Assembly: GCA_907165135.1 (NCBI GenBank)
Contig: OU015569.1
Coordinates: 5,642,001-5,706,000 of the forward strand
Length of the DNA stretch: 64,000 nucleotides
Reading direction: 5' to 3'
From: Oikopleura dioica
Lineage: Eukaryota; Animalia; Chordata
Every line of letters starts with the position of its first letter. The first letter of the stretch is position 1. Shown one piece after another: positions 1 to 64,000 of the stretch. The notes beneath the pieces are model-generated. The model searched no databases. It was not told the origin of the DNA and saw only the letters and a list, made by a program, of their open reading frames with translations. Both the position numbers and the translations under genes were made by a program.

Positions 1-1
1 A

Positions 2-1570
2 CCAGATGAAGAAGAAATCATGCAAAGAAATACTGGTTTTGTTCCACCAGCACAAGATAATCCTTCTATTAGACAGGAATTCCTCGTCGCTGGATTCCGA
101 GTTGGGCACTCTACTGTACCCGAACAACTTCTTAGCGCCAACAGAAATTTGCAGGTTCAAGATCGACGAGATCTCAAGGACAATTATTTCGACCCCGATA
201 TGTCTATCGAGCATGGACCCGCTGGTTGCATTCGTGGTGCGATGGCTGGAGACTCCAACCGAGTTTCCGGATCATACGCTCAGGCAACGATGAGTCACCT
301 CTTCAAGCCAAACAACTTCAGGCATGGAACTGATCTTGGATCCATCAACATTGCCGTTAGAAATTAAATAAATAAATTTTGTCTTATCTAATATTCTAGC
401 GAGGCCGTGAACACGGCGTTGGTAGCTATGAAGCTGTCAAACGATTTTGCATGGGTCACGAAAGCTTCAGACGCCTATACAATGGCAACAACCCTGCCAT
501 GATCAATGTAAGTGAACTTAGATTGATAAATAGGAAAAAACGTTTATAGGGCTGGAACAACATCCTTCGATTATACGATGACCCCGAGGATGTGGATTTG
601 TACGTTGGAATCCTAAACGAGCAGAAGATGCCCGGCGCTGAAATCGGCCCCACAGCTGGGTGCATTGTTCTTGAGCAGTTCATTGCCCTGAAACGAGGCG
701 ATCGATTCTGGCATGAAAATGCCGGGGTGTTCACTGATGCTCAGTTGGCCGAGATTAAGTCCACCACGCTCGCCAAGGTTATTTGCGAGACCATGGAGGA
801 TATGGAGAGAACAAATAAAAATGTCTTTCTCCGCGCCAACATTCGATTCCAAGGCCAGACAAACAATATTGTGACCTGCGCCAATGTCGGCAAACTCGAC
901 TTCCGAAGCTGGAGAGTTGAAGAAACTCAGGGACCCAATGATCAGCCAGATCCAGAGACAGCAACTTCAGCGCCACAGACCCAAACAGCGGACCGTGTCG
1001 AATTCGGTTGCAAATTGGTATTTACTTATCGTGATTTTCAACCCTGATTTCAACAACATTAGGTAAATGGCCGGCGACACGGTCTTATTGAATGTGGCCG
1101 AGCTGGCGACTGGACTGATGCTACTCTCGATGATTTAGTCGAACACGTCAAAAGAAGAGGAGGAATCCCAATCCAAGGAAAGCGACAACAAATGGTCAAC
1201 TTGGCTTTGAAGGCTGTCCGACGTATTTCAATCGCAGGAAACAGCCAGGTGAAGAGAACATTTTGAGTTCTTGAATTAATGCTTTGTATTAAGGTTACGA
1301 GTTCCGACAAATTAAAAGGAGTGATCTCACAATTCAACAATCTTCTCGAATTGGACATTTCAGGAACTGGAATTTCGGTGAGAACTCATTCGAATCATCT
1401 GCGTAAATCTTTGTTTCATTTAGTCATTTACAACAGAGACCATCAGCAACAACAATGTGCTCGGAAATGTGAACTTGGAAGGGACTAACGTCAACAACAT
1501 TGATATGGATCTTTTCATGAAGCTGAGAGAGAACCTTGCTCGAGGAAACAAATTCATCTTCTTCGGCTAA
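2..1570 (+). CDS. Animal heme peroxidase (MPO/TPO/peroxinectin-like), 5'-truncated by the window, with a C-terminal LRR-like extension
   Basis: Hand-spliced exons <2-355, 400-507, 550-1017, 1063-1248, 1294-1377, 1424-1570, joined by GT-AG introns of 42-46 nt in matching phase. Motifs EFLVAGFRVGHS (proximal His), DLGSINIARGREHG, DVDLYVG, EQFIALKRGDRFWHEN, QLAEIKSTTLAKVICE. Confidence 0.92.
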
Positions 1571-1758
1571 ACTCGAAAAACTGGTGACCCTTATTGACTC
1601 TTGAGTCTGCAAATAAAATGAGGAAGCAATAAAATTCATATTTTCTAAAAAAGAGCGCCATTTAAATCATTACTATATTGCCAAAATAATACATTTCTTT
1701 TATTTAGACTACAATGTAGTGTTTATTTAGATTTATTTCGGCAGTGAGTGTTTTAGTT

Positions 1759-1774
1759 TATATATATATATATA
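1759..1774. repeat. (TA)8 microsatellite between the convergent peroxidase and adenylyl cyclase 3' ends
   Basis: Direct reading: tatatatatatatata. Confidence 0.8.
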
Positions 1775-1987
1775 TTGCTTCGAATTCGAGCATTTTTTCA
1801 GCCACGCGATGAGGAAACGTTTTCTGGAAGGTGATTGAAGAACCTCGTTTTTTCATATTTATACATTTTTCTTCGCCACGTGATTTGATGATTGGAATTG
1901 AATAGATAGGTTAGTCGTGAGTCTCAAAAGAAAATTCCGAACTCCAAGGCGCATGATAATTATAGGGTCGTTAGAAGGTGAAGAAAC

Positions 1988-8708
<6,721 letters not shown>

Positions 8709-9399
8709 CTAGTTCAACGATGAAATAGTGGGTACTGAAGTCGAACTGGCAGCATTTTGCCCTCTTCATGGGTATTTATGGACACTGTATGAATTTGGAT
8801 AATTGTGCATTCTCACAAGAAAAAACTGTGAGAAAAAAAGAAGTGGGAGGGAGCTGATAGCTTTTCTCAATCAAAGTCTGCTCCCTATCGCACACAAATG
8901 AATTTCCCCCAGACAGTGTGAGTAAACGGCTAATTAGAAAAAAAAACCTTTATAGAATACAAGGATATATGAAATAAGAGGCCCTACAGAGATAAATTCG
9001 AATGATCAATTGCCTATAATTAATGGCTTATCATACAGATGAGTCGTAAATCAAACTCGGAAAGAATTAATTGAACCACAAATTAAACCGCTCAAAGTCA
9101 ACGTATAGGCTGCCGACTTAAAATTACCAAGATATAGATAGAAATATTTAAACTCCCAAAAAAGTTCGGAAAGTAAGTTCCACCGTCACCTGAGCCCCGC
9201 CATCATATCGCACCGCCTTGTAATTTGTCATCTTCGTCGAGTTTTCTTTCATCTCGTTTTGCCGTAGGTCACCGCTTTGCTTTCTCTCCTTGCCACTTTT
9301 CTCTTCTCCACATTATTACCATCACAGTGCCCTGCGTGTGTCTCGCATCTCCGCATAGTTCCTTTTCTCTCTCTTCTACTCTCTTTTGCCAGTTTTTTT

Positions 9400-9800
9400 T
9401 TTATTATTCTTCTCCAGGGGCGGTGGAGGAGCAGACGAGAGTCGAGATGCGCGAGTCTTTCTCTCTCTCTCTGACTCGCTCACTCGCTCTCAATGAGCGC
9501 GCACCGGGTGAGGAGTAGAGTGTGAGAGGCCACTGATTTTTTTCTTCGCTGATCGAAACTGAGAAAGGGAAGGACGGAGAAAGAGCGAGAGAGAGAGAGG
9601 AGAATAGGAGACGGGCTCGGGCAGCGTGAGTGGTGCGGCGCTGGGGGAGTGCGCGCCACGAGGGGCCGCCGCCCGCCCCGCTCAGCCCAGTGTCGATTCT
9701 TTCAACGAACTTTCGAATGGATGGAACGGACAAAACGAAAAAAGACACAATGCTTGCCGTGGTCACCCTAGCGCGCTGCGCCGGCGAACAATGCGATGTA
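9400..9800. promoter_or_regulatory. GC-rich, GA-repeat-rich promoter-like island upstream of adenylyl cyclase exon 8554-8708
   Basis: (GA/TC)n tracts at about 9450-9475 and 9580-9600 and GC-box-like ccgcccgccccg at about 9668; no credible ORF. Function is inferred. Confidence 0.3.
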
Positions 9801-11060
9801 TCGACGGGCAAAATGAGCAATCTACATAAAGAAAGCAGCTACAAACTGTATAACTTATCCTATCCACTGTAATAAATAAAATAACTAGAAATGTATAAAA
9901 ATGGAAAAAGGCGAACTAGTAACATTTGTGAATCAATATCGCAGGATTTTTTATGAAACAGACTACAAACTCTAATTTGTCTAAAAAAATACAATAGTTT
10001 TCCATCATTTCACCTCTCCTCTAGTAACACCCATGTTCCCCGATTTTTAGTAATAATTAAGAGATTCGCTCTTTGTCCCTGCCGATTGACGGATGATTGC
10101 GTATGAGTGTTTGAAAGGCGTCTGCTCCTGTCAACTGCGAGAATAAATGATGCATGCGGCTATCGTTATAAATACGAGTGTTTATATCGTCGTTTACTCG
10201 ATGCGGCTTCACTCACCATCTGTCCATTGTCGACGGTATCTGAATGCACGATGTTAGCAACAGTTTTCTCACAGGCATATTTGAAAGTAAATAAATTTCG
10301 AGCCCGAGAATAAAATTCAATAGTAAGCTGGGTTATGGAAAAATCGATCGAGCATCTATTTCTAACGTGTACTCACTAGAAAAATTCTAGGGAGAAGGGA
10401 TGAGCATGGCGATGTGTGCTCTCACCTGCTCTGGGAAGTTGGTTCTTGATCCTCTGACTTATTTCGATCCCTCTCTATGGCCCAAGGAGTACCGGCGACT
10501 ATTTACAAAACCCCCAGCGCACCGAAAAATCGATCCGTAACTCAACAAGACGGATTTTACGAAGCACTTTCTGATAAGAAAACATCCTGCCGATCAATTG
10601 AGATATTGACTGATCAGATTGAAATTTCCGTTAATTATTTTCCTCCCAATATATTTTTATTCCAAATTTAATACTATCAAAGTGAAAATGAGTGTTCATT
10701 CCGCCACTCGATAGGCGCCATAATTTCAAGTAATGATCTGACTTTTATCGATTGATTTAGGTATAGTTAAAGTATAGTGAAAGTTTCGCCGTGAAATCAA
10801 GGAAGAGTGACGCCCGATCGCGTCATAATATATTCAAACTTTGTCTGCTGAGAAATTACTCAATATCGACAAAGAATTAGTCAATATTTGTCCTAGCTGA
10901 GTGCAACTGTAAATTTGATGGATAGAAATGTCAAATGTTTGCATTCGAAAATGTGTTAATCTTCTTGAGACTGACATTTACATATGTTAAACGCGACAGA
11001 TTCTAGCGCCTGTTGCGCGCTCTATTGATCAGTATACACGGGTCAAGCTTGAGTACTGAC

Positions 11061-11467
11061 CTTTGAGTCGACATTGCTCCCTTCCGAGTTGATACGCGTT
11101 GAGGCCCGCGGGCGCCGTTGTCGCCAGTTTCGAAGAGTGTCGTTCCGGATGAGCAGAGGCACCGCCTGTTCCTATTTTTCAGGGTAACCATTGGAGAATA
11201 TAAGTTATTTTCATGAGCAATATCCTTATTGAGTACGTAATCTACAATTCTCTAATATCATCAGCAATAATCAGCACTAGACTGGAAGCAAAAAACGCTA
11301 GCATCAAAATTTTGACATTATGGGTAACCCCTATTCTGTCCAGATAGTTTTCCACTGTGCGTCGAAGAGTTGGCATCGAAGGCGACCCCATTGCTGGTGG
11401 TTCTTATACGAGGTCTCTTGGAGATGATATCGCCAAAGTACTCTCGTCCGTTTCTGTCCTCTGACAT
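11061..11467 (-). CDS. Candidate further 5' exons of the adenylyl cyclase (MSEDRNGREYFG...; 105-nt exon 11061-11165)
   Basis: ATG at 11467 opens a frame ending near a possible donor; 11061-11165 is an open exon flanked by cAG and GTcagt. Phase joining to the 8708 exon is unresolved. Confidence 0.3.
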
Positions 11468-13769
11468 AATTAAAAAGTTACTATTCAAATTGGAACGCAA
11501 AAAATAGGCTTTCAAAAAAGTCCAGCGCCGCGAGCGAATTTCGCCATACTATACTCTGGCGCAAAAAAAAATGTTGAGCTATCGCCAAAATTTTGCGCCT
11601 GCTGTCGGTCGAGCTTAAACTTTAACCAGGGGCAACAGGAGGACACTGTAAGAGCGACCGAAGCACTTTGGAACTGAAATAGTACTTTTGTGAATAAGTG
11701 TGAGAAAAGGGCGATTGACGGCTCCATAAGATAAGCGATTCGATCTGTAAACAAATTTGATAGTTATTGGCAATAGTCGGAAACAACGGACGGCACTTAT
11801 TTGATGAGGTGACAGGCAGACTAAGATATAGGGCGATTCTATGGACCATTCCTTGTATTGCGCGGAAACCGGCCAGTTCGAGGCATATCTCCTCATTATC
11901 TTTCTTTCATTTCACAGTCTGAATTCAAGTTAAAATAGATACGCGTCCTTTCATAAGTGCGCTTTGTGCAGAAGAAAATTCCGGAATTCTCTTTTTCTCT
12001 AAGCCGGAGTGAATAAAATCTTCGTTCAAATAGAATAAGAACATGAACTGGGACTGGGATGTGGAGCGAGTTATTAGTGATGCCTGCATCGTCTCATTTT
12101 CAGAAACAATCTTGGCGTTTTCGCGATATTCTCATTCATAGCAAGAATAATTTATGAGTGTATTAATTTTACCAATATTGTATTGAGTTAATTTCGTTTT
12201 ATTAAAATATCCAAGGCCATGTCAGATAAAAGAACAGCATTTAACCGTAGAAATAATTGATTCTTTCATAAAACTAGCAATAATGAGTATCCTTGTAACG
12301 ATAGTAAAAGTTGAAAAAAGGAAACTCATTTTTGGAATTTCTTGCGATCTATTATTTATACATTTCCGATTGACCTTTTGCTGCGGATCCCGATTCTTCT
12401 ACCACCTTTCTCACTCTCAGTCGCGTAGTCTGCATTTTTATCGAGTTATTTTAGCAATTAATCCGAACAACAATCGCACTATTTTTGCCGGTTTTCTGCA
12501 TTTTCCTGCGTTTTTTCTCTGATTTGAGAATCAAGTCAATATTTGACTTGGCCGAGAGATCTGACTCAATGGAGCTGGAAATCAAGCAGCTTAGCATTCT
12601 GACTTTTTATTCTCGACTTTGCCACTAACGCGCTGGTTTAAATTAAATAAACTTTATTTTTTCAAAGCGGTATTAAAACTCATGTGGTAGTGTTATCAAA
12701 TTTGAAAGCATAGAAATTCAGCGTTTTGTGAAGCAAAAAAGTTTCCATTTTATTCGTCGATTATTTTACCTTTTCGCGATTATGAAGTCTTCTTTTTATC
12801 CTCTCTTTATTATCTTGAAATATCTAAACAACAAACTAAATAAAATTATTGCTACTGTTACTGTTCGTGCCGTTTTTGATGAATTTAAAATAATTGGTAA
12901 TCGATAATTGCGCATTTAAAATAGTGATGATATTGGCAAAAACAAATAATCGCGAAGTTTGCGTCGCAGGTCCTTGGGGATCATCCGGTCCCAAAGCGTC
13001 TCGCCGTTTCTTACTCCTTTTTAGTAAATTGACAGTAAGCTAGGTCACAAACCGATTTGTGGCTAACAATCGTGAAAATGAGTCTGTATATAAGAACCAA
13101 AGCAAGCTTCGAAGATATTGATGCTGTCTTCCTTGATTTCAAAGAAATCTCTCGGCTTTTCAGCTAACATAATAAAATTGGTCTGAAATGAACAACTCTT
13201 TTTACTAGTATGCATACGATGTCAGCATTAGCGAGTTGAGGCCTGATGTATTATTAAACTTCTCGACAGCTTGCTCAATATGAGTGAATTATGCTGTCTC
13301 GCTTGCCTGTTTTCCCCGACCTATAATTACAACTTGCGACACTATAAAAGCCTGTTTTCAATTTTCAAAATATATGCTCCTGAATATGGAACGATATAAC
13401 CATATTCACCATGCCCAAAGTGATTACCTAGAAAACCTACTGTCTTATCATATATTTTCCTTCGTCTTACTGTGCAACTGGCGGCCTCTTTCGTCCAGCA
13501 TTAAATCCACGCCAAATCGGGGGCTCAATAAGCTGAAACAGAACAGATCTGAACGGTCTTTTGATTAGTTAAATTGAAAACTAAGAATCAAGATTTTGAT
13601 ACTGATCGGCGGTAGATTCAAGCACTCACATTGTGCACTCCCACCAAGACTACGCGCCTTCTTGCGCCATCTACGGTTTTTGACTGCCTTTATAACAAAA
13701 CGATCTTGGGAGGGAATCAGAACAAAAAATAAAATCAATCAAAAATCAACAAAGCAAAAAACAAAAAAC

Positions 13770-14576
13770 ATGAGTTCCAGAGAAACAAGCTACATTGCCG
13801 TCTACGCTGATGACTCGACATTATTAGCCCTCAACAACACTCCGCCGGGAAACCAGTACACCCCTTCATTCATGGTCCCCGGGCCTAATTTTTTACAAGA
13901 CAGTTTTGACGAAACCATCATCTCCGTTCCCGACACTACGACCGACTATTCAACAGCGGATACTGACCGAAGTACATTTGGAACTCGCTCAGTGACAGAA
14001 TCTGAGAACTCACGAGCTGACAGTACACCTTTTCCCGAAGGACCGAACACGACTCCTGTAGATGTTCCAGATGTCTCCACGATTCCACCTCCTTCACTTG
14101 TGGACAACGACACTTCACGAAACGAGCACAGTGATGTCTCTTCTCCAACCGGATTCACGCTTCCGCCTATCAATGAAGAAGATTCTATTGAAGATGCTAC
14201 CTCCATTCATCATACTATGTCCGTCATCCCGCCCATCTCTGTCATCCCATCAGTGCAAATGATCTGGGACAAGACCATGTCCGTGCTACCTGCTCCACAA
14301 AATCAGCGCCGTCCTCGAGTCCCTCGACGCAACAACACCGCAGGAGTCCAACAGCAGTCCAACTCTCGAAGATTTTACGCATTTCTTCTTTTCCTGATCT
14401 TCGTTCTTCTCACAAGCGCTTTGGCTTTTCTCATCATACGAGTGACCGCCCTTCAGATGGAAAACGCATCCTTGGCAAAATCGCTCAAGTACAAGAAAGA
14501 TCGAAATTCTGAACTCGCTGACGAGCTCCGCGATCTACGCGACAAACAGCAACATCACGAAGAAACTTTTCATTAA
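13770..14576 (+). CDS. Intronless orphan type II membrane protein (268 aa): S/T/P-rich N-terminus, one TM, C-terminal coiled coil
   Basis: ATG after an A-rich leader; long open frame; TM FYAFLLFLIFVLLTSALAFLII after basic RRPR..RR; coiled-coil LQMENASLAKSL...ELRDLRD; AATAAA at about 14652. Confidence 0.75.
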   Translation: MSSRETSYIAVYADDSTLLALNNTPPGNQYTPSFMVPGPNFLQDSFDETIISVPDTTTDYSTADTDRSTFGTRSVTESENSRADSTPFPEGPNTTPVDVPDVSTIPPPSLVDNDTSRNEHSDVSSPTGFTLPPINEEDSIEDATSIHHTMSVIPPISVIPSVQMIWDKTMSVLPAPQNQRRPRVPRRNNTAGVQQQSNSRRFYAFLLFLIFVLLTSALAFLIIRVTALQMENASLAKSLKYKKDRNSELADELRDLRDKQQHHEETFH

Positions 14577-14739
14577 TCACCATTTTCTATTATCTGATCC
14601 CTTTTTCGTTTATATTCTGCAAAGTATTTTACCTGTCGCCCCAATTCATCAAATAAAACATAAAACCCAATTTAGAGTTGTTTATTGTACAATTGTGTTT
14701 GTCTTGCATGGAATCAAGGAAGAGAATATAAATAACTTA

Positions 14740-14934
14740 CTAGAACCAAGTTCCCAGGTTTTCGATTCCTTGGTCCACTTTTATCTCGGTAGCTGAACAG
14801 ATGCTCATTGTATCCTGAGCATTCCCTTTTTTTTCGGCGCTCGGTTGGAACTTAGATAAGGATAAGTAAATTGTTGTTAGCAGAACGAAATTGACAATGA
14901 AGAAAAAAATGGAAAACCACTCTAGTGTCATCAT
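14740..14934 (-). CDS. Possible 64-aa single-TM microprotein
   Basis: MMTLEWFSIFFFIVNFVLLTTIYLSLSK...; minus-strand AATAAA at about 14681-14686. A short hydrophobic ORF can arise by chance in AT-rich DNA. Confidence 0.3.
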   Translation of the reverse strand: MMTLEWFSIFFFIVNFVLLTTIYLSLSKFQPSAEKKGNAQDTMSICSATEIKVDQGIENLGTWF

Positions 14935-15188
14935 GGCAATGTTGTATTCCGATAGGCTATGCAAGTCGTAATAAATATTCAAAGAAGCGCAACAAATCGA
15001 AACTAAAGCACGATTAAAAGTTACAAAAGAGGATATTGCTTACGAATTAGAACAGGGAGCCAGACAATCAGAGTCCAATAAGTGCACTCTGTCCGGAATT
15101 TCGTTACGCTAGCGTTGCCACCTTTTTCTTGTGAGATAATTATAGCATGAGCTTTTTGGCTTGGCTATTTTAATACGACAAGTTTACC

Positions 15189-15514
15189 GGGCTACCCCAA
15201 ATTTCTGGAGTTTGAAAAATTTGGAGTTCTTTTTCTGGAAGTTGTTAAAAATTTCGTAGGTTCTGTTTGGAGCAACGAAATTTCTAATCGATTTTTAAGG
15301 GTGTTAAGGGCCTCCCGGCCCCTCCAAACCCCGGCAAAAATGTGGGTCCGGGCCCGTTCTTTCTTTTGCCGGGGTCAGATACCCTTAATTATTACTCTAA
15401 CACCCTTAAAAATCGATTTGAAATTTCGTTGCTCCAAACAGAACCTACGAAATTTTTAACAACTTCCAGAAAAAAAACTCCAAATTTTTCAAACTCCAGA
15501 AAATAGTAGCAGCC
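15189..15514. mobile_element. 326-bp MITE with about 110-bp TIRs and 9-bp TSD (Mutator-like)
   Basis: TSD aagtttacc at 15180-15188 and 15515-15523; near-perfect inverted repeat tttctggagtttgaaaaatttggag...aagggtgtta versus its complement; the terminal about 13 bp are only partly complementary. Confidence 0.85.
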
Positions 15515-16561
15515 AAGTTTACCTTAAAAATTTATTTTTATTTTTCAAATAAAGCCTCTCCTAATGCCACAATAGAAATGATATTATCTACATTAGTCCG
15601 TACTGTCCTGGGATCCTCCCAATACAGAATCTCTCTGCATATTCCAAAAACCAATTGAAAAATGAGAGAAAGCGTCAAAATAAATCCTCTTCAAAGTATT
15701 TCGAAAGGAAAATCGTCACTACTCTAAGACTAGTAGTGCAAATGAAATACTTTCCTAAGACGTAGCGATCTCCATTTTTTCTCTCGTTCCATTCAAGTGC
15801 GAATTTCGCTCTGCGAGTAGTAAAGTCTTTTCACAGCGTTTTTCTTCAGCCACAAAAGAAACTGTTCTCTTTCATGCAAACATTCAAATGACTCAAAATC
15901 ATATTTTAATAAATGGCTCTATTTAAAGACAGAAGAGAGTCTTTACAAATGCGGCCAGCGTAGAAACGTCTGATGAACTAACAACAAAGTCCTATGCAAT
16001 GACTCATTCTAGTTTTTGTAGGATTTTCTGGGCTTGATGTCTAGTATTTGACTGTATCAATGTTTGTATTCATTATCATCAGCGATTGTTCTACAATTAT
16101 CCCCACAATTGTTTGTTTCAAGTCTTATCTGTAGTATCCTGCTCTGAAAGTTTTATTAGACCGCGTTATTAAACGACTTTGCTATTGATCCGGTACGGAT
16201 TCTTGGGTCGATTAAAAGGATGAATAAAGTTATCATGATTTTTATAAAAAATTTCGAGGAGAGACAAGTTTGGCGTTAGAGGCAGCGCCATCTATGGAAA
16301 CCCGGGGGCGCCCTGGCGCACCGCGCCTGCGCCAGGTGCAATTTCCTCGGACTTCCTAAAATCTACAGATAGCTCTATCGATAAACCAGATTCCAACCTC
16401 GGAGCTGATCTAGTTGTATTAATAAATCAGCTTAATTGAGCAAGAACACGACGAGATTGCCTTCGTGCGCCCTTCCAGAGCATTTTAGATAGAGATTCAC
16501 AGAGATACACGAACAAGCTGCATCAACTGACAAATCTACCAGAGAAGTGTTCGAGAGATTA

Positions 16562-16682
16562 ATGTCGCTGGACCACAGAGTCCCACAAGAGAGCACGTTT
16601 CCCTTGTTACAGAATCCATCTGGCATCATTGCGGACCCACTCAAACCCAAAATTGCCTCCCAGAAAAACATTCCAATCAACG
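16562..16682 (+). CDS. Candidate first coding exon of the PEA3 gene
   Basis: MSLDHRVPQESTF resembles the PEA3 N-terminal LDQQVPY motif; ends at a strong G|gtaaga donor in phase 1, matching the phase-1 acceptor at 24783. Confidence 0.5.
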
Positions 16683-18499
16683 GTAAGACTTCCTTTATAT
16701 CAATATTTTAAAATCTTGTCGGTTCCTTTGCACTCATGAATGCATGATTATTTGGACATTTTACCATTGACAAAGTATAATTTTGCGATAAAATCTTATT
16801 TCCGGATGAGCTGCGCTTTCAGTAAAAACATTCGGGCGAGTCCGTTTTTCTAGTGGCGGAGAGTCAGTTACTTGGTAGTCACACTTGCCAATCTTACTTT
16901 CCGTATTGATTGAGCAAATTTGACTCTGCTGACTTGTTGTGGTTTTGTTGGGTTGCCCCTCTTTGCGCCCAACAAATACAAACAGTTGTTGTGACGGCGA
17001 AAACACAAATTTGGAGCCAGATCAGAGTGCATCACCGAACAGGCGCACGCCTCGGGCCTGTTTGCCGATTCGCCGAAAAACATTTTTATAGGCCAAAACT
17101 GTAACTACAAGTGTATTTGCCAGCGCTAGACACTTGAAAAGATAGTGAAGGTATACTCACTCGCCCGAGAGCATGTCACGCCGCTTTGCGGAAGAATAGT
17201 TTTGTTTGATTCCATCGAATGTATTCCCTTCGTTTTCTTTCATTGTCATTTTCGTAAAAAGTATTCGGCCGAGAGACTCTGTTTTCAAAAGAACCTCGCC
17301 CTGTTACAAATAGCACTCGCGGGATAGGTATGCAATCTTTTGTTAACTTCAAACATCAACAACAAACCTTCACTTTTGGGCCCATAAGGTGGCAACGAAA
17401 GTTTAATCCTAGAGTTGATTCGGTAATACACAGTCTTTACTGTAGTTTAGTAAGATTGCGATGTATCTAGTGCGAAAAAATGCATGATTTCTTCTGGTGG
17501 CATTATGAAGCAGTTTAACTGGGTTTTTCTCGCTCCCAGAGCGTCACTGTACGCCCGTATTCCTGGCGAGCATTTGTAGCGCTTATGGATCCGGGTGTAA
17601 ATGGTGAAAAAATCTGCGACCGGGAGTGGTTGGCTAGTGGCACTAGCGCTGTTTGATTTTTATGCTACCGGAAATGTAAAATTCCGTCGCAAAATGGCAT
17701 CTCTTCTGCCCAAAAGGTTTTTACGGGTTCGTCGAGAAACTTTACTAGCTGTGAAGAAATTTGACGTAGGAGTACCACATCATCATTCATCGATTAGAAA
17801 TAAACATATAAATATGAGAGAACACGACTAACAATGCCAAAGAAAAAACGCATCCCCCGCAAAGGTACATTTGTAGTTTAAGATGAGAGAAATCACCGTT
17901 TGCGATTTTTCTCCTACACATAGATCTTTTTATTGCTATGCTCTCTACTTCTAAGACTTATTCATTAGCCACAGCATGAATTGTGTCCTCTATCAAGCAC
18001 GTATGAGTCGGCCCATCAGTCTAATGGCTCTTCTGTTACGTTATTTTCGGCCGGAAGAGTGCTAGGCTCAAAGTTTGCCACTTTGCCCAAGTGCTCAGAT
18101 TAGAATTGAAGGGCGCGTGCGGCGGTAAATCCGCCCCGCGCATCCGACTCCTCCAAACATCCCAATCCTTTCTCCACGGAATTCAAAATATTCCCGCCGG
18201 CTGTTCCTCAAACAGGATCTCTCTCAATAAGACGCTGCTTAGTGTTGGCGTCATGGCTGTTTATATTCCTTTACGAAACGAAAAAAAAATATTTTTTATT
18301 CATTCTTTTTGAATCAAGGTGAACCAAGAAACCTGGTTTAAATTGAGTTTTGTACACTGTTTGTAAAATACGAATGGAAAGTATTTTCGTTATATAAAAC
18401 TGTGTGTCCGATTTTGATAATCTGAGATAACAAGAACGAGTGGTGGAATGTTCACCGATCGGAAATAGGCGATCCGGGCAAAGTGTCTTGTCTCGTCTG

Positions 18500-21400
18500 A
18501 GCTCTCAGCGCGGCGTCCGGTTGACCGTCGCCCGTTTTCAATCGGTCGCTCGATAGATCGAAAAACGCGCTAATATTCGCTATCACGTGAGCTGTCAGTG
18601 GCGAGAGCGGGCACCAAATCATCATCCCTTGATTTCCGGTTCCTCTCAGCGGCGAGCGTTCTCTGAGGTCTCAAATTTGTTTGAAATTTTGCACTGGCAG
18701 CCACTTCACCAACCGCTCAGCCAAAAGCAAATCCACAAAGATCCCGCTCCAAGTTGCTTCCGCCCAGTTACATAAGCTAAGTAATTCCGAATCTCTCATT
18801 TTTCGCAGCATCAGCAACCGGACACACGATCTTTCAACGAATCGCACGTAGAACGTGAATTCTCTTTCCTTTCTGCTCTCATTTACCTGTTGATTATTCA
18901 ACTACGGTGTTAGCTTCTAAACCGTGCTCACTCGTGTAATTGAAAGTGTTAGATCTGATAAAGAATCATCTCCAGCGCGGGGCTCCAACGTGGTGTTAAG
19001 AGGAAATCTTCGTTAGCCCTTTCGGATGATCGCAGTTCCCAAGCAGCACCGGCCAGACCCTTGCGTTCAAGTTGAATTCAACCCTTTTCATTTTCAATTT
19101 GCGTTTTAGGAGAGTGAGAGAGCACTTGATACTTTTGACGGAGTTATGCAACTGGCGGCCGCGAGCCGGAAGTCCAGTATAGCGCTGGTCGAGCTGCTTA
19201 TCGCGTGCCCGGTGATAAGCATCAATACGGATTTATAGCGGGAACAGAATTCTGCGCGGCTCCGGATCACATCCATTCAATATGTAATGTTTTACTAAGT
19301 TTCCTTTCGGAACAATCCCAAAAGTCATAGAAACTATTTTATGAATATTTCAGCAAGGATATGAAAATTCATTGATGGAAGAAGCCCTTATCGCCAGTTC
19401 TTTTTCGAAGGAAGCGCTAATTTATCAATGAGGCGGATGTGGGGCTTCGATTGACCATCATTATTCAACTATCTGAGATAGCGGAAGCGCGCGTACTTTC
19501 CTTAGAGGCAATTTGACCAAACTGAGCTAATCTTTTTCTCAAATATCCGCTTTGGCGGAAAGTGGTGGAGAGGCTTGAGCAGCCGTGTTTTCTTTTTTTG
19601 GCTTGGGTCTATTTTTTTCTTCGATTACAGTAGAGGCCGACGATGGTGATTATTGCCGAGAGGCGGTTTTCGGCAGGGGTCGGTTTTGACAAATTGTCGC
19701 TTTGGATTGTTGCAAGGAAGCGGTTGTTTGCACTGGTGGTGGTGCTGCCACCGCTCGCTACTTTGATAAATATGGGAGGGTCCGTCCGGACACTGCTCTT
19801 CCTGCCGAGATCCGGACTCAGAATGTAATCGCTTCGAAGCGCTACGAAGCGAGTGTTTTGTGACCTCTCTTCAGCGCGAGTCGCACTCGACTTAGCACGT
19901 CCGGCGCAACATCCGATGGTCAGCGCCGCCACAGCCGCCATCAGAAGCACTACCGGGGTTGCAATTCTAGTGCCAAATTCTCCTACCTCTCGAATACCAA
20001 TTTACCCTTATCACCGAAATCAGCAATTCAGAAGCCCCCTCCTCCACTCCATTTTAGATCTCTCGTTTTGCGGAAAGCCTACACGTCTGAGCTCAATGTT
20101 CATCCCTCATTGGGGTGGTTTGAAGCCGGATGCGCCAGTTTCCAAAAAGCTGCCAGTTCCGGAAACGGTCGTTTTTGTTTGTCGAAGTGGCGATTAGTTC
20201 ACGGGAGCCTGTTTGTGGCACAATACGGCGATTCCGGTTGTAGCTCTCAGATCCGTTTGGGAACTGATTAGCGCTGACCGGCGGGTTATCCTGCACTTGG
20301 AAGGGCTTCTCATTGGCTGAAGAGTTCCATTTATCGCTCCATCACCTTTCTATTTTAATGCGGAACTGCTTTCTTCAAGACGCTTATCACTGCTACTTTT
20401 GATTTTGGAAAGTGTTATCAGCGTAAAAGTGATTAGCCAAATCGCTTTGTTTCCTATCAAATATAGTAATTACAATTTTTATGATAAGACCTGCGTGGTG
20501 ATAAGCTCAGGCCGAACAGTCTACTTGTTTGTTCCGTATTTCGAGATCTCCCGCCGAGATGGCCGCGATAACGCTCAGCCGTCCAAGGGCGAGGCTTCAT
20601 AATGAACGGCCAGTGCCACTGATAAGAACCTTAACGCACCATCTCGGCGGGTGATCGATGCCGAGATGGCGAGTAGCGCGTAACTCGGCAGGACATCGAT
20701 GCCGCGATCGGCGCCACTGATAAAAGACTCATAAATTTACTAGCGCGTGCTCGGCCTCTGACTCTAGAAGAGACTCTCATCAGCGCTAGAATGAGCCGGG
20801 CTTCCTGCCGCTGACAGCGCAGCCCAAGAACATCAAAGAGGAAATGGTCCCCTTCGAAGGGACACTTCCGTCCTTGAAAAATCACTTCCCCTCGAAAATA
20901 ATCCCTCATTCTCCAAATCACCATATTCTATCATTAGCCGGACCGGTTTCGGAGAGAAAGAATTTATCGCTCTTCAGGGCGGCAGGACAAGTGTTAAATA
21001 CAAAAGTACTTATTTATTTGTGACAATTTTGATGGCGTCATTGGGCGGAAACGAGCTTGGCTTTATACACAAGCTCGGTTTCCGCTAGCGGCTTTTCCGG
21101 AAGCAGAAAACACCTTTCGAAGCGATAAACCGCGCTTGCTACCGTCGACCACGTGACATTTCGAGCTCATCGCAGAACCGAACCCTTCCGGAAATTGAAA
21201 ATTTAACGCCCACGTGAAGCATTCCCATAATGTGAAGTGATTTGCGTCACAAATGCCTGATTTCGCACTGATAAATCATCTTATCACATCTCTTCCCATA
21301 ATATTTGATTCTAGTGCTCAAATTAGACAGTTTCTGTACAAGGGACTTTGTAAGGCAGGGTACTAGGGTCAAAGTTTGAATATTAATTTTCTGTCTTCGA

Positions 21401-24300
21401 CTAGGAGCGTTGATTTTATTATTCGTTGCTTCTTCTCACCGGAAATTTGGAATTTTCCACTTTGTGATAAGGGCCAGGATTTGCATTTAAATCTATGGCA
21501 GTCTTCTCTAGGTCCATTTTTAGACGCGCCGGAAGCGCGAAAGGTCTCCACGATCCTTTTCCCCAAAACGCTTCCGATTTCGTTTATCAACAAATGCAAC
21601 AGCTCGCTCCACCAAAATTTATATGGCCGTAGCTCCGGAATTTATCAAAAAAGAAAACACTGTCCATAGATAAATGAGACCCCACTTCGGATACATTTGC
21701 ATGGCCCTGAATCTTATCGAAATTTGTGGTAAAAATCTATAGTAAATCATTGCACCGTAAAATGAGAGTGCAGCTTCCAATTTCCGGAAAGATGCATAAT
21801 CGGAGGCGCCGCTGAGTAGATCCCTCTCTCCCTTAATATAATCGACAACAACTACTCCATTTAGCAAGATTATAAGTTACAATTTATTACTATGTGCGAC
21901 ATACTCACTCGGCCTAGCAAGTTTTTCCTGTACGATGAGCGAGATAGTAGGAATTTGGAATCGTCTGAGCGTGAGTAACCAGTTTCGAAATTTTGCCGGT
22001 TCATGTTGTGCCGATGTCGAGTGATATTTTTGACAAGTACTCTCATCCTTTTTACGACTATTCTGTGGCACTCTTTGCAAATCCGGCGAAAGTGCTGCGG
22101 GCTTGGCACGTCCGGGCGATCTCCTGCCGAGATGGCTGCTGCTGATAAGAGAATTGTATTTGGGATTCCCTCAAAGCCTTCGCCTCTCTTATCAGCGAAT
22201 TGGCATCATCCGGCGGGAGTCAGCGCGGCGGGAGACCGATGTTCTTATCAGTAAATTAACATCCCTTTTATTGCATTTTCTGCCGCGTCAAGAAGTCATC
22301 AAGCTTCGACGCTGAGGGGTTAAGGTTGCGAATTAGGGTTATCAGGGGAGACATCTGGGCATCGCGCTAAGTACTAAAACGTACGACAGAGCGTGCGACA
22401 TCGCCTTATCGCACAGCATAATCCCTTTTACGGAACCGACGAGATAAAATTGCCAAATTTTAGAAACTCCCCAAATAGTTATTTTGGCGAAATTCTACCG
22501 CTATCAAGGGCTGCCTAAGCGCTACAAAGCAAATTGTTTGACGATAACATTTCTCGCATTTAGACGTGTTTGGCGCGTTGCAAGGCGACTGGTTGGAGAA
22601 CTCTGCGACGGACGACGACCAATTCGTGCCGGAAGTAGGATGTAAGTAGCAGCTCACGTGACTTCCGATGAAACACTCGAGTCAGACTGATTCGGAAGTC
22701 TCCTCATGATTACGCCCAGTGCTCACCATTCCCTAGCTCCTGAATATTCCCACCAGAATTTTCATTGACCACTTTCCCCTAGCATCGTAATACCCCGCCT
22801 GTACTGACCATGCCAATAATTTGTATAGGTTTTAAGACTTCGCCCATCTATAGACCAATTGTAGCCTTCAAAGTATACGAAAGAACACTAATTAGATTAG
22901 GCGCTTCTGATTGGCTGGCTTACGAGAACAGCGCCACCCCGATTTACATTTCGTAAACATTTTGTATAATTAGCAGCTTACAATAGAAAACGACAACAAA
23001 GTAATAACAAATTACGAGCTTGCTGAGCGAATAAAATTAGATACCCGATTGACAAATTTCGCTGCGAGAGATCGGGGCGTTCGAAGCGTCCGGAAATGGC
23101 GTCGGAAGTGGCTCGAGCGGCCCAATAGTTACGCATCCGGAATTTACACGATAATTATTATAATTTTGCGTGATTACCCTTACTCCTTACGATGGGTTCG
23201 GAAACAGCGAGCGTCTGTAACCGGTAGCCACTTCCGTGCGCTACTTCCGATACCGCCACTGCTTCCGTTGCTTCAAACGCGTTCAGAATATTCATAATCC
23301 TACAAAAATGCTTCGCCCATTTTGCGGTCCAAAAACTACAAACCCTCAATATTCCGGGCCAAGACTAGAACACCATCGTCTATAATCAATCTTTCACCTT
23401 TCGGACCGAAAGTTTCGGTAAATCCACTGTAAGTCATAACTTGTCGCCAATTTGAGCATAAGATAGCCTTTTGTGATTTTCATTAAAAGTTATTACAATT
23501 AATTCTAAGTCGACTTAGTTTTTTCTTAATTCAAATGTTCACGAGACTTCCTCTTCCTAAAAAACACTTTCCAGCGCGCTTCCCGTATCAAATATTTGCG
23601 CTGAAACTTTATGGAAGTAGAATAAGTTAAAGCGCTCTTCGCTTGGCGAACAAACGCTTTGTTCGACAAAAGATTTCTCCGGAAGAAAACGCACAAACGC
23701 ACATTGTAAGGCACATCCGCCGCCAATTTCAACTCAAAGGAATCCTCTTTTTGACTTTTACAATTACTTTTCAATTTCTTTAATTTCCGTCCCCACCACC
23801 GAATTAACCTCAAGCAGAGCTCTTCATCTTTTCATCGCTATGTAACTCGCTAGACTCTCATAAAACAAAATGCTCGTAATCCGTCTTTTAACTGTTTTTA
23901 CCTGTTTATGAGACGATTTGGCTTGGATTTGGGCGTGAACCGAAAGTGAGTGATAAGAAAGGTCCGTTAACTCATGGCGAGTAATCACAGGCGGAAGACG
24001 GTTTCGCTAAAACTTCCGGTGGCGGTGGCTGGAGCGCGGGGAAGAGCTCCCTTAGTCGCCAGGTCGAGACCGGGCGGCGACGAAGTCGGTTGAACCAAGT
24101 TCCGCCCAAGAAAATGTCGGACGCAATCACGTGACTACTTGAATCTGGCCTGCAGATCCCAAGTCTGGGCTCAGACAGGCAGCCTCAGACTCCTGGCCGC
24201 CGTCAGCTTCCGCCGCACCGACACCTTAAGCCGGAAATCAAAACGATAAAGTTAACGTGACAAAGCCGGCGCTGGGCGCAACTTGTGCTTTGAGATGCAT
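18500..24300. promoter_or_regulatory. Dense ETS/GATA/E-box motif field (putative enhancer cluster in PEA3 intron 1)
   Basis: CCGGAAGT at 19166, 22629, 24012; at least 12 TGATAAG/CTTATCA between 19213 and 23957; CACGTG at 18584, 21150, 21211, 22655, about 24128; no credible spliced ORF. Confidence 0.55.
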
Positions 24301-24782
24301 AGATCGACTGCACGTTTGGATTAGTTAGGAGGATATGTTCTTCCGGTTTCATTTTTCAGTGCGTTTAGCTACCCATTCAGTTACATTTTCAATAGTCATC
24401 CACTGGACATTTTTTCCAAAATCAAGACAAGTCAGAGAAAAGTTGGGCGTGATTCGTGCGTCCTGTGAATCTAATCCACCGGGGCTTACAAGTACAAGTG
24501 GTTTTCCTCCTGTAACATAAGCTTTTGCCTTCGCCGACTTCTAATCCAGCGGTCGGCGCTGCAGTGGTAACTTTCACGCCGCTCCCATTGGACGCGGAAA
24601 TCCACCACTCCAGAAAATGTGTTAGATTTGACACCCTGGCGCTCGCGAGCACTCCCTCTTATTTTTCAGGAGCGCCATTGGTACCAATCGAATTCCCTAA
24701 CCATCACTTCCCTTTCTTTATTTTTGCATCGTTAATATATTAATTGATCAGGCGAAACATAGTACGTAATTATTTTTTATAG

Positions 24783-27700
24783 ATGGCTCCGGATCCCGGC
24801 CCACTACGCAGCAACGTGACCAAGTAAAAGTGCCTGAGTTTGGCGCACAAAATGGTGCAGCTGGGAACAACAAAGAACGTCCAAAGCCAACCTCTACAGT
24901 TCCTCCAAATGGGAATCAACCTCAACCACAGAACCTTACAGCGACAGGCAGCAGTGCCGCGCCCAACAATGCGAGCAGTACGCCGTCTACCAATACAGTT
25001 GTACCAAGCAATAACAATTCAACGACAACAACCAACACTGGAGGTAAGAAGGGCATCTTAAAGCCAGATGCCGCCCCAGAGCGCTAACCGCAATTCCGGA
25101 AAATGCCAATTTCCGCAGCCGATTCAAGCCGGAGATATTTTGACCAGATTTAGGCAACGCAATCGCAGAAATCTCACTGACAAAACAAAATCGATTACGA
25201 TTGTCTAAGAGCAGCTCAAAGGTCGCAACCACCAAAGTTACTTAATTTTTAAATTCATCTAAAACGTAAAGCAGGGACTGTGTAGATGTAGATGTCGCTG
25301 TTAGGATCGGCCGCGCGTTCGCCGCAATTCCGGAAAATGGCAATTTCCGGAGTCTATGCAAACCGGCCTCACGTGATCGTCACGTGTAGCCGCCTTCTAA
25401 AAGCCTCCTCAACTGCTCGTCCGTTTATATAATCCTCGAAAATACTAATTTAAATATTCTAGTGCCACCTGTTCAAAGTGTTTCATCGAGCACGAACCCA
25501 GCAAACACGACGCCCACGCTGGCGCCGCTGACTCAGCCATCACCGACAACTCAACCAGCGCAGTCTCAGCAGCCGCCGCATTCGCAGCACCAGACGAATG
25601 CCCAAGCACCGCCAAGACCAGCTAGCCAGACTCCCTCCTCGCCTGCACAGGTAAACCAGAAGGCCTCCACTTCGGTCTTAAATAAGTTTCAAGATCTCGC
25701 AAGCCTCGCTCTTCTCCAACATCAACCGCTCGTCATCATTGCCGATCCCTACATCTAGCACCGCACTGTCTTCCACTTTCACCTCGATGCCACAGATGCC
25801 TTCCATGTATTCGGCGGCGTCCTCGACCGCAGCGGGAGGCGCCGGTGTCGCCAACCCCTACACGAATCCGTACCAAGCCTTCGCCGGCGCTGCTGCTTAT
25901 GGAGCGTATCAACCATGGTGAGTGAAAGAATTGCTGCAGAAGTGACGGCAGAGGCGTTTTGATTAGGCGCTGGTGTCTAAAAGTGACAGTGGGATGCTTT
26001 AGGGGATTACCGCTCGGCGGATATAAAATTCGCCCGGCCGGATATATCCTTATCCTTTTTGCATCTTGTTTACACAAGCGACTTCCGGTACAGTTCAACT
26101 CGCTTGTCACTCTGCACGCGCCGATAACGAAATCCATTTATTCCCACTCACGAAGTTAAATCAAACTTGCCCTTGTTTACGTAACTGTAGATTGCTCTTC
26201 CCATTTTCTCTCGTATCTGTATTTTCAGAGTTTCAAAATTCGAGTATTTCATTGCTTGGTAGGGACTTTTTGACTATAGTCATGATTTAAATGATCGATT
26301 GTTAGTTTACACGAGACTGACGTTATTTTGGGGGCCGCTTCCTTAGCAGTGTGACGTTTTGATTTCACGGCGGGTAGACATCTCGGCATCGGCACTTCCG
26401 AGCCTCGGGGCTTCAAGTAGTGAGCTTGACCGGATACGCTAGAACTGTAAATATGTATATACATCATATATTATACGCTAGAAAAATATGCTTACGAGTG
26501 GGATTCGAGTTTATCGGTTCGACTAGATCCGGATTAAACGACTTTATTTCAGGCTGCGAGCTGCGACACCCAGTGCGAATCCTTGGGAAGATCCGCAAAG
26601 ACGCTTACAGGTAATTTCAAATAAAAAGATAATTTTTCTTCGATGTGAAATGGAACACGTAGACTATTCGCTCGCATAAGGAAATGTGAGCATGTTAAGA
26701 TTATGCAAAGATTCTTGATTTCTTCGGAAGCCAATGGCTGTTTAATCTTAAGTATCTGCGTATTCACCTTGGCTTCGGATAGGACCGGGAGCATGAGTTA
26801 GCGATAACACGCTTCATGATGGGTATCGCGCACCGCCGGCGACAGATAGTCGTAACGCCGGACACTACTCGTTCCGTTCCATCCATTCTATCCGTTTCTT
26901 AAACTTATCCCTCTTTTAGGATTTCTCCGGGTTAGGAGTTCCCTCAGCAAATCCGCTTGCGCTTGGTCTAGCATCGGTCGCCGATGTCACAGAAAAAGTC
27001 AAATCAGAACCAGGACTCAACCCAGCAGCTCTCAGAGCGTTCGAACAAAGTCACAGGCCTTTGGATTTATCAAATGGTGGATCTGCAGCGACTGCACGAG
27101 CGCAGGTTGACCAAATGGAAAAGAAAAATCAACCAGATCCGAATTCTCAGCAAATGTAAGCAACATCGTCATACGCGTATTTTTAAACAGTATTTAGCTC
27201 TGGAAGAAAAGGAACTCTCCAGCTGTGGCAATTTCTTGTGGCTCTACTAGACGACCCATCGAATGCAAATTTCATTACTTGGACTGGACGCGGCCTCGAG
27301 TTCAAACTTCTTGACCCGGAGGAGGTTGCGCGCCGATGGGGAAAGATGAAGGTAAGTTCGCGCGCGAGATAACCCTTATGAGCGGTAATTATTTTTTCAG
27401 AACCGACCAGCAATGAATTACGACAAGCTCTCGAGAAGCCTGCGTTACTACTACGAAAAAGGAATTATGTCCAAAGGTAGTACTTTCATAACCGAAAGAT
27501 GTTTACCTAGATATTCAGTCGCTGGAGAAAGATATGTGTACAAATTCATTTGTGACCCGAGGGCTCTATTCTCCCTGGCCGGCTTCGGTGGAGACAACAC
27601 TGCCGCTGCGTTGCACTACCACGCTGCTGCCGCCGCTGCTGGCTACCCAGGAGCTATGCAAGGTCATGCTTCGCTTCTAACAGTAAGTCGAGCTTTGCAA

Positions 27701-27825
27701 CTTTGATCTCACAATTTACCCAGCACAATCTGCACGATTACCGCCGTGATTTCGGAAGCCAACTGCCGCTCGCTTTACCGAGTTTTGGAGACAATCAACT
27801 GCCTTGGTCACATCATCAAATGTAA
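24783..27825 (+). CDS. ETV1/4/5 (PEA3): PEA3-subfamily ETS transcription factor
   Basis: Exons 24783-25043, 25463-25650, 25694-25917, 26553-26610, 26920-27155, 27198-27351, 27401-27476, 27519-27682, 27724-27825, all GT-AG in matching phase. ETS domain [88 protein letters not shown]. Confidence 0.96.
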
Positions 27826-28410
27826 ACCGCTCTTTTAGTATGCAGTTGCATTATTTACAGTTTGACCCTACTGACTGAACAGTTCTCTAACGTGACCCTA
27901 AATTCTATTTCCGATTGTTTCTTTTCTATACATATTTCAAATCTGGTAAAACTCACTCAAACACAAACATACCGTATGCTACATACGTAAAAAGTACAAG
28001 ACGGATATCTGGATTGCCTTTTCTGTACAAATATTTAACCGTAACAAAATATGTTTCAACAAAACTATTCTGAAAACGTGTGATAACTGCCGCCTCAGCC
28101 CGAAGGGAATGAATGGGAAACGGTTAGTCCACAAAACAAATTTACCAAAAAGTTATTTTTATCAATATATCATTTTACCGAAATTGCTTTAAATGATGTC
28201 TTGCTAAAAATATTAGCAGGTATTAAAAGTCATGCGATAAAACTGACTACTCGATTGCAATCAAGGAAGACTCGAATCGTTGATAAGTCTATGTTGTTTA
28301 TTTTCCCGAAAAATATTGTATCAATGGTATCAATCATGGTATTTTTCACTGATTGCGATGATGATTGTTTCAATGAAAAGATAAATGGCCGTATTGCATA
28401 ACAAGAAGTA

Positions 28411-29197
28411 TTAGTTTTCGTAAATTCTGGTGAGCGAGCTTGTCGTGAAAGCCTTTTGGCAGGCGGGACAGGTTTTTTGAAGAAGTTGATCCAAGCAACT
28501 CTTGCAGGTGACATGCCCGCATTTAGGTGCGTATCTTTTTCGAATGATGTCGTCGAAATCATGGAGGCAGACTCTGCATTTTGGTCTTTCCACTGAATTT
28601 CATTTGGTAGAGCGAATTTAAATATAAGCAAGGTTACTTGTTCTTTCGATGATCCTAGTTTTCGCAGCACGGAGAGAATCCACATCTTCTTGGGCTCTTT
28701 TGCGTCTGTTTTCTGCATTTTGCCATTTTTTCTTATACTTTTCTGTTTCTTTTTCCGCATTTTTTAAAGTTAGCTCTGCTGGTTTGAGTTGCTCGTTTAT
28801 CGGCCCTATTCTTTAAATTAAATTAAAGCTATTGCTATGAAACTTACGAAGAGCAAACATCCGAAACGCTACAGAACAGCAAGTGTGCGTGAAAAACATT
28901 TTAAAACTCAAAGCATTGTCGCAATTTTTCGCGGGACACCTAAATTTCGGCTGGCTAAATGTAAGATTCTCCAGGTTCCGATTTTGAGAGTCTGCATTCT
29001 CGATGTGAAAAGAGCAGTATGTTAATCCTTCGTGAATCTTCATTTTTTCTTCGACCCTGAAAATTACTCTGCATTTGATTTTTATTTGTTAGATGTTACC
29101 TATTGCAATAATATTCCCCTGTTGTTCGGTCAACCGCATGGCAGCCATGGTTTTGTCCCAGAAACAAATATTCTCTCTCTATAAATTGATCCTCCAT
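28411..29197 (-). CDS. Zinc-finger / coiled-coil / C-terminal C3HC4 RING protein (putative E3 ligase)
   Basis: Four exons spliced by hand; CPAKNC...H.CC (SIAH/TRAF-like finger), a KEN-rich coiled coil, then CRVC-x15-CGH-x2-CKSC-x8-CPAC...TRIY; TATA-like tatatata about 70 nt upstream. Confidence 0.85.
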
Positions 29198-29508
29198 TAC
29201 AAAAGTATGAGATTTTTGGGTGAAAGAGAAAAGTGAATAATGTGCCTGACGGTTCTAAGACTCCTTATATATAGCCAGCTTGAATTATCATGTCCGACTC
29301 AAGTTTGACGCGATATCTGTTGATTGAACCGTCCTGATCACAAGCAGAATTGAACTTTCATTTTAGTATGCTCCCTAGAGATATCAATGATATGATATAA
29401 TTCATATTGCGTATTCAATGACTCTTTTTTATAGAACTATTTACTCCCCCTGCAAATTCAAAAGCACTACTCAAATTGCGATGTCTTTAGAATTAAGAGT
29501 CTACTTAA

Positions 29509-30180
29509 GGCTAGGGTGGTCGATTTGGCCCAAAGCAGGGCTCATAAACTCTGGACTTGTGAATGCCAGAGTACCCTATAATAGCTTTTAATAAAGATCT
29601 ATCCTTGATCTTCTGAATTACAGAAGCTTTTTCCGTCATCTCAAGAAAAAAGCCACTTCCGGTGCCTTCAAAGTTGGCATCTCGGCCAAAATCGCGAAAA
29701 TAGCCCATCTTCAGGGCTCCAAAACTCCAAAGTTTGCATTATGGTCCTATCAGTTCTTACTATTTTTAGATTTCTTAGACCCTAATCTTAAAATTTACAG
29801 AAGGTTTTTCTTATTTGATAGTTTTTTCTTTAGAAAATTTTTCAATAAACCAAGGTACCTTTTTTTTGACTATTCATTCCTATAAAATCCCCTGCGGGCA
29901 TAGCCTAGACGCCACAAGCCCTACCCTAAATGAATGTCCTTAGTATTAGCTTTCCAAAAATGTATCATATGCCACTATTGTAAAGGTTTGAAATTTCAAA
30001 ATATTTGGTTCACTTTCAAAATACACTAATTTTCTGCAGCTTTAGTCGCAATTTCCGGGAGTTCGAGTAGAGATAGCCAAAAAGTGCATAAGGAGTTTTT
30101 TGCTCCAAATTTTCTGAGGAAGCCAAAAATGCAGGTCAAAAAAAGAACCTGAGACTTGGCCAAAATCGACCACCCTAGCC
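29509..30180. mobile_element. 672-bp MITE with about 25-bp TIRs (GGCTAGGGTGGTCGATTT) and TTAA TSD
   Basis: TTAA at 29505-29508 and 30181-30184; terminal inverted repeats ggctagggtggtcgattt / aaatcgaccaccctagcc. Confidence 0.88.
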
Positions 30181-30274
30181 TTAAAGATTCTCCCACTAGA
30201 ATTCATCGCAATTTGAGAAAATTATTGTCGAAACTGGCTGTATTACAAGTTTGCTACATGTTTTAAAAGCAGAT

Positions 30275-30634
30275 TCACTGGTTATCGTTGTTGATTTGGC
30301 CGTTTGGATAGTTTCGTGCCATAAATTCCTCCCATTGTCGAGCGATTTCTGGGTTTTCTTCTCGCCAGTTGCCTCCAGATCCGGTCAGCTGGCGAAATTG
30401 TCGTTCATGCGATTCAAGCTCCATTCGAGCGAATTCCATGCGAATGCGCGCCTGAAATATTCGGTAATTATTTAACAAATTTTTGTGGCTTACCATTTCA
30501 AGTTCTCGTTGCAAACGCTCATGTCGTTCCTGCTCCCTTTGAAGTCGCTCTCTTTCTTGCTCCCTTTCCCGCTGAAATTCTTCTATTTGTCTCTTCGCTT
30601 TTTCGTTGTAGTGATTTTGGTGAACGTTTGCCAT
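30275..30634 (-). CDS. Small E/R/Q-rich coiled-coil protein (about 105 aa), unknown function
   Basis: ATG at 30634; in-frame 42-nt GT-AG intron at 30452-30493; EREQERERLQREQERHERLQRE coiled coil. Confidence 0.7.
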   Translation of the reverse strand: MANVHQNHYNEKAKRQIEEFQREREQERERLQREQERHERLQRELEMVSHKNLLNNYRIFQARIRMEFARMELESHERQFRQLTGSGGNWREENPEIARQWEEFMARNYPNGQINNDNQ

Positions 30635-31117
30635 ATCAAAAAAGACTGTGTGCTCTCTCTTGGTTTTTGGAAAGCAGTGACTGAATTCTGAAAAGCTGAA
30701 GACCAACAACATTACTCTAGAAAATCAGCAACTTTTTAGAAAATCGATTGTTATGATTGAAAAACACGGTTAATATATATTTATACGCATTTAATGTCCT
30801 CAAAAACCTGTTTTCTGGACTATGCAATCAAGGAAGGGTCACAGACAACTTGGCTTACTCAAGTTGTCGATAATTTTTCCCTATTTGATTATTTTTCTGT
30901 AAAAAATTCAATGATTTTACAGTGAGAGCATACGCAAACCTGAGAATGTCTAGCAAGGCATTGATTGTCTTTTATACTAGAAAATCAACCACTATATCGA
31001 AAAAGTGATGATTTCGTTTATTACAGCACGAAATATATGAAAGCTGAGCAGGTTTTTATACAGAACTAGTGGAATATTATTGAACTCCAATTGTATGCAC
31101 CAACAGGCTGAGGCAGT

Positions 31118-33511
31118 TTAAAGCGTTCCTTGGCTAAAAAGGGTTGAAAAAGATACTCGTGAGAAACGGACCTGATATTTTCTATAGACGAGTTAATTAA
31201 AAAAGGAATTATAGATCGAATTGGGATCGTTCCAAGCAAACACGAAAAGAATATTTTCTAAAAAATAAAAGGGATGATGAATGAACGATTCGAATTTTCT
31301 TACCTCAATGGACTTTTTATGAATTTGTTTGCACAAGTTTATTCGCATAAATATCTTCTGTTGGCGCTGGTTTGAAATCAACGAAGAGATTTTCGCTGTC
31401 GTATCATTTAAAAGTTTTTCAATCTTTTGATCAGCGCCTTCACGAGTTCCCGTGACTAGTGGGTTGAGAAAAAGAAGGCATCGACAAAGCGCATATTCGA
31501 CAGGGCCTAGTTCCAGATCTTGGATATACAGCACGGTTCTTTCGATCAAGTCAAGATCTTGAATAAGCTCGTCTTCAAATAGTCGGAATCTTGAGCAAGT
31601 TATGTTTAGTGAATTCTCTCAATTTTTTACCTAAGGGTATCGGAAATACTTTTCATCTCGTCCTTGGATATACACTGAGCTATTCCGATGAGAAAAAGCT
31701 CGCTCCATGTGTGCAGCATAAATGTCACTTGATGGTCGACCTATAAGTAGGAGTAATAGATAAAGGCCTCGCTGGGCAATTACCTCTATAGAATGATAGC
31801 TAGAAAAGTTTTTAATCCATTTGGCAGACAGGAATAGCATTCGCGAGGCTATTTCGTAGCTTCGCTGCTCATCTGCCTCTGGCCCGTCTGGCTTCTCAAA
31901 CTCAAATTTAAGGATGCAGTCGGGAAGAATCTCTGACTGCTCGACAGCGGAGCTTCTCTCGGGCTCAGTGTCTTTCGCGATCAGACGGCTGATATTCGAC
32001 AGGAGATTGGACGTAGCGTCGAGACTTGAAGGAGTAGAACTGGTGTCAGACGAAGAGTTGGTGGATGATTGTGCACGACCTTTGTTTTGCGACACGGCTT
32101 GTGTCTGATTTCGAATCTGCGTTAAATTTCGAAAGTTAGACAACGATGGCAAATTGAAGACGGCGTTCAAAACGCTCTGATTAGTACTCGTCACTGGGGC
32201 AGTGGACGTGCTGAAAAAAGTCAGGAAGGTAATCATATTTCAGTTGTACCTAAGGCTTGGTTGCGCAGGTCGGGTAAATTGCACAGGACTTTGGCTAGTG
32301 GAAGTTCTTGCAGCTGCATTGGAAGAATTGTTTGTTGCTAGGCTTGTTGTCAGAGAAGGAAGAGCGAGCATTGTCGCCTTCTCTGAATTGAGGTTTACGA
32401 TGGACTCAAGCGAGATTGCATTTCCCGTCCCAGACTGATTCAAAGCGCTGGATCCATTCTCCGAAAAGCTAAGTGGAAGGGAGCGGGTGATGTTTGGTTT
32501 CAACGGTCGTATTGGACCTCGCTCATTCTGGACAGAATCAGCTCGCATCCCAACAGAAACACACTTGAAAAATCTACATGCCTTTAATCGGTTCTTAGCT
32601 GAATATATTCTTTACAAACGATTCTTTTTAATCCTTCATTTACGAGAACGATTCCTGGCAGCGATTTCTCTGTAATTTGGTTACTGGACAGTCCGAGTTC
32701 CAGCGACAGGTGTAATTGAGTTTTTTACGAATAGATCTCTAAAAACATTTGGTATTCAATATTCGAAACTCACAGGTTCAAAAACCTTGAAGAATCCTTT
32801 GCATCCCTCACACGATTTTACTCCATAATGTCTTCCACTAGCACGATCCCCACAGACTTCGCATCGTTCATAAAAGTAATCGTTCTCTTTGAATTTTTGA
32901 TCCAGCTGGATTGCTAAAGGTCCGTTGTCCATTTTCTTGTATTTAAAGCCACTGCCTGTATTCGTAATTAGCGGCCTTGTAATTTGAGTTACAAGTAGTT
33001 TTCTTATTTTCTATTTGATATCACAATTCAACTCATTCCTGACGTGCTGTGCTGGGGCTTCCTGTGATTCTTGCTTCAGGTCGAGCTGCTGAGGTTGGAA
33101 AGATAACGAGTCATCTTGCTCGGTTTTGATGTTTTCTACCGGCTGTGTTTCCATTTCACGCTTTAGTTCGCCATTCGGATGTGCGTTTTCAGTCTCCATC
33201 ATAGCCTGTAATAATAGTAAGTTGCGTATATATTGCGGTATAATAGTAAGTCGTGACTTTCTTGTGATTGAAATTTTGATTGAAAAATAATAAATTCATA
33301 ATTTCATAAAAAATGGCTAGCTTACCAGAAGTGGCGCTATGGGACTGGTCTTGGATTGTGGCGGGGCTTCTCTTAGGGTCAAAGTTCTACTGTCGAAGGG
33401 TTGGAGGCATCGGAAGTCGCGAGTCGCGTGTTTCGGGTTGAAGTTAACTCGTTGAACTCTACTGGCGTTGTGTCCGGTGGCGTTGGTGAAATGGTGCACG
33501 GCGCCAATCAA
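31118..33511 (-). CDS. NR2C (TR2/TR4): Nuclear receptor NR2C (TR2/TR4-like)
   Basis: [57 protein letters not shown]|[21 protein letters not shown]; [27 protein letters not shown] and C-terminal [20 protein letters not shown] (TR4 has LFFTGLIGNVSIDSIIPYI). Ends approximate. Confidence 0.9.
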
Positions 33512-35193
33512 AATGCGCTTTGAATCATTCCAACCAGCGGGTCAGGTCACGACATGCGGAGGAGGTGCCAAACCAGCGCCTTGGGGTTATAGCCAACTTA
33601 CTCTCCGTCGGTGTCCGCCGCACAACACCGGATTATCTTAAAGCGCAAGTCAATCACCCGCTCTTCAACTTGAAACGTGACCTTCGGTCATTTCCAGCCT
33701 CGTCATATTTTCCCCAGGTCACTGAAAATATTTATACATTACTTTGGAGAAAACATCAATCGGACTTTTTTATTTTTTGAGAAGTGAAAGTGAAAATTGG
33801 ATCTTTCATTCCTCATGCATATTTGCGTTATTCTGTCTAGACTTCTTGGCGCTAATCGATGAGACAACTACTTATGATAATTTCATTTTCTCTCACTGCT
33901 TCTTACGCGTTCCGGGGAGAATTGAAACAACAACGGCTCTGCGAAAATATCTTGATACGAGCTCTTTGAGCTTCTCTGGGCGGCGAGGAGTGAAAGTTTG
34001 GGCCGGAAATAGTAAACTCTAATGCTGTCATTGGCTGATCATTGACCTCGGGGTCACGCGCCCCACCGCTCCATCATCATAAATTTTCAACCTTATAAAG
34101 TTTATGATATAAACAGTTGACCTTAGCCTTTCTGAATAACTAATTATTTCATTTAAACAGGTGGTCTTAAAATTTTCCCACGACGAATTTTTCATCATGA
34201 GAAAATTACTGATAAGATAATCGTGGGAAATCGTCGTTTCATGAACATTTTATTCCAATTCTATACAAAAAGGAGGCATAAAAGGCGGAGACGCACGCTT
34301 CAGAACCAAGATTCTGATACTAGCGGTAAATACGACGCGTCAAGAAATTAACACGACGATTATTGTTTTCTTTTCTTTCGTAATATTCATTGTGTTTCGC
34401 TGTGTTATTACGAAAAACAAGTTAGAATTTACCTGGGGGCAGCTAGGATGAAGCTGTTTTTGTCGGAGGCGCCTCTAAGATTCCCGAAGAAAGGTCAAAG
34501 TTGATTGACGTATCTTTGATTTTGTTGGAGTAGTAATATTTTGAGGATCAGCCCCCGTCGCCGGTCTCTCTGTGCGCACCGAGGCGCAACAGAATCTATT
34601 GCCTCAAATCAGAAACACAACGGTTCCCCTAGCGTCGGACGTACGCGTGCCTGACCTTTTTTTCCACCTTCGTTCTCCTTTGACGGAAACGATATCGCGA
34701 TCTTTATTTCTCAGGCGCCTGGTTTCGCTGACTCTCGCCGATTTCAAATTCTCCCTATCTGAGAAGCCCTTTCTAATGCATCTTGCATCACTTCACAAAT
34801 CAGTAGGATTAAGTCAGTGCTTATGAAACTCCTGTGTTTCCTTTTGAAACTACTCTCCGGAAAAATATATTTTTTAGTTTTAACCTTTTCGGGTCACGTC
34901 GGCCGCGCGGGGTAAAAGGCCAGCACTACCCCAGAGGTGAAATCTGTCACTGACCAAAATGTCACAACTTGGGGAAAGTAACTCCGACTCACCTCGAAAG
35001 ATCGACTTGAAATTATGAAATTCAAAGAAACTATGCCGAGTCTCCGGGTGTATCTTATGGAATTGAGGGGCCGTCATTGAGAGTCAATAATTTTTCTGCA
35101 GAGACCCTGGATATAAAATATGCCATTTCGATTTGCTCCTCTCAAGATGAAATGGAAAATAAGATTTCATAAAAACGTTCTACGCCCCGAAGT

Positions 35194-36990
35194 TTATTCA
35201 ATAATTTGTGCAAACTGTATCCGTCGAAGGCTGCTTTGAAATGCCTTTCTTCCTGCTCTTGTTATTTTCATCAAAAGTCGCCTTGAACAATTATTCAGCA
35301 CTTTGATTGAATGGCTGTTACCTTTCTTTGGTTCGTTGTCTAAATTTTCAATAGTTTTACATTCAGAAAAATATAAGAGCACCTTGACAAGTCTCTTGCT
35401 GATGTAAACGTGGAAAATCGGGCTACAAAGCTCCACAATTCTTCGCAGGAAAAAAGCGGTAATCGCGAATCCGTAATCGAGTTTTGCCTAAAGAGGATTT
35501 TTTCTACAATTGTCTGAATATTTGGTCTGGCCTAGAAATATAATAAGATGATTGATTATAAAGGGAAACAATAGACGATGATAATGTTACCGTGTGCGTG
35601 ACGAAATCCTCCTCATCAGTTCCCGGAATACCATCAATGCTATCTGTTTCCAAGCCTACCAGTTCCTCGTGATACTTCACATAAGGTCAAAAATATGATT
35701 TTCAAAATAAAAATGCTTATTAGGATGTTTAAACCGAAAATGCCTTGTAACTGAATTTTGTTCCACATTTCTCAACTAAAGTCAGCATAAACGATTGATT
35801 CTGTGAAACTTTCCCTTGAAATCGCATAGTACAGAGCCAGCGGAAAGTAACCGATTACATAAGAAGACATTACTCCAAACAAGCGTATGATCGAGGTACG
35901 TTCAGAATGCTGCCATGTAGAGATCGCTCTGAAACGGAAATTCCGCTTCTAACAAAAAGGTTTCAGTCTCGTCTGTTAGTAGCAACGACTCGCCTTCAGA
36001 GAAATCATCGTTGCAATGGCGAAAATAAGGAAGATAATAAGAGGCAGAATGAAGAATATAGCGGTCGTTATCATCCAAATATTGGCGGATTGCTTCGGAT
36101 CGTCGTCTGACAAGCTGCAAGACGGCCAAGGCGTGGAACGAAACTTGTCCAGCTCAAAAATCTCGGCCAGAAAATCGGCCGTGATAAGATAAGTAAAAGG
36201 AATAGTCCAAATCAAAATTATCTATCTACCAAGGTCTCAATTATAAACAAAACTTATGAAGAATTATCACCAATTGAGAAACTTTTGCCGGAAGAATTAT
36301 CCCAGTCCAGCTGTCAGTTTTCGCGGAAAGAGGGAAAATGATAATTTTCCATCTATATTTTTGTTTCTCATCGATGTATTATTAAGTCAGTCTATCTTTA
36401 GTTGGAAACTCGCCTTACAACTGTGTAAAACGCTACCAGAAGTGATGAAATAGCTAGCGTTGCTTCGTCTAGATACCAACCCAAACGGCACATGCCAAGA
36501 CCCATCCTGTAGTCACAAAATCCCCATGTTCGCCGATAAAGCCACAGAATGCCCGCGAGGGAGGAAAGCACTCGTGCCATTGGAAGATTGAGGAGGACTT
36601 TGAATGGAATTCCGAGGACTCATCATCGATTTTAGAGGACACTGGCTAAACCAGGGAGCAGAATGATATTATATTCCGAATCTCCCTCAGCCCGATTATA
36701 TTCTATTTTTTTCTATCATTACGCAACGCTAGACTAACGTCAATCTATTCCTTGATTTCAATCCTTACCAAAAGATGATCGCGAAAGATGCTTATAATTC
36801 CGTACAAGAAGACGGCAGAAGAACCAGCTATTGAGAATTATAGAAGGCAGAATTAATCTGTATCGGGCGAATGAAATTTGATGTTAATCATTTTGATCTC
36901 TCTTTCTTTCGCCGTGCATGAGGCTGGCGGCTGTAAGCCCGATCACAGCGCTGTCTGATGGACATTCTCTTGCGAATTCAGTCAACAGCT
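35194..36990 (-). CDS. Divergent rhodopsin-class (class A) orphan GPCR
   Basis: Hand-spliced TM set: TM1 LILPSIILNSWFF, TM2 VLLNLPMARVLSSL, ECL1-TM3 TWGF...GMCRLGWYLDEA...VVR|WKIIIFPL, TM4 IILIWTIPF, TM5 IFFILPLIIF, TM6 SYVIGYFPLALYY, TM7 FAITAFFLRRIVELCSPIFHVY. The N-terminus (possibly to about 37510) and tail (possibly to about 34600) are uncertain. Confidence 0.72.
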
Positions 36991-38600
36991 ATTCTTATAT
37001 CAGATAAATAAGCGAAATGAAGCCTAGCCTGGATGTTCCTATGCAATGATTGTCCGAATTCGGGGTTCAATCTTAAAGTTCTTACTTTTCGATTCGGTAC
37101 TATTAAAAATAAATTAAACCCCCTTCTTCACATCCAAACATCTCTTTTTGAGAAGGAGAATCTCGCCTGCCTGAGAATTGAGCAGACCGTTTTTTTTATT
37201 TTTTTGATAAATATTTATTTTCGAGAAAAGTAGATTTGGGGTCGTTAAATGGTGACACGTTATTCAGTTTTTCCATTTCAAATTAAAGCAGTCATGTATG
37301 CATGGGGACCAGCACGGAAGTCGTTATCCTCGTCGAACATTGAGTTGAAAAAGTCGCGTCCGCGTTTGTACGACATAAACTTTTATAAATTAATAGTTGA
37401 GTTAATAAGTGGTTTCTTTCATTACCATTGGAGTATCGTAGCTGCCTTGCGCTAGAATATGACCGGCGCTCATTGAATTTGCAGTTGTTAAGACACTCGC
37501 CAGCATACACAGTAAATCTGAATACAATTTAATGTCTGATTTTATTTGATAAATCGGCGTACTCATATTTTCTCTTGTTTCCTCTTTCTTGAGAGTAATT
37601 GTCTCAGAGCGTCAGGGATAGAGAAAATCTCGTCCTTTTTTGTGTCTTATACTCGGCGCCTCTAGTGGCGGCAATAAGGAGCAGAACTCAAGGATGAGCA
37701 AAAATTATGACATGCGTAACTTATTTTCACAGTCAAGAATGGAAGCATTTTTCAAGATCAATGTTACTTGGTCTGATTGTAGAATTTTTTAAGTACCGCG
37801 ACGCTCAATATTTAAGTAGTAGAGCATTAATTTCTCATTTTCGACGATTTGTCTTTTATAATTTAATCTCCTTGCACTTCTGATGTGGGTTTTCAGTGCA
37901 GTTTTAGGATATATTCGTTAGAAAAAAAGACCGGTTGTGATATTAAACCTGGGTCTAACATCAATGTGCTAAATTATAGACAGAATTATTATTCTAATCT
38001 ATTGTCAATTGACTATTGATTGGGGCGCACAAATTAGACTTCATAAATTATGGTAGTAGAAAAATTGAGGAAATTGGAACTGACATACTTCGCATGAAAA
38101 ACAATATTAATTCCATACGTTCCAAATTAACATAGCATTCTTATTAAGGGGTTAATCCCTTATCCTATCACTGCTATCTATAAAAAAGACTATATTAAAT
38201 GAGAAAATGAAGGGTTAAATATTATAAGAATGGAAAATGTAATACTCTGCTCGACTAACCAGATTAAGCGATTGATTGGATTCGAGCTGAAGGTGCACCA
38301 CGATATTTAATCGGGATGATGATTTTTGATTAATAAAAAAGAATCCGGTGTTTTCTCAACATGTGATGCATCTGCTCAGATGTACAGGAGATGAGCTTGA
38401 TTTAATGCGCTCATTCTGTCCCGTTATCTGCATTATGGCGGCTTATAAAACATTGAGCGAATTTCAAGCGGCAACTGAAGATCACGTTCATCGTCTATTC
38501 TCCAAATTGTAATGGGAGACCAATTTTTATTGAAAAGTACTTCTATCTACAGAAAATTGAGCGAGAATATACATTTCAGTTATTCTTAAAGCTCAGATGT

Positions 38601-41600
38601 TTATTTTGAGTTGCATCCACTGTCCTCGCAGCATTGATAGCACCAGGACCAGTTTCGAGATCGATGGTTAGAGCAGGTTTTCTTTGATTCCCTTTCCTGC
38701 ATAAGACAAGCGTCTTTCTTCTTGCAGCCAGCTGTGAGTAAGATTATATTTTCGCCATTCACCAGCTAATTAGAGTTCATTTACAGTGTAAAAATACTTC
38801 GTTAGGAAAATTATCGATTTTAAAAAAGCTCAATTATGCAAGTCTATTTATATAATGAACTCGCGCCTGAGATCGGTATTCAGTGAAGCAAATGGAATCT
38901 GGTGAACAATGGACTTTTCAGTGCACTCAGAAATGTCGCGCGCATTATCGCATGTGACACACCAGGCGGCGAGCGTTACTTCGATGCTGCCAATTCTACT
39001 CGCTTCCACACGTTTATTTTGAGAACGGGCCTGAGACAATACTTTCCCGTGGTTAAATTGCGGTTCAAGGATTACTCTCTCAGACACAGCATTCAACGAT
39101 TCGTTCTGCTCTGTCAAATTCGATGGGGACTCACCGATGTTAGGGAGCAGTCTGTCCGCAACATTTAGTGGAGACGTGGTAGGCACAGCTGAGATAATTG
39201 ATTCATGAGTAGTAGAAAACTTACTAGACTGAATTGGTAAAGTTAGCGTCGGTTTTATTTTTTCCGTCATATTTTTTCTTGCTATTCTGCTTGTGTTTGG
39301 AACCGTCGTACTCATAATTCTCTTTCTTTTTGAAGTAGTGAAAGTTGCTGTCGTTGTGGCTGACTTTGTTGTTGTCGTATTCATAGTTGTAGTCATAGTC
39401 GTGAATTTTGTCGTCGGTATTGTTGTAGTTGTCGTAGAAGCGGTCGTTGTAGTAGTCGTCGTAGACGTAGTTGACGTAGTCGTCGTAGTGGTGGTGGTCG
39501 TAGTCGTCGTAGTTGTTGTTGTTGTCGTAGTACTGGTTTTGGTTGTTGTTGTACTTGTTGTACTTGTTGTTGTACTTGTTGTTGTACTTGTTGTTGTTGT
39601 CGTAGTACTGGTTGTGGTTGTTGTTGTACTTGTTGTACTTGTTGTTGTACTTGTTGTTGTTGTCGTAGTACTGGTTGTGGTTGTTGTTGTACTTGTTGTA
39701 CTTGTTGTTGTACTTGTTGTTGTACTTGTTGTTGTTGTCGTAGTACTGGTTGTGGTTGTTGTTGTACTTGTTGTACTTTTTGTTGTATTTGTTGTTGTTG
39801 TCGTAGTACTGGTTGTGGTTGTTGTTGTACTTGTTGTACTTGTTGTTGTACTTGTTGTTGTACTTGTTGTTGTTATCGTAGTACTGGTTGTGGTTGTTGT
39901 GGTTGTTGTTGTACTTGTTGTTGTACTTGTCGTAGTTGTCGTAGTACTGGTTGTGGTTGTTGTTGTGGTTGTTGTTGTACTTGTTGTTGTACTTGTTGTT
40001 GTACTTGTTGTACTTGTTGTTGTACTTGTTGTTGTACTTGTTGTTGTTGTCGTAGTACTGGTTGTGGTTGTTGTTGTACTTGATCTTGTACTTGTTGTTG
40101 TAATTGTTGTTGTACTTGTTGTTGTACTTGTTGTTGTTGTTGTAGTACTGGTTGTGGTTGTTGTTGTACTTGTTGTACTTGTTGTTGTACTTGTCGTAGT
40201 TGTCGTAGTACTGGTTGTGGTTGTTGTTGTACTTGTTGTTGTGGTTGTTGTTGTACTTGTTGTTGTACTTGTCGTAGTTGTCGTAGTACTGGTTGTGGTT
40301 GTTGTCGTAGTACTGGTTGTGGTTGTTGTTGTACTTGTTGTACTTGTTGTTGTACTTGTTGTTGTACTTGTTGTTGTACTTGTTGTTGTTGTCGTAGTAC
40401 TGGTTGTGGTTGTTGTTGTACTTGTTGTACTTGTTGTTGTACTTGTTGTTGTTGTCGTAGTACTGGTTGTGGTTGTTGTTGTACTTGTTGTACTTGTTGT
40501 TGTACTTGTTGTTGTACTTGTTGTTGTTGTCGTAGTACTGGTTGTGGTTGTTGTTGTACTTGTTGTACTTTTTGTTGTATTTGTTGTTGTTGTCGTAGTA
40601 CTGGTTGTGGTTGTTGTTGTACTTGTTGTACTTGTTGTTGTACTTGTTGTTGTACTTGTTGTTGTTATCGTAGTACTGGTTGTGGTTGTTGTGGTTGTTG
40701 TTGTACTTGTTGTTGTACTTGTCGTAGTTGTCGTAGTACTGGTTGTGGTTGTTGTTGTGGTTGTTGTTGTACTTGTTGTTGTACTTGTTGTTGTACTTGT
40801 TGTACTTGTTGTTGTACTTGTTGTTGTACTTGTTGTTGTTGTCGTAGTACTGGTTGTGGTTGTTGTTGTACTTGATCTTGTACTTGTTGTTGTAATTGTT
40901 GTTGTACTTGTTGTTGTACTTGTTGTTGTTGTCGTAGTACTGGTTGTGGTTGTTGTTGTACTTGTTGTACTTGTTGTTGTACTTGTCGTAGTTGTCGTAG
41001 TACTGGTTGTGGTTGTTGTTGTACTTGTTGTTGTGGTTGTTGTTGTACTTGTTGTTGTACTTGTCGTAGTTGTCGTAGTACTGGTTGTGGTTGTTGTCGT
41101 AGTACTGGTTGTGGTTGTTGTTGTACTTGTTGTACTTGTTGTTGTACTTGTTGTTGTACTTGTTGTTGTACTTGTTGTTGTTGTCGTAGTACTGGTTGTG
41201 GTTGTTGTTGTACTTGTTGTTGTACTTGTTGTTGTACTTGTTGTTGTACTTGTTGTTGTACTTGTTGTTGAACTTGTTGTTTTACTTGTTGTTGTACTTG
41301 TTGTTGTACTTGTTGTTGTACTTGTTGTTGTTGTCGTAGTACTGGTTGTGGTTGTTGTTGTACTTGTTGTACTTGTTGTTGTACTTGTTGTTGTACTTGT
41401 TGTTGTACTTGTTGTTGTTGTCGTAGTACTGGTTGTGGTTGTTGTTGTACTTGTTGTTGTACTTGTTGTACTTGTTGTTGTACTTGTCGTAGTTGTAGTA
41501 GCTGTCGAGGTGGTTATTGCCGTAGTTGTATATGTTGTCGTGTCCGGGAACAGAGTCGTTGCTTCAAATGGCACTGTTGTTTCATAAATTGTCGTCATAT

Positions 41601-44600
41601 CCACTGTGATAGGTGTTGGCGTTTCTGTTGGTATTTGATCTTTGTCCTTCTTAGATTTTTTGCTCTTTTTACTCTTATTTTTACTAGTTGATAAACCACC
41701 ATCATCTTTCATCATCTGTCCAATCGAAGATTCTTCAAATCGCACGCCTACCGGAGGCGATTGCTCTTCATATTTGCAACTTTCTGATTTAGAATCAGCT
41801 TTGCAAAAGCATCTCTTTCTAGGTTCTCTTTCTTACTCTGTTGTCATTATTCTTCAAGATTTTTGACAACTGAATATTTATCTCTAGTTCTTATGTAAAA
41901 TCGAGCCCGTTCCTGGTGGTCACTGTCGAAACAGCAGCCACTAAGTGAGCAATCAAATGATTCGAACTCTTGTAACATGCCAGTTGTTTCCGAAAAGTTT
42001 CCGCAAGCTCTGTTTGTCTCACAAAAATCTAGCCAAGGTTTCGCTTGCCATGACCGTTCGGCTCCTCCCGTTAATGCAGCTAGTTCTTTGAACGAGCTTC
42101 CAGTTCCAGTGTCGTCGAATTCATTGTCAAAGTATAAGCTGTTTGATTCCTCCTCTTCTTCTTCCATATCATAAAAGATATTAAGCCAATCGAAATTGAG
42201 TGCTCGACGGTTTCTGCATTTCTCTGTTTGTTTAGTATTCGAATGGATTAACTTGCAGTCTTTTGATAGCATCAGCTCTACTAGTTCATCGTAGAGTGCA
42301 TCCGCAGCACTTGTTGGTCGTGAATAGCCTTTCAAGAGTTAGTTTCTTTCGTTGAAGGTTATCGCTGTATTATTGCCATTAACCGCGATTAATTCAACCC
42401 TTTCCTAAGAATGTGTAAACTTTGCATCCTCCATGGTTGACTGGAACCTTTTTCAGCATCGAAATCAGCTTCTGAAGAATAACAACGACGTCTATCTCGC
42501 ATACTTCATCAAAATTCTCTAGTTCCGATTTAGCATCTTCAAATTTGTAGGTATTAAATGGCTTTCTGACAATATTGTCCAAACAAAAATGAGCATTTTT
42601 GGTTCCTTCGTCTCGTATTCTCAATGGAACCGAGCTGAGAACGATGATCATTTTTCTTGTTGTGCACTCAATCAATGACATCGGTGAGAACTTCATAAAA
42701 CTGTAAATGCTCCAGTCTACTTGGGACGAACTTGGACAAGTTGTTTTTGTCTTCGAGAAACCAATCACTTTTGTTCCACCTTTCACTCGCTGCCGTAGCT
42801 CCCAAAATTGACCTGGGTTCCAGCTAAAAAACATTTATCACTGAAATATTCTCAAACTAAAACCTTATCATCATTCCTTCTTGTGACTCGTACACATTGT
42901 ATTCAGATCTGGCTGTGCTCTTCGAAAATTCAAAGTCCTTAATTTTGAAATTGTCACAGCATTGTGCTTGACAACTCTCTTCATCAGAACCATCATCGCA
43001 GTCCATTCGCCCGTCACAAACTTTTTCCATTAAAATACACTGCGAGCTCTGCCGGCATTTCCAAGAACTCGTTCCTTGATTTTGGCAGGTTTCGCAGTGA
43101 TATTCGTCTGACCCATCAGGGCAATCATTACGCAGGTTCTTTCTATTTTTACAGCGTTGAGTTAATTTGAAAAAACTAAACTAAAACAATTTTTACTACA
43201 TTTGGCTACATATAAAATATAGACAATAGTAACGTAACTATAAGCAGAACCCTGACTGAAGCCGTCACATAGCCTACTTTCCCAGAAAATATCGATTCCA
43301 TTATCACATATTTTTCTTGTTGAATCTCCTCCGCAGTAATCACCACAGCCGTACATTTCACAGATCCTCAAAATATCCATGACAGACGGACGAACGCGCT
43401 GTTCTACGATAGGTTCCAAAGTATTTTTCTTGACGATCGTTGGGTTGCTTTTGATTGGCGCTAAAAATATATTGGTTCACTTAGGTACGGATGATCTAGG
43501 GTAAGGGTAAGAGTTATGGACCATAACCATAACTTATAGTTGATACATAGAATTAATAATATGCTATCTGTATAGAATACCTTTTGAAAATGAGTATCCG
43601 CCGTAGTGCATGACAGAGTTAAAGTCATATTCACCATAAAAAGTCATCAGACCGTCGGGCGCTTTATTGAAATTTCCAGCACAGGAGCCTTTGCCAGATG
43701 TTAAACAAGTCGAACTGACATTTTCGAGGAAGATATCGACATAATCATCTCGGTCGGATCTTTGGTGCTCGTGTATAAATCCCAGCGCATGAATTAGCTC
43801 ATGTGCGGCCTTGCCTAAGTTTTTGCATCCAGGGCCAAGAGAAATGGGCTGTTCTCCGCCAGTTTTCCCAACGTAGCTGTAGCAACCGCCTCTATCAGTA
43901 GGGTTATAAGATGAAAATTTGGCCCATTTTTCTAGCTTAGTTTAGGGGTCTAATGATACAGTTTTAGAAAGCCCGGAAGCTGAGCTTTTATTTGGGCACA
44001 ATATCAAGTGATCTAGTTCACGCAAGGCAATTTATAGGACCTGAAAGTCCGAATTAGGCACTAGAACTCTTTAATTGATTTTTTGGGTGCTGGGGTTCAC
44101 TCTAAATGGCTCAAAAGTCACCGTAAAACGTTATTCTTCCAAAAGTCGAGTTTCTAGCGCCTACTTACGAACCATTTCGAGTGAACCTCGGCGCCCAAAA
44201 ATCAACGGAACAGTTCAATCGCCTATTTCGGAACTTCAGGTCCCATAAATTGCCTTGCGGGGATGACGCACACCACTTGATATTGTGCCCAAATGAGAGC
44301 TCAGCTTCTAGGCTTTCTAAAACTCTATCATAAGACCCCTAGACTATGCTAGAAAAATGGGCCAAATGTTCATCTTATAACCCTATCTATCAGCAATAGA
44401 TAAATAATCGCTTGGCCGTCTTTTTGGGCTTGTAAGTTCTTGAAAGTCGATGCAAGTTTCGGACGATATGAGGTCCATTGCTGCTCGTACAGCGCCTCGA
44501 TAAATAATAGGTTCGAAATTGTTTTTGGTTAGGTTTAGCCTTGAAACTTTAAAAACTAAGGATAAGAGCCTCTGTATAACTTGGGCAGGTAAAAAATTTC

Positions 44601-47004
44601 CCTACTACAAAAGTACGCACTTAGAACCTTGTCTGTTTAGGGAAATTAAAATCCATTTCATAGAAAATAGTGTGTCTCGGATCGCGCTCGTTCTCGATCC
44701 AGGGTTTGACCACGGCTTTCTGTTTTTCGGACTTATCCATTAGCATCCATCTATCGTGATCGAAAGCTTCCCAAAACAATTTCTGTGCATCGGTGAATTT
44801 CATATCGTCCCCATCTAAAAGTTATATTTGAAACAAGGCACGTTCAATATTTGCTCGTAATCGTGTGAAATTAGCCATGCAGTAAAATTCAACAAAGGCA
44901 CCAACCCAAATTTTCGTCAAATTTTGCTAAAAATTTCAAATTTTAGAGAATTATGAGGATTTTCACCACTTTGGCCGGCGGATGTTTTGGTTTGAGCAAC
45001 TGGGGAAGTCATGATAAGTTTTATGACTGGATAGGAATCGGATTTTCTCATATAAATTTAGGCTGAGAATTTATTTAAAAGCTATCATTACTTGTGCAGG
45101 AGCATCCATTAAAAGAATATGAAAGGCCCTACATCCATGCAGCAGCGAAATATCCAAATGGGGATGCGATTTGTCGCGCGAAAACAACCGTTGTCAATGA
45201 TGACATTTTTTTGGCGGGAATTGTTAAAAATAATAAGTGCATTTTTGGATGGAATACGAAAGAAGAAACTAGCAATTTTGACCTTCTTGTACCGAATTGT
45301 GGTGATGGTAGCGAGCTCAGCTGGTTCGAAGAGAGGGATTTAGAAAGTGTGGGTGATGAAGTAAGAGTTGAGGTGAACACGCCTGGATTCTCGATTGGAA
45401 TCTGCGAGTTCAACGGCAATAATGGCTGGAAACGAGGCAAAGGGTGTATGTGGAAAACACCCGAAGCTGGTGCACAGGAAAATAACTACGAGACAAATCA
45501 TAAGATGCTCACAATTGTCGGTTGTAAGCTTCCGTCTATTTCCTTCTATGATCGAGCGCAATTCATGAAAGAAAACGAAGCTGATACTTTGATTTATGAA
45601 AATCTTCCAAGTGATGAGGCTGTCTTCATCGGTGATAACTACTCGCCCAAGTATCATACCAGGTAAAGTCTACCCTTTCTCCTATCAGTATAACCGCGAT
45701 TTATTAGACATATGAAAAAGGAAGACTCCTCTGTTCACTGGTCAACAAGTCTGTTAAAAGTTCCGTTGTGGCATGATGTTGAGGCCAGTTTCAACTTGCT
45801 GAGCTATGGCAAAGAAGACGCTGATTGGGAAGCCAAATTCGTCTGGTACAAAGGTACTCTTGAAATCGTTATAAACGATAAATAGTAATCTAGAAAGTAG
45901 CAACCCAGAACTAAAGGAGTCCGTTAAATATGAAGTCGTGAAGATTGTGCCTATTGAACGGTGAGTAAGGTCTTTGAAATCAGTACTATCCTCGTTAATT
46001 TCAAAAAGTCGGTCTTTATATTTATAAATAACAAATAAAGACTAGAAATGACACCGGAAAAATATTTAGCGAGATCAACTTTGACGTCACGAGTCCTCAG
46101 AAGATATCACTTTTTGGAAAGTACGAGTCCGAATTCGTCGCCTTAGAAGTAAAACAAACTTTGCGCGCGGATGGCAGCCGCAAACAACTTCAGTAAGGGT
46201 GTGTCAGCTATTCAAAGGCAAAGAAGACTGTTTTGGAGTAGCGAGGAAATAACGAAACTACGTAAATGTTACGTCACTAGTACAGTTTTCATCTTTGACA
46301 TCCCCAAACTCAGTATCCAAAAGTGTCAAACTTTAAAATGAACTCAGCCGCGCAAGAATGCTTTCCCCTTGGCCCAAGTCCATCGGCAAAAGTTATTTGC
46401 GATGACCATCAAAATTGCAGAACCGTTTGCAGAAGAAGATTTACAATGAAGGGGAGCTTAAAAAAGCTTCGATGCGAGGCCTGGTTCAAGAAATTCGTAT
46501 TGTCAATAGTGCACGCTGTAAACGTAAAGTGCCTAGGTGCCTACAAGTTGGTCGTATTTCTGACAGATCCGAATTAATTCCTTACAGGATTATGAGCGAG
46601 AAGTAACTTCACCCTAGCTTTAAAAAATCGTAGGTACTCTGCAACATATGAACCGCAGAAAGAATGGATTTTGGATGAGCGACTCTGATCAGCCGTTGAA
46701 TGAATTATACATGTACTTTATGCTCAATTATTTATGTATGCCGAACAATGTACCTGTTCAAGAACTCGTGAGAAAGTACAAAGGAAAGTTTTACTGCGAA
46801 ATTCTCGATTTAAATGATGAAATATTAATTTTTGCAAAACAAGTAAAGAATCCCACGACAACCTCGTTGAACCAAAAGACCCTTTTGAATAGACTTATTT
46901 AATCTCTTAGACTGTAATAAAATCTTTGCAACCGAGTTGTACTTACAATCACCGCGTACTCGCTCTATCGCGAAAAGCGAACACACCAGGAGCTGTACGT
47001 TCAT
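38601..47004 (-). CDS. Large secreted multidomain protein: signal - astacin metalloprotease - 2x LDLa - unknown region - trefoil-like - Thr-rich mucin - three-finger/Ly6-like Cys domain (house/oikosin-like candidate)
   Basis: Astacin HELIHALGFIHEHQRSDRDD and SVMHY (about 43580-43890); LDLa CPDGSDE and CILMEKVCDGRMDCDDGSDEESC; NRACG...CSLSGCCFD...RCFC; about 700 aa T/S; WCVTC...GCKKKDAC...CCEDSGCN* (stop 38601). Signal exon 46947-47004 joins in phase 1 at 44814. Single-gene continuity and exon 1 are inferred; a MITE interrupts one exon. Confidence 0.75.
39420..41510 (-). repeat. Coding Thr/Ser low-complexity tandem repeat (ACA/ACT/AGT codons) with a 792-bp higher-order duplication
   Basis: Diagnostic variants recur exactly 792 bp apart: TNTTKS (39776/40568) and TRSS (40082/40874). 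Confidence 0.95.
43899..44385. mobile_element. 487-bp hAT-type MITE (TAGGG...CCCTA, 8-bp TSD) inserted in an astacin coding exon
   Basis: TSD tctatcag at 43891-43898 and 44386-44393; about 215-bp imperfect TIRs; the flanks rejoin to ...SDYLSIADR|GGCYSYVG. Confidence 0.92.
44953..46196 (+). CDS. Probably secreted protein with two DM9/DUF3421-like repeats and a beta-rich C-terminus; probably nested in intron 1 of the astacin gene
   Basis: ORF 45094-45666 ICRAKTT...AGIVKNNKCIFGWNTKEE..FDLLV plus a second similar unit; downstream short-intron exons splice in phase to a stop at 46196; short leader MRIFTTLAGGCFG. The first intron junction is unresolved and the family call is from pattern recognition only. 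Confidence 0.6.
46338..46688 (+). CDS. Possible small Cys-containing protein of unknown function
   Basis: MNSAAQECFP...C...C...C with two 40-45-nt GT-AG intron candidates; the reading frame across them is ambiguous. Confidence 0.3.
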
Positions 47005-47305
47005 CACGTCTCTCTTTCTCTCCTTGGGAAATTCGTTGTGAGTAGAAATTTTACTATCATGAAAACCTTCGAAGCTACGAGCGCCCTCTACAATATCGAT
47101 AAGGGGACGGAGACTTTTAAGACGCGGATGCTCGGGATTATGATTTCGTAAAGGAACTGTAGAATAGGTAGAGCTAGGGTCGATGTTTTATTTACATGTT
47201 TATATAACAAATTTTGAAAGGAATTCGGAAGAAATTATGGAACTCAAAACAGAATAACAATATCTGTAAGTAAAGAAAATAGTAGTCAAGAAAAATATCA
47301 ACAAT

Positions 47306-50300
47306 TTACACTTGAACAACGAAGCCTTCGCGAGTCAGCTGTATTTGATTTTGCGCGTTTTGACTTCTAAAGTTTGGCTCGTCAATAAGACTCTGCGTTT
47401 CATCGGTGAGCGTTGAACTCTGAGTAGCTAGATCGGAGGAAAAGTGGCAGCTTTTGGGACGCAAAGAGGGATTCACCATCGGATTGCTCAGATGAGACGA
47501 GTCGCCGCGGCGGTCGATTGTGATCACCTGCCGATTGCCCTCTTTTACGATTGTCATGTTCTGAAGCAAAAAATAAGTTTCAATGGAAAATTCATGTTCT
47601 CACCTCGTATTCGTCAATACTCCTATCCCACATATGTCCAAAGGTGCCATGCGAGCTCTCAACGAATTCTTTCGGCGGGACTCTCCTTCGAACAAGAAAA
47701 ATGACGCATAACGAGCATAAGACGACGAGCATGACGAGAGACGCTCCGATTAAAATGCCAAACCACATCTCCCAAGAAGGTTCTTCGGATGAGCGCTCCT
47801 CAATGATTTCTCCATCGATGGTATCTTCATAAAATATCTCGGACTCTTTGACCAGAGTTTCGCTTGTTGGCTTTGCAGGCTCCCAATCAGCTATAAACTC
47901 GAAATTTTAAACTCGCAAAAAAGAAGTTAGAACAGGCGTCCAATTCAATGTTATCGTTCTAAATTACCTGAACGGACATGAATAGCAAATCTGATGTTGT
48001 GGGACCTGCACAAGCCACCATCCGAGTTGATCTCTTCGATATCTTCAAGTTCTCTTCCGTAATTTGGCACGATAAAGTAGTACGTTTCTCCTTCCTCAAA
48101 CAATAAGCTTCCGGGAAGCGCGCTGAAGCTCTGAATGATCAAATCAGTTCGCTTATTTGAGCAAATGAACATTAACGGGGCGATATATTCTTATTTCTGT
48201 CAAGTTTGCGAAGTTCGTTTGTATACAATTAACTTACTGTTGCTTTGATGGTGAACTTTTTTTCGTAATTCGGCACTGTGCATCTGATTATTCGCTTGCT
48301 TGTGCTTCCATTTATCGAACAGTTGTCGTATCCGTCTTTATCAACGGCCCAAAGAGTCAGAAAAAGCGGATTCTCGCTATTTAGAGTCTCTTCGAAGGTG
48401 TCGACCAAAGGACAAAAGATGTCGATCTTGTCTCCCAGCTCGATATTCAGTTCCATATCCCCATAGAAGCTTAAATAGACGGTGAACTTTCAGAAGGAAG
48501 ATAAAAAAGAGCCAATTGATAAATAGAGTAATAGAGCGTTTGTTTGAAAATTGTCACAAAGTTTAGATAGACTCCATCAAACACGGTTCTGCAAATGGAA
48601 TATGTGACATGTACACTGTCTTATAACTCTTTCTGGAGCAAGTAAAATCGCGTGATTCAGGAATAATTTTGTGTTAGAACGAAGATTATTGTCAATGATG
48701 ACTACTGGTGAGTTAGGGATAATATGCGGCAAGAGCTGTAGCGGGCACGTATTAAAAGTGATAAGGATGATAAGGCGCGACGGAAAGAGTGGATGATCCG
48801 CTGAGGAAAACGCATTAGAAACTCTCTCGGCCCCGGATTATGTACAATTATAAGATGCTGATGATAGTATGGCCTTAAACTGATGATACAGTTCTTCTTC
48901 TACCATTTTCGATTGTCAATTTGACAGTTGGCAAACGCTAGATATCGTCTAACGTCTTCAAGCCACACTTGATATTAAGGTATCATGCATGAAAAACACG
49001 GTATAAAATCTTTGGTCTCAACTTAATAATGGAAGTGGGATCCTTATCGGCGAATAGAACGGGAATTGAAATCAAAGAGGAACACGTTGTTCAGTATTTT
49101 TTGACATGAGTGCTGTCAAGGTGAGTCTGATGAAGCAGGTGCATTCTCTGCTTTGAACTATCGTCTGATCAAGCATAATACCCCCGCCCATCGGATATAC
49201 GCTACTTTGATTTGCCATTGCAAACAATGAAAACATCGTCATGCCAATACTAGAATGGCTCGATTCAAGCGAGTCAGAAGTTTTGGAGTATCATCAGCTT
49301 TTCAAAAACGTAAGCTCGTTCTTTTTTTCCCGGGCCCTTAATTAAGGCAGGCTCAAATACTCCTCTGTTGTCGTAAAACTCGCGGCCTTATTGACAGAAA
49401 GTGCTTGAGAAATATGGACAAGTGCTGAGCACTTGAGGGGGCACAAGCTGCGCACGATGATGGTCTTTTCATCATTCCGACCATGTAAATCAAATTCTGT
49501 GCGTTTCGTTGTGTTTCCATAATAGTTCGTTCTCAGCAAATCTGGCGAACTCGGCCACAAAAATTTTCAAAGAAAGAAGATACACAAAAGCGTGTCAAAA
49601 CTTCTTGGCCCGAAATGCTAGAAAGAGCGCATAAGTAAACTTTTGCTGTGTGTGCCTAATAATTGGTCAGAAGATGTGCGCCGATGGCAACATGAGTTTG
49701 CCGTAGGAGTGTGACATACTCCCCCTTTGATGTTGTTTGTAGAAGCTCAAGAAAATATTTGCTCCATGCTGTCAGCGCGGATTTACTTGTTTTAAATGGC
49801 AAACAACAAGAGCGATTTAGGCACACACGCATTGCGCCCTTGAGTAACATCTGCCGTAGCGCATCGTAGCTGGGAATTCTTCATTTGCTTTGTAAGTCCC
49901 CTTATCAATTATCGCCGCCTTATCATGACGCCTGCGCTAGTTTTATGAAATAGCTCCGGGAATCAAGGAAGAGTACTATTCATGTGTTCTCATTTCCCGC
50001 AGACGTCCCTTGCAAATCACCTCTGGCACTAGAAAAGCCTAGTCCGCTTGATAGAGAGCCACATCGAAAATGTGACATTTGTTATTCCATGTGCTCGAGA
50101 AAGTGCCGCCGTGCTGGCTGGAGCGAAAATGAAAACCAAATAAATTTAATTTAAAAATCGTGAAAACTCGATGGGCCCGTCGCACGCGAAATGCCAGGCA
50201 CACAATTACTTTCCATTGATGGTTTAATTAAGGCCCACAGGTCAACGTTCCTTCTGTGAGCTCTGCTTTTGTTATCTGCTGGACAAGCTGCATAAAAGAT

Positions 50301-51589
50301 TTGCAGGCGCTTAAAAGATCCATCAGCAGGAACAAACTTTCAGCTCCCGAGAGAATAGTTTTGCCTGCTGAGATGTCGCTTTGCCTTGCGCGGCGGAAAC
50401 GATGGCTCAAGAACATCCGGTACTAATATTTACACTCAGGTTGATAAAAACGTGCCCAAATTGCCCGTAAGTGTGGCCCAAGTTTTCGAGTATCAAGCTA
50501 CCGAGGTTTGTGCAGCGAAGCCAAAGCGGAAGTTATAAGTCGATAAAAAACGCTCGAGAGCTGCAACCGAAACAATACAGCACTGCTCTATTTTCTTTCA
50601 GACAATAATTGCTTTCGATAAAGAAGAACTTTTCGAAGAATACGCGCGAATGCCTTTTTATAAAGAGGCGGTAATAATTATCTTCTTATATCAGAAGTCT
50701 AAAGAGAACGAATCGGCCCGGATATTCTGGCGCTAAGTATATTATTCTTTCATTGCCAGCGGATTTTTATTCAGCACTGGGAAAGACGTAAAAAGTTATT
50801 GCAGCTTTAGCTTAGCTAGGCAAATACAGCATCTTCAATTGCGTGAAGTGTGTGTGAGTTCGCGCTGTGTTATTGACAGTATCCGTGCGAATAAAACTCT
50901 GCAAAAATACGGAGAGATAATCTCGAGATTATTCCCACGTTTGGGGAATAGAATGTGAACCTTCACAGTTGAAGACGATAGCCTCTGAAGTCGTCACATT
51001 CTCATACTTTTCGCGAAAACATTAAATTTGATAAGAAAAGTGCGCATAATTTTAAGTTGATTCAACAGAAAAGAAGAGTATTTTGAACTCTTTGAGTTCT
51101 GCATGGATTAAGCTCACATACAGTAAGTCATACAGTATTGAGTGAGTCTTACTTTACTGGGAGGAGAGCATTTGCGGATTCAGATTTAGGATCTTATTAG
51201 CCATTGAATAATTTATAACGTATGCGAGATAAGCGAAGTGATCTCTTGATCTCATCAGAGTTAATCTTCTCCTGTATTCTCTGTATCCACCCATGGCAAA
51301 ATCGATTACTCTGTGCAGCATGAAAGTTCGATTAAGATTTTAAGAACGCAATCTCAGCGAAAAAAAGATCAAAAATAAATATTCGGGTAACGAAAAAAAA
51401 ACTATGATTATTATGAAGTTTCGCACTAATTTATGATTGTTATATTCTACTAGTAGTCTTTGGATTTAAATTTTTGACGGATAAAAACACTCAAAAATAC
51501 CTGGGATTTGTTGTGTTCAAGAAGATCTTCTTGGGCTCATCGCTGCGGGCACAGACAAGACCCGAGGATATGAGGAGCGCTAGAATCAT
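47306..51589 (-). CDS. EFNB: Ephrin-B-type (transmembrane) ephrin
   Basis: Signal exon 51501-51589 MILALLISSGLVCA...KIFLNTTNP|SFYGDMELNIELGDKIDIFCP...GYDNC...C..P..EKKFTIK...FEEGETYYFI...GGLC; TM WFGILIGASLVMLVVLCSLCVIFLVRRR; tail ends FVVQV*. First intron about 3 kb. Confidence 0.9.
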
Positions 51590-54500
51590 TGTCTTCTGTG
51601 GCGTCTTCGCGCTGGAGTATCTCTATCTGCCTAGGACAGTATGAAGAAGCTTATCAATTATGATGGTTCTCTTTGCGTGCTTTATGATTTCTTGCTCTTT
51701 AGCGATGAAGTGCTCTTCTTTTCTTTCTCCGCTCTCGCGCCCGCCAGTGGCGTGTTTGTTTTGCACTAACACCAAGTTGGGCAAGCCGCGAGGGAGGTAA
51801 ACAGCACAACCGATCCCAAATCAAATCTGAAATCAAAACAAGTCAATGTCCGGTTACTCAACTGAATCCGCCCTTGCAACCCTTAATCCCTCCAAAAAAT
51901 CGAGGTCAGAAAAATTCTAACCTTTTGAAAGCCTCTAAGAAATTTAGACCAATTCGGGATGTTCCAATGTGCCGAAAGAGTTCTCTATCGTGATCAAATT
52001 CTAGCGATAGACATAAACAACTTTTTTAAAATCAAGCTGAACAGTTTTGTCGAAATCTGGCAAAGAGCGAAAAAAGAAGCATTGGTGCCCTGTTTATCAT
52101 AAAAGGGACGTAATGAGCCAACAAGTTTGTTTGGCATAATTACGGAAGTTTAGGATTTAAAACTTCTAAATCAAAATCGAAACGGACTACATGAAAAATC
52201 CTATTAAGAATGTTTACCGATTGTTTTTAAATAATTCTTTTTATGTTATAAAATGGTATTTTTGTAAAAAAGTGTTTGCAGTTTCTCTGATGATTGTGTT
52301 GTTTTTGCTTTTTGAAAATAGAGGCTCGAGTGGTTATTTTCTGATATGAGACGCATTAGTACGTTGATGATTGACAGGTTAAAAGTTGGATGGACGCAGC
52401 TGAAAGCGACCGTACCCAATGGACAGGAACTAATGGAAACTCGTCATGCTCGGACACACTCTCTAGAGTAAGCTACTGTAACTACAGAAACACAGCCGGC
52501 TATTCTCTGTCTCTCTGAAATTCTTGCGTTACTCAATTAGAGAACTGGACGTGTGAAAGGCCATAATTACAGTGGGAGGAAGGGGATGGAAATTATTTCC
52601 GCGTCGGTGCCCTGTCTCGCCGCCGATCTAGGTCACAAGTGCCAGAGCTTGAGCACGAGGCCACCTTATCACCGGAAATCGAGTCTACAATCTCTCAAGG
52701 GTGTCCAATCTCAAATTACCCAATCAAGACTAATTTTCCAATTGGCTTTTCCGAGAAGAGGAATTCAAATCTTCAAGAGCTAAGATTTCAAGTCCTCAAT
52801 CTTGGGCACGGAGAAGCGACTGTAAATTGAATTCGACGCGGCTGGAATTGAGTAATTAGCGCCTGTCCCTTTGGAATTGAGCTGACAAGGAATAGATAAT
52901 TTCTTTCTAATAGATTGGGCAATTAGAAAACACACGTACATGTGCTGGCGATGTTTGCTAGCCGGGGAGCATGTCAGCCACCGATTCCATTTACATTATT
53001 GAAGAGGCTAAATTAGTGACTGAGGAGTCCAATGAATTTTCAGAATGTCTCGTAAGGACATTGCTGAAATGGACTCACCTTTCACTTGTCTGTCTTTATT
53101 CGCAAACACAGTGTCTCAACTGTCATTTACAATTCAATCGGGGTACTTTAGGGGCTCAAATTTATATTTAAGAAGTTCAACTTTGAACGATGTCTTGAAA
53201 TTTGTTCAAATCTCTTTTTCATATACTCAGTGACTGAACTTCAGTAGCTGTGAAATATTCCGTCGTCGATGAATAACGCGGCACCCAAAAAGATGAACTT
53301 TTAATAACGAAAATGGGTCTGTGTGACCCAGAAAAAAGTTCCTGCATATCAAAGGATAACAAATACAGAATCTGTCTCCGTCAGGTCTAGCTAACTCGCT
53401 GCTTGTTAAACTGTTTTCTAGCACGCTCTCTTCTCGAATAATTACAAATAAGCTACATGGCGGTTGATCAAAAACATGCGAACTATGCGCTGGCAGCTAC
53501 TTCCACTTTTTGACATGCAAATACGGAATTCAAGCGCGTTTCTAGTCCTGTGAATAGTGAGCCAAATATATCAAAGTGCTTATTGAGATTCTTCATCTTT
53601 GCTAGCAAATAACGATGAGACTATTATTGACTGTGAAATTTTCGAATTGATGATGATTTTTACAGGCTGTGAATATTGCGCGTGCCAGTTCCGGAATTTC
53701 CCCTGTTTTTAATACTTCCTCTTGGGAAGGTCTTCTCCCAGCCGCTCTTGGATTTTTTTGATTACTGTGAATATTCTCTAGGAAGTTCAATCTCATGAAG
53801 TTAGAATAGAGTTCTTGAAGACTGCACGAAAAAGTTATCTGAGAATGGACTGAATATATTTTGACTGATGCCCGATATTTTGAGTGAATATATCTTAACT
53901 GTTTCTAAAGTAGAAACGCGCCTAGTCTAACCCGTGAAAGCCTATCTATCAAATATTTATCTGAAGTCGTTTTTTCGAATTATTACGGGCAATTTTCAGA
54001 GAATAAAAACAATAAACACTTTCCTCAAGAGGATGCACAAATATCGAAATTAAAGAAAAACTTACGATTGCAGCTGCGCCCTTCTAATAAATTTTTCGAA
54101 ATAATACCCTTTGGTTTAAGATCCGTGCACCGTATTCTCTCGCATAATGAATTTTCAATCTCATCTATACTGTAGCTGCTACATTATCGCGCGGTAACAC
54201 ATGCAATATGAATGTTTCTACTTTCAAGGCGGAATAAACTTACTGCTCATCATATGCGAATTTCAATAATTAACCAGATTATCATCAATATTCAACAGAT
54301 TAAAAGCGAAAGTTATTATCGATTCGCTAAGCAACCCTTCCGGTTTTGGGCAAGTGCCAAACGGTTAGAAAATCTGACGAAAGATTAATGCGTTTTCGAG
54401 GTTCTCTAGGATTTCTTTCAAAACTTTGCTCTCTTGCCCATCGGATCGATACTGCATATGGGCGGTTTTTTTCTGCGTGATGCAAATTTGCCTTTTGAGA

Positions 54501-55110
54501 CTTTTCACTCTCTGAAAAACGCCACATGGGTCCTCCTTTGTCCATGTATTTGCGTCAACTCCTGTAGCACTCACCTAGGTTAGAAGCTCTTCTTTACTTT
54601 TGTTATTTGCTCTCACTCATGTACTCGAGTGCAGTTTAAAATGTGGCTTACAGGAAAGTACCGATCGGTCGCTCATTTGTGAATAATTCACTTTTCATTG
54701 AGCAACTTTCCCTGAATAATTAATCGTCGGCCACTCATTCCTCCTTTTTTTCTGAAAAGAATTTCTGATCAGCCAAGGCCGATATTCCCTCTTTTCATTG
54801 AGATCCTTCCTCGCTGCCGTTAATTATTCACTCTGGTACTTTTGTTTTCCTGCTTAATGTAACTTTCAATAGGAATCATAGAGGAGCATCAATCGATCAG
54901 ATTCGGGAACCCCAGTGTTTGTTGCGGCCGTTTCGCTTTTTATGAGCTGCCTTATTAAATAGCACATTCGATCTTGTCGTGCTAGTTTATGAATGCCAAG
55001 CACGGAAACTCCTTCCCATCTAATGCCCGAAACTTGAATGGAGCGAAACTGAAACTGACTTTTTGAAACGGACTTTTTGAATCGAGCGGAAGCTATGACA
55101 CAGCGCTTAA

Positions 55111-55866
55111 GGGTAAAACATGAAATCGGCGCGGCGCGGCCGCCCGTTCAGCGCCCCGCCGTGACCTATTTTTCAGAGGCCCGTCAAATCTGAACGGAGA
55201 GAGTATTTTTCATAATTTTTTTTGCGTTAAGATTATCAAAGCCTGCACTTTCATCAGGACAATTTTGAAAAGAATCGTGAGCGTAGAAGTAAGAAAAAAT
55301 GGGATGACTTGCTCAAAGTCTATCTCCTCCCACAATTTTCGTCCGATTTTTCCCAAATTAAAACCATTTTGTAGAGCTCCGTCTACTCTACAAATTCGTA
55401 GACTAACTTTTTTATTTTTAATTATATAGATTTTAGACGGAGTTTTGAAATGAGCGCTCTCGCTCCGCGGCCGCCTTTTTCACGCGCTGCGCTGCTGCGA
55501 ATGCCTTTTTTCGAGGGAGCGCTCATTTCCAAGCTGCGTCTAAAAATCTATAAAATTTAAATTTGAAAAGCTAGTCTACGAATTTGTAGAGTAGACGGAG
55601 CTCTACAAAATGGTTTTAATTTGGGAAAAATCGGACGAAAATTGTGGGAGGAGATAGACTTTGAGCAAGTCATCCCATTTTTTCTTACTTCTACGCTCAC
55701 GATTCTTTTCAAAATTGTCCTGATGAAAGTGCAGGCTTTGATAATCTTAACGCAAAAAAAATTATGAAAAATACTCTCTCCGTTCAGATTTGACGGGCCT
55801 CTGAAAAATAGGTCACGGCGGGGCGCTGAACGGGCGGCCGCGGCGCGCCGATTTCATGTTTTACCC
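55111..55866. mobile_element. 756-bp palindromic MITE with about 300-bp near-perfect TIRs (GGGTAAAAC) and TTAA TSD
   Basis: TTAA at 55107-55110 and 55867-55870; 55111-about 55405 is almost exactly complementary to about 55572-55866. Confidence 0.93.
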
Positions 55867-56236
55867 TTAATGACGTCTGGGACTCTCGATTCTCGACGGG
55901 AGCTGTATTTGTCTCCAACAGCAGTCACACCTGCAGCACCCTTAGCTAGACACTTAAGCAGATCTGAAAATCACACGGATGCTGCTTTTCTAACTATCAG
56001 ACTTACAGAACTAGTCTGTCTGGAACATTACCTACAGTAGTAGTTGTTGGTCTTCTATCTTTGCTTGAAATTTGCACAGCCCTTTTTCATAGGCCAGCGC
56101 TGAATACGACGTAGTACCGAAAAATGAAAGTTAAGAAATGGAGCTAAATCATCACTTTAATTACAAAAATATTTATTAGTTGTGCAAGTAATATCTGGGC
56201 AGTTTTTATAATTAGGTTAATTTTAAATAAATTTCT

Positions 56237-57907
56237 TCAAAATCCAGCGCCTCTTGGCATCCTCCGCTCACGAGGGTCTTCATCGTCGGAATCATCTGAT
56301 TGCCTCCTAGAAACATTTATACGACAAAATTGCGCTTTCTAACTCACCTTCTTGCATTGAGATCAGGACGCTGAATTCGTCTAGGTTTTTCGTCTTCTGA
56401 TCCATAAGCGGAGCTGGAATAGCCAGCTGCATTTGACATGTCTCTAGTGCCTCTTGTGGCTTGAATTCTTGCGTGAAGAGGATCCATGCCCATTGCAAGT
56501 AATTGGTTTTCTCTTACGGCGCCCATCACTTCAGGCCTAGAGATTTCAATAAGAATGAAAAATGCCCTTCAATCACCTATTTGCCATCAGATCTGGATTG
56601 AGCTGCGGCATGACAGATGCTGGCATCGCCGCCTCATCCGCCAAGGAGCCTAGATCTTCGGCCATTTCACGATTGCGTTGGTTTTGCTCGAATTCCTCAA
56701 TCTCTTTTGTTTCCGAGAAGATCTTGCGCTTGATGCATGCAATCAACGCGATGAAGATGATCAGTCCGAGAACCGCAGCGGGAGCAATTATAGCCACCTT
56801 TATCTTCTCCATAGCATCACATAAAGGTCCCTTCAAAATCATTCGTGCTTATTTAGAGTAATTTAGTCTACCTCCAAAGAAATGAGGCGAGAATAAGCTC
56901 TTTCTCTTGACTTTTCGTCGCCACCTGCCATACACTGTAATTGCTCCACATTTGAAACTCTTCAGATGAGTATGAAAATTTTCTCGAATTAACGGATTCC
57001 CGAGATAGCTTGAGACGGATGTTTTGAACTCATTCCTTGAACTTTGAAGCCTGAGCCAGCTGACGAACGATTGCTGGGCACAGTCACAAATAAGCGGGTT
57101 TACGGAAATATCGATGGTGGTATTAAAAGCAAGTTCATCAAAGCTGTCTGGGGTCACGTGGACAAACCAGTTGTCGGAAATGTCCAAGTGAATGAGATTT
57201 TTGAGTCCAAAAAAGCTATCTATTGAAATGAAATTCATGTGATTTCCACTAAGATCCAGGTATTGAAGCTTCACCAAAGCGCCAAAAAGAGGCTAGAAAA
57301 TGATATAGACCGGAATTGATGGAAAAAAACTTACTCTGTCAATAAAAGAGATTAAATTATCAGAAAGATCGAGTTTGACAAGTTCTGGAAGTTTCAAAAC
57401 TCCAGAAAGTTCTTGAGCTCTGAGGTTGTTCCTTCTTAAAATCAGCTGCTGGATTTTCGGAGTGCGATCAAACGCGTCTATTGAAATTTCCATCAGTTGG
57501 TTAGTTGACAAAGATAGATTCCGCAATTCCGGAAAGCTCGCAAATGTTTCCTTTGAGATGCTTGCGAAAGCATTTACTGGCAGCTCGAGTACTTCTACTG
57601 ATTCCATCGTGCCAAGACCCGCGGTCGAGTTGATCGAGTTTCCTTGAAGATTAATAAGCCGCAGCATTGTCAACGGTTTGAGCTTGGACACGTCGAGTAC
57701 TGATATTTTATTAAACCGAGCCCACAATTCCACCAGTCGGTTATCATTAGGAAAAGCTGGCACGGACTCCAGTCCACTGCGATCCATATAAAGATGGTGG
57801 AAACTTCGCAGATCGCTTTCAGGAAGAATTCTTTCCCAATCTTCGTCTCGATTTGAGCATTCTTTTTGGCCGGACTGGCCATCGCAGCAGCAAAATTCGC
57901 ATTTCAC
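56237..57907 (-). CDS. Single-pass LRR membrane protein (LRRNT, about 10 LRRs, LRRCT, TM, short tail; no TIR)
   Basis: LRLINLQGNSI, LRNLSLSTNQL, LVKLDLSDNLI, LQYLDLSGNHM; LRRCT NPLICDCAQQSFVSWL; TM VAIIAPAAVLGLIIFIALIACI; spliced tail to a stop at 56237. Signal exon not located. Confidence 0.87.
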
Positions 57908-58595
57908 GAATTTGCTTGGCTCTATAAATGATATAAAGACTGCTCACTGTTGATCATTTTGAGAAAAAATCAATTGAGAAAAAAAGAGAATCTAAAAATT
58001 GAACATCTTTACCTTTATCCTTGGGTACCAGTGGATCCTCATAATACTTCTTAATTCTAGTGACACTCTCACATGATTTCTGCTGGCTTCTGCTGATAAA
58101 AAGTAACGGAATGAGAGCGTATTTCATCTGTTGGCTTACTCTGAGGCTGCATCCGTACTCGGCGCATTCTCGCGTAGCGTGAAATTAAAACCGCTTCAGG
58201 ACGAGTCACGGTGGAGGAGGTTCCATCCTTTTTTTTATCGGTCCGTCAAAGGGACTCTGGAATGTTGGTATCCACGCTCCGATATATGAAAAGATATTTA
58301 GAATAAGATGGTTTTTGAGATTGGCAAAAATCTGCACTTTTTTTAATAAATTTTTGTTGCATGAGCTAACTTACTAAATTGCGGGAAGTTAGCTTTTCCT
58401 TCTACTTTAGAACGCCGGGTGAAAATTAATCATACAAAGCCACGTTCTTTCTCATCCCTTCCGATTTATTGCGCCTCGAAAACGTGAGAAACTGACGGCC
58501 TGAGAACTCTTACGAGTCAGCCGGTAATCTCTCTCCATCATAAAATCGCTGGCCAGTCATGAACAGCGCTTTAGTTCAAGATATTGAAAAGAGGG

Positions 58596-59240
58596 ATGGG
58601 CAAATATTTCACAAATCCGGACGAAGATCTTTTTAATCCTCTGTGTCCGGATTTACATGTACCAGCTGAGTATCTAAGAGTCTGGCGCATACACGAAGAA
58701 AAAGGATCGATTCAGTTGCAGCAAGTTGAGACCAATGAAAATTCCTACGGTGTATATTTGGTTGACAATTTTTTTCTTCCATAAGCTATCATTTTTTCAG
58801 TGCTGCTTCAAAACAACGACCAACATAGAGTCGCTGAATGCTTTGAATGGGGTGGCTAGTACGTACTTTACTGATGCGATCCAAGCATAGGCTTCCCACC
58901 TCGCTCTGAAATCCTTATTTTTATGTCAGAGTATGGTGGTAACCCTATTTAAGCCCAACTCTCTACGACTTGCTCGATGAGCAAGACTCTCAATTTATCT
59001 AGCCTAAAGCTCTGGCCGATATTGCTACTTGGCTTCATACTAACAATTATAGCGATAGCGATTTTCATCTATATTTCTTTCTATAAAAAATACAAACATA
59101 CTTTTCGCGGAGAAAGCCCAACACACGTCCCAGGTTGCGGAATGCACGGGCATATTGGAACCTTACCGAGACTAAGCAACGGCTCTTCGAAATTGTATTT
59201 AAAGATCGACATAGGAACGGAATCGAAGAGCCAATTTTAA
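58596..59240 (+). CDS. Small single-pass membrane protein of unknown function
   Basis: Exon candidates from ATG 58596 splice to ORF 58977-59240 with TM LWPILLLGFILTIIAIAIFIYISFYKK; the model is uncertain. Confidence 0.45.
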
Positions 59241-59922
59241 TTCGTGGCGACACTTATCTAGCACCAAGGAGCGAGAGAAAATATTCAAGTCAAATGCACT
59301 CTGAAGATGGCGACTCAGGCTGTGGAGATTTAGCAACTTTCAGGAAAAGGACGGATATGGCAAACTTTTACTTTGTGATCAGTTTTAACCTTCCCTTTAT
59401 GAGACCGCTTCCAGATCTTCCAGAGCCTCTTTTGTTTGCGTGAAATTCTGTTTCTAATGATAAATAAATCTACGTTTTAAAATCCAGATATATTTTTGTC
59501 TCCCAAAAGATACTCTACCATACAGTTATGTTCGAGGGTTAATTTGCATGCATTACACTAATTGAAGTATTCACAGGTGAAACAAAATGTCAAAAATTCA
59601 TGGAACGGAGGGGCTCGCCAGCTCATATATATAACAGCTGTATTCTATGAACTGAAATCAAAGAAGAGAATTAACTAAATTGATTTGGATGAATTTCCAG
59701 ATATTTGCGTTTGTTTTTTCCAGGAGAGGAAAACTAATCATATATTATGATGGTTATTTAATTGGTTTATTTTTCTATTATATAAGCAAGGATTTGTAAG
59801 AAAACGTAGTTAGCCTTTGAAAGAGCTTTGTTCGCTCGTGTAATGTGGACAACGAAGGATCAACTGAAAAAATGAACATCCAGTCAGCGAACCAACTATT
59901 CGATCTCTGGAGTCTCATGAAT

Positions 59923-61604
59923 TCAGACGACGAATATTTCAAAGGACTCGGAAACGGACTTGTAACATACTAATCTGTATTAAATATCTTCATCAATAAA
60001 TTCATCCAATTGAACTCAAGCGACAGTCTGTCAACACGGACAACCTCTCCGACTTTTGTAGAAAGGACTCAAGCAGTAAGCGGTAAAACATCTCATTCGG
60101 GTTTGCCGGATCAGTCTTCTTTGCCAGTCGATAAAGAGAAAGAGCATAATTGAAAATCGCGAATTTTTCGGAGTTCACCTGTAGCAAGCATTAGGTAAAA
60201 TTTGTAACGAAATAGAGCACCTGGAGAAGAATCAGATAATCTCGGTGAACTTTGAAATTTTTAATCGGTAGATTTGAAATGAACTCGTCTACAATCTTTG
60301 ATTCTTCGGAAAAGAGCTTCACCATAATATCGATGATCGAAACAAGCGCAAGAAAGGAATAAAGTGTCACCATTATCGCCATGAGGAACGTTCGCCTCGG
60401 AACAGAGGAAAAACGGCCTTGATGTGAGTTTGAAATCCATCAATACCAAAACTGTCTGTTCCGTTGTAGTAATAACTCTGAGGCAGAGGACAGTCAAATA
60501 AAATGGGGTTGAACCGCCCCACTGCACTTACGGATTATGAATCACTTTTATGAATTCTTTACTTATAAGTAAGTATTATATATATAATATATGCATAAGT
60601 TATTATAAAACTTTTATTATATAAGTAATGTTTCGTTTAACCCGAGTCAAGAGTTATTGCACTTATAAAAAGGACCACAAGAATCAAAAATATAATTGTT
60701 AAAACCCTCGTAAACGTTACGCTGATCGGTATCTTAAAAGATTATGGCGATAATGATTATTATTGATTATTATTTCAATAATTAAACCCGGTTTAATTTA
60801 AACCTTCGCTGATGCAATAAGATCATTAAGCTCGGCAAAATAGTTGTCTGGAAGGTGGCCCTTTCCAATGCGCTTTTGGATATAGTTTTTATCTATTTCC
60901 TTCGTGTTATCTGGTAAATCGCTAAAGACACCAAGTGTTTCTCATAAATCGGTTTTTAATTCAGTACAGAAGTTTGCTTTTATCGCTAAAATACGACTTC
61001 CTGTGATAGATTCCTCAATACCGTCCGCCAGATAATTAATGACAGCGCGAGACTCCTCCTTCTTTAGTTCTTGCCGAATTTTTCTGATGGCGTACATTAT
61101 TCCACACACTGCAATGATAATAAAAGGCAGACATGGGTAATGAAGAAGAGATATTTGTCCCACGCTCGGGTCCTCGTTTGCTAAATGAGCCCAGCAGTAA
61201 TCTTTGATCAAAGGAATCTGAGATCGTCGGTCAAAAACAAGAACACCGGTAAACACGCGTGATTGATGATTTGGATTGAAAACTTCGAGCTGTCCTTTTC
61301 CGTAGAGATCGTAGCCATAAGTCACTCCAATTAGAAGCACGACCACACAAGTCATGACTGTCGGGGTCAATATCAAATACAATTTAAAGGTTATTTACAG
61401 ATAAAGATTTTTAAGATTAAAAACTCAATAGTATTATCAAAGGACCTTCCTGACCAGACACTTACGAAAGCCTTGGAAAGATTATTTGCTTGGGACTCAC
61501 TTTTACTTTACCTCGACAGGGCTAAGCAAATCAAGACCATCCTGAGAATCAAGCAAAGAATTCAGGATTGTGTCAAACTTCCCTATCCCAAAAATAACGC
61601 TCAT
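59923..61604 (-). CDS. Pannexin/innexin-like four-TM channel
   Basis: TM1 FLILKIFIFMTCVVVLLIGVTY; GQLEVFNP (Panx1 TQISCFSP); DYCWAHL (Panx1 SYCWAAV); TM2 LHYPCLPFIIIAVCGIMY (Panx1 HKFFPYILLLFAILLY); TM3 FTRVLTIIFLILVVLFI; ECL2 FDC...NGT; TM4 LMAIMVTLYSFLALVSII. Confidence 0.68.
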
Positions 61605-62023
61605 CTCTTTCGACGGAAATGAATTGTCGAATTATTTGAAAATAAATAAAAGCGCCCTGCCTTGATGACAACAATGAGACTTTTTAATAAAATTGATTAA
61701 ATATTGCGTCGTAAAGATGGACTAGTACATTTTGAAGACAAGGATGATTTTTAGACATGTTCATGTTAGAGATTTGACCTGATTTTAAGGAAGGAATCGA
61801 GTTTGTATCACTAGAAAAATCCGCGAATTTCGAAGGAGATTTAATTATAACCCGGTAGCCGGAAGGAAAGTTATGCCACATAATATTTCGATTTTTCAGT
61901 TAGTTAAGGAGATTGAAGTGAGTTAGTTGTTTTGTTTGAGCAAAGACAGTGTTTGCAAAGCGGTGACACATTTACCAGTGGTACACTAAGTTGCTTGAAA
62001 AAGGATATATTTTATTTTCGAAA

Positions 62024-63384
62024 GATGGTTTTCAAGAGCGGTCTAACGAAGGCGGAGCAAGAGAAGGCACAGAATGAGCTCAACGAGGATCCAGCAACGA
62101 TAAACGAAAAATTGAAGAGCTTAGGTAATTTTGATAATTACCTGTAAACGAAAAATTCAGAGTTGTTAGCCCAAGAGTTCCAAGTCTAATTTCTGAGTTC
62201 TCGGTCTTAGTTGCTTTTAACTTCACTTTCAAACAAATGAAGGGCTCTTGAGCCACTTAATCAAACAGAAATACTTGCTGGCTTGAACTTTATTAGTAAA
62301 TAATATTTACGAGTAAAACATTATTAGGAGCAATTGTAAGAAGAGCAAGAAAATACCCGTTGCAGCGCATCCAAGATTAGAGGACGACTCATTCATAGTT
62401 CGTTATTTGCGAGTTACGAAGTACGATCTGAAGAAGGCGGAAGAGAAAATCACTGCCCTCTTTCAGCTCGTGATAGATTGGCCGGAAGTTTTTGGCGATT
62501 TGAAATGGACACCGGAGATCGAAAAAGTCTTCGACTCTGGCGTTATGGAACTTCTGGAGCCGGAAGATGATGGATGCTGGGTTCTGACTTCTGCTTCGGG
62601 CAGGTGGGATCCTGCTGAAATTCCGGCTCATGCTCTTCATCAAGAAAAAGGTTTCAAACTAAAGCGAGACGCAGATGTATGATCATAAAAAGTACTCCTT
62701 AAAAATTATTTGGGATCATTTCAAAAGCATCCGCATTTCTACGGGAGTGGCTAATCGAGCACGAAAGTGTGCAGGTACATGGAATTCGCTTCATTATCGA
62801 TCACGGTGGAATGAGCTGGAGTCGATTTCGCGCTGTCGGTCTCAAATCAGCAAAAATGGGAGGGCGTTTCGATGCCTGTTCGCCCTTCAGAAACAAACGA
62901 TCATTCGTTTTGAATGTAAAATGATAGCTTTCGATAGGATATAAATAAAGTTCAGTGCCCAGGTTGGCTCGAGACTGTATTCAACATCGTCAAAAAGTTC
63001 TTTTCGAAGAAGACTCTCGAGCGAGTCGTCATTTTGCCGAAAGGAGCCGATTGGGAAGAGCTCTACAAAGAAGTTCCTAAAGAACGTTTGCCTGAGTACT
63101 TGGGAGGAACAGCACCATCTTGTGGTTATTTTTATATGAATGAAATCGTCCTCATATTGATTTTAGAACAAGCTTGGATAAAGGATTTGAAAGCAAACTC
63201 GAAGCGAATAGAGAAGAAGTTTGAGTTTATGAAGGCGCTCTGCGATCCAAAGTAGCTTCTATAAATATTTCTACTCTGAATTTATGTCTTCAGTTTTGTC
63301 CCAGAAACAGACGAAACTGACAATGAGCTGTCAGAAGAAATGGCCAAGTTAGAAGTAGAAGCGAAAAAGGGAACCCTCTTCTAA
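62024..63384 (+). CDS. CRAL-TRIO/Sec14 lipid-binding protein (alpha-TTP/clavesin-like)
   Basis: AQNELNEDP, LEDDSFIVRYLRVTKYDLKKAEEKI (CRAL-TRIO N), C-terminal LYKEVPKERLPEYLGG; stop at 63384 after an acidic tail. Confidence 0.9.
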
Positions 63385-63904
63385 AGAAAACGCTGTTCAT
63401 AGTCTGTTATTATTCAATATATTGAGATATAATTTCAATTAATCAGCTAACACAAGTCGAAACAGATAGACAAGCATTCTACGTGTTGCTTATCGTTCTT
63501 GAAGCAATGTAGCGAGAATAGAAGGTGCCGATAAAGGCAATACCGTCTTGACTAATTTATACTAGTGACTAAGAAAGGGACTTCATTTGTCAATCTTTGA
63601 CAGGAGTTGGACCTGCGGAGTATTAGAATTCTCATTTAAATTTCCTCGGAGCAGTTCCACTGAAATTTTCCAAGTAATAAATATTCATAGCCTATGAATT
63701 ATATCTACTTTAAATCTTGTCCTATTTATCTAATAAGTCATTAGATAATAATTATAAGTAATAACTCTTCGTAAAAATATTACATGGGATCTCATATTCA
63801 CAAGCCAAAAAACATTCGAAAAGTTATTTTGCTTATTGGTTTCTTGTACTTATAAAACGAAAAGAACAAAGAAAAATCGTATATTCAGTAGAGAGAGAGT
63901 CAGA

Positions 63905-63967
63905 GAACGTAGTCTTCGGCTTCTTCGGAGTCTTCGTCGGAGTCTTTTTCTTCGGAGTCTTCTTCCC
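63905..63967 (-). repeat. Short gaagactcc/gactccgaag low-complexity repeat, probably the coding tail of a gene beyond the window
   Basis: Reads WEEDSEEKDSDEDSEEAEDYVL* in one frame and KKTPKKKTPTKTPKKPK in another. Confidence 0.4.
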
Positions 63968-64000
63968 AATTTTTTTTTTTTGCTGAAACACTCTTTGCCT

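Follow-up and report, generated by a model that had tools for sequence, protein, structure and literature searches.

How introns arise is a long-standing question, and good animal cases of transposon-born introns are few. In maize, exonic insertions of the hAT elements Ds/Ac undergo imprecise splicing that uses sites within the element ends, and the resulting leaky alleles have been shown by cDNA. Transposon-born introns are already known from introners, DNA-transposon families that create introns (Huff 2016; Gozashti 2022, PMC9860276), and from the larvacean Fritillaria borealis, in which non-canonical introns derive from MITEs (Henriet et al. 2019, as relayed in PMC13326754 and PMC11282704). 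Oikopleura introns, too, have been attributed in part to transposon insertion (PMC3443670). The GA donors of O. dioica carry AG upstream and A downstream, AG/GAA (PMC7072748), and 3' AG dominates in this species, while AG/AT introns are a trait of F. borealis, tied to extra U2AF paralogues (PMC13326754).

The locus described here lies in a window of 64 kb, the whole stretch of DNA that was analysed, whose positions 34953-56196 are 100% identical to the NCBI locus L044 (GCA_907165135.1, OU015569.1, XSR) and in which the neighbouring open reading frame is CAG5097018.1 (OKI2018_I69.XSR.g14893), identical over 183 residues. The host is an X-linked astacin-LDLa-mucin gene of Okinawan O. dioica, hit in its catalytic exon (Table 1). 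The minus strand runs ...ATT GCT GAT AGA / TAGGG...CCCTA / CTGATAGA GGC GGT TGC, and the two flanks of the element share one frame, ...PSDYLSIADR being continued by GGCYSYVGKTGG...HELIHALGFIHE...SVMHY. Against the Pfam Astacin profile (PF01400) the downstream flank matches positions 56-151 (E 9.5e-32) and the upstream flank positions 20-48 (E 0.0096, 16 bits, under the Pfam cut-off of 22.5 bits), with the domain (M12A) split by the element at profile position ~50-55. In addition to the PF01400 match, the protein has the HExxHxxGxxHE zinc site HELIHALGFIHE and the Met-turn SVMHY of this family. HExxH lies 29 codons 3' of the insertion, rather than the approximately 25 given in the first-pass annotation of this DNA. 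All remaining exons of the gene are open, and its long Thr-rich exon is intact. At NCBI the locus is covered by a 1351-aa model (window 38759-44803) that begins at exon 1, has no Astacin or LDLa match recorded, and closes with an implausible terminal exon of 6 codons; being automatic, with an end that looks unreliable, it is no guide.

Table 1. Features of the astacin locus and of related elements and introns in the 64-kb window
Feature	Position	Strand	Remarks
Non-autonomous hAT-type element (MITE), 487 bp, TAGGG...CCCTA	43899..44385	(-)	near-complete palindrome
Upstream TSD copy, CTGATAGA	44386..44393	(-)	last codons of upstream exon half
Downstream TSD copy, CTGATAGA	43891..43898	(-)	one copy only at the L001 and L002 empty sites
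In-frame TAG stop (AGA TAG)	44383..44385	(-)	first three bases of the element
Candidate donors in the TIR, TAG/GG and TAGG/GT	44380..44382	(-)	both 3' of the in-frame TAG
Proposed GA donor, ATA/GATAGG	44386..44387	(-)	context unlike AG/GAA (PMC7072748)
Candidate acceptors TAG/ (intron end 43892) and GAG/ (intron end 43890)	43890..43893	(-)	2 nt apart
Astacin exon 1	44628..44803	(-)	ATG at 44803, also start of the NCBI gene range
Intron 1, GT-AG, 88 nt	44540..44627	(-)	position common to L001 and L002
Astacin exon 2, upstream half	44386..44539	(-)	
Astacin exon 2, downstream half	43581..43890	(-)	contains HELIHALGFIHE and the SVMHY Met-turn
Intron 2, GT-AG, 120 nt	43461..43580	(-)	position common to L001 and L002
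Exon 3	43252..43460	(-)	end of astacin domain and start of LDLa-like part
Intron 3, GG-AG	43139..43251	(-)	CAG/GGTTCT...GAAAG/AAC
GA-AG intron of nuclear-receptor gene, 73 nt	32582..32654	(-)	AG/GAA context
Other palindromic elements	55107-55870, 15190-15514, 29505-30184, 6957-8381		none in open frame

By its structure the element is a hAT-type MITE: the 8-bp duplication CTGATAGA is perfect on both sides, the terminal inverted repeats start with YARNG, and its 487 bp hold no transposase reading frame, the longest being 57 aa, for which no homologue was found. The first-pass annotation had already described the element with its duplication inside the astacin reading frame and called it a hAT MITE; the sequence and the empty sites described below confirm the former, and the 8-bp duplication and YARNG terminus bear out the latter. 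Its suggestion that inverted repeats of about 215 bp fold the two ends together is likewise supported, with inverted arms made up of 112 nt at 92% and 66 nt plus 39 nt at 82% identity (~217 nt per arm) and a sense transcript predicted to form a single end-to-end hairpin of -308.7 kcal/mol (-134 for shuffled sequences, z = -27). No second copy of the element was found in the 64-kb window, a search for family copies by way of the spurious reading frames of the element gave no match, and the window has no match in Rfam. The four further palindromic elements found in the window all lie outside open frames.

The search for empty sites, proposed with that annotation, was rewarded in two lineages. 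A Logan contig with conserved synteny (L001, a 94% identical orthologue) carries the 8-mer once, in CGGACAGA, and so does the Bergen-type orthologue (L002 and L051, the latter being OdB3 scaffold FN653049.1, which encodes CBY09861.1), in CTGATCGA. Because the orthologous empty sites hold a single 8-mer, the element is an insertion, and on this comparison it is derived, having entered after the Okinawa lineage split from the two O. dioica lineages with the empty site. The insertion is also found in a TARA Oceans metagenome scaffold (L045), where element, site and duplication all agree with the Okinawan ones; the two ends of the element match exactly over 130 and 95 nt, deletions in the middle of the palindrome are the sole difference within it, and the sequence around the element differs from the Okinawan one by 0.6%. 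Five DNA data sets hold 0.31-0.80 of the 31-mers of window 43870-44415, three of them at 0.43-0.53, and the TARA form would by itself contain 0.50; these shares suggest that the insertion is widespread, with the proviso that other family copies could add words. The assembly was derived from single males (PMC8008620), and since the locus lies in the X-specific region (XSR) the sequenced animal was hemizygous for the insertion. The allele, present in two independent haplotypes, is common or fixed in the Okinawa lineage. No match to positions 1-227 of the TARA scaffold was found anywhere searched, and among JGI metagenomes the search for orthologous loci returned, besides short local matches, only relatives at <=52% identity.

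All donor and acceptor pairs near the element ends were listed for frame and stops. Since the element and one copy of its duplication amount to 495 nt, or 165 codons, the insertion leaves the reading frame as it was and only internal stops matter. Every donor at or after the first base of the element, TAG/GG (44382) and TAGG/GT (44381) included, retains the TAG that the element places directly behind AGA. Among the listed pairs no GT-AG combination was both in-frame and stop-free, in keeping with the earlier claim that no workable GT-AG removal exists and that splicing from the GT at element position 5 would keep AGA TAG; indeed, this GT (44381) paired with GAG/ (43890) gives an in-frame message whose sole defect is the TAG. 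Rescue of the frame therefore needs a donor 5' of the stop. A GA donor (44387) joined to the AG at 43890 removes 498 nt and leads to ADSGC, in-frame and stop-free, exactly as had been calculated, and the same is true of an excision of exactly 495 nt, for which the duplication offers the registers AG...AT and AT...AG, and of a 489-nt AT...AC removal that adds two codons, while GA or GC donors combined with AGs within the element would rescue the frame at the price of 13-14 extra residues.

As a mechanism, the GA-AG junction that the first-pass annotation had proposed fares less well than its arithmetic. Its context is ATA/GAT against the AG/GAA of known sites, and it sits 5-6 nt 5' of the better-looking donors TAG/GG and TAGG/GT. 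Its acceptor comes 2 nt behind TAG/, which is the first acceptor past the pyrimidine run, has the preferred pyrimidine at -3, and upon use would shift the frame, a competition that the annotation had itself foreseen. Removal by this route would also shorten the DRGGC motif, which is conserved in closer relatives.

That this genome uses GA donors, as the first-pass annotation had also held, is nonetheless correct, and both GA-AG and GG-AG introns occur among those of the window. The second zinc finger of a nuclear receptor (C-x5-C-x9-C-x2-C) is restored only by CAG/GAATCG...AAAG/GCA, in a gene that contains a 47-nt GT-AG intron as well, and the donors of verified window introns read AAG/GTTC, AAG/GTAT, CAG/GGTT and CAG/GAAT, a repertoire typical of the species. 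Reads of four RNA runs have zero depth over 41900-46000 and match only the last exon of the neighbouring gene; because these matches are 90-95% identical the runs are assigned to another cryptic lineage, and they are uninformative for splicing. None of the indexed RNA runs searched contains the astacin exons.

Further insight comes from a different hAT-like MITE, located inside coding exon 3 of the same gene in the Bergen-type sequences (L002, L051) and in a further lineage (L047, L048); neither the Okinawan sequence nor L001 has it. This element (CAGGGTT...CCCTG, 152-165 bp, TIRs of ~20 nt) has an 8-bp duplication, CTTCAGTT, that L047 preserves whole but that has decayed in L002, and the copies of these two sequences share 81% identity and differ by many indels. 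In 825 nt of coding sequence flanking the element the same pair shows dS 0.46 and dN 0.033, a dN/dS of 0.07 (P 3e-24 against neutrality). With the element in both sequences, this constraint implies that the insertion predates the L002-L047 split and that the gene stayed functional, and therefore that the mature message must lack the element. On this comparative evidence the exon-3 MITE has clearly become an intron in the orthologues, and hAT MITEs can and do turn into introns in O. dioica. CAGG/GT at element position 5 and CTTCAG/TT, with its AG in the second copy of the duplication, form an in-frame pair that adds two codons in all four sequences, and two further junction pairs likewise have a conserved frame; judged by frame and conservation, the donor most likely lies within the yAGGGTT terminus. 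The Okinawan element has an equivalent donor at the same place, where in this phase the stub TAGG gives AGA TAG.

Selection around the Okinawan insertion is less easily read. Between the Okinawan and TARA haplotypes the coding sequence has five synonymous and two conservative non-synonymous differences with no indels, a count that taken alone departs from neutrality (P 0.006-0.025). Divergence is nevertheless uneven, with 6/954 from exon 1 through exon 2 (including the MITE arms) as against 11/221 in intron 2 and exon 3 (0.6% vs 5%, P 3.6e-5), a contrast which indicates that there is a recombination break near 43580. Four of the seven coding changes sit in the 5%-divergent block beyond this break, and the young block that holds the element is left with two synonymous changes and one non-synonymous, a number without power. 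The proposal of purifying selection since the insertion, drawn from the 5:2 count, was consequently withdrawn, most of the changes predating the insertion or being unlinked to it. With L002 as outgroup, non-synonymous and synonymous changes number 13:19 on the branch of the window sequence and 4:16 on that of L001 (Fisher P 0.14, not significant), and those on the former include W -> Y in the GCWSYVG motif; this hints at relaxed constraint on the window branch.

The best explanation, held with moderate confidence, is that the locus carries a common protease-null allele produced by the out-of-phase insertion of an otherwise intron-competent element. In this account, a non-autonomous hAT transposon would have entered the catalytic exon of the X-linked astacin-LDLa-mucin gene in the Okinawa lineage, its terminus bringing the donor-like sites TAG/GG and TAGG/GT, of a kind used elsewhere in the gene (CAG/GGTT of intron 3), and the duplicated target bringing AG acceptors. 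The retained TAG stub would then lie in frame, and reading would stop at ...SIADR both in messages that keep the element and in those spliced at its own sites. Truncation would fall 29 codons before the zinc-binding HExxH, making the allele protease-null and its transcripts likely targets of decay. What the DNA shows directly is the anatomy, the derived state, the two independent haplotypes and the effect of each junction on the frame; from these we infer which junctions are chosen and that function is lost. Because the allele is common or fixed, the protease part seems dispensable in the Okinawa lineage. The young null allele that the first-pass annotation had offered as its other option survives in one half: null is the most likely reading, but young or rare the allele is not, being hemizygous in the sequenced male and present in the TARA scaffold as well. 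Points to the contrary are that all other exons of the gene are open, that a high frequency in a very large population could fit a harmless spliced insertion equally, and that conversion of a MITE to an intron has, on the evidence of exon 3, occurred in the same gene in other lineages.

These points lead to the principal rival, in which splicing through a junction 5' of the TAG takes the element out as a newly gained non-canonical intron and a working protease results. Taking all registers together this appears rather unlikely, although several observations favor it: the 498-nt GA-AG, exact 495-nt and 489-nt AT...AC removals are all in-frame and stop-free, the genome possesses GA-AG and GG-AG introns, the hairpin would pull the element ends together, the allele is common and viable in the hemizygous state, and the exon-3 MITE offers a precedent. 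The five synonymous and two conservative changes relative to the TARA haplotype point the same way, but lose force with four of the seven beyond the recombination break. Against it, the GA site is without AG/GAA context and faces rival donors 5-6 nt 3', the GAG/ acceptor stands 2 nt behind the TAG/ acceptor, and introns of the AG/AT type are a trait of the F. borealis lineage rather than of O. dioica. That the GA(44387)-AG(43890) junction in particular yields a working protease is very doubtful. It is also conceivable, if improbable, that the broken exon is skipped, or that transcription or translation starts downstream, leaving a protease-less mucin/three-finger product in which only the enzyme module is lost. 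The intact Thr-rich exon would allow for this, the NCBI model runs from exon 1 with neither Astacin nor LDLa match recorded, and the Bergen model CBY09861.1 likewise passes from the catalytic exon directly to the mucin part. Both models are automatic, however, the Okinawan one ending in its implausible 6-codon exon, and a message that lacked exon 2 by itself (464 nt, not counting the element) would be out of frame.

An assembly artefact, or a private allele of somatic or laboratory-line origin, might be suspected on the grounds that palindromes can be assembly errors and that the window holds a single copy of the family. This is highly improbable and is refuted by the independent TARA scaffold, in which the same insertion has identical ends and duplication, and by the 31-mers of the insertion in several DNA data sets. 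A protease-null allele remains the preferred interpretation, and it can be placed in a wider scheme, put forward here tentatively, in which hAT MITE families of O. dioica would act as introners in a chordate, with a yAGGGTT donor and an AG supplied by the duplication, tolerated when inserted in the right phase. The astacin copy would then be either an out-of-phase casualty or a copy rescued through a GA-AG or another non-canonical junction, and would reveal how much latitude the spliceosome of O. dioica has.

What the locus provides is a matched pair within a single gene of a chordate kept in the laboratory: in some lineages an old hAT MITE turned intron, and in another a younger MITE with an in-frame stop. 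Should the Okinawan element be productively removed, it would mark the bounds of non-canonical splicing in O. dioica; should it not be, it would illustrate plainly what introner activity can cost and how a gene is lost in a species noted for gene loss.

Comparison with the described systems sets this pair in context. The MITE-derived introns of F. borealis, in the accounts through which they are cited above, likewise concern a larvacean host and a MITE with TIRs and a duplication in coding sequence, and the duplication at the astacin locus permits an exact AG...AT register, GAT/AG...GAT/AG, that is the second commonest F. borealis class. Those introns begin with AG, end in AT or AC and carry YAY before the 5' site and as their final three bases, whereas the candidate register here has GAT on both sides. 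Moreover, O. dioica has mostly GT-AG and GV-AG introns, and the U2AF beta paralogues are reported in these accounts for F. borealis, not for O. dioica. A host genome dominated by non-GT/AG introns is not what the neighbouring introns (GT-AG, GT-AG and GG-AG) describe, and a Fritillaria-type genome was rejected given the flanking GT-AG introns and the 100% identity of the window to the O. dioica OKI2018_I69 XSR. With maize Ds/Ac the locus shares a hAT element in an exon, donors in the terminus and an outcome set by the phase of insertion, the difference being that the plant system has cDNA proof while the present case is known from DNA. The GA-AG introns of O. dioica and Eurytemora affinis (Frey and Pucker 2020, PMC7072748) have a real counterpart in the GA donor at 32582-32654, whereas known donors read AG/GAA and the one proposed at the insertion reads ATA/GAT beside stronger competing sites. 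Introners resemble the astacin element in being non-autonomous DNA transposons with duplication and TIRs whose splice sites are supplied in part by the element and in part by the duplication; they differ in that the element-encoded donor of the Okinawan copy leaves an in-frame stop, and here again the evidence is genomic. Some introner families add or drop a few codons, and the exon-3 MITE of the orthologues behaves likewise.

Coding exon 3 of the orthologues in other O. dioica lineages carries an older hAT-like MITE, distinct from the one interrupting exon 2 in the window, with CAGGGTT...CCCTG ends and an 8-bp duplication, CTTCAGTT. With CAGG/GT as donor and the AG in the second duplication copy as acceptor, the frame is kept in all four sequences at a gain of two codons. 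Since the coding sequence beside it is constrained (dN/dS 0.07 at dS 0.46), this exon-3 element is, as judged from sequence, a transposon-born intron. The next intron also differs among lineages, its acceptor reading GAAAG/AAC in the window, ATATAG/AAC in lineage sequence L047 and ATATAA/AAC in the Bergen-type orthologues, where AA replaces AG; the OdB3 model CBY09861.1 joins the catalytic exon directly to the mucin part. The string CAGGGTT, a terminus of the orthologues' exon-3 MITE, recurs at the GG donor of intron 3 (CAG/GGTTCT), and intron 3 might have descended from a similar element.

Coordinates of elements, splice sites and exons
Feature	Sequence	Position
Exon-3 MITE	L002 (Bergen-type)	2161-2333
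Exon-3 MITE	L051 (OdB3 FN653049.1)	
Exon-3 MITE	L047	723-882
Exon-3 MITE	L048	
Homologous site of exon-3 MITE	window	about 43385
Intron 3 acceptor	window	43139-43140
Intron 3 acceptor	L002	about 2520
Intron 3 acceptor	L051	
Intron 3 donor	window	43250-43256
Palindromic or TIR element	window	55107-55870
Palindromic or TIR element	window	29505-30184
Palindromic or TIR element	window	15190-15514
Palindromic or TIR element	window	6957-8381
Terminal exon, NCBI model	window	38759-38777
Omitted last exon	window	38603-38750

The other haplotype bearing the exon-2 insertion, TARA Oceans scaffold L045, was compared with the window over 43359-44803. The two diverge by 0.6% in the segment running from exon 1 through exon 2, MITE arms counted, and by 5% across intron 2 plus exon 3 (P 3.6e-5), a step that suggests a recombination break close to 43580, with a young haplotype around the element. 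Past window 43359, within exon 3, the scaffold diverges totally after ...ATCTGTG, and this stretch (L045:1-227), which matched none of the sequences compared, is either a second insertion in the TARA haplotype or a chimeric scaffold end.

Reads of RNA runs X4-X6 covered only the neighbouring gene's last exon (window 46071-46226), at 90-95% identity; by sequence these runs, although carrying the same species label, are assigned to another cryptic O. dioica lineage.

Four further palindromic or TIR elements lie in the window. Two of them begin and end with TTAA (TTAAGGG... in one, TTAAGGC... in the other), a third carries a duplication of 8-9 bp, AAGTTTAC(C), and the fourth is a nested composite; an open reading frame surrounds none of the four.

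The NCBI gene model of the locus closes with a terminal exon of six codons, ending at 38759, and omits the true final exon (...CKKKDACLMQ...CCEDSGCNSK), which is conserved and supplies the remainder of the cysteine-rich C-terminal domain found in the Bergen protein.
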